Shown here piece by piece: positions 1 through 56,446 of a stretch of DNA of 56,446 nucleotides. Location of the stretch: positions 1 to 56,446 of IMG/VR virus record IMGVR_UViG_3300042465_007438; one strand, written 5' to 3'. Positions within the stretch are counted from its first letter, which is position 1. Every line of letters starts with the position of its first letter. Origin of the DNA: a virus (taxonomy: Duplodnaviria > Caudoviricetes). The notes below the pieces were generated by a model that was not told where the DNA came from, searched no databases, and worked only from the letters and a program-made list of their open reading frames with translations. The translations under genes were made by a program, and so were the position numbers.

Positions 1-1349
1 TCATTAGCAGCAATCGGATCCAGAGCAGGAACGTGCTTAAACTCAACGATACCAAAGCTCATACGATAGCTGATAAAGTTCGGGCCATCGAAGTACAACA
101 TTTGGTTGTCGTTACCTTTAACGTAGCGATCGTGCTCGAAGGTAAGACCCATTGCCATTACAGTGTCAAGAATTTGACCACGTACCAATTTAAGACCACC
201 CAGACCAGTACCGATAACGATTTTGTTCTGACCATACGGATCGATCTTATCTTTCAAACGACTGGTTACCCAAGCATCGAGTTTACGCAGTTGGAAATTC
301 GGAATGTTGTAGTTATAGGTCGGGCCCATATTAAGCTGGTGGAACAAACCAATCGGAAGACGAACCTGAGTAGCACCTTCTACGTCAAGTACACCACCTG
401 CACCCCACATAGCGTAGTTTTCAACGTCACGTTCTACCATACGCTTAGCAAGCATTTCCACTTCGGGAATCCAAGCTTTCTTTACAATGTCAGCTTTAAC
501 AGCCTCGGCAGCTTGTTTTGCAGACATACCTTTATCCATGTATACACTTACCGGAGACTGGCCCTGACGAGAAATATCATAGGCAGCAGAACCCGGACGC
601 AGTTGATACATTTCAATGATTTTACGGTAGTTCTGAAGGCCGATTACACATTTCTGAGAAATGCGGCTCAGAGCAGCTTCACGAGTTACTGTAAAGTGAG
701 CATTAGCAAAACCCTCACCTACGTAGTTGTAAAACTCACGGTAGCCATTGGAGAAGTTACCTACGTCGTTATACGTTTGACCGTATTCGCCGAGTACAGA
801 ACCAATCTGGAAGAAGATAGTACCTGCTTGCAGAAGTTCTTTCGGAAAGTACTTAGCCTTCTTGTTGGTCGTGTTCAAACGAACCGTGTACAGGAAACCG
901 TCACCATCACGACGAATCTCGTCGGAAGTAACATACAGTTCTACGCCACCAAACTTGTTAGCAGTAATGATAGCGGAGTTACCAAAGGTACGTTTGTTCA
1001 GTTTGATTTTAAACGTAGTACCATCGATACCGGGTTTGTCAACGCCACTTACGTCCTCAATAATATAAGTAGGCTGTTCAGCAATAGGCTGCTGCCACTT
1101 ATAGATGTGACCTTCAGAGTGAAGAAGCCGGTTTTTACCCTGACCAATGAGATCCCACATACCTGGGCGCTCCATATAGCCAGTAGTAATCCAAGGAGTG
1201 ATCATACCCAAGTCAGTAGTATCCAAAGACTTGCTGGACTCCATACGCATCAAGTGCGCAGAATCCAGGTGTGTGGTATAATCATACTCTCGAGTTTGTA
1301 GATAAATACCGTTTTGTAGAGTCAACGGTACTGCTTGAGAAGTAGTCAT
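1..1349 (-). CDS. major capsid protein, crAss-like (3' end outside window)
   Basis: Absent from the ORF track because it runs off the edge. ATG at 1349 gives MTTSQAVPLTLQNGIYLQTREYDYTTHLDSAHL..., resembling crAss-like MCP N-termini. Canonical order terminase-portal-acidic protein-MCP; strong codon bias leaves an antisense shadow ORF. Confidence 0.85.
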   Translation of the reverse strand, partial: MTTSQAVPLTLQNGIYLQTREYDYTTHLDSAHLMRMESSKSLDTTDLGMITPWITTGYMERPGMWDLIGQGKNRLLHSEGHIYKWQQPIAEQPTYIIEDVSGVDKPGIDGTTFKIKLNKRTFGNSAIITANKFGGVELYVTSDEIRRDGDGFLYTVRLNTTNKKAKYFPKELLQAGTIFFQIGSVLGEYGQTYNDVGNFSNGYREFYNYVGEGFANAHFTVTREAALSRISQKCVIGLQNYRKIIEMYQLRPGSAAYDISRQGQSPVSVYMDKGMSAKQAAEAVKADIVKKAWIPEVEMLAKRMVERDVENYAMWGAGGVLDVEGATQVRLPIGLFHQLNMGPTYNYNIPNFQLRKLDAWVTSRLKDKIDPYGQNKIVIGTGLGGLKLVRGQILDTVMAMGLTFEHDRYVKGNDNQMLYFDGPNFISYRMSFGIVEFKHVPALDPIAAN

Positions 1350-1373
1350 AATTTTGTTATTTATTTAAGTTTG

Positions 1374-2525
1374 TTAGATTTTTAGGTTCCATTTGATATT
1401 AGGCTTTTCTTGAGGTTTAGATTCGCCTTTACTTTCTACACCTTTGATTTTTCCGTATTTGTGCTCTTGAATAAACTTCTTTGTTTCTGTAGTCTTAACT
1501 TTGTTAGCGTAAGCTTTTTCAAACTTTTCCGGATCAGTAAGCAAAAGAGTTGCAAGTGCCAGATTTTCCAAAGAGCCTTTTGGATCATACTTGTTATAAA
1601 ACACAATAGCTTCCATTGGACTCATTAAAGCTTTTCGGTTTCCATGCGTAGTTACTTCAATTTCATCAGAAGTAAGTATAGTATGAATTCTGGCGGCTTC
1701 TTCTTTACTAAGTGGAATATCTCCTACTTTTCCTTTTTTAAACACATCAATCAATCGGCTAGAGAAATCTTCTTTTACTTGTGCTTCCATGTTCTTCAAA
1801 TATCGCTGTTGTTCTTCTTTGTACTTTGCAATTTCTTCTGCCGCTTTGTCAAGCTTAGGCTTAATCATTTTAGCTTCTTTTTCCAACAGCCCGGCTTCAC
1901 GAAGATTACTAATTTTTTCTTCCACTTCATCCGGGGTAAATCCTTCTTTTCCACGATACCATTCACGTAAGATCTTTTCTTGTCCGACAGTATCTGTAGC
2001 ACTCAGATCTTTAATCGTATTTTCAGCTAACAAAGTCTGCAGATAATAAGTAAGCTGAGACTTGTCTTTTGAATTCATATCAAACTCCAGAATTCTCCGA
2101 GTAGTATCAGAAATAGTTTCAAAAAACTCTTCAAACTCTTCCTGTACTTTTTTCTCAATGTTGTGCTCCAGCAATTTTACAAAAACTTCTTCATCTGCAT
2201 CTTGATCAGGATCAAATCCTTCGTAAGCTTCAGTGATAATGTTTTTTTCTGCAAGGAAGTTCACAAGTGCTGTTAGTCCTTCCGGTTCTTCATCCTCTGA
2301 TCCTTCAGTCTTTCCTAAAGAGATTTCAGCAGGTTTGTCAGTTGTTTTGGTTTCTGCAGGTTTCGTTTCTTCTGCCGGTTTTTCTTCTGATTTAGATTCC
2401 GGCTTAGAATCTTCTATTGCAGAAGCATCATCAACTGGAGTTCCAATATTAGAAAAATCAAGACTGACCAGACTTGCAAATTCTTTATCGGAAATTTCAG
2501 TTGGGTTTTGAAAATTAATGTCCAT
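1374..2525 (-). CDS. conserved acidic head-module protein (scaffold-like), between portal and MCP
   Basis: 383 aa, acidic low-complexity N-terminus and coiled-coil C-terminus; position typical of crAss-like head modules. Confidence 0.7.
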   Translation of the reverse strand: MDINFQNPTEISDKEFASLVSLDFSNIGTPVDDASAIEDSKPESKSEEKPAEETKPAETKTTDKPAEISLGKTEGSEDEEPEGLTALVNFLAEKNIITEAYEGFDPDQDADEEVFVKLLEHNIEKKVQEEFEEFFETISDTTRRILEFDMNSKDKSQLTYYLQTLLAENTIKDLSATDTVGQEKILREWYRGKEGFTPDEVEEKISNLREAGLLEKEAKMIKPKLDKAAEEIAKYKEEQQRYLKNMEAQVKEDFSSRLIDVFKKGKVGDIPLSKEEAARIHTILTSDEIEVTTHGNRKALMSPMEAIVFYNKYDPKGSLENLALATLLLTDPEKFEKAYANKVKTTETKKFIQEHKYGKIKGVESKGESKPQEKPNIKWNLKI

Positions 2526-2598
2526 ACTAAATTACTATGTTTGGTTAATAAATTACGTATTTTTCTAGCAATAATATAAATTTAAAGACACACCATAA

Positions 2599-5292
2599 TT
2601 ATGGTTTATTTTCTTTAGCTATTTCCAGTGCAATTCGAGACTTTTCTAAGTCAGCTATAATCTTATCTCTTTGTACTTGAAGTTTCTCTCTTTCCAGTTG
2701 AGACTTTTGACTATTACCTTCTTGTTGCATTCTTCGTTTCTCTAAAACTTCTTGAGCTTTAGAAGCTTTTTGTTCTGCAGCTGCGTTCATTTTCATATAA
2801 TACTCCTGCTCTTTGAGTTGTCTGTCTCTCAAGTTAGAAAGTTCTTCTGCTCCTCCTCCTTCTGAGAATTGAGACTGTCCTATCACTTTAATCTCTGCAA
2901 TTCGTACTTCATGTTCACGATCAAGTTCTCGCTGACGTGCTTCTTCTGCAAGCTTAGCATCAAGTTGTTCTTTCTGTTTGTTCAGAAGTTCCATCTGTTG
3001 CTGCTGTTGCATTTGAGCCTGCTGTTCTTGTTGAACAGTTTTATCTACTATGTTTTGTTTTAACTTATCGTAGATCTCAGCTACCGATTTAGAAGATAGG
3101 ATACCAATCTTGTCTAGCGCATCAGATCCCATTGTATTGTCATTTAACGCTAGCTGCTTGATAGTTTCAAGGACAATGTTTTCATCCATTCCTGAGGTCA
3201 CGTAGACCCCTAGATCGTGAATTAAAAGATCAGAAGGAATAGAGAACACAACTCTTTCTGCTTCATCATTGACAAACATTTGTTCTACTTGGTTATTCTT
3301 TAAAGCAAGATAACGAGCAAATTCAAGCATCGTATACCTTGCAAGTTCCATCGTTTGTAAATGTTCGTCATACAGATGCTTTAATTGAGTGATAGATCGG
3401 TTAATTCCCTGTGCTACTCCCATTGCAGTTTCGCTGGGAGAAATATCTCCAAGAAGTTGAGGTGATACACCTACCTGCATAAGACATTCATTCTTGCATA
3501 TCTCTGCAATCTTAGCTTTTTCTATTACTTCTGCTGTAACTGTAAGATCTACAAGTTGACCGTAGCCTCCCGTAGCAGAAAGAGTAGACTGACCTGTATT
3601 TAAAGGAGAAGAATCAATAGGAGCTATTTTTACATCTCGAGCCGTAAGAGCAAACTTAAGCATATTATTAGGCCCCCACTCTTCTCCCATAGTTTCTTTT
3701 GGAATCACATTGTGATTCATAGCATAAAACTTACCTATCTCTCCTTTTAACAGCTGGTCGTTCCTGTTCCACAAATAGTTATAGAATACTTGCCACGGTT
3801 TACATTTATCTACAACAGAAAGAATCTCGTTATATCGATTTGTAGCAGGGCCTCCATGAACTGGAATACTTGAACCGTAACGCTGTCCTCTTTTCGCTAT
3901 TTGAACTGGAAACTTCTCAAGTACTACAAAAATATCATCTGAATTATCCGGGTTAGGATTTACCGACAAGTTAATCTTTACGCATCTCCAGACTTCATTA
4001 ATGTAAAACCACTCTAAGTGCTCACCTTCAATTAAAGTAATTTCATTTTTCTCTTTGATTACTTCTGTGTTATACTTAGGCTTGTAAGAAATCTGATAAG
4101 AATCGTCTACTATTGTGTTATAGGTTTCTCCTTGAGTTCTAATAGTAAGCTTTCCTAACTTTCGTGGTACTTGAAGATACATATTAGTAACTTGTACCAG
4201 ACGCTCCTTATATTCTCCTCCTCTGTAATAAGTGTCTTTATATTTAGAGTCATTTGCCAGCTCTTTAAAAGCAAGGAAATTCTGAGCTGCTTCCAGATCT
4301 CCCGGAGTATCCAGATTGTACCGAGAAGGAGTATCAATGGTTAGCAGGGTTCTATAGTGCGTGTGGAGATTCTGAAGCTTCTCTATGTCTTGTTCAGTAA
4401 GTTTTGTACCAAATCTGGAAATAATATTTAGAGGAGATTCATATTCAAACCACGTAAACATTACAGCCTCACTAATATCATCGGTATAAGGAGATCTCAA
4501 ATAAGCGCAGTACCGAGGGTCAAGAACTTCAGGTTTATAGTCTGCATCATACAAGTTAATGTGAATAAAAGGAAGATCTGTTACAATTTTGTTTCTTAAC
4601 AGTTCCTTTTCGACATTTTTCATCTTGAATCGTTTCTCATCTAATTCAAGTTGATTATTTGCCCACTGCTCTACTGCTAGTCTGTAAGTCTTTTGGTAGT
4701 ATTTTTGAACTTGAGGGAGTTTTTCAAATAACTCCATTTGTTGTTGATAGACATCCGGTTGTTCTGGAGTAATACCTTGCTGAGAAAGACTTTGTTCATA
4801 CTGAAGCCTAATGGGCTGAAGCAGCATTTCTCTAATAGTGTTGTTCTTCTCCTCAATAATCTGATTAATAGCCTCTCTGTTCACCGCGAGGGCTGAAAAC
4901 TTAATGTACTGTTTAGATCTTTCTCCTACCAGTGTGTTAACAATGTTAGGAATAATAGGGTAAAACTTTAACTCATAATCAAGCTTTTCCCCTCCTAGCA
5001 TAGACAGTTCTACTTCATATTCAGACTCATCGGGAATGTAATCGGAAGAATCAATAATACCTGCTGCTAAGTTGAACTTCTTAGTTATTACGTCTCTTTG
5101 CTTATTGATCTGTTGACGAGCAATCCATTCATAATAGTAAACAAGTTCTTTTATACGTTTAAAATCGTCTTCCCGCTTCATTTCTTCGGAAAGAACAAAC
5201 GATATATCCAACCCGTCCTGAGAAATTCTAGTTCCAGGAATTACTTTTTTAGGTAACCCAGGTTGTACACCTAATTGTGGGGTCTTTGCCAT
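2599..5292 (-). CDS. portal protein
   Basis: 897 aa, FYPIIPNIVNTLVGE motif, Q/E-rich coiled-coil C-terminus, directly downstream of terminase. Confidence 0.88.
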   Translation of the reverse strand: MAKTPQLGVQPGLPKKVIPGTRISQDGLDISFVLSEEMKREDDFKRIKELVYYYEWIARQQINKQRDVITKKFNLAAGIIDSSDYIPDESEYEVELSMLGGEKLDYELKFYPIIPNIVNTLVGERSKQYIKFSALAVNREAINQIIEEKNNTIREMLLQPIRLQYEQSLSQQGITPEQPDVYQQQMELFEKLPQVQKYYQKTYRLAVEQWANNQLELDEKRFKMKNVEKELLRNKIVTDLPFIHINLYDADYKPEVLDPRYCAYLRSPYTDDISEAVMFTWFEYESPLNIISRFGTKLTEQDIEKLQNLHTHYRTLLTIDTPSRYNLDTPGDLEAAQNFLAFKELANDSKYKDTYYRGGEYKERLVQVTNMYLQVPRKLGKLTIRTQGETYNTIVDDSYQISYKPKYNTEVIKEKNEITLIEGEHLEWFYINEVWRCVKINLSVNPNPDNSDDIFVVLEKFPVQIAKRGQRYGSSIPVHGGPATNRYNEILSVVDKCKPWQVFYNYLWNRNDQLLKGEIGKFYAMNHNVIPKETMGEEWGPNNMLKFALTARDVKIAPIDSSPLNTGQSTLSATGGYGQLVDLTVTAEVIEKAKIAEICKNECLMQVGVSPQLLGDISPSETAMGVAQGINRSITQLKHLYDEHLQTMELARYTMLEFARYLALKNNQVEQMFVNDEAERVVFSIPSDLLIHDLGVYVTSGMDENIVLETIKQLALNDNTMGSDALDKIGILSSKSVAEIYDKLKQNIVDKTVQQEQQAQMQQQQQMELLNKQKEQLDAKLAEEARQRELDREHEVRIAEIKVIGQSQFSEGGGAEELSNLRDRQLKEQEYYMKMNAAAEQKASKAQEVLEKRRMQQEGNSQKSQLEREKLQVQRDKIIADLEKSRIALEIAKENKP

Positions 5293-5324
5293 ATTAATAA
5301 ATTAAGTGCGTAATATAATAAAAT

Positions 5325-7478
5325 TTATTTATTCTTTGTGAATGGAGAACCTAATTTTTTTTGTTGCATCATAGGTCTGGAACTAAACTGGCTGGGTAGT
5401 TTTACTAACCGACTGGGTTTGTTTGGTTCTTCGTACCCGTGCCTGACTGACTGTACCATATGTTTATTATGATAACTTTCTGCTGCTAACAGAGCTAGCA
5501 TAAAAGACACCAATGAGTCTGTGTTAAGTTTAGGAGTCCATCTTAGCATCTCTTGTAAAAGTCGTCTGTCTTTTATTCGAGAAACACCGTAAATAGTTTT
5601 TGATTCTCCTGTCTCTAGGTCAAACTCATCTGCAATAGGTTCTTCGCAATATAACACTGTTTTTTCCAATGCTCTTTTTTTAAACTCACCTTCCATCCTT
5701 ACTCCAATTTCATCTCTGATTGTAGAGTTAGGCATCATTTCAGTTACTGCAGTTAGTTCTCTTCTTCTAAATAAAAGTCTGGATTTACCTTTTCGTATAA
5801 CCCATTCTATAAAATCTTTAACGTTAGATTCCACTGCTACTCTGGCATTATAAAACTCTATTAAGTCTAAACATACCTGATAAGTCTCAGTTGCTTTTTT
5901 ATGTCGTCCTACATAAGAAGCTACAGGGTAGCCTTGAAGGACTTGTCCGTTTCTTTCATGAGTACACATATATATCGTGATGGCCATAAGCGACTTTGAA
6001 GTCTCTGTATCTAAGTTATAAATAGGGTCAACTCCTGCTACGTAAAGCCCAAAGGGAGGCGCATCTACAGGGAACTCGTAAATAATTACAGCTCCTCTGT
6101 TATCTTTCTTAGGATCAGGTTTAATTGAGTAAACAGGAGGATCGGTAGAGAATTTATGATACACCTTTCCTTTTGAATCCCTGTGTAATTCTACTACAAT
6201 GTCTTTATCTTTTAGGAGTTTTAGTTGCTGCTCCTTAAGTAGCTGGGTAGGAAAGATGTTATTCTCCCTTTGATCAAAAGCATCTTGTACTGTTCTGGGA
6301 TGTTGAGACTTCCACAACTTGTAAGAAGACTCATCTTTTTCTTTTTGTCTTTCTTCTTCTAAAGCAAGAAAGTCCAACGCCTGTTGAATGTTAGAATTAC
6401 CGTTTATGTCATAGCATTTAACTACCTGCCCTGAGTGCTCATCTTTATAAATGTAGTTCCACTCATCAGGAAAAAAGAATCCTATATCATCTCCAGAGCC
6501 TGAGAACACATCTTTTACTGATTTAATAGAATAAGCTTTAGGATTAAGAATGAACTCCTGAAGATCTTCTGCATCTTTAAGTTCCCCTACTGCTCCAGCC
6601 GCTACAAACATCCCTGTCTTTACACCGCCCAGTTTAATGTTCGGGTCGACATACCCTTTTACCTTTTTAAGATTTTGGTAAATACCCGCTTCTGTAGCGT
6701 ATATTTCTAACGCCGCACCTCCTACCGCCTTGGAAAAGTTCTTTTTAGTAGTAGCTCCTTTGATTCTACTTTTGTTACCTTTGGTTACTTTCTTCTTATC
6801 TAAAGATCCTATTGTCACCTCGATCTTTTGTTCCCAGTTTAATGTTTCATCAGGAGAAAAAGGTCTGTACCAGCCTGTATGTTCATTTAAATGATCTCGG
6901 TAATTCTGAAGAATACCCCATTCTCCTAAGACATACTCTTCTTCAAAGCCTACTATTTTAAGAGTTGCTCTTGTCCCAAACCACACTCTTCTTAACAGTC
7001 GAGCTACGTGATATAGACTTATACCTTTTTGGCGAGCTTTTACGCACGCTCCATCTATATCTTCTAACCAAGCTAATTGATAGTATAAATCGTAATGATA
7101 GTGACCATCCCAAATCTCAGGGAAGTCAGTGTTCATTTTAACTTTGTCAAAAATAGGAGTGTAGTTCCAAAACCAATAAAGATCCGGACTTATCCAGTAG
7201 TCATCTATAATAATTCCCTGAGTACACTTTCGCCTTTCGATCAACCAAAACTCTTTGTACTCCTTAGACTTAGGATGATAGTCAGTATACCTTTTATCTT
7301 TTTGAAACTTTTTAGCAGCCTGAATCCAATGTTCCGTATTTTTAAAATTGTACTTTCCTGGAAACTTAAAGCACGACTTTACAAAATTGTACCAATCAGG
7401 ATAAGTATCAAATGTCCTTTTAGACCACTCTTTAGTGCTGGTATTAAACGATAAAATAGTAAAAGGTTGAAATATCAT
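5325..7478 (-). CDS. terL: terminase large subunit
   Basis: KARQKGIS Walker A-like motif, YATEAG Walker B, YVAGVDP and VAVESN nuclease motifs. Confidence 0.92.
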   Translation of the reverse strand: MIFQPFTILSFNTSTKEWSKRTFDTYPDWYNFVKSCFKFPGKYNFKNTEHWIQAAKKFQKDKRYTDYHPKSKEYKEFWLIERRKCTQGIIIDDYWISPDLYWFWNYTPIFDKVKMNTDFPEIWDGHYHYDLYYQLAWLEDIDGACVKARQKGISLYHVARLLRRVWFGTRATLKIVGFEEEYVLGEWGILQNYRDHLNEHTGWYRPFSPDETLNWEQKIEVTIGSLDKKKVTKGNKSRIKGATTKKNFSKAVGGAALEIYATEAGIYQNLKKVKGYVDPNIKLGGVKTGMFVAAGAVGELKDAEDLQEFILNPKAYSIKSVKDVFSGSGDDIGFFFPDEWNYIYKDEHSGQVVKCYDINGNSNIQQALDFLALEEERQKEKDESSYKLWKSQHPRTVQDAFDQRENNIFPTQLLKEQQLKLLKDKDIVVELHRDSKGKVYHKFSTDPPVYSIKPDPKKDNRGAVIIYEFPVDAPPFGLYVAGVDPIYNLDTETSKSLMAITIYMCTHERNGQVLQGYPVASYVGRHKKATETYQVCLDLIEFYNARVAVESNVKDFIEWVIRKGKSRLLFRRRELTAVTEMMPNSTIRDEIGVRMEGEFKKRALEKTVLYCEEPIADEFDLETGESKTIYGVSRIKDRRLLQEMLRWTPKLNTDSLVSFMLALLAAESYHNKHMVQSVRHGYEEPNKPSRLVKLPSQFSSRPMMQQKKLGSPFTKNK

Positions 7479-8008
7479 ACTTCGTCGTAATAGTTATCGT
7501 CAGCATCTTCATCAACTGCTGAACGTACACCTGCACGGTTTCTTTGTACTTCTTGTTTATAAGCGGTTTCTGCTTCTTGGTAAGCTTTGATAATCGAAGT
7601 AAGAGACTTTAAAGCATTTACTACTTGTGTGAAATTGCCGTCTCTTCCGTCTGTAATCGACGCATTATTTAAATAGTCAGATACATTCTCTACTGCTGAT
7701 TTAGCGCCGTCTAAAAGCCTCCTGATAGGCGAATAATAAAGTTCTTCGCACCTTTTAATAGCATTAATCATTACTATGTCAGTAGGATGATAAGCCACCG
7801 GAGGAAAGTCCTTTAATACTTGAGATTCTCTTTCAAGTTGAGAGTAATTTAAATAAGGAGATTCAGGATCCCACATTGCCCATAAATATTGAAAAGGGGA
7901 TACGTCTCTAGACGTATCCCACAGTTCTTTAAATTCAGGAATGCTTAATATAGATTCGTCAATCACAACCTTATCATCAAATACCGTAATTATTTTTGGT
8001 AAACTCAT
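7475..8008 (-). CDS. conserved protein upstream of terL (possible terminase small subunit)
   Basis: 177 aa, ATGA overlap with terL, TDGRDGNF motif; function inferred from position only. Confidence 0.5.
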   Translation of the reverse strand: MSLPKIITVFDDKVVIDESILSIPEFKELWDTSRDVSPFQYLWAMWDPESPYLNYSQLERESQVLKDFPPVAYHPTDIVMINAIKRCEELYYSPIRRLLDGAKSAVENVSDYLNNASITDGRDGNFTQVVNALKSLTSIIKAYQEAETAYKQEVQRNRAGVRSAVDEDADDNYYDEV

Positions 8009-8405
8009 AGAATTGTAATACCAAGTGTTTTAAGAATATTAAACCATTCGTCTTGCTCTACTTTAATGTTAATAGTCTCTGCCTGTCCTGATGAAACACT
8101 GACAATAGAAGCAGATACAATATTTACATCATGCGAATTATCTTTCTCAAACACCCAATCTCGAATTACTGTGTCAGTCATGTTCATATAGACTTTCATG
8201 TAACTGGTATTTTCTCCCGGATGTTTTGGTTCAGTAGGCTTTGGTTCTCCTCGTAGAAGATTTATGTCTTGAGAATCCTCCCACATTTTCAAATCATCCT
8301 GATATTCTTCCAGATCTTGCTGGTATTTTTGAATTTCTTCTGCAGTAATTTTTGCAGTCAATATTTCTAACTCCATGAAAACATCCTCGCATACTTTTTT
8401 ACTCA
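8005..8405 (-). CDS. hypothetical protein
   Basis: ORF-track frame 8005..8475; the internal start MSKKV near the nuclease stop is more plausible (start approximate). Confidence 0.55.
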
Positions 8406-10129
8406 TTATTTTGTTTTTTAAACCAGTTAAGAATAGTATGAGCTTCCTTCTTTTTGTACTCGATAGGATACTCAATTACATTGACACACTCATTGTTCTC
8501 ATTTAGTATTGCGTGGTATATTTTAAGTTCCTTACAAGTAAATCCAAACTGCTCAAGCATATAAGCATACAAAGAAAGCTGAAGAGTGTAGTGCATTCCC
8601 GAGCAGTCTTCTAAATGCTGAACTGGAGAATTCATCATTACAGGCTTTCTCTCTTTAGAGATCTTGTCAAATCGCTTAAAAGACTCAAATTTAAGCTCTT
8701 GGTTTGTATTATGAGTAGGTAGATAATTTCTAGTAACTAAATAAGTATGCAGCGGGCTTTCTACAGCTATACAAATTGTAGGAATCGTATCTACTTTGTC
8801 AATTGACTTTATATACCTATGTTTTGACTTATAGAAACTAACATCAACCATTAGGGAATCATAGTCCTCATTCCTAGTTAAAAAGGGGGATTCTTTCATT
8901 GTAAAGGAAATACTAAAAGCTTCTATATTACTTTTACCAAATCCGGACGTTTTATATGGCATAACTGTAGGTTTTTCTCCCAAGCTAAACAAGATACTAC
9001 ACAACGCTTCTACCTGCCATTTTTTTGTAGTGTTCATAACACATCTTTTTCTAGTACGATTAAACGAACCATCTGTGTCCATAAATCCTCTCAGTAAATC
9101 CAGTCTCTGTTGTCTAGAACCCTTCAAGTACATATCCGGAAGATGTTTATTGTTTAATACACCCATCTCCTTTAGTTTGGTACGAAGCCCTATAATGGTT
9201 TTTATTTGAGCTTTACCACTTCCTCCTTGGGAAATATCGTTTCCTAATATGTAACCTCTAATTTCAATTTCTTTCCATAATTTACTATTCATGTTTGTAA
9301 TAGAGCCTGATGCTGCTGCCCCATCTCCTAACCAGCATCCGAATACATACGGATCTATTGGGAGATCCGCTTCAGGTAAATTAAGTGCTGCATTTTTGAT
9401 TGTCAACTTTTTTCCTTTACAGTCATAGTGTTCCATTATTTCTTTAGTTGTCATCACTTTCTCCACAGGTACCTTTTTATAGGTATAACTTGTAATCAAC
9501 CATTTGTGGTCTTCATCGCAAACTACTTCTTCATTTGTATCAAATTTGATTTTATAGCAAGGGTTATAATGTACATCAGATTTTGCTTTGACTTTTGTCA
9601 AACATCCTTGCCCATCAAATATTTCATCTCCTACTACTAAATCTTTGATAAGTTTAAATCCTACCTTAGTAGGTACTTCAGTATCTAAGGGGAATCCTTT
9701 GTAATCTCCTAAAAAGAAAGTCTTATCTTCATAAATCTCTACGATGTCTGCAGTTCCTACCGCATTATGAAGTAAGGAATATACGATTAGTTCAGGATAA
9801 ACACCCGGAGTAAGAGACTTGAGATCAAATGATTGTTTAAGTCCATTCTCTCTTACAATAGCAGGAACAGCTCCTTTTTTAGCCAAAGCTTCTTTTTCTT
9901 TTTCAAGGTGAAAAGCAGTCCCGCGCTCCTGACTTTTAATCTTCTTATCTTCCCACTCTTTTAAGATCTCTTCTTTGGTTATTCCTCTTTCTTTAGCTTT
10001 CTTTTCCGCCCAATAGTCAGCATCGAATTTCTCTTTAAGTAAAGAGATAATCGTACTTACTGAAGTAAGCTTCATATCAGGAGCAGATTCTACTGTGTAC
10101 TTGTGTACCTCTTCGTTAAATAAGATCAT
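8399..10129 (-). CDS. PD-(D/E)xK nuclease interrupted by an intein (~246 aa after splicing)
   Basis: SVSTII, RGTAFH, GTADIV..GDYK|T..YTLQLSLYAYML motifs; start 10129 makes an ATGA overlap with the upstream gene. Confidence 0.85.
   Translation of the reverse strand: MILFNEEVHKYTVESAPDMKLTSVSTIISLLKEKFDADYWAEKKAKERGITKEEILKEWEDKKIKSQERGTAFHLEKEKEALAKKGAVPAIVRENGLKQSFDLKSLTPGVYPELIVYSLLHNAVGTADIVEIYEDKTFFLGDYKGFPLDTEVPTKVGFKLIKDLVVGDEIFDGQGCLTKVKAKSDVHYNPCYKIKFDTNEEVVCDEDHKWLITSYTYKKVPVEKVMTTKEIMEHYDCKGKKLTIKNAALNLPEADLPIDPYVFGCWLGDGAAASGSITNMNSKLWKEIEIRGYILGNDISQGGSGKAQIKTIIGLRTKLKEMGVLNNKHLPDMYLKGSRQQRLDLLRGFMDTDGSFNRTRKRCVMNTTKKWQVEALCSILFSLGEKPTVMPYKTSGFGKSNIEAFSISFTMKESPFLTRNEDYDSLMVDVSFYKSKHRYIKSIDKVDTIPTICIAVESPLHTYLVTRNYLPTHNTNQELKFESFKRFDKISKERKPVMMNSPVQHLEDCSGMHYTLQLSLYAYMLEQFGFTCKELKIYHAILNENNECVNVIEYPIEYKKKEAHTILNWFKKQNNE
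8708..9697 (-). mobile_element. class 3-type intein (330 aa) with LAGLIDADG homing endonuclease
   Basis: Starts GFPLDTEVPT, block B DEDHKW, LAGLIDADG blocks FGCWLGDG and LRGFMDTDG, block F TICIAV, ends PTHN|T; removal restores DYK-T. Confidence 0.88.
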
Positions 10130-10335
10130 AGAGTCAAAGCTTTTACTGCAAACATACAAGCTACTTCAAGATTATACTTTGCATCTTCAACCCATCGAGT
10201 TGAGTCATCGTGTTTATTATGTGTGGAAATTGCGTTTACCTGATCGTAAAGATCAGCAAACATTTGCTTGATTTTGGTAACCTCTTCATTGGGAGAGAAA
10301 TCTACCCGCATTGCTTTTTGTCCTAAAGTCTGCAT
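10126..10335 (-). CDS. Acb2/Tad1-like helical hairpin protein (putative signal-nucleotide sponge)
   Basis: 69 aa; TLGQKAMRVDFSP...IKQMFADLYD...RWVEDAKYNLEVACMFAVKAL matches the family pattern ending in E-x-A-x-M-W/F-A-V-K-A. Confidence 0.6.
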   Translation of the reverse strand: MQTLGQKAMRVDFSPNEEVTKIKQMFADLYDQVNAISTHNKHDDSTRWVEDAKYNLEVACMFAVKALTL

Positions 10336-10346
10336 ATTATTTTAGT

Positions 10347-10646
10347 TTAAATTATTTTACCAGAAAGTCTAAGCTCTTCTTTTTGCCCATTATCAAAATC
10401 TACCGTCAAAGATACAGAAAAAAGTCCTGATTTACCTACCTTATTTATATAGGTAGTAATTTCAAAGTCTGATTGTGCCGGTACTTCTTCTAGACGTTCA
10501 AAAGAAAAACAGCCACATGATACTCCCATTTGAGTTACTTTGATTGGTTTGTCGGAAGAATTAAATCCTTTCCATTTGTGTGTTTCTACATGTTCAGAAG
10601 AAACTTGTACGTGCTGATTGATTTTTTCAAATGCTATAGGTTTCAT
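10347..10646 (-). CDS. DUF1573-like Ig-fold protein
   Basis: 99 aa beta-rich with N.SDKPIKV...SCGC motif. Confidence 0.6.
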   Translation of the reverse strand: MKPIAFEKINQHVQVSSEHVETHKWKGFNSSDKPIKVTQMGVSCGCFSFERLEEVPAQSDFEITTYINKVGKSGLFSVSLTVDFDNGQKEELRLSGKII

Positions 10647-10650
10647 AATT

Positions 10651-10938
10651 CTATTTATAAATATTAAAATTTTCCCATTGCTCTTTGGTCATCATCTTAG
10701 GGTAACACGGAGTTTCTGAAGAACAAGCTCGATCTTCAAACACCTTAGCAGAAACTTGACATCCACAATGCACACATTTGTCTTGATTGTAACACTCCGG
10801 ACTCTTTTGTTTAACCAGATCAATTCTCCACAAAGCTTGTTCTTCAATGTGGGGAGGAAGCTCTCCAAAATCGTTTAGAACTTTTCGGATATTTCCTTGG
10901 ATAAAACCTTTAATATTATTCAAAGTTATCTTCGCCAT
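10651..10938 (-). CDS. Cys-rich (Zn-binding) hypothetical protein
   Basis: C..CVHCGC..C..CYP motif. Confidence 0.65.
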   Translation of the reverse strand: MAKITLNNIKGFIQGNIRKVLNDFGELPPHIEEQALWRIDLVKQKSPECYNQDKCVHCGCQVSAKVFEDRACSSETPCYPKMMTKEQWENFNIYK

Positions 10939-11353
10939 CGTCAGTTTTAGTAAGTTTTTTATTTTTATAAATGTATTGTAGTTCTTCTAGTTTTTTGGCA
11001 ATCCTTTCTTGCGCTTTATCATGCAATTCTCGTAGCTCTTCGTCAGTACAGTTCTGATAATCTTCTCTCTTTACTCCTAACAAAGATACTATCTTTGATA
11101 TAACAGCATTTCTTGATCCAGGTTTTCTATTTGTAAAGTAAGAGCTGTCTATCGTAGATTTACTTTTTAGTTCTACCTCTCTCATAATAAATGTACCTAA
11201 AGGATTATCAACTTCTATATGATTAAATCCTTCAATCTGATCTCTAATGTAAGAAAAGTATCCTTCTAAGATTTGATAATAATGCTCATCAGAAATAGAA
11301 AAAGGAAGTCTTTCCTTTACTTTATCTTTTATAGTATGGATGGTAGACTTCAT
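10916..11353 (-). CDS. possible HU/IHF-like DNA-binding protein
   Basis: Two helices followed by IEVDNPLGTF strand motif; such genes are usual upstream of crAss-like head modules. Confidence 0.4.
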   Translation of the reverse strand: MKSTIHTIKDKVKERLPFSISDEHYYQILEGYFSYIRDQIEGFNHIEVDNPLGTFIMREVELKSKSTIDSSYFTNRKPGSRNAVISKIVSLLGVKREDYQNCTDEELRELHDKAQERIAKKLEELQYIYKNKKLTKTDDGEDNFE

Positions 11354-11729
11354 TTTTAGAAGTGTCAAGTTTTACTAAGTTGATTTGCATGTAGTCAGAA
11401 TCAAGAATCAGCAACTTAGGATTTAAAGAAACAGTTTTGTCATCATTTCTTACCAAGTAACCCTGAGCAATTAAAGTACTGATGTAATTAATACAAGAGT
11501 TCTTAGATGTTAAAATACGATCACCTACAATTTTATCCTTAGCAGACGGGCCATAATAATATACGTAGGCCAAAATCGTAATGATCGTGTCGTTTAACAA
11601 AGGAATAGGAAAGTTGATAGACTGATTAAGTTGGAACTTTACAAACTCAATAGGAGGTAAGTGATATTCCTTAAAGAGTTTTTTAACTTCCTTTTTTTGA
11701 GCAGTATCTGCTTCGTTGGTAATATTCAT
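11322..11729 (-). CDS. hypothetical protein, possible winged helix
   Basis: 135 aa; NYISTLIAQGYLVR..VSLNP pattern. Confidence 0.5.
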   Translation of the reverse strand: MNITNEADTAQKKEVKKLFKEYHLPPIEFVKFQLNQSINFPIPLLNDTIITILAYVYYYGPSAKDKIVGDRILTSKNSCINYISTLIAQGYLVRNDDKTVSLNPKLLILDSDYMQINLVKLDTSKNEVYHPYYKR

Positions 11730-11732
11730 AGT

Positions 11733-11987
11733 TTATACTTTATTTTTTAAAAGTGCCTTTTTAATCTTAGACTCTACATTCAAGATATTCAGATCTAATG
11801 CCTGATATAATATAGTGTCAATATTGACATCAAGTTCATTGGCAATAGAAGTAGCTTGTTTCAAATTCAAATTCCATTTGTTTCTTTTAAATTCACTCAA
11901 AACAAAGGAAACTCCAAGTTCTTTTTCTTTAGCCTGCTTAATCAGGTTTTGAAAAAGCTGCTCTTTGTTAAATTCAGACTGGTTCAT
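11733..11987 (-). CDS. hypothetical protein, possible HTH
   Basis: 84 aa ORF in operon; LKQATSIANELDVNIDTI. Confidence 0.5.
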   Translation of the reverse strand: MNQSEFNKEQLFQNLIKQAKEKELGVSFVLSEFKRNKWNLNLKQATSIANELDVNIDTILYQALDLNILNVESKIKKALLKNKV

Positions 11988-12047
11988 AGTTTACATTTTA
12001 AGTTAGTAATTTTTTGTATAAAGAAATATGTTTAACTGACAATGCCG

Positions 12048-12055
12048 CAAATATA
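12048..12055 (-). promoter_or_regulatory. Bacteroidota sigma-A -7 box (TATATTTG)
   Basis: Matches TAnnTTTG ~60 nt upstream of the 11987 start. Confidence 0.55.
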
Positions 12056-12073
12056 CATAATTTTTATGAATTA

Positions 12074-13000
12074 TCAAACTCCGTAAATAAAATTAGCAGG
12101 GGCAGTGGTAGGACGAGAGTAAATTATCTCTTTACCTTCTCTGGTAGAAGTTATCTTTTTTTCTTTCTCCCAGTTTTGTCTAACTTTTTTAGCAGTATTT
12201 TCAGATCTGTTAATAAGTTCCATGATTTGTTTGTCCAACTCAGATGCTGTACACGGAAATTCAATTTGCTCAATTAGGTTTATGTTTTGCTTTAGGGTAA
12301 GCATTTCTGTAGACTCATTGAAAATAGCTTTCATCCCTAAAGGTTTACCTTCTCGAAGTTTAGTTGTTTCTATTGCAAAGTAATCTCGACGATCAGCAAT
12401 AGCTATACTGGAAACAACTTTCTGTTCCAAAAGAGAGCCAATGTGACCTCTGGCTTTAGTATGAAGTCCAGAGTCTTCGTTCTGGTGAAGGACACCAATA
12501 ATGGCACAGTCGTACTTTTCGATACCGTTCATTAATTCCTTGATTAAAGACACACATTGATCAATGTCATTAATGTTGTCTACGAAGTCTCCTAACTGGT
12601 CAATGATAATTACGTAAGGGTTGGTATTTCGAGCTATCTCCTTAAGGTCGGATAGTTTGTTACTAGACCCACAAATGTCAAAGAATTTAAGTTTGTCCTC
12701 ATAGCTAGGAGGACACTGATCTAGAACTTTGAGATAACGACGCTGAAGATGGTAGCGAGACATTTCCGTTGAGATGTAGACTACACATCTTCCCTCAGGG
12801 CAAGGTTGGTATTCAAAGTCAAGATCATCCGGGTTGCCAGACAAACCTACCATGAAGTTCATGGCAAGTCGTGATTTACCTGAACCTGTTTCCCCCTTTA
12901 CCAAACAAATAGAAGAGTTAGTAAGGAGTTCTGCATTTTCTTTCTTGATAAGAATGACAGGCCGCATGAATTGAGAATCTTTAGTTATTTCTATATACAT
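12074..13000 (-). CDS. RecA-fold AAA ATPase (AAA_25/RepA-like helicase)
   Basis: GETGSGKS Walker A, YISTE, IIIDQ Walker B, VLHQN, ARGHIGSLLEQK. Confidence 0.8.
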   Translation of the reverse strand: MYIEITKDSQFMRPVILIKKENAELLTNSSICLVKGETGSGKSRLAMNFMVGLSGNPDDLDFEYQPCPEGRCVVYISTEMSRYHLQRRYLKVLDQCPPSYEDKLKFFDICGSSNKLSDLKEIARNTNPYVIIIDQLGDFVDNINDIDQCVSLIKELMNGIEKYDCAIIGVLHQNEDSGLHTKARGHIGSLLEQKVVSSIAIADRRDYFAIETTKLREGKPLGMKAIFNESTEMLTLKQNINLIEQIEFPCTASELDKQIMELINRSENTAKKVRQNWEKEKKITSTREGKEIIYSRPTTAPANFIYGV

Positions 13001-13001
13001 A

Positions 13002-13027
13002 CAAAGTTAAGATTTTCTGCAAAGGTA
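13002..13027 (-). promoter_or_regulatory. two Bacteroidota -7 boxes (TAACTTTG, TACCTTTG)
   Basis: TAnnTTTG matches at 13009-13002 and 13027-13020 just upstream of the leftward arm. Confidence 0.55.
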
Positions 13028-13029
13028 AA

Positions 13030-13580
13030 AAATGTTATTTATAACACCAACAGTTTTTTTAAAGAAATTGTAGTTGTTGGTTTTGCTTAACTTTCATCAC
13101 CACCATATATATCCCCAAGTTGTTGGTGTTATTATAAAACCAGTATACTAAGCCCTAAACAGCGTTACGTAGTCCGCCCTATAGGGGCGGCTACTTCTGC
13201 GCTGCTTATTAAGGGAAAGTTCAACTATCAAAGATAATAATGGTTTGTCTATACTGACTACAATACCAACAGTACTAAAAGTAAGGTGAAACATTATTGG
13301 TTATATTTTACAAACTAACTATCAAAGTTTGATACTACTATCAGCTGGCTGGTAATAAGTCAGGTAGTTTTGTGAAAAAGTTGAAACTTGTATCAATTAA
13401 ATAATAAAGATATAAATAAAAATTTTTTATAATTTTTTTTGGCAACTGCAATTTCTAAGTATAGTCGTGTGATGGGGTTACCCTACCACCAGACCTACGC
13501 ACCCGTCCTTGACTTGGCAGGTACCCCCCCGGTTGCTTGTTGCCGATAGTGGCTTTTATCCGGGATTTGTTTTACGTAAA
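13030..13580. other. non-coding strand-switch region with direct and inverted repeats (candidate origin or terminus)
   Basis: ataacaccaaca/tgttggtgttat inverted repeat (13041-52/13121-32), aactatcaaag twice (13223, 13317), GC hairpin ~13169-13194, AT tract ~13395-13440. Confidence 0.5.
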
Positions 13581-14018
13581 ATGCTTTATTTTATGAACGC
13601 TCCTAAAGTTCGCAAGATTGTTGGTGAGATTGTGTCTATCTCACCGCTGGACAGCAACGAGATTACTCTCATTAGCATCCAGGATTCAGACAACGATCTG
13701 CACACCGTCAGTACTTCCAACAAATACTGGAAAGCCGTAGGGCGTTTCTTCCAGGTTGGTAGTATTGTGGCGATTGAGGCAGAAGTGCGGGTGAAAGATG
13801 TCACCGAGTACACCGATGCAGCAGGTGCTACGCAAAAGCACACCAGCGACGGTATGAATATTGCGAGAGTTACTGCATACTCCGCGTCTGCCTGGAAGTC
13901 CGCACTCACCAAGAAAACCATTGCAGAAATGGAGGCGGCACTCAATACCGTTGATGTGGAGCGCGCTAATGCATTCGCTACTTTCTACGGTGCAGCCCTG
14001 GTAGCCATGAAGAATTAG
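13581..14018 (+). CDS. first early-arm gene, possible OB-fold protein
   Basis: ATG start at 13581 or 13593; beta-rich N-terminal part (FQVGSIVAIEAEV); followed by a terminator. Confidence 0.6.
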   Translation: MLYFMNAPKVRKIVGEIVSISPLDSNEITLISIQDSDNDLHTVSTSNKYWKAVGRFFQVGSIVAIEAEVRVKDVTEYTDAAGATQKHTSDGMNIARVTAYSASAWKSALTKKTIAEMEAALNTVDVERANAFATFYGAALVAMKN

Positions 14019-14056
14019 AGGCAGGTGCTACCGCATTAAGAGCACCCTTCACCGCC

Positions 14057-14092
14057 AACCTGTCGGACTTCACTGTCCGGCAGGTTTTTTTT
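14057..14092 (+). terminator. rho-independent terminator
   Basis: aacctgtcggac/gtccggcaggtt stem followed by a T tract. Confidence 0.8.
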
Positions 14093-14127
14093 AACGGCAT
14101 TAAATAGAAAAGTAAATATCTTAATAT

Positions 14128-14319
14128 ATGAAACAGTTACTGTTTGTTCTAATTCTTTGCTTAGCCGCTTCGTGCGGCAAAACGAAAACCTACAAAGTCC
14201 AACCCATTGGGAAGGACTTTGTAGAAATCCACAACCTCAACAGCGGATTCGCTGTTGGGGACACAGTAAAATTATCCGTTACCCGAAAGGTACGGATAAT
14301 TCAGATCCTACCTGAGTAA
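14128..14319 (+). CDS. small lipoprotein-like protein
   Basis: MKQLLFVLILCLAAS-C lipobox-type signal. Confidence 0.6.
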   Translation: MKQLLFVLILCLAASCGKTKTYKVQPIGKDFVEIHNLNSGFAVGDTVKLSVTRKVRIIQILPE

Positions 14320-14330
14320 TCAGGTAGGAT

Positions 14331-14439
14331 TTCACTAATGCACCATTTCTACTTCCCAAGGGTAGACAGTTGTAATAGATGTAGTAGGACTCTACATAAA
14401 AAGACCAGGGATCATAACAACTGAGTGCAGAGGGGTGAA
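14331..14439 (+). ncRNA. twister-like self-cleaving ribozyme candidate (type P1, variant)
   Basis: P1 ttcac/gtgaa, UAA, P2 tgca/tgca, P4 tctac/gtaga with loop ttcccaagg, P5 cagttg/caactg, GAGGG before P1'. Confidence 0.55.
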
Positions 14440-14931
14440 TTTTACGGATAGTTAAGTCCACACGAAGCCCGAAACGTATGTCGGGAGGGGGTAAAATCCA
14501 ATAGCGTGATGGGGTTGCTTAACTGACGTAAAAGTGGAATTCAAACGGCACCATGTGTCACCGTTACAGTCGGTAAAAAAAACTTAATAACTTCCCAAGT
14601 TGTTGAGGGCACCAGTTTCTTTGATTAAAAAGTAAGGATTAAACACTAACTTATAAAACATCTAATGTGAAGAGCATTAGTTTAGTTGGCTACCTTATCA
14701 AAGTTTTAGGTGTAAAACACAAAACATACCCAGAGAAAACTGGTGGGTATGTTATAGACAAGATGCTTATCGGAAGCAACGTAGCCCTCTTTGGAGACTT
14801 GCTACACCGCTCCTGTAAGTTCCCAGAGAAGTCTTGTCATTTGTGGAATTCAAGCACTACGCTACCGGGTAATAACCCTTGCAGTACCGTTATAGCCGGG
14901 ATTTTTAACGTTTAATTAAAATTGATTAGAT

Positions 14932-15147
14932 ATGAAAACAATGAAAGTCACAGTATTCGACGTACCCCAGCCCTTAGTTGGGTACGTCGAGGCAGCCCTT
15001 CAAGGGCTGCATTACCCAACTGTATTCCGTTTTAGAAACGGAATGCACGCCAGCACGTGGGCATCGAAAGATGCCTACGATTGCTGGGTGGCAGTCGAAG
15101 GTTTACTGAAGGCGAAAGGCCTTCAGTATGAAGTTCGGATTAAGTAA
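14932..15147 (+). CDS. hypothetical protein
   Basis: 71 aa, AT-rich leader, followed by terminator hairpin 15149-15191. Confidence 0.6.
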   Translation: MKTMKVTVFDVPQPLVGYVEAALQGLHYPTVFRFRNGMHASTWASKDAYDCWVAVEGLLKAKGLQYEVRIK

Positions 15148-15450
15148 GGCAACCCCTGCTGCTGTAAAGTAGTAGGGGTTGCACATTTTTTAAGCCTACT
15201 CAACTGAGTAGGGTGGCTACGTGGTTTCAAGACCTGTTCGTAGTTATGACGCGGAATACAGCATGATTCGCTCTGTTGTATAGTCCGGCATAGTTATCCA
15301 AGTAGTTGAGGATAACCGCAATCTTGATAGTCCGTAAATTACCTTAGGACTAAAGGCTGTTGATGATCACTTTGAGTGATATTGACAGTTAAGGTAGCGT
15401 AAGTCACAGCGTTAGACGTGACAGGTTATTGTTAAATCTGATATTCCAAT

Positions 15451-15819
15451 ATGGGACAGATTATTAACATGACACCTCATCCCATTCACATTTGTGGAGA
15501 AGACGGACAAGTTGTCCGTACTATCCCAACAAGTGGATGGGAACTTCGGCTGTCTACCTCTACGGAGGTAGTCGACCAATTTGATGGTATCACCATTACC
15601 AAAACGGTATTTGGTGAACCCTCAGCGGTTCAGGGTAAGTCCTTTGATGGACAGCCTAACCCGTGGGAGACAATCAATCGTAGCAATCGCTACGTCGTCT
15701 CTCAATTGGTTAAGAACGCCTTTGTAGGTCACTGGTTAGGTGATCTCTTAGTTGTTCCAGCCGAAGTGGTACGAGATTCCAGCGGCAACATCCTCGGATG
15801 TAAGTCGTTGGGTATCTAA
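15451..15819 (+). CDS. conserved phage hypothetical protein (NxTPH family)
   Basis: IINMTPHPIHI...YVVSQLV...PAEVVRDSSGNILGCKSL pattern. Confidence 0.75.
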   Translation: MGQIINMTPHPIHICGEDGQVVRTIPTSGWELRLSTSTEVVDQFDGITITKTVFGEPSAVQGKSFDGQPNPWETINRSNRYVVSQLVKNAFVGHWLGDLLVVPAEVVRDSSGNILGCKSLGI

Positions 15820-15965
15820 TACCTACGAGGAACTGAGTAAAGTCTCAGTATAATCAAAGCTCTCTATACCAATTACAGTAGGTATATGAGTAACATAGGG
15901 GTTATACCCATGCACTGTAGGAACATAGAGTGATACACTATGTTACCGTCAATGTATCTGTAATT

Positions 15966-16038
15966 GATCCCGTAGCTCAAAGGATAGAGCACCTGCCTTC
16001 TAAGCAGGCGGTTACAGGTTCGAGTCCTGTCGGGATTA
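15966..16038 (+). tRNA. tRNA-Arg(TCT)
   Basis: gatcccg/cgggatt acceptor, cctgc-cttctaa-gcagg anticodon arm, GGTTCGAGTCC T arm. Confidence 0.93.
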
Positions 16039-16134
16039 CAAAAAAACACATCACTGCATTGGTGTTGTTTTTTATTTTACTTACTGATGCAGCAGAAAAC
16101 AAACACATACTGGCTCTGTATAAACCAGGTTGAT

Positions 16135-16815
16135 ATGAACAAAATATCATATTCTTTTCCTGTAAGTGGCAACGACGTTGCCGAACTTCTTTCACAAAAA
16201 CACCGCACTCCCAGCGGTGGAGAATTTAATAACCCCAAATCCTGGATCTGGGAAATCCGGGACAAATACTGCAAAGGAAAATTTGGCCTAGGAAAGGCCA
16301 ACTTCCGCATTTTTGCGGATAAATTAGTATTTGTAAACGCAGCCCAGAGTTACGCTTGGGTATGCGTATTCACCCAAGAATTTGCGGCAAAAAGAAAGGC
16401 AATCGCCGATTCTATTGCAGAAAAAAACGCCGCTGCTGAAGCAGAGGTACTTTCTTTCACCGGTGTTGCCGTCATTACGACGGGACACGAAACGTGGTCA
16501 CCCAGTGGCCGCGAGGAGTGGAAGAAAAAAGAAATAGTAAAATTTGAGAACGGAATTCCAGTAGAAATACTGGAATCCGATCACTACTCTTCCGAGTATA
16601 CCTCGGGAGACAGAGCGTACGGTCTAGAACCGTACGCAGAAGGGAAAGATTTTATGTTGACCGAAGATGCTTGGGAAACTTTAGTTTCCTGGTATCAGCC
16701 GACATTAGTAATCAAAGTCTTAACCCGTGACAACGGGCAGTATGAAGAACATGATTACCGTTTAAACGGGGAGTACGTGCCCTCTCGGGCATGTATGGAA
16801 CTGATTAAGCGGTAA
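16135..16815 (+). CDS. hypothetical protein
   Basis: Long ORF, likely start MNKISY; hairpin 16821-16848 downstream. Confidence 0.7.
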   Translation: MNKISYSFPVSGNDVAELLSQKHRTPSGGEFNNPKSWIWEIRDKYCKGKFGLGKANFRIFADKLVFVNAAQSYAWVCVFTQEFAAKRKAIADSIAEKNAAAEAEVLSFTGVAVITTGHETWSPSGREEWKKKEIVKFENGIPVEILESDHYSSEYTSGDRAYGLEPYAEGKDFMLTEDAWETLVSWYQPTLVIKVLTRDNGQYEEHDYRLNGEYVPSRACMELIKR

Positions 16816-16933
16816 TAAAAAACCTTGCACAAGTGATTGTGCAAGGTTGGTTCACGAACGGCTGAAAAATCCATGCCGTGTACTGTAAGTATGTGTGAAA
16901 TGGTAATATTATTTAACATTAAATTATTTACGC

Positions 16934-17375
16934 ATGATTGTAGTGCATATTTCCTTGCTCACGAACAATTACTATCACGTATTCAGCAGCAAAAAGGATG
17001 CTGTTGAATATGCGGAACTGTGTGAGTTAAACTACCAAGACGAATATGTCGTGGTAGTTGATACTACCACACAAGAACAAGTGTATTACCGGGATTATAC
17101 CGATAATGATGAGGAACCATCCTATGAGTAGTGATTGCACACGGGTCGAGTACGTGGTAAAAATCACCGCTATAACCTCGGAAGAGGATACTAGCGGGGG
17201 TTACATCACGCAGCACCGTCAGGTAGGCGGCATCATCATCGATTCGCAGTGGGCTGAAAAGTTCACTGGTAAAGTCGGTGATGAAGTCAAATGGTGTGAA
17301 TGGATCGAAAGCGAAGGTGTCTACGGGCACCTTATCGTAACAGGTCTGGGCACTATTGTTTACGTTAATGCGTAG
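16934..17375 (+). CDS. two small overlapping hypothetical genes (16934-17131 and ~17123-17375)
   Basis: ORF track; short stop/start overlap. Confidence 0.55.
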
Positions 17376-17620
17376 ACACTACCAGTGGAGGGCATACTAA
17401 GTTGCTCAGGGATATAAAGTCAGAAGACTTCCCGCACGATAAAAGGTGTGAATAAACAAGGTGAGAATCTTTGTAATGGAAGGGAGTGGTTTCTGTTTTA
17501 TAAACAGAAATTCCTACGCTCTAAGCTTGAGCCACGTCGAAAGGCGGATGAAATGTAACTGAAGTCCAGCAGAGAATGGTATAAGGTTGCTTTTTTTAAA
17601 CAATTTAAATTTAATTTATT

Positions 17621-17812
17621 ATGGAATATCCAATTCAATTCTTCCCTACAGGATTTGACCGCATGTCCATCGAAGCCACCATGGAAGGGTGGCAGTTGTC
17701 CATTAATTGGACAGAGTTTGAGGAAGATGGACATAGTCACTGTTACGCAGAATATCTCGTAACAAAAGACAAGGCAGTGTTAATCAAAGGAGATTTTTAT
17801 CCCTTTGATTAA
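17621..17812 (+). CDS. hypothetical protein
   Basis: 63 aa with AT-rich leader. Confidence 0.55.
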   Translation: MEYPIQFFPTGFDRMSIEATMEGWQLSINWTEFEEDGHSHCYAEYLVTKDKAVLIKGDFYPFD

Positions 17813-17871
17813 TAAGATAAGGCAGTCGTAAGATAGCTTCCTATTCTTTTATCATTAATTTATAATATTAT

Positions 17872-18495
17872 ATGATTGACATGATCTCAGTAGAAGGAGG
17901 TACTTTCCTTTTAGGAAAAGTAACTCCTATAGAACTCTCCGATTTCAAAATCGGAAAGTACCCCGTCACCCAAGCGCAGTGGCGGGAAGTGATGGGTAGT
18001 AATCCGTCGTGGTTTAAAAACTGCGATAATTGTCCCGTAGAAGACGTATCCTGGAACGATATTCAGGACTTCCTGAAAAAACTCAACGACCTCACCGGTA
18101 AAACCTACCGCCTGCCTACGGAAGCCGAATGGGAATACGCTGCACAAGGCGGAAATTATAGCCTTGGCTATAAATATGCCGGAAGTAACAACTTGCAAAA
18201 AGTAGGTTGGTACTTAGGCAACTCTGGCGGCAAAACCCACCCGGTAGGCCGGAAAAAACCCAACGAACTGGGGTTGTACGATATGAGCGGGAACGTATGG
18301 GAGTGGTGCTGGGATTGGTACGGGGATTATCCGCCGGATGCAAAGAAGGATTACGCCGGGCCGGAAAAGGGCTCTGGCCGCGTGATTCGCGGCGGCGGCT
18401 GGCTCCACAGCGCCAAGTTCTGCCGCGCCGCTAATCGCTACAGCAACACGCCGTCGCTTCGCGACTATGACGTCGGCTTCCGGTTAGCAATGTAA
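17872..18495 (+). CDS. FGE-sulfatase (CLec-fold) protein, DGR target 1
   Basis: GKYPVTQAQW, PVEDVSW, YRLPTEAEWEYAA, PNELGLYDMSGNVWEW, RVIRGGGW...VGFRL. Confidence 0.92.
   Translation: MIDMISVEGGTFLLGKVTPIELSDFKIGKYPVTQAQWREVMGSNPSWFKNCDNCPVEDVSWNDIQDFLKKLNDLTGKTYRLPTEAEWEYAAQGGNYSLGYKYAGSNNLQKVGWYLGNSGGKTHPVGRKKPNELGLYDMSGNVWEWCWDWYGDYPPDAKKDYAGPEKGSGRVIRGGGWLHSAKFCRAANRYSNTPSLRDYDVGFRLAM
18370..18482 (+). repeat. DGR-type variable region VR1
   Basis: 113 bp, ungapped match to 21792-21904 with 20 mismatches, none at codon position 3; 68% GC. Confidence 0.85.
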
Positions 18496-18498
18496 AAA

Positions 18499-18532
18499 AT
18501 GCCTGTCTCAGCAAAAGAGCTGGGACAGGCAT
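18499..18532 (+). promoter_or_regulatory. hairpin just after VR1 (DGR homing hairpin or terminator)
   Basis: atgcctgtctcagc-aaaaga-gctgggacaggcat, 14-bp stem with one G-T pair and no strong T tract. Confidence 0.55.
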
Positions 18533-18631
18533 ATATTTATGCAAATATAAGGTTCAAACTCCTTGTAAAACATATGCAGATGACACTAATGTGTAATGCA
18601 GATATTTGCAAAAAACTTTACTTAACATCCT

Positions 18632-19769
18632 ATGGATAACTTAGTAACAACCGATTACACGAACTCCAAAACTCCTTATCGGGTTCGGTTAATGGAGGAA
18701 CTTAACCCCCTTCATAGCTGGAGATTCGAAACCGAAGAGGAATGCCTAGTGGCGATTTCTCTTTGGCTTGCTACTCCTGCAGAAGCAAGAGAAGTCACTC
18801 ATTTTTATCATACGTTTAAAAACGTATTGAGAATGATAGGCTGCAATACTAGTTGGAGCCATTAAAAAAATAAGTTGTAGGTGTATATACTTAAACCTTC
18901 ATTTTTTTCACATAAAATAAAAAAATCATGCGAATTGAACCATCACAAAGACTTGGGTTTTCCGAGTTTGCACAACACGCCTGCAATATGGCAAAAGAAA
19001 AACAAGTCTCAATAGAGTTTGATTGGAGTGGGATTGAATACGTTATTCCTCCAGGTACTCCATTTAAAGTTTTTCTAAAAAGAGCAACTGAGCTCCAGCA
19101 AGAAAGAATTAGAGAAAGGGAAACTTCTTTAGAAGGAATTAAATACAAAGAAGAACAAAGGAAAAAAGAAGAAGAGAGAAGACAACGATACTTAAACCTA
19201 ATGTGTGAGTTTCCAGATCTAGAAAATCTAGAAGAAACTCTAGACTGGTGCTATGAGATATTTAAAACGGGAAATTATTCTCGTAATTCCCGCATTTTAA
19301 ATGTATTCATAGCGTATTCATTAATTCCAGGAATGGAATTAGTATTTGATGATAGCAGTAAAGAAAGTTATGCTAAAATATTAATAGGAACCTTTCTAAC
19401 CGGCGTTGAAAACGGAGCAATACCAGAAGCGTTTCATCGCTTTTACAAGGATTTTAAAACAACATTTGCAAAATGAGCAACCTATATTGGAAAACCCAAA
19501 CAGGGCAACTTGTTTCCGTCGATGATATGACGGAAGATCACTTAAGGAATACCTTAAAGTGGATTATCAAAAATAATCCACATTTCTGTGCTGATTGTGG
19601 GTACATTGTACCTCCAACTTCAGTACATACAGAAAGGTGTCAACGAGTTGCAAAAAAGAAAATGGCTAAAGGTGCCACTAAATTTCGTCTCAACGGGGAC
19701 ATAGCACAGTCGTTTAACGACACTATGGAACAAGTTGAACAGGCGGAAGAAGCAAACTGGAATTACTAA
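18632..19769 (+). CDS. three hypothetical genes (18632-18865, 18928-19476, 19473-19769)
   Basis: Co-oriented ORFs with AT-rich leaders; the third has a CxxC..H..C motif. Confidence 0.6.
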
Positions 19770-20004
19770 AAAAAACTGACCGGATTCGGTATTTAAGTTC
19801 GGCTCCTGTTTCGGAGTAAGAAACACATGATATTTCATTATGTGGTATTCTATTTACCTTGGGACTGTTAATGACATTGATCTATTTCAATGGATTAAGA
19901 TTAGTCTTAACTGATTTACATTACCCTTACCAGTCGGGGTTGGATAAAGAGAGAGACTGGTATTTTATTTTCAATTAAATTTTCATTACTAAATTTTCAA
20001 AAAA

Positions 20005-20820
20005 ATGGTACAAGGACAAGAAACTGTAGTTAAAGACCTTACCCGTCTTATGACTATTTTTAAAAAATCAAATGCGGCTATACGCCCACACTTTATTTTG
20101 ACCGGTCCTTCTGGATCGGGAAAAAGTTTCACGATTAGCACTTTGTGTAGCACTCTAGATCTCCCTTTTGTGGAAATAAACGGGGCTCAGTTAACTAAGG
20201 AAGGAACATCAGGAAACAGTGTTTCTAAAGCGCTCGCCCCCTTAGTAAATATGAGTGCAAAACCGTGTGTCTGTTTTGTAGACGAGTTTGACAAACTGTT
20301 TATCAGTGGAAACTCCAACTCTGACTTGGCTCACGAAAGTACCAATGGAGTACAAAATGAATTCCTCAAGGTACTTGAATCTGATGAAGCAACTGTATAT
20401 GGAGATTACGGAAAATACATAAATGTTTCTGTAAAAAACGTATTGTTTGTTTTTGCAGGAGCATTCAACGGCCAGCCTGAAATTGGAATAGATGAACTTC
20501 GTAAATTCGGAATCAAAACTGAATTTATTGGACGAGTTGGTCTGGTTTACAATGTGCAACCTTTGACCTTAGATACGTTGTATTCTATTTTTGAATCGTC
20601 TACGCTTTTCAAAAATTATGTACAGCTAATGGCTAATGTCGATCTTGAAAAAGCAAAGGATGAAATCAAGGTTCAAATACAAAAGAACTTTGAAAATAAT
20701 ACCTTGGGAGCGAGGATGATTACGACTTTAATTCATCAGTATTTTATTAAAGGCGGCTTTAAGGACGACGAAGTAAAACACATTACATTTCAAGAAAAAT
20801 TGAATTTTGAAACTATTTAA
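20005..20820 (+). CDS. ClpX-like AAA+ ATPase (minimal)
   Basis: GPSGSGKS, FVDEFDK, GVQNEFLKVLE, LFVFAGAF, EFIGR, LGARMI. Confidence 0.85.
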   Translation: MVQGQETVVKDLTRLMTIFKKSNAAIRPHFILTGPSGSGKSFTISTLCSTLDLPFVEINGAQLTKEGTSGNSVSKALAPLVNMSAKPCVCFVDEFDKLFISGNSNSDLAHESTNGVQNEFLKVLESDEATVYGDYGKYINVSVKNVLFVFAGAFNGQPEIGIDELRKFGIKTEFIGRVGLVYNVQPLTLDTLYSIFESSTLFKNYVQLMANVDLEKAKDEIKVQIQKNFENNTLGARMITTLIHQYFIKGGFKDDEVKHITFQEKLNFETI

Positions 20821-21024
20821 ATGATGAAAAAAGATTTATCATTACCATTGCTAGGATTTACAATTCTAGCAATTTGCTTACTCCTCAGCCTTGTATCTTG
20901 TCGTAGTTATTATGCAGGATATGGTAAAGGACAAGCAAAGCACCGGAAGTGCGGCCAGAGGAATACAAACAGCCGTATTTTTGGGGCAATCCAGACAGAT
21001 ACGCTGTGCATATCAAAGCCGTAA
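20821..21024 (+). CDS. small lipoprotein-like protein
   Basis: Hydrophobic N-terminus ending LVS-C. Confidence 0.5.
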   Translation: MMKKDLSLPLLGFTILAICLLLSLVSCRSYYAGYGKGQAKHRKCGQRNTNSRIFGAIQTDTLCISKP

Positions 21025-21314
21025 AACAAGAAGGCAATTTGAGTTCTCTCTAACCAGTACATATCCGAATCAGTTTTACTGAATAGATGTGGTAAAAAGA
21101 GAGTTACAACAATATCAAAGTGACGCACCTGAAGTGGAGCAATGCGATAAATCCTACAGACTATAAAGTTGAATGTCTGTAGTGGTCACAATGATACCCT
21201 GATGAATAAAATCTAATACCAATGGGTTAAATTGGTTTTTTACACAGTAAAATAAATAAACTCGATATTTTTATTTTTTTAAACTTAACAACATGAAAAA
21301 AAAAATAATAAAAC

Positions 21315-22235
21315 ATGGAAAACAAAAAATTTATTGAAACGGTGCTCATCGAAGGTGGTACATTTTTATTGGGTGGCGAAGTAAATGTTACCGTACCTTC
21401 CTTCGAGATCGGAAAGTATCCCGTAACCCAAAAGCAATGGGTTGAAATAATGGGTACTAATCCTTCTCACTTTTCCGGTGATAGCCTTCCGGTTGAAAAT
21501 GTCAGTTGGGAGGACGTGCAGGCCTTCCTAACAAAACTGAATACCATAGACCCGAATAAAAACTACCGTCTTCCTACCGAAGCAGAATGGGAATATGCAG
21601 CTCGTGGCGGTAATCAATCGCAAGGATATGAATACAGCGGCAGCGATTTTCTGAAAGAAGTAGGTTGGTATTATGAAAATTCCAACGACAAAACCCATCC
21701 TGTCGGTCAGTTAAAACCCAATGAATTGGGATTGTACGACATGAGTGGAAATGTTTGGGAATGGTGCGAAGATCAAAGCGAAGATCAAAACGGCTCTTTC
21801 CGCGTGAATCGCGGCGGCGGCTGGTTCACCTACGCCGAGTTCTGCCGCGCCGCTTATCGCCGCGGCAGCACGCCGGCGCGTCGCTACAATAGCGTCGGCT
21901 TCCGCATTTGTCGTTCTCTTGTTAAAACAATGGAAACAGAGTCAATAACACAGGATTTATTAATAGACGTAAAAAGAGGGATTAAGTTCTTTTTTGAAGA
22001 ACAAAGTTATTCTTCTATTTATGAAGGAATCCGGGTACCTGTACGCGATTTAGGCATATTTGATATAAAACTATTAAGTATAAAGCCTGTAGTAAAAGTT
22101 GAAATTCATCTCGACCGTCCCGAGTTATTGGTTGGTTTTGGAGGATTAAGGCTAACAATGTTAGAAAACTTTCTTTCAAATAGACTTGAAGTACCAGTTA
22201 CTATTGATATCAAAGAGGTTACATTTTGGCCTTAA
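21315..22235 (+). CDS. FGE-sulfatase (CLec-fold) DGR target 2 fused to a type II KH-like domain
   Basis: Same FGE motifs as target 1, then VEIHLDRPELLVGFGG...LEVPVTIDIKEV resembling the ribosomal protein S3 KH domain. Confidence 0.85.
   Translation: MENKKFIETVLIEGGTFLLGGEVNVTVPSFEIGKYPVTQKQWVEIMGTNPSHFSGDSLPVENVSWEDVQAFLTKLNTIDPNKNYRLPTEAEWEYAARGGNQSQGYEYSGSDFLKEVGWYYENSNDKTHPVGQLKPNELGLYDMSGNVWEWCEDQSEDQNGSFRVNRGGGWFTYAEFCRAAYRRGSTPARRYNSVGFRICRSLVKTMETESITQDLLIDVKRGIKFFFEEQSYSSIYEGIRVPVRDLGIFDIKLLSIKPVVKVEIHLDRPELLVGFGGLRLTMLENFLSNRLEVPVTIDIKEVTFWP
21792..21904 (+). repeat. DGR-type variable region VR2
   Basis: Partner of 18370-18482; 70% GC inside an otherwise AT-richer gene. Confidence 0.85.
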
Positions 22236-22386
22236 AAATCCAAAAAACGGAATCGAAGTAATCATCTGGTCACTACCTGAGTAATCAGGATAAATTAACG
22301 AATCCGAAATCCCTATGGGAAGATGGACTTCCAGTAGATTCCCACAGCATTGTTTACACCTTTAACAAGGTTTGGATGCTGTTTAT

Positions 22387-22458
22387 GATCCTGTAATTTA
22401 ATGGATAAAATGCAAATCTTCTAAATTTGTAATGCAGGTTCGATTCCTGTCAGGATCA
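22387..22458 (+). tRNA. tRNA-Arg(TCT), second divergent copy
   Basis: gatcctg/caggatc acceptor, caaat-cttctaa-atttg, GGTTCGATTCC; weak AT-rich D arm. Confidence 0.8.
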
Positions 22459-22472
22459 CAATTAATAAAACT

Positions 22473-22551
22473 GCCCGGGTGGTGAAATGGTAAACACGTC
22501 GATTTTAAGCATCGATCCGTAAGGTTGCAGGTTCGAGTCCTGTTCCGGGTA
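22473..22551 (+). tRNA. tRNA-Leu(TAA)
   Basis: gcccggg/tccgggt acceptor, tcgat-tttaagc-atcga, variable arm, GGTTCGAGTCC. Confidence 0.85.
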
Positions 22552-22611
22552 CATTCATTTACAATGCGGTATTTTATACCGTACTTTTTTTCATTAAAAC
22601 TTTTATATAAA

Positions 22612-23016
22612 ATGCGTACACTTATTATTGTTATTATCACCGCTTCCATTCTGTTGGGCGGTTACTGTTACGAAATCCAACGAGTTGCAAAGTTGGAAGA
22701 ACGTGCTAAGCTCGAATTGGAGTATGACTGCTGGAAAAACACAGCACAAATTCTCCACGACTCACTCCTTGCTACTACAGGCAGGGATGTGCCTGTACCT
22801 GTACTTATTTACTTTAAGGTAAAAACCCTTGAAGAAATACCTGATTCAATTTTAACAAATGAATCTTGTGCCCCTTGCTGGATACTTCATTCTGAAATAA
22901 ACACAGACGATGAAAAAAATCGTCTTTTGGACATCAATGAACTTTATTTTAACGATTATGAACTTGCCGCAGAAGTTCGAGCAAAACGCTCGGTTCAGTC
23001 TGCTAACGTACGTTAG
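22612..23016 (+). CDS. membrane-anchored hypothetical protein
   Basis: Likely start MRTLIIVIITASILLGG. Confidence 0.55.
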   Translation: MRTLIIVIITASILLGGYCYEIQRVAKLEERAKLELEYDCWKNTAQILHDSLLATTGRDVPVPVLIYFKVKTLEEIPDSILTNESCAPCWILHSEINTDDEKNRLLDINELYFNDYELAAEVRAKRSVQSANVR

Positions 23017-23761
23017 CAAAAGCAGTGTGTCAACGATAGCGTTTCATTCCGGAACACTATTGTTGATTGTAGTACTTTCTGGGATTATAGTTGGGCTTTG
23101 CTTAAAACCTAAGCAAGTTATAATTAGAGATACTCAGAAAATAATAGTACAAAAAGAAATCAAAACAACAGACACAGTATATGCCATGAAAGTAATTCCG
23201 GTAAATAAAAGTTGGTTTAGTCCAACTCCGGAAAAAAAACAAAAAATAGAAAACAAAACATCTGGATATACTAAGTATGAAAAAATTATGTGGGCATTGA
23301 AAACAGAAGAATCTTTTAGAAGTAAGGCCTATCCCGATGGGCCTTATTACTCTATTGGATTTGGATTCAACATGAACCCACATAATAAAAGAATGTTACA
23401 GCAACAAGAAAAAACACATTTGATTAAAGGTTGGGGTAAAGGTGCAACGACTACTTGGGAAAACTCTATTGTCTTAACCCAAATTTTTATTGATCACAAC
23501 ATTACCCCTAACTTAAAAAATCAGAAATTAACGCACGATCAGTATGTTGCTAAAGCTCTTAAGTTTTACAATAGCGGGTCTTTTTCTTTAGGATCTTGTT
23601 GCAACGGAAAAAAAGGTTGTGGTAATAGAAACAAAAACATTAGAACCCACCACAACAAACGAAGAAATTTTGAGTCTCGTTTGTACAAGGGAAGGATAAA
23701 TGATGCAACCTGGGACAAAATTAGAAAAAAAGCGATTAGCATCGAAATGAATCATCGCTGA
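22910..23761 (+). CDS. membrane-anchored phage lysozyme (GH24/T4-like)
   Basis: TM segment then LKTEESFRSKAYPDGPYYSIGFGFN (E-x8-D..S-IGFG) and C-terminal RRNFESRLY; start uncertain. Confidence 0.7.
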   Translation: MKKIVFWTSMNFILTIMNLPQKFEQNARFSLLTYVSKSSVSTIAFHSGTLLLIVVLSGIIVGLCLKPKQVIIRDTQKIIVQKEIKTTDTVYAMKVIPVNKSWFSPTPEKKQKIENKTSGYTKYEKIMWALKTEESFRSKAYPDGPYYSIGFGFNMNPHNKRMLQQQEKTHLIKGWGKGATTTWENSIVLTQIFIDHNITPNLKNQKLTHDQYVAKALKFYNSGSFSLGSCCNGKKGCGNRNKNIRTHHNKRRNFESRLYKGRINDATWDKIRKKAISIEMNHR

Positions 23762-23767
23762 TTCATA

Positions 23768-23849
23768 GCGCCCGTGGTGTAATTGGTAGTCACGAGGGAA
23801 AATCCCTTGATCTGAAAAGGTCGTGCAGGTTCGAGTCCTGTCGGGCGCA
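23768..23849 (+). tRNA. Leu-type tRNA-like gene lacking an anticodon
   Basis: Perfect gcgcccg/cgggcgc acceptor, D arm, variable arm and T arm; anticodon arm is aggga-aaa-tccct (3-nt loop). Confidence 0.75.
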
Positions 23850-23940
23850 CTAAATTAAAACTTTTATATTATGATGAATGAAGTAAACTTAACAATCCTA
23901 ATACTATTTTCTCTTATTTTCATTTATAAAACAAGAAAGT

Positions 23941-24638
23941 ATGAAAAAGAATGATCTTCTACACCTTCGAGATAATCTGGAAACAGAAATCTCGAAAATT
24001 AAAAATTTCAACTTTAAAAGATCTTATCAAGTAACAGATATGGTATATCTACAACCTGCCAGTGTCCATAAAATTGTGGATGGTAGGTTTGTAGGTAACT
24101 CAGTCTGGGAAGATCAAACGATGGACGTAATAACTTTAGCGCCATCGGAAATAGATCTTGATAGTCTGATCTTTTTATATTCAGAAACACTTTAAAAAAT
24201 ATTTTGCTGATTAAATAAATAAAAACCTTTATGTCTTTCTTATCTAATAACTTAAAATCCCTAGCAGAAATCCGCAGAGATCTAACGGATTTAGCGTGGG
24301 AAACAACTGGAGAAATATGTCCAAAAACTCTTATGGGTGCATGTGCTATATCAGCAAAAATGGTTTATAAATTTTTAAAATCTAATAATATAGATTGTAA
24401 AATTATTCATAATGATGGTCATTTTTGGTGTAGAAGCATGGGTTATACAATAGACTTGACAATTTCACAATTTGAAAGTTCTATTCCCGGGGTTTATATA
24501 GAATCTGAAGAACTTGAAAATAAGTTTGACTTTTATAATAATGCTATTGTCTTAGAAGGAGACTTGACTCAAGAGTATTTGGAATCAATCCGTTGGCCAG
24601 AGTATCAATCTCCTTTTACTTATTATAACGAAGAGTAA
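23941..24638 (+). CDS. two hypothetical genes (23941-24195; 24231-24638 with papain/transglutaminase-like C-H-D motifs)
   Basis: Second ORF: GACAISA...GHFW...IDLTISQF. Confidence 0.6.
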
Positions 24639-24641
24639 ACA

Positions 24642-25319
24642 ATGAATAAAATCAAATACCCTTGGAAAAAAGCACCAGATGAAGCAAATTTTGCAGCAAC
24701 TAATAGTGACGGAATTGCTTTCTGGTTTGAAAAAAAACCTTCATTAGAACCTTTAAGATGGGCTCATATGTACAATGATAAATTAGCATATGTACCACAT
24801 AGTCCTAAAATAAAGGGTAAAATGACAACCAAAAATTGGGAAGATTCATTACAAAAGCGTCCTGAATAATGGAAAAACAAGAAATAAATTACCCGTGGCA
24901 CAAAGCGCCCGATTGGGCGCAATGGGCCGCTATTGATCAAAATGGTGAAGCTTATTGGCTTGGAAAAAAGCCGTATTTAGGGATTAGAACATGGCAATGC
25001 AGTAACTATTCTCAATATTTTGATTGCGCTATTCCCAAAGACTTTAATTGGAAAAAATCACTACAAAAAAGACCCGATGGAAGTCTTAATCAAACCCCAG
25101 AAGTGGGTTAAATGGATAGCAATAGACGGGGACGGCGAAATATTTGGTTTTGAAGAAAAACCGTATGCCGTCCCCAGTCTAAAAAGCTGGTGGGGGTTTA
25201 AACGAAGAATGTTTCTGGGAGTCGATAGAACTACTGACTGGAAAGAACATTGGGAAACCTCTTTAAAAGAATATCAAATTTACTTAACTAAACTCTACTA
25301 TGAAAGGAGTATGGATTGA
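24642..25319 (+). CDS. three tandem small paralogous Trp-rich proteins (24642-24869, 24869-25111, ~25077-25319)
   Basis: Shared pattern AP(D)W/E-A-x-W/F-A-A-x-D/N-x-x-G...K-P...W...N/H-W-x-x-SL. Confidence 0.75.
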
Positions 25320-26472
25320 ATCTCTCACAATGCAAGAGATTAAAAAAAAGTATCCTGATCTTAATGCTCAAGAATACCAATGTCAGATGCACCATCTAAA
25401 AATTAAAAAGATCGGCAGTCCTGTAGAAATTGAGGAAACAAAACAACACCAAAAAAAATGGTTTTACAAAGTGAAAGGTAAATGGTTTGATGAAACGCAA
25501 GTTTGTCCAGTCATTGATCCGGTCATAGAACTCTTAAACCAAATGCCTGAAAAGTTCAAAACGGTAGAATTTGTAAAAGCGGCTGAAGTGCAATACAAGA
25601 TGAAGCTAAATACGGTAGTATTACACCTTCAGCAGGCGAGAAAAAACAAACTAATCACAAACTATAAGTTTACATGGCAAAAATTATCTTAAGTCTTTTT
25701 TTATTAATCCCGTGGACTTTACAGTCTCAGAAAATTTTCTTTGCTGATAAAAATCAAACAATAGAGTTTGAGTTAGATAGCATCAATATGATTTCACACT
25801 TCAACTACAATACAAGTAGGTTAGACACCATTCTTTCGTACTATGGTAATCCTAAAATGGATATTGTATGCGATGAAAAAGTAGAGAAATTTCTCTTTGC
25901 TTGTTATACAATCGATTTAAACGTCGAAGATGACTGGAGAGAACTCTTTTACTATTGCGGAATTGATTGGCAAAAACATCGTCGGTTTATTCCCAGTATT
26001 TTACTTCGAATAAATCCACGCTTAAGTGAATCAGACATTTTAAATATCTATCGGTAAATGTACATTGGAAAAAACTTAAAAATTGCAATTATAGTAATTG
26101 CAGGAATTTGTTTCCTTGACTACCTTTTAAACAGTGAGTTTTTCAGTATTTTAGAATACATAAAAACTTTCTCGTTTATCTCTCTTATTTTTTTATCGGG
26201 GTATCTTACTCCAAAACGTTAACATGGACTGGGACTTATTTGAATTATTTAAAAAAAAAAATTTTGTACAAACAAATGAAGGATTTATTTTCCGAATAGA
26301 AGACAACATTGGGGAGACGTACAGTCTCTCGAAAGGCAGATTTACAATAGAAAAAAATAAATTAGAATGGGTGCCGGGGTCACACGACCCTGTTATCCTC
26401 TCTAAGAAAAACATTCAGAAATTTTTAACAGATAAAGAAGCAGAAGAATTGCTTCAGAAAAAGACTCGGTAA
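25300..26472 (+). CDS. three hypothetical genes (25300-25692, 25674-26057 with signal peptide, 26224-26472)
   Basis: Co-oriented overlapping ORFs. Confidence 0.6.
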
Positions 26473-26509
26473 TTTCTTTTATTTCTTAATTTCTTAATTT
26501 TGTTTTTTT

Positions 26510-26983
26510 ATGCAAATGCATTCTTTTCTAAAAGTAACTGCTATTTCTAACCGTACGGCCTCCAATGGTCGTAAGTACCAAACAGTAAGTTTTAGCCCAA
26601 TCAAATATTTTGGGGATCAACAAATAATTTCCCAAGAAGTAAGAACCCGTAATATCTGGGACAAGGCTACCCTTGAAAACGGAGACATTATCAAGGCAGA
26701 TGGATTCTTTAACAAGTTGAATGTAGGTCAACTGGTCGAAGGAGAAATCATGTCTTTTAACACAACTCCGTACACCATTGGAGATAATGAAGTAAACACC
26801 TGGACAGGTGTAATCTTCAAAGGCGAAAATGGACTAAAAGTTGCTAACCAGCAGCTGAAGAGCAAGAACGCTCATGTGGTAGAAAACAACACTGTAAATC
26901 AACTTACCAGTGTGTTTACCCAAGCGGCTGTTCAAACTCCTGCTGTAGCCATCAGCATTCCGGTAGACGATATTCCGTTCTAA
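26510..26983 (+). CDS. putative single-stranded DNA-binding protein
   Basis: OB-fold-like beta pattern and C-terminal DDIPF tail as in bacterial SSB; terminator 26997-27032 follows. Confidence 0.6.
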   Translation: MQMHSFLKVTAISNRTASNGRKYQTVSFSPIKYFGDQQIISQEVRTRNIWDKATLENGDIIKADGFFNKLNVGQLVEGEIMSFNTTPYTIGDNEVNTWTGVIFKGENGLKVANQQLKSKNAHVVENNTVNQLTSVFTQAAVQTPAVAISIPVDDIPF

Positions 26984-27052
26984 TTTTAATTACACCTACC
27001 CTGTCTGTAGCAATACAGACAGGGTACTTTTTACTTGTACAATTTTTTACTT

Positions 27053-27265
27053 ATGGAAGCACTACCAGACTTTCTTATTGAGCTCATTAATGAGCAACAA
27101 TACATTAAAAATAAAATAGTTAAACTCAAGGCTTTTATTGCCTCACCCGAATTTGAAGAAATCCCATATACTACAAGGGATCTCTTGAACATTCAGTTGG
27201 AAGCAATGAATAAATACAATGAAGCCCTGTTAGGGCGATTAGAACAAATAAATATCGAAATCTAA
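27053..27265 (+). CDS. small conserved phage coiled-coil protein
   Basis: KIVKLKAFI...LLNIQLEAMNKYNEALLGRL pattern. Confidence 0.7.
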   Translation: MEALPDFLIELINEQQYIKNKIVKLKAFIASPEFEEIPYTTRDLLNIQLEAMNKYNEALLGRLEQINIEI

Positions 27266-27295
27266 CTTTTTTTCATTACATTAAATACTTTTTAA

Positions 27296-27760
27296 ATGCA
27301 ACACGAACAAATTTATGTACTCGCTTCTCTTCTTCTGGGCCAAAAGAAAGGCTACGAAGATCTTGTAACCTTTGTTACCGACGAAGATACATTCAGTTCT
27401 ACGCTGGATGAACTTCACAATGCAGGTTACATTAACGGATGCAACCTTCTTCCTAAGGGATACAATGCCATTCAAACCAGCCCGGGCAATCTCTCAACTA
27501 AACAGATGGGGATCCGAATTAACGTTTATCTTAACTATCTGGCCAACAAAGGAGACTTTACAAGCTTTCTTTGCTTGTCTGAAGATCTTCAGCGTAAGAT
27601 CGCGGAAGTTCTTATACACAATCTGGCACGACTGGAAGATCAGAATCGGTATTCTTTGCTGGAAGAGTTTCACGAAACTGCTCCGGTAGAAGAAATCCCA
27701 ACTGTAGAAGCGCCGGTCGAAATGATCGATCTTCGCAAGAAATCTAAAAAGAACGCTTAG
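27296..27760 (+). CDS. hypothetical protein
   Basis: 154 aa; terminator 27768-27804 follows. Confidence 0.65.
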   Translation: MQHEQIYVLASLLLGQKKGYEDLVTFVTDEDTFSSTLDELHNAGYINGCNLLPKGYNAIQTSPGNLSTKQMGIRINVYLNYLANKGDFTSFLCLSEDLQRKIAEVLIHNLARLEDQNRYSLLEEFHETAPVEEIPTVEAPVEMIDLRKKSKKNA

Positions 27761-27878
27761 TTAAATAAGGGGTAGCGAAGTAATTTCGTTACCCCTACTT
27801 TTTTCACTATGCACGAAATATTTCATATCTTTGGCCTTTGTGGCGAACCACATATAAACTTCATAAATTTAATAGATT

Positions 27879-28589
27879 ATGACACCTTTGCTAGATGTAT
27901 ATACAGTTACTTGGAACGAACAAATATTTTTACACGATTTTATAAAGTTCTACAAAAACAGATGTGAATGTAATATTATAATTTTAGATAATGATTCAAC
28001 AGATCAAACTGTAGAAATTGCAAAAGACTATGGCTGTGAAGTAAGATCTTTTTCGACAAATAATCAAATGGATGAACATACATTAATTAAAATAAGAAAT
28101 ACTTGTTGGTTAGATTCCACAGCAAAATTTCGGATTGTATGTGATTCTGATGAATTTGTAGATGTAAATCAAAGTATGTTAGAAAATGCAATTAAAGAAG
28201 AGTGGGACTATTGTATTTGTGAAGGATACGAAATGTTTGGATTTGGAGAAAAATGGGAAGCTCTAGTAAGAGGGATTAGAAGTGTTGGATATTGCAAACC
28301 AGTGTTATTTAAAGATACTATTCACGGGATGAATTTTGCTCCGGGAAGTCATTCAGCAAATCCTACTACTTTAAGGAGAGAAAATCCTTTATTTGTTATA
28401 AATTATCCTAAATTATATCATACTAAATGGAGAGACTATACTTACGGACTTAATAGGCAAAGAATTTTAGCACAAAGAGTATCTTCTAATTCTAAAAATA
28501 ACGGCTGGAATTTTCATTACGGCTTAGATGAATCTATACATAAAGAGTACTTTATGAATGGTTTAAAAAACTCTAAAGTAATCAGATAA
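27879..28589 (+). CDS. GT2-family glycosyltransferase
   Basis: TWNEQ, ILDNDSTDQTVEIAK, VCDSDEF (DxD). Confidence 0.85.
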   Translation: MTPLLDVYTVTWNEQIFLHDFIKFYKNRCECNIIILDNDSTDQTVEIAKDYGCEVRSFSTNNQMDEHTLIKIRNTCWLDSTAKFRIVCDSDEFVDVNQSMLENAIKEEWDYCICEGYEMFGFGEKWEALVRGIRSVGYCKPVLFKDTIHGMNFAPGSHSANPTTLRRENPLFVINYPKLYHTKWRDYTYGLNRQRILAQRVSSNSKNNGWNFHYGLDESIHKEYFMNGLKNSKVIR

Positions 28590-29437
28590 TGATATATCAC
28601 GAGTTATTTGGGCAGCATTTAAGATTAGGTAATTTTGCTTTTAAAATAGCTTGGAGTGTAAGGATGAAGCATATACATAATCTGGATACAGTTTACCCCG
28701 ATTATTACTTGTGGAAGTATTTAGAAACTTCCCCTTTGATTTATAACAGGACACAAGGGGAAATTTTACGACCTATAAACTGGGAGTGGTCTTTACAAGA
28801 ACAGGTGTTACTTGAACAAAGTGTATTAAGTAGAGAACATAGTATTGTAGCATTGAACTACTTTCTACAATCTCAGAATTGGTTTGATTCGTCGAAGAAA
28901 CAAGTAAAGGAATTCTTTACTTTTAAAGAAGAGTATGTAGATCAAGTAAAACAAAAGTATTCGTATATTTTTGATAAAGAGAGGCCTATAGCAATAGGAC
29001 TTCGATTAGGGGATTTTATCGGTCATGGAGACTTTTATCAAATTCCTTATAACTGGTATACTAAAACTCTTGAGGAAAATTTCCCTTATTGGAAAGAACG
29101 TCCAGTAGTTGTTTTTTCTGACGATATAGATAAGGCAAAAACTATATTTGCAGAATATCCTTTCTACTATCCGGATCCTAATAATACGCACACTCACTCT
29201 GAAAATTTCAAACATTACCATTCAGAGAAGGCTGCTGAGCAATTTGTATTAGGTACTTTAATAGATGATTGGATTATAGGAAATTCAACATTTAGCTGGT
29301 GGCAGGCATGGTTAGGAAATTATAACTCAGTAGAAGGCCAAGTTTTTCATTCTGGGAAATTATTTTCGCCTACTGGAAATATGAAACATGTAGATATTAC
29401 TCATTACTATCCATTTAAATGGAATTTAATAGAATAA
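28589..29437 (+). CDS. GT11 alpha-1,2-fucosyltransferase-like protein
   Basis: RLGN, IGLRLGDF, VFSDD, IGNSTFSWWQAWL. Confidence 0.85.
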   Translation: MIYHELFGQHLRLGNFAFKIAWSVRMKHIHNLDTVYPDYYLWKYLETSPLIYNRTQGEILRPINWEWSLQEQVLLEQSVLSREHSIVALNYFLQSQNWFDSSKKQVKEFFTFKEEYVDQVKQKYSYIFDKERPIAIGLRLGDFIGHGDFYQIPYNWYTKTLEENFPYWKERPVVVFSDDIDKAKTIFAEYPFYYPDPNNTHTHSENFKHYHSEKAAEQFVLGTLIDDWIIGNSTFSWWQAWLGNYNSVEGQVFHSGKLFSPTGNMKHVDITHYYPFKWNLIE

Positions 29438-29648
29438 CTTTAAGATTAAAAATCTTACAATACCTATAATTTAGTTAGATGAAAAAGAGACCATTAATTA
29501 AACCTGTTACAACCGTTGATAACTTTTATCACGATACACCGCGTATAGTGATTCATTCGCATATTAACTCTAAAGGTAAAATGCATCTTTCTAAAGAAGA
29601 AGCAGTGTTACTAATTGCAGATTTGTGGGAATTTGTAAATAGTCAAAA

Positions 29649-31331
29649 ATGAAAATATTAGCAGTTTATACAGGAGAGGGTAGTAAGTATCATAGGGTAA
29701 AACTACCCCTCTCTTTTTTTAAAGATCACGAAGTCATCTTTACTGATGGACTTGATGAGTTTCTACTAACAGATATAGACATTCTTTGGATTCACTGGAA
29801 TTCTAAAGTACAGCCTGTCTACTTGTCTTTGTTTAGAGACAAATACAAGTTCAAAATCATCTTAGATATAGACGACAGTTGGAATGTACCTAATAATCAC
29901 GTCAGTCCAAATGTACAACTAAGCGCCTTGTTTAGTAAAGCCTATGCTGCTGTTGCAGATTGGATAATAGTCTCTAACCCGAAACTAATCCCTGAAGTAT
30001 CAAAAATCAATCTTAACATATCAGTTGTACCTAATCATATACCTTATGGATATGATCAGTTTAAACTGGTTACTGAATCCAAAGAAGACTTTATGAACAG
30101 AAGAATCAAAGTGGGATTCTTTGGAGGCCACAATCACTACAATGATTGGATGGAGATACAAGGTCAGATAAATACCTTAGTCAAGAATCCTCTGTTCAAA
30201 GAGCAAGCCGACTTTTACCTATGTGGATATTCTTCAACTAATGCGTGGTGGAATAAGTTAAAAGACAAGTTTCCTTATGCCAAACTTATACAAGGTAGTA
30301 AAGTCGAAGACTATATGCCTGTATACGATTTAGACATTAGTTTGTGTCCACTGGAAGACAATCACTTTAACAGGTGTAAATCAGATTTGAAAATTCTGGA
30401 AGCTGCTGCACGTAAATCTATATGCGTAGTAGATCCTATCTATAAAGAGTTGAGTATTCATGCCGATTCTCATTTTGTTGTAAAAAATGAAAAAGACTGG
30501 CATAGAATTCCACTTGATCTTATATCAGACAAGGAAAGACTCTACAATCTAAAAGAAAACTCCAGCAAACTATTGCTGCAAACAGAACATATAAACTCCA
30601 ACTACTCATCGAATCCTTATATAGAGATGGCAGTAAAACCTAGGATGAGATTGATGAGTCAAGACCCATACAGGTTTAGTGACTATTCAATCTGGTCTGT
30701 AAGTTACAAATCAGAGCAGATTTGCGAGTATACTCCATACTTGAATCAGATTAAAACAGTAGAAGAAAAATCTTACTTATTCGAGTATAATCCTATTCTT
30801 AAACTTATACCTAATGCAACAGGTAAGTACGTAGGGTGCTTCAGTTGGAAGTTTAATCAAAAGACAGGAATTACCAAGTATGAACTTGAAAGAGTACTAG
30901 AGCAGACAGACACTGATGTAATATCTTTCTGCTTTAAGATTCCTAAATACCTTCAAGTTTCAGAGTTGCATCACCCCGGATTCAAAGAACGATTTACTCT
31001 GTTATGTAAAGAACTTGGGTTGCCCTGTAAAGAACCTCAGGTTACAGTATATTCAAACTTCTTTGTGGCTAAGCCAGAAGTATACAGGGAATATTTATCG
31101 TTGCTTACAGAGGCAATCAGGCTGCTTGAGTACGAAAAGTATAAAGCTTTTGCAGACGCTAACTATAGATCAGGCCTAGATTCTGAAACTTTGTATGAAC
31201 ATACAGGTCTTAAGCATTATACATGGCATACTTTTCTACTAGAAAGGTTAATGTCTGTATGGATAGAGAATAAGAAATTAAAAGTAAAAGTATATACCAA
31301 TGACTTACTTCGTAGGAAAACACAATTATGA
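29649..31331 (+). CDS. GT-B glycosyltransferase with an additional C-terminal GT-like domain
   Basis: YHRVKLP, LDIDD, DISLCPLEDNHFNRCKSDLKILEA; C-terminal YSNFFVAK...FLLERL. Confidence 0.78.
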   Translation: MKILAVYTGEGSKYHRVKLPLSFFKDHEVIFTDGLDEFLLTDIDILWIHWNSKVQPVYLSLFRDKYKFKIILDIDDSWNVPNNHVSPNVQLSALFSKAYAAVADWIIVSNPKLIPEVSKINLNISVVPNHIPYGYDQFKLVTESKEDFMNRRIKVGFFGGHNHYNDWMEIQGQINTLVKNPLFKEQADFYLCGYSSTNAWWNKLKDKFPYAKLIQGSKVEDYMPVYDLDISLCPLEDNHFNRCKSDLKILEAAARKSICVVDPIYKELSIHADSHFVVKNEKDWHRIPLDLISDKERLYNLKENSSKLLLQTEHINSNYSSNPYIEMAVKPRMRLMSQDPYRFSDYSIWSVSYKSEQICEYTPYLNQIKTVEEKSYLFEYNPILKLIPNATGKYVGCFSWKFNQKTGITKYELERVLEQTDTDVISFCFKIPKYLQVSELHHPGFKERFTLLCKELGLPCKEPQVTVYSNFFVAKPEVYREYLSLLTEAIRLLEYEKYKAFADANYRSGLDSETLYEHTGLKHYTWHTFLLERLMSVWIENKKLKVKVYTNDLLRRKTQL

Positions 31332-33603
31332 TGAGTTCGAGTCTTGTACATTAGAAATGTGTATGGACTATCTAAAGACTCAGTCAGTAATTGGTATTGA
31401 CATTGAAACCTCTCGAAAGTATCCGAAAGGTAAATATGATGAGCGTATTTACCAGCCGGGTCTTGATCCTCATTTATCAAGGATTATAATGATTCAGGTA
31501 GGTACGTTAGAAAAACGATTTGTAATTGATGCACGATACATAGATTGTAGTTCCCTCAAGGAAATCTTAGAAGATAAGAACATCCTAAAGATAGGGCACA
31601 ATTTGGTGTTTGAAGGAAAGTTTTTCTTACTTCATCTTAACTCAAGAATAGTTAATGTGTGGGACTGTATGATAGTAGAAAAACTATTGTACAATGGTCT
31701 ACAACAATCTAACTCTCTTAAGTCTTTGATGAACAGGTATTTAGGAATTAAAAGTCAGACAGAAGAAACTTTGTTTGAAAATTCCAGCAAAGAGATAGAA
31801 GCAATAGTTAAAGATTTGGAAGAATCTTACTTGCTTAGTGGTAAGCCTTACAACGAAGACGACTTGTACGACCAAGCAATAGTAATCTTGGAAGATAAAG
31901 AAACTGTTGATAAGTCTATTCGTATGGGTTTTGTTAATATGAAAGATGAGCCATTTACGTTAGATCAAATACTTTATGGTGAATTAGATATTACTGCACC
32001 TCTAAGAATCTATGAACTTCAAAAGAAAGGCAGGCTAGTCTATAATGATGTATGGAACTACGAAGCACAGGAAAACCTAAAACAATCTCACGTCTTTAAT
32101 CCTGAGATAGGTATTAAACTGGAAAATAAGTTTACTCAGGTTATCGCTGAAGTTTCTTTAAGAGGTCTTAAAATAGACACAAATAAGTGGGCTGCATTAT
32201 ACGAATCTAATTATTTAGAGTGGACTAATCAAAGAGAGTTTCTAAACAATTACGTTGTAGAAAATCATCCTGACCATACTGCTTCAATAGATTTGTTTAA
32301 TGATAAACCTACTTGTGCAGTCGATTGGAATTCTCCGTTGGAAGTAACTAAGTTCTTTCAAAAATTAGGACTTGCAGTACAAGAAATGTCTAAGACTACT
32401 CGAAAGATCAGTTGGACAGTAGGTGCTAAAAGTCTGATCAGAAGTCTCCCTAATAACTATAAAGAAAAATTCTTTAAATACGAGTTTCCTGAAAGTATAG
32501 AAAATGGAAAAGACTTGGTGTTAGCCTATCTATTGTACAAGAAAACAGGACAGTTATGTACAGCATTTGGACATCAGTGGTTGAGATATGTGCATCCTAT
32601 TACAGGACGAGTACATTCTAACTTTCAACAAATCTTGAACACTACAAGGATGAGTTCTACTCGTCCAAATGTACAGCAGATCCCCGGTTCTGAAGAATAT
32701 AGAAAATGCTTTACTTGTGACCAAGGATTTAAAAACATTAACACCGATTATGCTTCACAAGAAGTTAGGGTGTTAGCAGAAGTTTCTGAAGTAGAATCGT
32801 TACGAGATTTCTTTATTGCAGAGCATCCTATCTTCAAACAGGATTTTCATAGCTTTACAGCTACTCAAATGTTTAGAGTAGTCTATAGTAAACCTGATCT
32901 TATTATTAACAAGAAAGATCATGCTGATGAAAGAAGTACCGCTAAAGCTTTAACATTTAGTCTTTCATACGGTGCAAGTCACAAGAGTGTAGCAAGAGAC
33001 ATGGGAATCACTGAAGATGAAGGAGAGAAGTTTGTAAATGGTTACTTTGACGGTTTCCAAGGGCTACGAGAAAACTTCGAGAAGGTTAAAAAACAGGCTT
33101 TACAAAGAGGCTGGATTGAAATAGACTCTTATACTAAAAGAAGATATTTCTTCCCTCACTTTGAAAAGATGAAAGATCTTCAGAAACAAGCTATGTCTTA
33201 CTACCCAGAAAACTATCGTCAAATGACTAGTGAAGAAAAAGCACTTTTCAAAGACGAGCTTTATCTGGAATTTCCTGAAGTAAAAGAGTATTGGAAAGAA
33301 TGGTCTATACTTAAAGGTAAGTTAGAAAGAGCAGCCCTAAACTTTAGAATCCAAGGAAATTCTGCAGGAATGATAAAACTTGCTGCTATTCTAATCTACA
33401 ACTATAGGTGGGACAACAATATTCAAGACGAGTTCTACACTGATAACATTGTTCACGATGAATTAAATCACAAGTCAATCGAAGAAAAAGCAGAAGACTA
33501 TGCTAAGATCATTGAAACATTAATGATTCAAGCAGGTAAGTATTTCTGTCCTAATGTTCCTATGGGAGCAGAGTCTAAGATTGGCGATTACTGGTATCAC
33601 TAA
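31300..33603 (+). CDS. polA: family A DNA polymerase with 3'-5' exonuclease
   Basis: DIET, GHNLVFE, TTRMSS..PNVQQIP, DYASQEVR, RSTAKALTFSLSYG, NFRIQG, VHDEL. Confidence 0.95.
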   Translation: MTYFVGKHNYDEFESCTLEMCMDYLKTQSVIGIDIETSRKYPKGKYDERIYQPGLDPHLSRIIMIQVGTLEKRFVIDARYIDCSSLKEILEDKNILKIGHNLVFEGKFFLLHLNSRIVNVWDCMIVEKLLYNGLQQSNSLKSLMNRYLGIKSQTEETLFENSSKEIEAIVKDLEESYLLSGKPYNEDDLYDQAIVILEDKETVDKSIRMGFVNMKDEPFTLDQILYGELDITAPLRIYELQKKGRLVYNDVWNYEAQENLKQSHVFNPEIGIKLENKFTQVIAEVSLRGLKIDTNKWAALYESNYLEWTNQREFLNNYVVENHPDHTASIDLFNDKPTCAVDWNSPLEVTKFFQKLGLAVQEMSKTTRKISWTVGAKSLIRSLPNNYKEKFFKYEFPESIENGKDLVLAYLLYKKTGQLCTAFGHQWLRYVHPITGRVHSNFQQILNTTRMSSTRPNVQQIPGSEEYRKCFTCDQGFKNINTDYASQEVRVLAEVSEVESLRDFFIAEHPIFKQDFHSFTATQMFRVVYSKPDLIINKKDHADERSTAKALTFSLSYGASHKSVARDMGITEDEGEKFVNGYFDGFQGLRENFEKVKKQALQRGWIEIDSYTKRRYFFPHFEKMKDLQKQAMSYYPENYRQMTSEEKALFKDELYLEFPEVKEYWKEWSILKGKLERAALNFRIQGNSAGMIKLAAILIYNYRWDNNIQDEFYTDNIVHDELNHKSIEEKAEDYAKIIETLMIQAGKYFCPNVPMGAESKIGDYWYH

Positions 33604-33776
33604 TGATTATATTAATTATTACATTGTTTATTCTGGCTTTAATTCAAGGTAGCTGGAGTAGAGATTAAATTACTTATAAAACTTAAAACATGGTAGAACA
33701 ACGCTAAGTTCCAACTTGTCATGTTTATTATTTTTTTCAGATTAAAAATTCTTTAACATTTTTTAAATTATTTATT

Positions 33777-34043
33777 ATGCGTAACGAACTCAATCTTCTT
33801 AAAAAGTATGTAGGTGCTAAATTTGGATATGGAGAGCCTATACCAGATGGTACTTATGCTGTTCCTGCTCAAGAAAGTGCTTTTTTAAAAGTACAAATTC
33901 AAGATCAAAAACCTGTAGGAAATGATAATTTCACGTTGTACTGGGATGAAAATCTTACTATTAAACAAGAAGGTAGTATTAAACCAAATAACTTGACAGA
34001 AAGTAAGTTTTCAGAATTGTTCCGTGAAATTACTAATCTATAA
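33777..34043 (+). CDS. hypothetical protein
   Basis: 88 aa ORF. Confidence 0.55.
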   Translation: MRNELNLLKKYVGAKFGYGEPIPDGTYAVPAQESAFLKVQIQDQKPVGNDNFTLYWDENLTIKQEGSIKPNNLTESKFSELFREITNL

Positions 34044-34056
34044 CTTTCGGACTTAA

Positions 34057-35259
34057 ATGAAGCATCTTTACGAAAAAGAAAAAGTAACCAGAGAAGAACT
34101 AGCCTACGAAGTAGGTAAATTAGCAGACCAATATCAGCACTTTCTCTTTGACGTAGTTATGCGTACAGGAAAGTCTATGTTGTTTACTGAACTTTGTAAA
34201 AAGTGGGAAGGTAAAATACTAATCTTAAGTGCTGCAGACTCCACTAATAAACAGTGGAGAGAAAACCTTGAAAAGTATAATCCTGAACTACTGGAAAGAG
34301 TAGACATTTATTGTTACCACTCTCTTCACAAGTTAGACCGAAATCTCTATTCTATCATTGGTTTAGATGAATACGAACTTAGTCGTTCCGATAAAAGGTC
34401 GAGTCAAATCTTTGAGTTTACCCCTAATCACTGGGTAGCTATGTCTGGTACTCTATCTTTTGAAGATCGACAAGAATTTAGACTACTTACTAACAACAAG
34501 TTCTACAATGTCAAAGTAGATCTTACTCAAGCAGTAAAGTGGGGTATTCTTCCGCAACCTAAGGTATATGCGGTCAGACTTGAAATGAATAATACTAAAA
34601 GATACTTGTTATACCATAAAGGTAAAGACAAAAGTAAAAAAAACGAGATTGTCACCTTTGATAGTCGCTGGGAATCTATAAAAAACACTGAAGTAAATAC
34701 ACTGATACAATGTACTGAACAGGAATACAATGAGTTGCTAGAACAAGACTATGGCTTTTTTAAAGGTCTGTTCGATAGGAATCCTACACAAGCTTTTAAG
34801 CTGAAATGGCTAAAGAAAGGTAACGAACGCAAACAGTTTTATGGAAGTCTGAAACCTCAGCACTTTAAGAAACTGTACAGTCAACTTCCTAAAGATTCTC
34901 GATGCTTAATCTTTTGTGTAGATACTAAGCAAGCAGACTTTATTAATAAGGAATTTGCTGTACATTCTAATCGTCCTGGAAGTTTAGACTTAGTAGAAGA
35001 GTTTAATTCTAAGAGAATTAATGTTATTGCTACAGTAAAAATGCTTGATAGGGGTGTAGATTTCTTTGACGTAGATTATGTAATTATTATCCAGCAGTCG
35101 GGAAAGCAAAATTCTCCACTTCAACAAATGGGTAGATCTTTACTAAGTGTAGCGCCTAAGATTATCACTTTCTATTATCCGGGAACACAAGACGAAAAGT
35201 ACGTACAAGGATTTTTGAGTAACTTTGAAGACTCATGGGTTATTCATAAAAAGCTTTAA
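34057..35259 (+). CDS. SF2 helicase
   Basis: MRTGKS, LDEYE, MSGT, MLDRGVDF, QQMGR. Confidence 0.85.
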   Translation: MKHLYEKEKVTREELAYEVGKLADQYQHFLFDVVMRTGKSMLFTELCKKWEGKILILSAADSTNKQWRENLEKYNPELLERVDIYCYHSLHKLDRNLYSIIGLDEYELSRSDKRSSQIFEFTPNHWVAMSGTLSFEDRQEFRLLTNNKFYNVKVDLTQAVKWGILPQPKVYAVRLEMNNTKRYLLYHKGKDKSKKNEIVTFDSRWESIKNTEVNTLIQCTEQEYNELLEQDYGFFKGLFDRNPTQAFKLKWLKKGNERKQFYGSLKPQHFKKLYSQLPKDSRCLIFCVDTKQADFINKEFAVHSNRPGSLDLVEEFNSKRINVIATVKMLDRGVDFFDVDYVIIIQQSGKQNSPLQQMGRSLLSVAPKIITFYYPGTQDEKYVQGFLSNFEDSWVIHKKL

Positions 35260-35266
35260 ATAAAAA

Positions 35267-35982
35267 ATGGCCAGACCTACATTAGAACAGCAACAGATTC
35301 GATACAACAAGATTCAAGAAAATCCTCAATTAGTAGAATTTAAACTGAAGTTGTGTCGAAGATTACACATTGCAATATTAAAAGCTAGAGAAAAGCCTGA
35401 ACAAGAACGCTACCAATACCTTGAAGACTTCATTAATTCTACAATCGAAAAAATGTACTGATGATTAATCCAAACTTTATTAAAAAACTTCAAGAGTTTT
35501 GTACTGATGATCACGAAGTAGCAAAAGGGTTGCACTTCGGGTTTTTGTATACATTTAAAGATCAAGTGCCGTATCTTGAAGAGTATTTCTTAGAAGGATC
35601 AAAAAGTGTTTTTCCTTACGAAGATTACCAAATTTATGCAATTAACCTCCTTAAAAAGGACGTAGAAACAGGAGCTACTTATCTTACCATTCCTTTGTTT
35701 GCCAGTAAGGAATCAGGGGAATTTGAAGACTTTCTTCGTGTTTTGTCCAGATTACATATTAACTCAAAAGGACATTTTAACAACCAGTTGGGTTATGCAA
35801 TATTTGGAGATACAGACAAAGACGAATTCTATGTTTTAAAGTCTAAACTAGAAGGTGATTTTGACATAAATAAGTTAGCTAAAGTAGTAAGTAAATATTA
35901 TGAAACTACTAACTTTGCTCTAAAACTAAGCAATTACTTGAAAAATTCATGTATATTCGACTACAATGGGGCAACTGACTGA
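35267..35982 (+). CDS. two hypothetical genes of the replication block (35267-35461, 35461-35982)
   Basis: Translationally coupled, directly upstream of the DnaB-like gene. Confidence 0.65.
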
Positions 35983-37069
35983 GCATATTCTAAAGAATCA
36001 TACAGACTTTATTGAAGGGAAGATTAACTATCTTCCCTTTAATAGTCTTGGACAATTCACTGAGTGGCTTCCGGGAATTATGAGAGGCGATGTAACCTGT
36101 ATTACAGGTACTCCAGCCAGTTCTAAGACAAGTCTGTCTAAGTTTCTTTTAGAACACTCAGCTATTCCCTGGGCAATAAAACAAAAAAAGAACATTAAGA
36201 TATTAAGATTTGGGTTGGAAGAATCTAAAGATCAATATCTTTACAGTCTATTAAGTTACAGAGCATGGAAAGATCACGGTCTTCAGTATAACATTAAAGA
36301 CTTTCTTTCTATAGGCAGATCGATAGATAGACAAGACATTCCTAAGCTTGAAATTTCTGAAAAGAAAGTAGACTTAATGATGAACTATATCGATTATATA
36401 GATCATATCTATTCGAGTATAGGAATCTGGCAGTATGTGAGAAAGTTTGCTTTTAACAGAGGTAAATTTTATCGAGGAACTACTTTATTGACTGCAGAAA
36501 TAGACCTGAAAGAAGGCTGGACAAGTTATGTTCCTGATGATCCTGATGAGTTTATAGTTGTCGTAGTAGATAATCTTTCATTCATTTCCCCTGTAGGAGA
36601 CGAAGGAACAGGAGATAAAGGAACATGGATGGCAATATGGAACACTGTAGAATACTTAAGAAAGTTTGCAGCTAACAAGCTTAACTATTCGATAGTCTTT
36701 TTACAGCACCAGGATTCTACGTCAGAAAATCAGGAAAGTCGAAAGAATCAGACTATTCTTCCAACAGAAAACGGGCTTGGTAAAAACAAAGAAGTGGGTA
36801 GGTCTTATCTTAATCTAATAGGTGTAGCAAATCCGAACAAGATTAACTCTTCTGGTGCTGAACCAGTAATCAGAATTTGGGACAACCACGATTTAACTAA
36901 GTTTAAAAACTATTTAAGAACTATTAATATTCTAAAATCTCGCTTTGGCGAATCTAACGTACACCATTCTGTTTTATTTACTGGAAGAACAGGGTGGTTT
37001 AACCCTTTGCCTTCAGTAACAACAGATGATTATTCTAAAGTTTTAACAAGTTTAAACAATTACAAGTAA
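35966..37069 (+). CDS. DnaB-like replicative helicase
   Basis: ITGTPASSKTS Walker A variant, FGLEE, VVVDN, FLQHQ, ILKSRFG. Confidence 0.8.
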   Translation: MGQLTEHILKNHTDFIEGKINYLPFNSLGQFTEWLPGIMRGDVTCITGTPASSKTSLSKFLLEHSAIPWAIKQKKNIKILRFGLEESKDQYLYSLLSYRAWKDHGLQYNIKDFLSIGRSIDRQDIPKLEISEKKVDLMMNYIDYIDHIYSSIGIWQYVRKFAFNRGKFYRGTTLLTAEIDLKEGWTSYVPDDPDEFIVVVVDNLSFISPVGDEGTGDKGTWMAIWNTVEYLRKFAANKLNYSIVFLQHQDSTSENQESRKNQTILPTENGLGKNKEVGRSYLNLIGVANPNKINSSGAEPVIRIWDNHDLTKFKNYLRTINILKSRFGESNVHHSVLFTGRTGWFNPLPSVTTDDYSKVLTSLNNYK

Positions 37070-38666
37070 TGGCAAATCTAATTGGTATTGTTGCACCTTC
37101 CGGATGCGGTAAAACAACGTCTTTATTTCCTTCTAAGGAACTTGGCATTAAAGGACTTGATCCTAAAGAGACCTTGTACATAAATGTAGCAGGAAAACCT
37201 CTTCCAATGAGAGGGGCAACTAAACATTACAATCCGGAACTACCTCCGTCAAAAGGCGGCAACTATCTGGAAACTTCTAACATCGACGTAATCAAACAAG
37301 TATTGACATACGCAGATAAAGAAGAACGATTTAAAAACATAGTCATCGATGATGCGGGTTATCTGATGGGTTTTTCAGTAATGGAAAAAGCACGTGAGAA
37401 AGGGTAAACATTCATGCCCTTTTAAAATCTCTCTAATTGCTGGAAACCCCTTAGAGTCTACTAAACTACAACATAACTTGAAAAGGTAAATGTGAATGTT
37501 TGAAAATTAGTAGAATTGGGCAATCAGCAGCCAAGTACCTAAGTGCAAATAAGGTAAAGGTTCAACGACTATCGAAAACTGTAAAGCTAGTAGAGTAGGA
37601 TTTATTAATCCGAAACGGGAGAATTATTTATTTTGTAGTATATTTGCAATATTGTTCCACTAAAATACAACAATATGGCAAAAATCAAAAAGTATCCAAC
37701 AAGAATTAATGGTAAAATTACAAAAGAATATCGTGCTTGGAAAGCAATGAAAGCAAGATGTTATTCTTTATGTAATAAAACAAGCCATAATAAAAATTAT
37801 CATTTGAATAATATCGCGGTGTGTGAATCATGGATTAATTCATTTGATAACTTTCTTGATGATATGGGGTATGCCCCCTCAGAACAACATTCTTTAGATA
37901 GAATAGATAATAGTAAGGGTTATTGTAAGGAAAATTGTCGGTGGACGACAACTGATATTCAAGCAAAGAACAGAGGTTCTTTTAATATTGTCATTACACA
38001 TAATGATAAAACAATGGTATTAAAAGATTGGGCAAGAGAAATAAATATTGAATATACAACTTTACGAAAAAGACTTTTAAATGGCTTAACATTTGAAGAT
38101 GCAATTTCTAAAGATCCTTACAATAGACAAGTTTGGTATAATGGAAAAGCCCAAACTATAAAAAAGTGGGCTGAAGAATTAAATATACCTAAAGAAGTAC
38201 TTTATGATAGGAAACATAAAGGTTGGAGTGTCGAAAGAATGTTTACTACAAAACTAAATAATAAGATATAGTCTATTCTTTATCGAAAGATAAAGTACAA
38301 AATGATGAAAAGTGGACTGAGTTGGCTGCAAGTATGTTTTCTATTATTAATGCTGCTCGTAGTATGCGGCGAGATTTAAATCTCATTTTTATTTTTCACC
38401 AAGAAGTAGGTGAAGATGGAACTATGAAGATTAAAACGTCAGGAAAATTGATTGACAATACGATTTATATCGACGGACTATTTACTTTTATTCTATATGC
38501 AGAAGTAGTCAAGGACTTCACTACAGAAAAAGTAAAGTATGCTTTCCGCACTCGTCCAGATGGTAAGTCAACTTGTAAATCACCAGCTGGTTGCTTTGAA
38601 ACTGATCTTATCCCCAATGATATGGGTTTTGTAATTGATAAAATTAAAGAATACTATGAAGGATAA
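37069..38666 (+). CDS. AAA_24/Sak4-like ATPase, spliced (exons 37069-37405 and 38305-38666; 232 aa)
   Basis: APSGCGKTTS, IVIDDAGY; joining the exons gives in-frame REKG-Y-EKWTELAASMF; KIKTSGKLID, CKSPAGCF. Confidence 0.88.
37639..37646 (+). promoter_or_regulatory. intron-internal Bacteroidota -7 box (TATATTTG)
   Basis: TAnnTTTG ~29 nt upstream of the HNH start codon. Confidence 0.6.
37675..38271 (+). CDS. HNH homing endonuclease
   Basis: EYRAWKAMKARC, VCESW, SLDRIDNSKGYCKENCRW, two C-terminal HTH repeats. Confidence 0.92.
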   Translation: MAKIKKYPTRINGKITKEYRAWKAMKARCYSLCNKTSHNKNYHLNNIAVCESWINSFDNFLDDMGYAPSEQHSLDRIDNSKGYCKENCRWTTTDIQAKNRGSFNIVITHNDKTMVLKDWAREINIEYTTLRKRLLNGLTFEDAISKDPYNRQVWYNGKAQTIKKWAEELNIPKEVLYDRKHKGWSVERMFTTKLNNKI

Positions 38667-38844
38667 CTGGGGCTATGAAATTGAAGATAGCATTACAGAA
38701 ATCTGGAGAGACAGAATAAATCACGAAACTGGAGAATATATAAAAGATAAAGAAATGTGGTCTCCCAGAGAATACGATGAATGGCAATCTTATCAACACG
38801 ATTTAGGGAAATCTTTACAAGACGAATTTCTCTATCTCGATTAA
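38656..38844 (+). CDS. hypothetical protein
   Basis: Likely start MKDNWGY overlapping the ATPase stop. Confidence 0.5.
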   Translation: MKDNWGYEIEDSITEIWRDRINHETGEYIKDKEMWSPREYDEWQSYQHDLGKSLQDEFLYLD

Positions 38845-38885
38845 AACAGTAACACACAATCTTGACTTTTAAATTATTATAACAC

Positions 38886-39572
38886 ATGAATGCAACAGAA
38901 ATGTACGGCGGAACAGGAGGTAAATCTTTCTCCTTTGCGCCGGGTTTAAACAAAAACGTTTACGTTAAAGACTGGGCACTTGAAGATTCAGAAGCAGGTG
39001 TAAGTCTAAAAATCAATTTTACACAAAGTGTCGATGGCGTACCAAAAGATCAGTGGTCTGTAATTACTCAGACTCTATACTTTCCAAAAGGACAGATTAC
39101 AGAAGGTCGTCTTAAGGTATTTTTTGGATCACTGGGCTCTTTTGTAGAACAGTTTGTAACGAAAGAACAAGCTATGGAGCGATACAAAGCAGTCATTCAA
39201 AAAAGCAATATCACTTCGTTTGACTTAGAAAATGATGCCACTCGAAACAATCAGCTGAAATCTATTGTACGTGCATGGTTTGATCTTATTCAATCTCAGT
39301 TTAGCCGTGTAGGAACTTTGGTATGTGGTTACACCGCACCAAAAGAAAAAGACGGAGAATTGAAACAATATCTTACCGTTGCGCGTTATGGTCAGGATAA
39401 CTGGTGGAAATGTCCTTTCCGTACAGGAGCAGATGAAACTCTTCCTACTGAAAAAGTAGAGTTCTCTAATCCTAACGATGCAAAGTACAACTACTGGTCG
39501 TATACTAAAACCACTACAAAGAAAGCGACTTCCTCGACAGCATCTTCAGATACTGTCCCAGAAAATTGGTAG
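38886..39572 (+). CDS. putative phage ssDNA-binding protein
   Basis: Between Sak4-like ATPase and primase; low-complexity tail ending in an aromatic residue (VPENW); terminator 39596-39631. Confidence 0.55.
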   Translation: MNATEMYGGTGGKSFSFAPGLNKNVYVKDWALEDSEAGVSLKINFTQSVDGVPKDQWSVITQTLYFPKGQITEGRLKVFFGSLGSFVEQFVTKEQAMERYKAVIQKSNITSFDLENDATRNNQLKSIVRAWFDLIQSQFSRVGTLVCGYTAPKEKDGELKQYLTVARYGQDNWWKCPFRTGADETLPTEKVEFSNPNDAKYNYWSYTKTTTKKATSSTASSDTVPENW

Positions 39573-39635
39573 ATTTTTCATGAGTTGAATACCCTCCCCG
39601 GTGGTGCAAAAGAGCACTGCCGGGGGTTTTTAATT

Positions 39636-40619
39636 ATGTATCCATACTATACTCATAAGGAATTACTCGAAAAGATTGACCAGCAACAAGTGTGGTATAC
39701 CATGCTTGGAGTTATTCAGCTGGGTCAACACATTCTAAATCCTTTAAGACCAGATACAAATCCAGGATCTTGTTATCTACAAGAGTATAAAGGAAAAATT
39801 ATATTAATAGACTGGGCATCTAAAGAACATTCAGGATTAGATTGTATTTCAGCATATATGAAAATGTATCCTGACAAATCGTGGGACATTGTATGCAGTG
39901 ATTTACTAACCTGTAAGGTGTCTGCTCCTAGTCCATATGTATATCCTGGAATAAAAAAGAAGTCTAAGGTAATGTACTTTGAGCCTATTACTTGTGATTG
40001 GGAACAAAGACATATAGATTATCTTAAGCTTCGTGGAATACGAAGAGAACAAGTGGAAAGGGAATCTACCAGAGTCTGGGCTTGCAAAGGTTATATCTTA
40101 GAAAAAGAAGAACGGAAAATAGAGTATCATTTTGATGAGTTAGCATTTGCTTACAGACATGGTGAAAAATACAAAGTCTATTTCCCAAACCGCGAAAAAT
40201 ATAGGTTTATTGGAAATATAACTCAAGACGACATCTGGCATGTTAAACGTGGCTCAGATACGTTACTAATTTTAAAAAGTGCCAAAGATTTGCTTGTTAC
40301 TGAAAACCTATTAGATTACGATTTAAGTATGATACAAGGTGAAAACTTTGGTCATCCCAGTGATCTTATGGTGTTTAGTTGGGAAACAAGTTATAAACGA
40401 ATTATCTTGCTGTTTGACGGAGATGAATCAGGACTAAAAGGAATGGAAAGATTCAAATGTAAATTTCTAATTTCAAGTCCTGAAATAAAGTTTATACCTT
40501 TGGAACTTAGAGTTAAAGACCCGGATGAAATGTATATTAACTGGGGTAAAAAACGAACTAAAGATTATTTAACTCGATTATGTCAGGAGGATACTTTAAC
40601 TATGCCCAAAACAATATAA
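39636..40619 (+). CDS. DnaG-like primase (TOPRIM)
   Basis: NPLRPDTNPGSC, KSAKD, LFDGDESG, KDPDE; start MYPYY after the terminator. Confidence 0.85.
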   Translation: MYPYYTHKELLEKIDQQQVWYTMLGVIQLGQHILNPLRPDTNPGSCYLQEYKGKIILIDWASKEHSGLDCISAYMKMYPDKSWDIVCSDLLTCKVSAPSPYVYPGIKKKSKVMYFEPITCDWEQRHIDYLKLRGIRREQVERESTRVWACKGYILEKEERKIEYHFDELAFAYRHGEKYKVYFPNREKYRFIGNITQDDIWHVKRGSDTLLILKSAKDLLVTENLLDYDLSMIQGENFGHPSDLMVFSWETSYKRIILLFDGDESGLKGMERFKCKFLISSPEIKFIPLELRVKDPDEMYINWGKKRTKDYLTRLCQEDTLTMPKTI

Positions 40620-41773
40620 CTAACATTATCTGTAAGTTAGAAGAGGCATTAGAACAACAGGGAAAAGAAATACCTAAAGAAGAAAGATGGATGCCTGAAG
40701 ACTATTATAAAAAGTATCCTGAAGAAAAGCACTATCCTGTATATTCTGAAAAACTACAACAGGAATTTAAAAAAGGACTTTTATGTCTAAAAAAAGCCAA
40801 GATATATGCACAACGAATAGACTGGTTTTTGTCTTCTGATGATTCAGAAGAAACTTTTTATCAACGATTACACGAAGAATTAAAACAATTTGACAATGAC
40901 ACTCAATGAGATAGCAACAATTTTTAAAAGGCAGATCAATGAAAGTAACAGTGAAGCTTTAAACTCAGCTTTGTCAGACGGACTGTTTTTCTTTAGAGCT
41001 GCAGAAGTTTATAGTAACGCACTTACTGCTCTTACTATGGAACAAGTAACTGAAGAAGCTTTTATTGAAATGATCGATAACGAAATGCTTAAACTATTTA
41101 GAGAACGTCTTAACGATGAGCAAACTATCAATTAAATCCAATGAATTTCTAATGATGCTTTTAGATAAGCAGTTAGAGCCTTATGGAGTTACTTGGATGG
41201 AATGTGAGGAAATACATAAACTAAGTGGAAAACCTCCTTATCATCAGTATACATTTAAAACTCTAGAAGAATTTGAAGCGTGGAAGAATTTCTGCATAGA
41301 ACAAATGAGGAACACTAAAGAACGATTGAGTAAAAAAAGAGCAGAAAAAGAATTTCACTGGCTACAAGCTACTTACGGACTAAAAGAAGAATACCGACAT
41401 GCTTAAGATAGAAGATACTGTTGCTATTGTGATAGTTAATTCTCAGTTGAAAGAGGATTTCTGTTTCTTCTTAGGAGAGCAAAACTGGGTAGAAAAAGAC
41501 TGGGAAGGTTATGTAAGGGAATTTGAATCTAAAGGAATTATTCTTGTTGATTCAGAAAACTCTGTAGTACAACGGATGCTTGAGAAATCTTATAACCTTG
41601 ATCGGAAAATCATTTATTACTTTTTAGGATGTAATAATCTGATAAAAGACGTAGATATTTTCAGCCACTACATATTTGACACCAAAACCGACTGGGACAT
41701 TTTCTTAATTACTCACAATAATCTATACAATGCTAAATTTTCCGACACTAGAAACTTTGCAGGAATACCGTAG
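40580..41773 (+). CDS. four small hypothetical genes (40580-40909, ~40896-41135, 41116-41406, 41399-41773)
   Basis: Overlapping operon-like ORFs; first has MSGGYFNY...IDWFLSSD pattern. Confidence 0.65.
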
Positions 41774-42803
41774 TAATACGGGACTGTCTCAATCGTTTCT
41801 TAAAAAGGTACTTTCTAATGACACAAGAGAAATCAAGCAAACTGTTCCTATGATTATAGGAAGCCTTTTAGATGCTAAACTTACCAGTCCTAATCTGGTA
41901 GATAGTTTGTATCACAAAGGCATTGTAAAACGACCTAGTGATACTATCAAAGGATTTATAGACGAACTGTACATTCAAAAGGTTGAAGAGACTTCTAATT
42001 TCAAGTTTAAAGAATTTGAAGAGTATAAAGAGGTTATTATCTCGAAGGCTAGAGAGGCTAACTATCAGCCACGATGGGGAGATGATGCAGTCTGGAACTC
42101 CGTAGTTAAAGAAGGACAAGCTTACTGGGACGAATTGATAGAAGCACAAGGAAGAACATTAGTAACTGATGAAGAATGGCAAACTACCGAAATTATTACT
42201 TCAATGACAATGTCTAATTCTTTAACAGGACGCTATTTTGTTGATCAAAAAGAAGTAGATATTTACTATCAGTGTCCTTTGTACGGACAAGATGAAGCAG
42301 GACAACTACTGAAAGGACTTGCAGATATGATCGTAGTAGAACATGAAACTAAAACGATTTACCTGATAGACATAAAGACTTCAACTGCACGGAACATCCA
42401 AGAGTGGATGAACATTTGTCGACAAAAGAGTTATCCGTTTCAAATGTCGTTTTACCACTTTATGTTAAAACGTAGTCTTAAAGACTTTGTAGCAGAAGAT
42501 TATAAAATCCTTTGTCGCTGGATGGTAATTCCTTATTCAGTTGAATCATTTAAACCTTGGATTATTCCCTGCTCTGCTGAACTTTTACAAGTAGGTAAGT
42601 ATGGATATTCTGTTGTGAAAGACGTAAACGTATTAGGGAAAGCTATTTCATATGCTACTAACCCTTATAAAGACGGCTGGATGAACGCTTTGAGTGTGTA
42701 TAGACGTAGTCAGGAATTGGGAATTAAAGACTACGATGTAAAGTGGTATTTGCATAACGGAAAATTGAGTGAGGCGGACACAGAAAGTTTATTTTTTTCA
42801 TAA
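41730..42803 (+). CDS. PD-(D/E)xK exonuclease (RecE/ExoVIII-like)
   Basis: LSQSFLK, IGSLLD, KGLADMI, LIDIKT, YPFQMSFY. Confidence 0.82.
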   Translation: MLNFPTLETLQEYRSNTGLSQSFLKKVLSNDTREIKQTVPMIIGSLLDAKLTSPNLVDSLYHKGIVKRPSDTIKGFIDELYIQKVEETSNFKFKEFEEYKEVIISKAREANYQPRWGDDAVWNSVVKEGQAYWDELIEAQGRTLVTDEEWQTTEIITSMTMSNSLTGRYFVDQKEVDIYYQCPLYGQDEAGQLLKGLADMIVVEHETKTIYLIDIKTSTARNIQEWMNICRQKSYPFQMSFYHFMLKRSLKDFVAEDYKILCRWMVIPYSVESFKPWIIPCSAELLQVGKYGYSVVKDVNVLGKAISYATNPYKDGWMNALSVYRRSQELGIKDYDVKWYLHNGKLSEADTESLFFS

Positions 42804-43724
42804 TGATAACTAATCGAACGTATTACTATTTATATCCTACGATAGAAGCTTTTGGCACTACGTTTCTTCAAGAGTTGAAGGAACTAACTGCTTATGGAAA
42901 GAAACCTATTGGGTCTTCCATTCACTCTATTTATATCGTAGATGTTTTATATTACAAAGCAAAGAAAAAATCTCTGGATATATCACAACTGGAAGAATTA
43001 CTATTTATGGTAATTGATACTAAAGGAGCAAAAAACGACACCTATATTAATGTGAGTGTCGGATATGCAAAGTTCCTTCAGTTCTTAAAATACTGTAGAA
43101 AGACTTCCTTTTATGTAAACGACTATTGGGTACAAGATGGTCACTGCTTTGTATTTAAAGTTCCTAAGAAGTTTTCTAATGCCTATAAAAAGTTTCTTAA
43201 ATCTCAATACTCTCAAATGTATACTCAGGAAGATATAAATCGTCTTGGGTATAAACTTGTAGTAGAAAGAAAAGGAGAGAAAGTTTACAACTTCATTGCT
43301 GCTGTTTTATTGAGAGATAAGGAAAGAGGTCTGCAGAAACTAGCTAAAGAAATTCAAGAACGATTTAGCGCAAATGTTCTTCCCGATGAGCCCGATGAAT
43401 ATGATCTTCCATGGCGTAAACAAGATGAATTTTTTCACTTCAAATATTTAAAAGATGATTTACAAGCAATTAGAGACATGGAAATGGAATTTAGAAGAAG
43501 CATATAAAGAAGTAGATTTTAGTATTCATGGTAAAGAGTTCAGAGCATTTGTAAAAATAAGTAAAGACAAACGAACTTGGACTATGCTTTATCAGAACGA
43601 ATCTAATCCGGACGATTGGTTTATACGAAAGGAAATATCAAGCCCGGAGTTATGGCAATATGGTAGACCAGTGCTTCCACAAACTTACAATCACCTGTTA
43701 AAAAAGTTGATAGAAAAAACATGA
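42803..43724 (+). CDS. two hypothetical genes (42803-43507, 43455-43724)
   Basis: Coupled ORFs; first carries FLKSQYSQMY motif. Confidence 0.65.
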
Positions 43725-44695
43725 ATGTAAAAATCTTAGCAGATACTTACGGTAATCATAACTCAAGGGTAACTACTTTTCTTGTAGAGTATCCAAGATT
43801 TATAGAGCCGGAAGTATTAAGACATCGAGCTTTAAGTTTTTCTGCAGCCAGTTCAAGAGCAGTAAATCTTAATAAACACATCGAACGAGTAAAGTCTAAC
43901 TACTTTATTCCTTGGTTTACTAAAGATGCACGAGGAATGTCTGCTAAAGAATATCTTGACAAAGATCAAGATTCAAAAGCATCTATTCTTTGGAAATCTG
44001 CAGTAAAGGAGTCTATTGAAGTATGTGAATCCCTAAGTAAATTGGGAGTACATAAACAACACGCATCACGACTACTTCAGTCGTTTGAGTATCAGGAAAT
44101 GATTATTACTGGAACTAACTGGGAGTCATTCTTCGAGTTACGATGCCCTAAATATTACATTCCGGGATATGAAAAAGACTATTATCGTAGTTTGGTAGAC
44201 GTTATACGAATGACTGATAAATATGATCTCAAAGGTTTTGATTCTGAAAAACATAATGCGTCTTCTGCACAACCTGAAATCCAACATTTGGCGGAAAGAA
44301 TGTGGGATATATATAATCTTAGTGTTCCTAAAACTGGCGGCATTCATCTTCCTTTTGGCTTTAATGAGACTTTATCCTTAGAAGATAACTTAGCCCGCAA
44401 TGTAGCACAATGTGCCCGTATAAGCTATTTGAGCGACGTAGACGACATTGAAAAAGACAAGGTTCTATACAACAAGTTAAAAGCTGAACATCACTGGTCT
44501 CCGTTTGAGCACATTTGTTTTCCTATGAGTTTAAATGAGTGGAGTCTGTTCTCTACTTCAGTCTTTTATAAAGACAAAGAAGGAAAACAAATGGTACGTA
44601 CAGACAGCGGACTATGTAAGAATTTTAAAGGGTTTATTCCGCTACGATTTATTGAAGAAAATAACTTAGATTTCAACAGATATGGAAATACTTAA
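43721..44695 (+). CDS. thyX: flavin-dependent thymidylate synthase
   Basis: RHRALSFSAASSR signature, VHKQHASRLL, FFELR, AQPEI, CARISY, HWSPFEH. Confidence 0.92.
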   Translation: MNVKILADTYGNHNSRVTTFLVEYPRFIEPEVLRHRALSFSAASSRAVNLNKHIERVKSNYFIPWFTKDARGMSAKEYLDKDQDSKASILWKSAVKESIEVCESLSKLGVHKQHASRLLQSFEYQEMIITGTNWESFFELRCPKYYIPGYEKDYYRSLVDVIRMTDKYDLKGFDSEKHNASSAQPEIQHLAERMWDIYNLSVPKTGGIHLPFGFNETLSLEDNLARNVAQCARISYLSDVDDIEKDKVLYNKLKAEHHWSPFEHICFPMSLNEWSLFSTSVFYKDKEGKQMVRTDSGLCKNFKGFIPLRFIEENNLDFNRYGNT

Positions 44696-44818
44696 CCTTA
44701 TTGTTACTCGACATGGTGAAGTGACAATCATTCATTCTTTTGTAATGGGCCTTCGCCTACTTCTCGTGTTATAAATTATTTAACCTATGTATATAGGTAT
44801 TTACCAAAAGATTAATTT

Positions 44819-46147
44819 ATGTACATCTCAATTTATAAATCAGACCCTCCTGTTAAGTGGAACTCTTTAGTAGAATTTGCGACTAAAGAGCTAAGTATTT
44901 ATAGGACAGAAAAAGGAACTTTTAAACAAGATGCTTCTTTCAAAGTATATCTTAATATTAATTGGGAATCTTCAGTATGGGGCGGCTTTATCGGTCAAGA
45001 CAATGAAGAAGCATTAAAAGGATTTGTCAAGTCCAGAGAGTTTCTTGATCTATGTACTAAACTAGACTACAGTATTTACTCAACACAAAAATTAAACAAT
45101 GCTGATTAAACTTACCGGAGATAGCAGTTGGGATTTGTTCATTAACTCTATGAACGAAGATCTAACCAATTTAGCCAAGACTATAAACTATGGGTTCGAT
45201 GATCTTTTCGAGTCTTTAAACATTTGGTAGTTATGTCACAAGAAAAAGATAAAATAAAAGAAGAGGAAATGCCTCCTGATTATTACCCTCCTAAAGATTT
45301 AGCAAATATTATCTGGGGAGTTTGTTTTGATTATAAAGATGTTGAAACAAATAACATTCAAGAGAGAGTTAAACTTGCTTGTTTCTTTGTAGAAAAAATC
45401 TATAAACTTCACAATCATAACACAACATAAATGCAAACAGTAGAGCAACTAGAATCAATGCTAGCAGAAGCAAAACTTCTGGCTAAAAAACAAGAAGATG
45501 AAAAAAAACTAAAACAACTTCAACAGTGGGTAGGTAAATGCTTTTCAAGTCATGTGTTTCAGCGACTACCTAGGCCAGGTAAAAATCTGTATATTCGTAA
45601 AATTGAAGACGTAAAAATAGATCCGGATGGAAGAGCTCAATATTACTTTCACCAATTAGAATTCATGAATTGGTATGATGGTAAATTTAAAGTTGAAGTA
45701 CAACGTTCTTGCTCTAATGAACCCTATCCTACATGGATTGCTTCTTGGAGTCACGAAATTACGCCTGATTTATTTGATGTGATAGCAGATCAAGTTAAAG
45801 CTCATGCCGAGACATACTTTGATGTGATCTCTAATTTGTTCAAACAATCTGATTCCATTACCAATGGAGATAGTTGTAATGAAACTGCAAAAACAACCTT
45901 GATAGAATCAGCTGGTTATACTTTTTTACCGCTGCCAGATAATGTGTTACAAATACTTAGCTGGAATAACCATCCGTTTATATACGAAGGGAAACTGCTT
46001 AATACTCCGGAAAGCATCAGCATAATTAAAATCATTGCTGATAATCTTATAAAAAATGCAAGAGATTGGGGAGGGACAATTCTATCCAGAGATCAGCCTC
46101 GATATGAAGCACTAATTTCTTTTTATAACAAATACAAGGACGTATGA
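44819..46147 (+). CDS. hypothetical genes (44819-45109, ~45233-45430, 45431-46147)
   Basis: Co-oriented ORFs. Confidence 0.6.
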
Positions 46148-46854
46148 ATTACACAAAGCTTTTAACTACTGAGAGTGAACTCAGAGCAGTACCTGTTCAG
46201 TCAACTCGTACTTACACAGCTATTCCTCACGGTAAAGTAATCGATGATGTTCGTTACTTTACTCTCAAAGCGGGATTTCGTATCTTAGAAGAAACGTATA
46301 AACAATGTAACTTTGGAGCTATTGCACAAGGTGAGTATCGAATCCAACATATCGATGATGAAGATATGGGGTTACAAATGATTTGGCAAAACTCTACTAA
46401 TAAACAAGTTAGTTTTAAGTTTGCTTTAGGGGCTCAAGTCTTCATTTGTGGTAACGGAATGGTCTTTGGAGACCAAGGTGCATTTAAACGAAAGCATAAA
46501 GGAATTGCTGATATTTTCACCTATAACAAGATGGAAGAAATCATAGGCAATTCTGGAGAAGCTTTTGAAAATATGATTTCTGTAAAAGAACAACTTAAAG
46601 GAATCGAACTGTCTCGTGAGTTGCAGTCTTCTTTCTTAGGTCAACTGTATGCACAAGAAGAAGTTCTTTCTATCAGTCAGGTAAAGATTGTAAAAGATCA
46701 AATGGATGAGCCTTCCTTTGATTACGGAACAGGACAAAATAATGCTTGGACTTTTATGCAGCACTGTACTCACTCGTTTAAGGAGATTACTCCACGAGTG
46801 TATTTGCCAAAACAGATTGAGCTGACTAATTTCTTTCAAGAGAAAGTTTTGTAA
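46144..46854 (+). CDS. DUF932-family protein
   Basis: TYTAIPH, WQNSTNK, GAQVFICGNGM, KRKH, NAWTFMQHCTHSFK. Confidence 0.8.
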   Translation: MNYTKLLTTESELRAVPVQSTRTYTAIPHGKVIDDVRYFTLKAGFRILEETYKQCNFGAIAQGEYRIQHIDDEDMGLQMIWQNSTNKQVSFKFALGAQVFICGNGMVFGDQGAFKRKHKGIADIFTYNKMEEIIGNSGEAFENMISVKEQLKGIELSRELQSSFLGQLYAQEEVLSISQVKIVKDQMDEPSFDYGTGQNNAWTFMQHCTHSFKEITPRVYLPKQIELTNFFQEKVL

Positions 46855-46957
46855 CATCTAAGCTAGACTGAAATATTAAAACTAAATAATTTGTTAGAGA
46901 GTGAGTTTATCACGGGGGTCTGTATATTACAGATCCCCTATTTTTAACCTTTAGATT

Positions 46958-48496
46958 ATGAGACTAGAACACTTTGATAAGTTTGTAGAATCCCTTAAAG
47001 AGATGGTTTCTGAAAAAAACCGACTTTCTGAAAAAACCCGACTCTTCCGCTCTTGGGTAGGAGACTACTCCTCAGATATACTTAACTTTATAAATCAACA
47101 TGAAGAAGTAGAAAAAGCTTTTCAACAAGAAAATGCACCAGGACAATATCGTCAGTTTAATATATTTGACCATCCCTCTTTTATAGGAGTAAGTTCTCAA
47201 GATCCTAGTAAAATATCTTATCTGACTTGGAATGCAATAGTAAAACATAACCTGCTTAGGGTAAAATTTCGTAGTAAAGAGTCAGAAGATGTAACTATAT
47301 GGAAACATATTGAAGATTTTAAAAATGAATTAACTATAGCATTAGTTCAGGATTGTGATCTTGTAGACTTTTACGTATATAATGCTTATGATCCTAATTG
47401 TAGAATTCATGCAAAGCCGGGTAAAGTATTTAAGCAGCTTTTCCCAGATTTAAGTGATTCAGAAATCGAGCGTTTTTCTACTCAATATCTTGCTCATATG
47501 AATCCAAAGTATGATTTCAAGTTAGTAAGCGGGAAAGATATTGCTCGATATTACTATTACGAAAACTACATAGAATGCAGCGGAGAACTGGGAGAATCCT
47601 GTATGAGAAATGTAGCAATGTCTTACTTTGACCTTTATACTAAGAATCCACAAGTTCAACTTGCAATTCTTGTAAACAGTAAGGATAAGATTGCAGCTCG
47701 AGCCTTAGTATGGGACAATCAGTATTATGATCGTATCTATGCGATTAATTCAGTTTTTCAGCAGCAGCTTAAAACTCAACTTGAGAAACTTAAACTAATT
47801 AATATATGGTATGGAAGAACTTACCTTGAAGATGAAGATCCTGTTATTGTCAAATTAGACGAGACTAATTTTATCTATTATCCTTTCTTGGACTCCTTGT
47901 ATCTGTTGAATACTGATACTAACGAGATTTCTAACTCGTTAACTATAGAGCCAAACAGATGCTTAGGGAGCACTGGAGGAGGATATGGAGAACGTAATGG
48001 AAGTACTTGCTATCATATTAACAACAACAGTGACCTTAAAGAATACTTTAATTCGCACTCGTGTGATAGTTGCGGAGATAGCTGCAACGAAGTATATGTA
48101 ACTCCTGATGACACTTGTCTTTGTTCAGACTGCTCTCGTTGGTGCTATTACACAGAAGAATACTATCATTATAATGACGTAGTTGTTACATACGCAGGGA
48201 ATAACTGCCACGAAGATGAGGTAGTTCGATTGTTTAACGGAGAGTATGCTTATAGTCAAGATAGCAGCCTCGTAGAAATATCAGGAGTATATTACCTAGA
48301 CAACCAGGTAGGCATATCTGAAATAGACAATGAATATTACGACTTAGACCTATTATCTAACCACACCATTGGTGACACTACTTATTATTGCACAGATGAA
48401 CAAGCAACAGAATTATTATCAGAATACTTACAGCAACAAGAAGAAGAACTTGAAAACTCCAGTGAAGAAACTGGGATCCACTATACCAAATCTTAA
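46958..48496 (+). CDS. conserved phage protein with Cys/His-rich C-terminal repeats
   Basis: KPGKVF, GESCMR, ARALVW, DRIY, YPFLDSL, then CxxC motifs. Confidence 0.7.
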   Translation: MRLEHFDKFVESLKEMVSEKNRLSEKTRLFRSWVGDYSSDILNFINQHEEVEKAFQQENAPGQYRQFNIFDHPSFIGVSSQDPSKISYLTWNAIVKHNLLRVKFRSKESEDVTIWKHIEDFKNELTIALVQDCDLVDFYVYNAYDPNCRIHAKPGKVFKQLFPDLSDSEIERFSTQYLAHMNPKYDFKLVSGKDIARYYYYENYIECSGELGESCMRNVAMSYFDLYTKNPQVQLAILVNSKDKIAARALVWDNQYYDRIYAINSVFQQQLKTQLEKLKLINIWYGRTYLEDEDPVIVKLDETNFIYYPFLDSLYLLNTDTNEISNSLTIEPNRCLGSTGGGYGERNGSTCYHINNNSDLKEYFNSHSCDSCGDSCNEVYVTPDDTCLCSDCSRWCYYTEEYYHYNDVVVTYAGNNCHEDEVVRLFNGEYAYSQDSSLVEISGVYYLDNQVGISEIDNEYYDLDLLSNHTIGDTTYYCTDEQATELLSEYLQQQEEELENSSEETGIHYTKS

Positions 48497-49559
48497 ACTT
48501 CTTGATTGGCTTGTACAAAATCAAAGTGTTTCCTATTCAGAAGAAATGGAAGCATTTATAACTTTATTACATAACTACTGTCTTGAGAAAAACTATACAG
48601 TAGTTCAGGATCATATAGGAAATCTTTATGTCACAAAAGGAAAAGCCGATTCGTATGCTTGTATAGTAGCCCATACAGATACTAATCAAGATATTCAAGA
48701 GTCCGTTCAACTGGTACAAATTGAAGACATTCTCATCGGCTGGAATAACGTAACTTCAGAACAAGTAGGCCCGGGATTTGACGATAAACTGGGTATTCTT
48801 ATAGCACTTCAATGCTTAGAATATTTCTCAACTCTTAAAGTCTTTTTTCCAGCTTTGGAAGAAGTAGGATACAAAGGTACTTCAGTAGCAGACATGAGGT
48901 TTTTTGACGATGTAAATTTCTGCATTCAGCCGGATAGAAATTCGTATAACAACGACATCATCACTTTTACTAACGGTATTGAAACTGCAGGAAAAGACTT
49001 TATTAACACTATCCAGGAACTAGGGTTACTAGACGAGTATTCTTACAAAGAAGCAAATGGTGTAGGTACAGACATTGGAGAGTTGAAACACAAAGGACTA
49101 AAGTGTGCCGCAGTAAACATTTCTTGTGGTTATTACAACGAACATACTGACCAAGAAGTATGTTCTGTATCTCGTCTTCACAATGCACTTAATTTTATCA
49201 TCGATATTATTGTGCAAATAGGCCACTGTAAGTTTGAACATATTCCGGTTAAGAAAGCAGTTGTTCCAGTTAATAGATATTGGGGTGACTATTATGACGA
49301 ACCTAAGAAAACAGAATGGTATCATTTTAGTGCATTTAATGGTGTGTGGGAAAAAGTTATTAACGAAGATGATCTCGTATACTTAGAATATGAACACTGT
49401 ACTGAATGTGGGCATCCTCTGATAGATACAAAAGATGATAATTACGGAGTAAGGTATGAATGTAGGAATTGTGACAGTTCATTTTTCTCGGTAACTAAAC
49501 ATGAAAATAAAAGCAACAAAACAAACAAAGGAGGGAATACCGTATCTGGCCTTTGGTAA
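48369..49559 (+). CDS. M20/M28-family zinc peptidase with C-terminal Zn ribbon
   Basis: AHTDT, GFDDKLG, EEVG, QPDR, GYYNEHT; start probably downstream of 48369. Confidence 0.85.
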   Translation: MVTLLIIAQMNKQQNYYQNTYSNKKKNLKTPVKKLGSTIPNLKLLDWLVQNQSVSYSEEMEAFITLLHNYCLEKNYTVVQDHIGNLYVTKGKADSYACIVAHTDTNQDIQESVQLVQIEDILIGWNNVTSEQVGPGFDDKLGILIALQCLEYFSTLKVFFPALEEVGYKGTSVADMRFFDDVNFCIQPDRNSYNNDIITFTNGIETAGKDFINTIQELGLLDEYSYKEANGVGTDIGELKHKGLKCAAVNISCGYYNEHTDQEVCSVSRLHNALNFIIDIIVQIGHCKFEHIPVKKAVVPVNRYWGDYYDEPKKTEWYHFSAFNGVWEKVINEDDLVYLEYEHCTECGHPLIDTKDDNYGVRYECRNCDSSFFSVTKHENKSNKTNKGGNTVSGLW

Positions 49560-49911
49560 AGAGAAGTATCTGGAATTCCTTTCCACAATGAGCGACGGAA
49601 CTGAAGTGATTATAGATATTCTTGCAAAAAGAAGTCTAAGTCAAAATAAGTTGCTACATTTGTGGATTGGAATTCTGGCTTCTGAATGGGGAGAACCATC
49701 TGCTCATGTAAAAGCTAAACTAGTATGTGATTTTTTTGGATGTGAAGAAATAGAATACAATGGCAAATCTTATATTGTTCCTGTATCTACTTCTACTCTT
49801 GACAAAAAAACATTTACAGAAGGACTTACCAATATGTATATATGGGCATTAGAAAACGGATACAATTTACCTTCACCGGACGAGTATTTGGCTTATGGAA
49901 AAATGGATTGA
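49501..49911 (+). CDS. NinB-like recombination protein
   Basis: KRSLSQNKLLHLW, STSTLDKKTF, LPSP. Confidence 0.75.
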   Translation: MKIKATKQTKEGIPYLAFGKEKYLEFLSTMSDGTEVIIDILAKRSLSQNKLLHLWIGILASEWGEPSAHVKAKLVCDFFGCEEIEYNGKSYIVPVSTSTLDKKTFTEGLTNMYIWALENGYNLPSPDEYLAYGKMD

Positions 49912-50095
49912 TATAAACGACAAGTTACCTGAACACAACAAGCTGGTCTTAATCCTTACTTCAGAAGAAGGATATAGACTGGCAGAGTATCAGCCTACTT
50001 ATCTGTATTGCTGGAGAGGAAACAGTGGAGTTAATTACAGTACGAAAGAAATAACACACTGGATGAAGCTTCCTGATCCTCCTGAATTAAAATAG
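49895..50095 (+). CDS. DUF551-family protein
   Basis: WIDINDKLPE...ITHWMKLPDPP. Confidence 0.85.
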   Translation: MEKWIDINDKLPEHNKLVLILTSEEGYRLAEYQPTYLYCWRGNSGVNYSTKEITHWMKLPDPPELK

Positions 50096-50096
50096 T

Positions 50097-50662
50097 ATGA
50101 GACTTTTTCTAACGTCTTTTCTACAAGTTTTCTTAGTTTCTATCAACACTATCTTTCTAACTAAAGGATTTGTGATAGGTATTATTACAACTTCATTAGC
50201 AATTAACTGGGTGTGGATGCACAATCTTAAGCGAACAGTATCTTGTGATACTAAGGACAAGGTAGTTTATTCTGTAGGTGCAACGACAGGATCTATAAGT
50301 GGCTATTATTTCAGCAAACTAATATTTTCAATTCTATGACTTTATTCAAAAGTACAGAGACACAAGGTGAGTATACTATTACTCTTTTCACTCCTATTGA
50401 TTCACCGGGAACAATTCTTCGATTTTCTCACTACCCTTCAGTAGATGAAGAGCCGGAGTTTATTGCTATCGAGCATAATATCTTGGGAGAGTCAGTAATT
50501 CCTGTAAGACTTCAGAAAGCCAAACGTACCAAACAGTCTAAGGACGTTGAATACTTTGACGTAGAAGTTCCGCAGAAAGTGTACCAGCCGGTGTTTCTAA
50601 AAGTCAGTAAGCCTGAGGAAGTTCAGACATTGCTGGCTTATTTGAACTCTCATCTTATCTAA
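50097..50662 (+). CDS. small membrane protein (50097-50339) and hypothetical protein (50336-50662)
   Basis: Hydrophobic 80 aa ORF with ATGA overlap; terminator 50673-50704. Confidence 0.65.
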
Positions 50663-50706
50663 CCAAACTATTTACCGGGGGTGAAATTCCCCCGGTATTT
50701 TTTATT

Positions 50707-51168
50707 ATGGTACGAGAAATAGAAAAGAATAAAAAACACTACGACTTTATAAATCAATATTTATTACTTCCTGAGTACGAAGTATATTTGACTAAAGATC
50801 ACTGGAGACAACTGGGATATTATTCTCATAGTGGAAGATTAGTAGGAAGTATTATTTTTGCAGTTCAACCGACTCGAACATTAATACTTTACACTGTAGT
50901 TACTTTGGACTGGAGGGGTACAGGGATAAACAAACAACTTGCAACCGCAGTAGAAAGAATCTCAGCAGAACTAAATAAAACCAGAGTTTCAGTAAATATC
51001 AGACAAACAAACACAGCTTCATTAATATCGTTTTTAAAAAGTGGTTACCTAATAAGCCGCTCGACGGATAGCTATAATAATGGAGAGAAAAAAATATCTT
51101 TAGTAAAACAACTTAAATATGTACAGCAAGCAGAAAAAAGCAGTACTCAAGAAATGCCAGATTTGTGA
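50707..51168 (+). CDS. GNAT acetyltransferase
   Basis: VVTLDWRGTGINKQL and NTASLISFLKSGY motifs. Confidence 0.75.
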   Translation: MVREIEKNKKHYDFINQYLLLPEYEVYLTKDHWRQLGYYSHSGRLVGSIIFAVQPTRTLILYTVVTLDWRGTGINKQLATAVERISAELNKTRVSVNIRQTNTASLISFLKSGYLISRSTDSYNNGEKKISLVKQLKYVQQAEKSSTQEMPDL

Positions 51169-51754
51169 CAAGTTAGTTCCTCAGTTTTGGAAAACTTTAA
51201 CTATTCAGGGCATAAGAAAGAAAGTATGTCAACGATGTGCAGAAAGGTACGCTAAAGATAAAGAAAAGCAGAAGAAAGAAAAGCTCAAGTTAAAAAGAAA
51301 GATTCAGCGAGAAAGAATCACTGAAAAGAAACTTGACACAGTCTTTTCTAAACTGGTTAGAAATATTTATCCTCCGCATTGTCATTCGTCTAAGGTTCCT
51401 ATAACTGTCGAGACTAGTCAGGCTGCTCACTTAATAGGAAGAAACAATCGATGTGTAAGATGGGACTTAAGAAATGTCTATCCTACTACTCCTGAGCAGA
51501 ATATGTATAATCAACTTCACGTAATTAAACTAGCAAAACGGTTAGAAGAATATTACGGGATAGACATAGATCAGTGGGAATCTATATCAAAGTCTACTAT
51601 ATGTAAGCTTAATGATACTGATCGAAGGTATATGTACGACATATTCAAGGATGCCTTAGACGAAACGTATTCAATCTTACTTCAGAATAATCCTTATGAA
51701 AAACTTAGCGAGTTAAGAAAGAAAGTTATTGAACAAACTAAACTTGTATTATGA
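51119..51754 (+). CDS. NinG/Rap-like endonuclease
   Basis: N-terminal CxxC..CxxC, LDTVFSKLVR, AAHLIGR..VRWDLRNV. Confidence 0.75.
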   Translation: MYSKQKKAVLKKCQICDKLVPQFWKTLTIQGIRKKVCQRCAERYAKDKEKQKKEKLKLKRKIQRERITEKKLDTVFSKLVRNIYPPHCHSSKVPITVETSQAAHLIGRNNRCVRWDLRNVYPTTPEQNMYNQLHVIKLAKRLEEYYGIDIDQWESISKSTICKLNDTDRRYMYDIFKDALDETYSILLQNNPYEKLSELRKKVIEQTKLVL

Positions 51755-52010
51755 CTTGGTTAAACACTTTGCTGCAACTTTTTACTCCTTACCAACTAGG
51801 AGTTGTAAGTAAGAAACTTGTATACACTAATTTCGATGACTCGGAACGGTACTTCTTTATCGTAAAGATTAACAATGAATTGTGCGACTTTGAAGTATCG
51901 GAATCTATGGTTAAGAAATATAAAAAAGACCAATGGATTCTAATGAACACTGTAACGTACTCTAATGCACGATATGTAAAAAGTATTATTTTCTAACTAA
52001 ACTTTATCAG

Positions 52011-52442
52011 ATGACAGTCAATTTTAAGCTTGTTCACCCTAACGCAGCACGTCCTGTATATTCTTCAGATGGAGCTGCAGGACTTGATCTTGTAGCAGTA
52101 ACACGAGAGTGGGATGCAGACAATCAAGTTTTTATTTACGACACAGGAGTAGCAGTAGAAATTCCTGAAGGTTATGTAGGACTTTTATTTCCTCGATCTT
52201 CGATTTATAAAACACAACTAGGACTTGCAAATTCAGTAGGGGTAATTGACTCAGATTTTCGAGGATCTATTAAAGTGATTTTTCGAGATCTTAATCAGAC
52301 TCACGATTCTATTTGTTACAAAGTAGGAGATCGAATTGCTCAATTAATGATTGTTCCTTTTCCTCGTATTGAAGTAAAAGTGATTGATGTACTTAGCGAA
52401 ACTAATCGTGGAAATAAAGGCTTTGGAAGCACAGGAAAATGA
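52011..52442 (+). CDS. dut: trimeric dUTPase
   Basis: AGLDL, PRSS, GVIDSDFRG, DRIAQL, RGNKGFGSTG. Confidence 0.96.
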   Translation: MTVNFKLVHPNAARPVYSSDGAAGLDLVAVTREWDADNQVFIYDTGVAVEIPEGYVGLLFPRSSIYKTQLGLANSVGVIDSDFRGSIKVIFRDLNQTHDSICYKVGDRIAQLMIVPFPRIEVKVIDVLSETNRGNKGFGSTGK

Positions 52443-52865
52443 AATATACAGTAACTATTTGTAACACCGACATTAAAGTAGAATCTTCATTGCCTGAACT
52501 AGCAGCGATGAAAGCAGTAGAACAGTACGATGGAAACTATCTAGGAAAACTTATTAAAGTAAGTTCTGAAGATTTTCAACGCTACTTTAATGTAGAAGAA
52601 CTGTTAAACTACATGGAAGATGAGCAGTGACATTACAGCTTGTAGCGGAGAAGGATGTCCTATTAGAGAGTCCTGTCACCGATACACTAATCCCCGGGGA
52701 GAACTTCAGTCTTTCTTTACTACTGTTCCAGGTAAACAAGTAGGTGATCAGTGGAAGTGTGATATGTACTGGGGAAATTTTCAAGAATCAATTCATCAAC
52801 ATTTAAAAGAAATAAGTAATGGAAATCGGAATAAAAGAGACCGAGGGGAAGATCAGAGTCGATGA
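52439..52865 (+). CDS. two small hypothetical genes (52439-52630; Cys-rich 52620-52865)
   Basis: Second ORF: DITACSGEGCPIRESCHRY. Confidence 0.65.
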
Positions 52866-53136
52866 AGTGTGGGGTAGATTTCAGCTTTACATGGCAGAAG
52901 CTATGACTAAATCTAAATCTAAATACCCCGATAAAAACTGGATGAAGCCTATGGAAAATCCTGAAGATCTTATTAGCTCAATCGAGCGACATATGCTTCA
53001 GGTTAAAATAGCTATTCAAGAAGATCGACCTGAGCTGCTTACAGATCCGGAAGACGGAGTAGATCATTTGGTAAAGATTGCCAACAACTGTTTTATGCTT
53101 CAATATCAACTAGAACATTACGCTACTTTTCAATGA
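52819..53136 (+). CDS. dATP/dGTP diphosphohydrolase-like protein (DUF5664)
   Basis: K..GK.R, AMT...KY...NW.K, S.ERH, DPEDGVDHL...N..ML. Confidence 0.72.
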   Translation: MEIGIKETEGKIRVDEVWGRFQLYMAEAMTKSKSKYPDKNWMKPMENPEDLISSIERHMLQVKIAIQEDRPELLTDPEDGVDHLVKIANNCFMLQYQLEHYATFQ

Positions 53137-54829
53137 CTATTAAAGACATTTCTGAAACTAATATAACACTTCAAGAATCCAGCGACTTATCGGGGTGTTT
53201 TATAGAAATTGGACTTCCTGTAAATTTGTGGTGCGGTGAAAATCCAGAGTATTTCTCAAAAGAAGAAGGACTGGAGCTGGCAATACTAATTAAATCAGCG
53301 GTTAGTCTGGCACTAAAAATAAATCCTGATGATCCGGTAAAAGGACTTATGGAACTTGAAAAAAATATACCTGATATTAACAACGGATCACAAACTATTA
53401 CGGAAGTGGTAGTTGAAAATTATGCTTTAAGAAAAGAAATTTCCTATATGAGATATGGGTTTATTTTGTCTACAGCAGTTAGTATCTTGTGCATATTAGG
53501 AAGCGTAGCAACGTTAATTTTCAGACCATAAAAATTATTAATTTCTAAACTATGTTTTCAAACTATTTTAAACTAAATTTATCTATGAAGAAAGTATTGT
53601 TTCTAATTCTTTTCTCTGCCGCTTTCACACTGAAAGCACAAACCATTCCCAGCGTACTGGATAGTATTCCTAACCCTTCGGGAAGTTATCTTGACACTGC
53701 TTACTATCATGTACTTTTTGCAGTTCCTAATCAGCTTGCTAAAGTACAACCTGCTCGTGTAATTATTCGGTATATTACTTACGATAACGTACCAGCCCCA
53801 AAACCGATTGAGCAATGGTGGGAAGTAGTAGCAAAAGGTAATTTTCAGAATCCTAGCAGTAAAGTAGTGTGGGCTAAAGTACCTTATAATCTTTCTAATG
53901 TAGTATGGGTAGAACGAATCAAAACCGTCAACTAATTGCAGCAGCATTAGTGTTCTTTGGAACTCTGATACTTGTATTTTCTACTAAAAGTGGCAAAGTA
54001 GTCACTGTAGAAAAGACTGTACACGATACTGTTTTTTTAGAACAAAAAGTAATAGGAAAAGAGATCGATACTGTCTACAGTACAAGAACCAGATTTTTCC
54101 AAAAATGGGAGTTTGATTCTATTTATTTTGTAGTAGAGCGAGATACTATAAAGGTAGATTCAATAGTGCGAGATACTTTAATTATTAAGTTAGCAGACAC
54201 TATTGTTTTACCTTATGACTCTTTACTACTTACAGATACTCTTGGAAAGTATTTATTTACTCAAGCATACTTTGGAAAAGATACCACTGAACACTACCAG
54301 ATGGACTGGGCTATAGGTATTAATAACAATGAGTTGGTCTATTTTGAACCGGTTATTACTGTTAATCCTGGGGCTTCCAGATGCACTGTAAAAGAAGCAA
54401 TTAGACAATGGTGGCATTCACTAAAATCTAAGTAGATGTACAAGAAGAAAGACTTTGTAAAAGAAGCCGTAAAAGATGATGACGTAATGGTGTGGTCTAC
54501 TAAAGACGGTAAGTATTACGTTTCTACTGCAGATGACGACCTTGCTGAGTGGTTTGCTTACTATAAAACAACGTATGGCTGGGAAGAACTTTATGCAGGC
54601 GATTCTTTTGAAGACTGTATAGATCAAATTAACTTACACATTGAAACTCATGGATAACATGTATGACTTACTAGTCGAAGAAAACATTTCTTTAAAAAAA
54701 CAAGTAATAGCTTATGAAGATAAGCTTATTGTTCTTACTAACATTCTTGGACTTTTGAAAGAAAGTGAAAACATCACTACACATCACGAGACGCTGATTA
54801 AGCACTGCTTAGAAGTGATTAATAAGTAA
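53133..54829 (+). CDS. cluster of hypothetical genes, several with TM or signal segments (53133-53531, ~53585-53935, 53905-54435, 54436-54657, ~54650-54829)
   Basis: Co-oriented ORFs; terminator 54856-54891. Confidence 0.6.
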
Positions 54830-54894
54830 CCATTAAAACTTACCATTTATTGAAATAAAGGTCGCTGTAGTAATACAGCGGCCTATTTTTTCCT

Positions 54895-55086
54895 ATGATA
54901 GAAATCAACGTAGATGTACTAGGGTTATGGAGATGGAAACTCTATGACGAAAATGGTCTGATACTTATATCTTCACGAGAATTTAAAACTCGTAAGGAAT
55001 GTGAAGAGAATATTAAACAGACTAAAGAGCAACTAAATCGTCCGCATACTGAAGACGACTATCCGGAATTTATCTCTCACTATTAA
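54895..55086 (+). CDS. YegP/DUF1508-like protein
   Basis: GLWRWKLYDENGLILISSREFKTRKECEENI. Confidence 0.7.
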   Translation: MIEINVDVLGLWRWKLYDENGLILISSREFKTRKECEENIKQTKEQLNRPHTEDDYPEFISHY

Positions 55087-55112
55087 ATATTATAAATTAA
55101 AAACACTGATAT

Positions 55113-56446
55113 ATGAATTTAGATAACAAAATTTTAAGTGACATTACTGTTCATATGAAATACGCAAAGTTCCAACCGCTTCTTAGCAGACGTGAAAACT
55201 GGAATGAAATCGTACAACGTAATATGGATATGCACATTAGAAAGTTCCCTGAATTAAAATCGGAGATACGAGAGGCATATCAATTTGTCTTTGATAAAAA
55301 AGTGCTTCCGTCTATGCGATCTATGCAGTTTGCCGGGAGACCTATTGAAATCAATCCAGCAAGGATTTATAATTGTGCCTATCTTCCTGTTGATGACTGG
55401 AGAGCTTTTTCTGAAATCATGTTTCTATTGTTAGGAGGTACAGGAATAGGATTCAGCGTACAAACGCATCACATAGAAAGTCTTCCTGAAATAAAAAAAC
55501 CTACTAAAGATAAGTCTCGTCGATTTTTAATTGGAGATAGTATTGAAGGATGGGCAGACGCAGTTAAAGTGCTTATGAAGTCATACTATAAGGGGGGAGC
55601 ATCAGTTAGATTTGATTATAGTGATATTCGACCTAAAGGTGCACTTCTTGTTACTGCTGGTGGTAAGGCTCCAGGGCCAGCTCCTTTAAGAGAATGTCTT
55701 GTAAAAATTGAAGGTATCTTAGAAAGTGCAGAAGAAGGTAAACGGCTAAGTTCTCTTCAAGTACACGACATTGTTTGCCATATTGCAGATGCTGTATTGG
55801 CCGGTGGTATTCGTCGGGCAGCATTGATAAGTTTGTTTAGTGCCGACGATGATGAAATGATAGCATGTAAATCCGGTAACTGGTGGGAATTGAATCCACA
55901 AAGAGGCCGCGCTAATAATTCCGCTGTATTGCTAAGACAGGAAGTTACCGAGGAATACTTTTTTGATTTGTGGAAAAGAATAGAACTTTCAAATTCCGGA
56001 GAGCCGGGAATCTATTTTACAAATGATTCCGATTGGGGTACTAATCCATGTGTAACTGGCGATACTGAAATACTTACCAAAAAAGGGTATGAAAAAATAG
56101 AAAACTTAATAAATAAAGAAGTTGAAATTTGGAACGGATTTGAATGGTCTAATGTAACTCCTAAAATAACTGGATATAATCAACCTATAATTAAAGTCAC
56201 TTTGTCTGATGGAAGAGAATTAACTTCTACCCATTATCATAATTGGCACATAGCTGAAGGATATAACGGTAAAAGCAAAAAAGTTAAAACTCAAGACTTA
56301 AAAATTGGAGATAAAATTATCAAATACAAATTTCCAATAATCGAAGATGGTGTAGATGAAGTTACTTTAAAAGAAGCTTATACTCAAGGATTTATATCCG
56401 CAGAAGGAATGGAGGACTATAACTATATATGGTTGTATGAACCTAA
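55113..56446 (+). CDS. nrdJ: class II ribonucleotide reductase (3' end outside window), intein-containing
   Basis: Not in ORF track; MNLDNKILSDITVHMKYAK..RRENW..LPSMRSMQF..YNCAY..LLGGTGIGFS..GGIRRAALISL..SGEPG..GTNP|C. Confidence 0.92.
   Translation, partial: MNLDNKILSDITVHMKYAKFQPLLSRRENWNEIVQRNMDMHIRKFPELKSEIREAYQFVFDKKVLPSMRSMQFAGRPIEINPARIYNCAYLPVDDWRAFSEIMFLLLGGTGIGFSVQTHHIESLPEIKKPTKDKSRRFLIGDSIEGWADAVKVLMKSYYKGGASVRFDYSDIRPKGALLVTAGGKAPGPAPLRECLVKIEGILESAEEGKRLSSLQVHDIVCHIADAVLAGGIRRAALISLFSADDDEMIACKSGNWWELNPQRGRANNSAVLLRQEVTEEYFFDLWKRIELSNSGEPGIYFTNDSDWGTNPCVTGDTEILTKKGYEKIENLINKEVEIWNGFEWSNVTPKITGYNQPIIKVTLSDGRELTSTHYHNWHIAEGYNGKSKKVKTQDLKIGDKIIKYKFPIIEDGVDEVTLKEAYTQGFISAEGMEDYNYIWLYEP
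56049..56446 (+). mobile_element. intein (N-terminal part) in RNR
   Basis: NP|CVTGDTEILTKKGYEKIENL block A, LTSTHYHNW block B, YTQGFISAEG LAGLIDADG-like block. Confidence 0.9.

What the first reader, a model, noticed from the sequence alone, without database searches (positions are those of the whole stretch)
17872..21904. Two DGR-hypervariable CLec genes with foreign-GC variable regions and no visible RT or template: possible use of a remote or host DGR
Seen: 18370-18482 and 21792-21904 align without gaps over 113 bp. All 20 mismatches (15 codons) are at codon positions 1-2 and none at position 3, while the rest of the two genes differ freely at synonymous sites. Every difference fits adenine-specific mutagenesis of one template, roughly GGC TCT AAC CGC GTG AAT CGC GGC GGC RGC TGG AAC AAC AAC GCC AAG ... 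GCT AAT CGC AAC AAC AAC ACG CCG ACG AAT CGC AAC AAT AAC ... GGC TTC CG. The segments are 68% and 70% GC in a clearly AT-rich phage. Known: DGRs diversify the C-terminal VR of FGE/CLec-fold proteins, and phage DGR targets are typically large virion adhesins close to their RT and TR. Here the targets are short, lack signal peptides, sit in the early region, and I find no TR or RT in 56 kb. Inference: the phage either has a remote multi-target DGR, or receives diversified VRs in trans from a GC-richer host DGR (by retrohoming or recombination with host targets), yielding variable intracellular binders or decoys.
Basis: partly seen in the sequence, partly recalled or inferred. Interest (0 to 1): 0.92.

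Follow-up and report, generated by a model that had tools for sequence, protein, structure and literature searches.

The report
Phage variable-protein genes missing their retroelement
Two small lectin-fold genes in a partial freshwater phage genome carry hypervariable ends of the kind written by a diversity-generating retroelement, and the enzyme and template that write them are simply not on this roughly 40% fragment of the genome.

Summary
Window 18370-18482 and 21792-21904 align ungapped over 113 bp with 20 mismatches: 12 at codon position 1, 8 at position 2, none at position 3. GC is 68% and 70% against 36% for the contig.

Both genes are TvpA-like FGE/C-type-lectin-fold proteins. A ~1%-diverged strain in an independent lake metagenome differs in gene A almost only inside this block. 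All 13 amino-acid changes fall in residues 169-200, at the same codons. These are therefore real, recently diversified DGR variable regions written from one shared template.

No RT, Avd or template repeat lies in the 56 kb. However, the record is a linear fragment, about 40% complete. It maps onto positions 55-123 kb of a complete 142-kb relative, so the whole virion/tail block is missing.

Searches for the template found nothing in IMG/VR, JGI metagenome contigs, GenBank phages or plasmids. Prokaryote genomes gave one chance match.

The likeliest reading is a phage DGR with two non-adjacent targets, a known arrangement. A host or trans DGR is neither supported nor excluded. As a lead, only 3 of 45 FGE-bearing viral records searched carry an RT.

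The parts
17872..18495 (+). Gene A, 207 aa. Minimal TvpA-like FGE-sulfatase/C-type-lectin-fold variable protein, with no N-terminal hydrophobic leader by eye.
   Evidence: Pfam PF03781 E=2.6e-48. Best solved structure is Treponema denticola variable protein TvpA, 2y3c, E=7.9e-44, versus true FGEs at about 1e-21.
18370..18482 (+). VR-A, the variable region of gene A (residues 167-204). Homology to VR-B starts at 18365.
   Evidence: In run X3 the listed changes put 14 differences in these 113 nt, against 38 in the other 3,771 nt of the same contig piece. Allele P0002 has 13 of 13 amino-acid changes in residues 169-200.
18499..18532 (+). 14-bp-stem hairpin starting 17 nt after VR-A, just past the stop codon. 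It is either a terminator or a DGR target-site cruciform. There is no counterpart after VR-B.
   Evidence: strand folding: dG -17.5 kcal/mol, z=-5.5, and 0 of 200 shuffles fold as well. The region after VR-B gives z=+0.78.
21315..22235 (+). Gene B, 306 aa. A TvpA-like FGE/CLec domain (residues 1-~200) reading on in frame into a ~100-aa extension.
   Evidence: Pfam PF03781 E=9.6e-43, residues 8-199. Protein alignment with gene A.
21792..21904 (+). VR-B, the variable region of gene B. It is internal to the ORF, not C-terminal. Homology to VR-A starts at 21787.
   Evidence: 21840 T>A appears in contigs of runs X3 and X4.
21930..22232 (+). C-terminal extension of gene B, from Met206. Probable type-II KH (nucleic-acid-binding) domain, possibly a separate gene in other strains.
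   Evidence: Atlas structure matches to KH_2 clusters, TM 0.68-0.78 by query. Pfam KH_2 E=0.016, 15.5 bits, below the cut-off of 22. P0004 (101 aa, one residue different) is called as its own ORF in another assembly. No homologues were found in the region search.

Best explanation
Genes A and B are diverged paralogues (98 of 153 aligned residues identical upstream of the VR). They encode minimal TvpA-like C-type-lectin-fold binding proteins.

The last ~113 nt of each lectin domain is a DGR variable region. A reverse transcriptase copies a template repeat into cDNA and misincorporates opposite template adenines. The cDNA then overwrites the VR. This resets every non-adenine position, third codon positions included, to the template sequence. 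It randomises about 26 adenine-templated positions at codon positions 1-2.

Both genes are served by the same template. Diversification happened within the time in which strains diverged by about 1%.

Shown here: the VR signature, the shared backbone, the natural allele variation, the protein fold, and the absence of RT/TR/Avd from this contig.

Inferred: the avd-TR-RT cassette sits on the unassembled ~85 kb of the same ~140-kb phage. That would place it at least 17.9 kb to the left or 34.2 kb to the right of the targets, making this a phage DGR with two non-adjacent, non-tail targets.

Also inferred: the products are soluble variable binders. It is not known whether they act inside the cell (favoured by the lack of a leader, the non-structural neighbourhood and the KH-like fusion) or on the virion.
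For: - VR signature and statistics.
- Third allele in an independent study (run X3). Among the listed changes, 14 lie in VR-A, all at codon position 1-2. Ten of these 14 fall on the 20 A/B mismatch columns (hypergeometric P=2e-6). The other 4 fall in the same codons or on A's.
- Protein P0002 is identical to gene A over residues 1-168 and 201-207, with 13 changes in residues 169-200.
- Fold: PF03781 and TvpA E=7.9e-44.
- Fragment status: completeness 40% and linear; ends cut inside genes; collinear with G012 55.4-122.6 kb of 142 kb. G012 1-55 kb holds co-oriented giant ORFs, one of which matches virion structural protein families.
- Literature: FGE-sulfatase-only targets are the largest DGR target class. 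Phage-associated DGRs have non-adjacent targets mostly within 50 kb, and two have only a target 20 kb away. The avd-TR-brt cassette works in trans (PMC5758913, passages).
- Metagenome DGR surveys cannot see remote targets (PMC8144416, passage).
Against: - No TR-like copy was found outside the window with three patterns in IMG/VR, two in JGI metagenome contigs, or by blastn in GenBank phages and PLSDB plasmids. If the rest of this phage were assembled in those collections, its TR should have matched.
- The complete relatives searched have no RT: 0 of 5 distant ones and 0 of 1 nearer one, G012, which also lacks FGE genes.
- Among viral records with homologous FGE genes, only 3 of the 45 searched have an RT, and 2 of 7 that are >=90% complete. 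A phage-borne RT is therefore not the rule for this gene family.
- The one RT checked in detail (G006) serves its own adjacent TR/VR, not its FGE gene.
- The VR backbone is 78% GC at non-variable columns in a 36% GC phage, whereas the one cis TR seen in an AT-rich phage was 33% GC.
- Runs X1 and X2 carry VRs identical to the window, so turnover is not fast.
Confidence: 0.6

Rival explanations
1. The phage has no RT or TR of its own. Its VRs come from a DGR in another genome (host chromosome, ICE, prophage or co-infecting phage). This could happen by trans retrohoming during infection, or by recombinational capture of already-diversified VR cassettes from homologous genes.
For: - RT is absent from most FGE-bearing viral records: 3 of 45 have one, and 2 of 7 that are >=90% complete.
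- Mosaic recombination is evident in this gene family. The X4 contig joins a B-like body to A's VR and 3' flank. P0005, P0007 and P0016 are chimeras of A-like and B-like halves.
- VRs can be identical or near-identical in diverged bodies: L056/L060 have 42 body differences and 0 in the VR, and L026/L080 have 41 and 1.
- The VR backbone is GC-rich.
- DGR components act in trans experimentally (PMC5758913).
Against: - No TR-like sequence turned up in one representative genome of each of 185,579 prokaryote species, except a 24-nt chance match. None was found in plasmids.
- A 36% GC phage implies a low-GC host, so a host TR would not explain the GC either.
- 60% of the genome is unseen, which is the simpler explanation.
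- Wu et al. argue that targets remote from the DGR are not expected to be inherited with phages.
Confidence: 0.22
2. Relic. The lineage had a DGR that wrote both VRs and then lost it, or it is inactive. The VRs are now static alleles that keep the signature.
For: - X1 (possibly the source sample) and X2 (a different study) have VRs identical to the window.
- In a related-style group of RT-less ~90-kb phages, VRs are identical across the 8 (L034-L043) and 5 (L028-L032) contigs with identical gene bodies.
- G008's two VRs have accumulated 3 third-position differences.
Against: - The window's VR-A and VR-B show zero third-position or non-variable-site drift across 113 nt. No such change appears among the X3 changes listed, although 215 rows of that table were not shown.
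- X3 differs by at least 14 VR changes at only ~1% flank divergence.
- Several X4 contigs carry further VR variants (tables 3 and 5c). This is suggestive only, because VR-A and VR-B reads can cross-map.
Confidence: 0.14
3. Not a DGR at all. Gene conversion between the paralogues, plus strong diversifying selection on contact residues, produced the pattern.
For: Paralogues 3.4 kb apart can convert each other, and mosaicism exists in the family.
Against: - Conversion would also homogenise the variable sites.
- Selection does not explain 0 of 37 third-position differences together with 20 position-1/2 differences.
- It does not explain the 9 transitions to 11 transversions, or A appearing in 17 of 24 variable columns.
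- It does not explain the near-absence of A elsewhere in the VR.
- The closest structural relative is a known DGR variable protein.
Confidence: 0.03

Closest known systems
Treponema denticola DGR and its variable protein TvpA (PDB 2y3c); FGE-sulfatase/CLec1 target 'category b' of Wu et al. 2018 (PMC5758913)
   Same: Same fold and VR placement. TvpA is the best solved-structure match (E=7.9e-44). As with most category-b targets, the protein is an FGE-sulfatase domain with nothing else appended. One template serves several paralogous targets, some of them not adjacent to the RT.
   Different: This case is on a lytic-looking ~140-kb freshwater phage rather than a bacterial chromosome. There is no lipoprotein leader; the alignment begins at TvpA residue 52. 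The RT and TR were not observed. Gene B continues past the VR into a KH-like domain.
Bordetella phage BPP-1 DGR (mtd-avd-TR-brt)
   Same: A phage-borne system with adenine-specific rewriting of a CLec-fold VR at codon positions 1-2. A GC-rich 3' VR end is followed, in gene A, by a hairpin.
   Different: In BPP-1 the target is a tail-fibre tip protein adjacent to the cassette. Here there are two small non-tail targets, at least 17.9 kb (left) or 34.2 kb (right) from any cassette. No IMH/IMH* pair can be defined without the TR, and VR-B has no hairpin.
Phage-associated DGRs with non-adjacent targets (Wu et al. 2018, section 'Non-adjacent target genes', passage read)
   Same: Targets lie tens of kb from the RT within a phage. 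Two cases are reported with only a non-adjacent target, 20 kb away.
   Different: Whether this case falls in that range cannot be said, because the cassette is off-contig. Their Supplementary Table S1, which lists the cases, could not be opened.
Cyanobacterial remote variable proteins (Vallota-Eastman et al. 2020, PMC7517822, passages read)
   Same: CLec paralogues are dispersed away from the DGR, mostly predicted to be cytosolic, and grafted onto other domains.
   Different: Those are cellular genes with N-terminal signalling domains. Here the genes are on a phage, and the extra domain is C-terminal to the VR.

Membership tests
Diversity-generating retroelement (DGR) target | Variable region at the 3' part of a CLec/Ig-fold domain, with substitutions confined to codon positions 1-2 at adenine-templated sites | tested here: met
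   20 of 20 A/B mismatches fall at position 1-2, with 0 of 37 third positions differing. A appears in 17 of 24 variable columns, and only 5 A's occur in the 89 other columns.
Diversity-generating retroelement (DGR) target | Variation between natural populations confined to the VR | tested here: met
   In run X3, 14 listed changes fall in 113 nt, against 38 in 3,771 nt of flank. P0002 has 13 of 13 amino-acid changes in residues 169-200. Runs X1 and X2 are identical to the window.
Diversity-generating retroelement (complete system) | Cognate template repeat with A at the variable positions | tested here: inconclusive
   None in the 56 kb. None in IMG/VR, JGI metagenome contigs, or GenBank phages and plasmids. 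One chance hit in prokaryote genomes. About 60% of the genome is unseen.
Diversity-generating retroelement (complete system) | DGR-clade reverse transcriptase (RVT_1) | tested here: inconclusive
   PF00078 gave 0 candidates in the window at E<=10. The same search found RTs in G006, G010 and G045. The contig is a fragment.
Diversity-generating retroelement (complete system) | Accessory protein (Avd-type four-helix bundle) | tested here: inconclusive
   PF05635 gave no match at E<=10 in the window. The contig is a fragment, and other accessory classes were not searched.
Diversity-generating retroelement (complete system) | IMH at the VR 3' end and a downstream GC-rich inverted repeat | tested here: inconclusive
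   The shared GC-rich 12 nt at the VR 3' end is identical in both genes. A strong hairpin follows VR-A only. IMH/IMH* cannot be defined without the TR.
TvpA-like FGE-sulfatase/CLec1 variable proteins | FGE-sulfatase domain whose C-terminal part is the VR | tested here: met
   PF03781 E=2.6e-48 and 9.6e-43. TvpA E=7.9e-44, with the VR aligned to the TvpA C-terminus. In gene B the ORF continues about 110 aa beyond the VR.
KH_2 domain (gene B extension) | Match to the Pfam KH_2 profile above the gathering score | tested here: not met
   15.5 bits against a cut-off of 22, E=0.016. The structural resemblance, TM 0.68-0.78, is a lead only.

The most novel reading that the evidence does not exclude
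This phage, like most phages that carry small TvpA-like genes, encodes no reverse transcriptase at all. Its variable regions would then be supplied from outside, either by trans retrohoming from a DGR in the host or a co-infecting element, or by recombinational capture from a shared pool of pre-diversified VR cassettes circulating among aquatic phages. The products would be intracellular, early-expressed variable binders (one tethered to a KH nucleic-acid-binding domain) rather than receptor-binding proteins.
Probability: 0.2. Interest if true: 0.8.

Novelty: new member of a known kind. Interest (0 to 1): 0.4.

Why it matters
As it stands, this is a clean natural example of a multi-target DGR acting on small non-tail proteins of a large freshwater phage, with direct evidence of VR turnover between lake populations. 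Such remote-target cases are systematically missed by RT-centred metagenome surveys (PMC8144416).

The wider lead may matter more. TvpA-like genes are common accessory genes of large phages, yet an RT was found in only 3 of the 45 such records searched, and in 2 of 7 near-complete ones. Several groups still show template-type VR variation.

If complete genomes confirm RT-less phages with freshly diversified VRs, that would mean DGR diversity is shared between genomes. It would also open the question of what a phage does with intracellular hypervariable binders, for example recognising changing host defence or takeover targets.

Tried and rejected
- Hit H29 / L001 (GenBank MT836415.1) matched only the conserved body of a generic secreted FGE gene. 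It has no VR similarity and was rejected.
- L082, the single prokaryote-genome pattern hit, is a 24-nt match in a GC-rich Sulfitobacter MAG with no extension. I treat it as chance.
- G006, the record with the closest homologue of gene A, has an RT 56 kb from its FGE gene. That RT has its own adjacent TR/VR (L141 5753-5883 / 5911-6040; 20 of 27 mismatches are T on the template copy). The FGE gene has no second copy in the record. It is not a precedent for a remote target.
- G010 is the same: no TR copy for its FGE gene.
- My A-bias scan of fetched loci at a threshold of 0.8 found nothing. The relaxed scan found only the G006 pair as a clear case. I therefore could not build a sample of cis TRs in AT-rich phages, and the GC comparison rests on one example.
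- tblastn with the two RT ORFs against 79 FGE loci and the window gave no hits. I do not rely on this because the probe may be insensitive, and I replaced it with the profile search.
- Walking off the left end succeeded via L081, reaching G012. G012 lacks both RT and FGE genes.
- Walking off the right end via RNR failed. Of the 80 loci kept, none shares neighbouring genes at high identity, contains VR-like DNA, or gives RT probe hits.
- The region search for gene B's extension found no homologues.
- Literature search for 'orphan' or 'in trans' DGR targets returned nothing relevant in the listing. I did not find a report of RT-less phages with freshly diversified VRs in searches, but three searches do not amount to proof of absence.
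Wu et al.'s Supplementary Table S1, which lists phage DGRs with non-adjacent targets, bears on the novelty claim.
- X4's multiple VR variants and A-to-B joints (tables 3, 5 and 5c) could be real co-existing alleles or cross-mapping of the two VRs and of other organisms' FGE genes at 85% likeness. I use them only as a hint.
- Parts of the laid stretch without cover in X2 or X4 are not interpreted.

Full report
**1. The observation**

The two segments are as described. Window 18370-18482 and 21792-21904 align without gaps, and blastn extends the match to 118 nt (E=2.5e-30 within the 56 kb).

There are 20 mismatches in 15 codons: 12 at codon position 1, 8 at position 2, none at position 3. GC is 68.1% and 69.9%, against 36.1% for the contig.

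The contrast with the rest of the two genes is strong:

| Measure | VR | Upstream gene body | Fisher P |
|---|---|---|---|
| Identical-residue codons that are also identical codons | 21 of 21 | 40 of 89 | 7e-7 |
| Third positions that differ | 0 of 37 | 80 of 153 | 1.3e-10 |

The VR has no A at any third position. Outside the variable columns, only 5 of 89 bases are A. Mismatches are 9 transitions to 11 transversions. This is what adenine-specific rewriting from one template predicts. Gene conversion plus selection does not predict it.

**2. What the genes are**

Gene A (17872-18495, 207 aa) and gene B (21315-22235, 306 aa) both match PF03781 FGE-sulfatase (E=2.6e-48 and 9.6e-43).

The best solved structure for gene A is TvpA, the DGR variable protein of Treponema denticola (2y3c, E=7.9e-44). 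Catalytic formylglycine-generating enzymes score only about 1e-21. The VR aligns with the C-terminal variable part of TvpA. Neither protein has an obvious leader peptide; that is my reading of the sequence, not a tool result.

Gene B does not stop after its VR. It reads on for about 110 residues.
- The extension has no detectable sequence homologues.
- Its Atlas model resembles type-II KH domains, including ~100-aa viral KH proteins (TM 0.68-0.78).
- Pfam KH_2 scores just below threshold (E=0.016).
- In another assembly the same 101 residues are called as a separate ORF (P0004).

The fusion may therefore be strain-specific, or the two parts may be separate genes.

A 14-bp hairpin follows gene A (18499-18532, z=-5.5). 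Nothing comparable follows VR-B.

**3. Evidence from natural populations**

The stretch occurs in several freshwater and lake metagenomes from different studies. I laid contigs of four runs on 16500-23500.

- X1 (possibly the source sample) and X2 (a different study) are identical to the window across both VRs.
- X3 (a different study) has one 4,751-nt contig covering 17151-21034 with 52 differences.
  - Fourteen of the listed differences lie in the 113 nt of VR-A, and 38 lie in the other 3,771 nt. That is 12.4% against 1.0%.
  - All 14 are at codon position 1 or 2.
  - Ten of the 14 fall on the 20 A/B mismatch columns (P=2e-6).
- The table was truncated (215 of 257 rows not shown). The protein P0002 sits on a Logan contig of the same length and gives the whole picture: identical to gene A over residues 1-168 and 201-207, with 13 changes in residues 169-200.
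- X4 holds a more diverged strain with a mosaic gene (a B-like body joined to A's VR and 3' flank). It has no counterpart of the AAA+ ATPase gene and carries several further VR variants. I treat X4 as suggestive only.

**4. Where the RT and template are**

They are not in the window.
- No third copy.
- No RVT_1 candidate at E<=10.
- No Avd-type match.

But the window is the whole record, and that record is a linear IMG/VR fragment with CheckV completeness 40%.
- It is cut inside the major head gene at the left and inside ribonucleotide reductase at the right.
- Through the close relative L081 (portal and terminase 75% identical) I reached G012, a 142-kb relative rated 100% complete.
- Thirty window ORFs map collinearly to G012 55.4-122.6 kb, apart from thymidylate synthase at 131.6 kb.
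- The part with no counterpart in the window is G012 1-55 kb, plus roughly 125-142 kb. G012 1-55 kb is a block of co-oriented giant ORFs of up to 3,512 aa, one of which matches virion structural protein families.

So the module where phage DGRs usually sit is exactly what is missing. Any cassette must be at least 17.9 kb to the left or 34.2 kb to the right of the targets.

**5. Searches for the template elsewhere**

| Pattern | Collection | Result |
|---|---|---|
| 1 (VR core) | IMG/VR | 0 |
| 1 | JGI metagenome contigs | 0 |
| 1 | 185,579 species genomes | 1 hit, a 24-nt chance match in a GC-rich MAG |
| 2 (index 48 left open) | JGI metagenome contigs | 0 |
| 2 | IMG/VR | 0 |
| 3 (5' part of the VR) | IMG/VR | 0 |

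After X3 and X4 showed A at VR index 48 of gene B, I realised pattern 1 could miss the true template. Pattern 2 was the response. The prokaryote scan could not be repeated because of its cap.

blastn of the VR against GenBank phages and PLSDB plasmids found nothing. The template is therefore unlocated. This weighs somewhat against 'it is on the rest of the phage', and equally against 'it is in a sequenced host'.

**6. Context from other phages**

Homologous small FGE genes are frequent in IMG/VR: 164 stretches were confirmed and 79 loci kept.

RT profile searches of their records gave the following.

| Set searched | Records with RT |
|---|---|
| 5 FGE-bearing records | 2 of 5 |
| 40 further FGE-bearing records | 1 of 40 |
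| All FGE-bearing records searched (45 of 79 loci) | 3 of 45 |
| Of those, >=90% complete | 2 of 7 (two sibling proviruses) |
| Distant complete relatives of this phage | 0 of 5 |

The G006 RT serves its own adjacent TR/VR, not the FGE gene.

Several groups nevertheless show VR-type variation.
- G008 has two paralogues whose VR block differs at 11, 9 and 3 sites (codon positions 1, 2, 3), against a body dominated by position-3 differences. It has no third copy and no RT on 79 kb.
- In another group, L070 vs L060 differ by 9, 8 and 1 in the VR, against 15, 4 and 18 in the body.
- L056/L060 and L026/L080 have diverged bodies but identical or near-identical VRs.
- In a group of ~90-kb phages with complete, RT-less genomes, VRs are static within strains across many samples and very different between sub-lineages.
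- The nearest protein relatives of gene A are mosaics of A-like and B-like halves.

This family therefore recombines freely, and phage-borne RTs are rare around it. That is why I keep a substantial probability on supply from outside.

**7. The GC argument**

Part of the GC excess is built into DGR design.
- AAC/AAT codons are randomised at two positions, which raises VR GC above template GC. With A at the 24 variable columns, the inferred template would be 61% GC (69 G or C in 113 bases).
- Adenine avoidance removes A from fixed sites.
- The scaffold residues (R, G, A, P, C, W) use GC-rich codons.

The preference for C over T at synonymous sites (68% C) remains unexplained. It is shared by homologues in other AT-rich phages: 67% in a 30% GC locus and 68% in a 36% GC locus. 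The one cis TR I could examine in an AT-rich phage was 33% GC.

A low-GC host would not explain a GC-rich template either. The composition therefore argues for a horizontally mobile cassette or a functional constraint, not specifically for a host DGR.

**8. Comparison with what is known, and verdict**

What the papers say:
- FGE-sulfatase-only CLec targets are the largest DGR target class.
- Multi-target and non-adjacent targets are documented, including in phage-associated DGRs, mostly within 50 kb of the RT. Two cases have only a target 20 kb away.
- The cassette can act in trans (PMC5758913, passages).
- Remote and mostly cytosolic variable proteins are known in cyanobacteria (PMC7517822, passages).
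- Two-target phage DGRs are described as little documented (PMC10743442, passages).
- The largest metagenome survey states that it cannot detect remote targets (PMC8144416, passage).

The finding is therefore a real and well-supported DGR target pair, and a new member of a known kind. Its headline inference, dependence on a host DGR, rests on a fragmentary contig.

My probabilities:

| Reading | Probability |
|---|---|
| Phage-encoded, off-contig cassette | 0.6 |
| Supply from another genome or by recombination | 0.22 |
| Relic | 0.14 |
| Not a DGR | 0.03 |

Interest is 0.4. It is raised a little by the population evidence, the KH-like fusion, and the census that points to many RT-less phages with TvpA-like genes.

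Noticed in passing
window 21930-22232: Gene B's ~100-aa extension beyond its VR looks like a type-II KH nucleic-acid-binding domain (Atlas structure TM 0.68-0.78; Pfam KH_2 E=0.016, below cut-off). The same 101 aa, with one residue different, is called as a separate ORF in another assembly (P0004). A DGR lectin domain tethered to a KH domain would be unusual.
   Followed up: partly
IMG/VR records of loci L002-L080 (G006-G051): Small TvpA-like FGE genes are common in large phage contigs, but an RVT_1 reverse transcriptase was found in only 3 of the 45 records searched. Among records >=90% complete it was 2 of 7, and those two are sibling proviruses, G010 and G045. 34 further loci were not searched.
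   Followed up: partly
G008 (L144, L146); L056-L070; L026/L080: Other phage groups repeat the signature. G008 has two FGE paralogues with VR-concentrated position-1/2 differences (11/9/3), no RT and no third copy on 79 kb. L070 vs L060 differ by 9/8/1 in the VR against 15/4/18 in the body. L056/L060 and L026/L080 have about 41-42 body differences but 0-1 in the VR, suggesting exchange or homogenisation of VR cassettes.
   Followed up: partly
window 18365-18610 and 21557-21774 (run X4 contig); proteins P0005, P0007, P0016: The gene family is mosaic. An X4 contig joins a gene-B-like body to gene A's VR and 3' flank, and lacks the AAA+ ATPase gene (20005-20820). Database homologues combine A-like and B-like halves.
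   Followed up: partly
window 21766-21791: A tandem 12-nt repeat encoding EDQS/EDQN lies immediately upstream of VR-B. Run X3 shows a 6-nt deletion and further small deletions here (21767-21781), so the 5' VR boundary of gene B is length-polymorphic.
   Followed up: no
window 15966-16039, 22387-22459, 22473-22552, 23768-23850: Four tRNA genes flank the two FGE genes: Arg-TCT twice, Leu-TAA, and a call of Phe with anticodon AAA, which is an unusual anticodon and may be a miscall.
   Followed up: no
window 20005-20820: A ClpX-like AAA+ ATPase gene between the two targets is the only part of the region with DNA-level relatives in GenBank phages (65-72% identity; Tenacibaculum, Chryseobacterium, Vibrio, Proteus and Escherichia phages). 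It is absent from the X4 strain.
   Followed up: no
L141 5753-5883 and 5911-6040 (G006:C1, about 89.7-90.0 kb): A separate, ordinary cis DGR in a 30% GC, 136-kb phage. The TR (33% GC) and VR (45% GC) lie next to an RT. 20 of 27 mismatches are T on the template copy, meaning A on the coding strand. The RT frame carries one in-frame TAG.
   Followed up: partly
window 8399-10159 (- strand): A second ORF with weaker terminase-large-subunit-like PHROG hits, mixed with exonuclease, primase and helicase-loader hits, sits near the clear TerL gene (5325-7478). It is probably a nuclease/ATPase rather than a second terminase.
   Followed up: no
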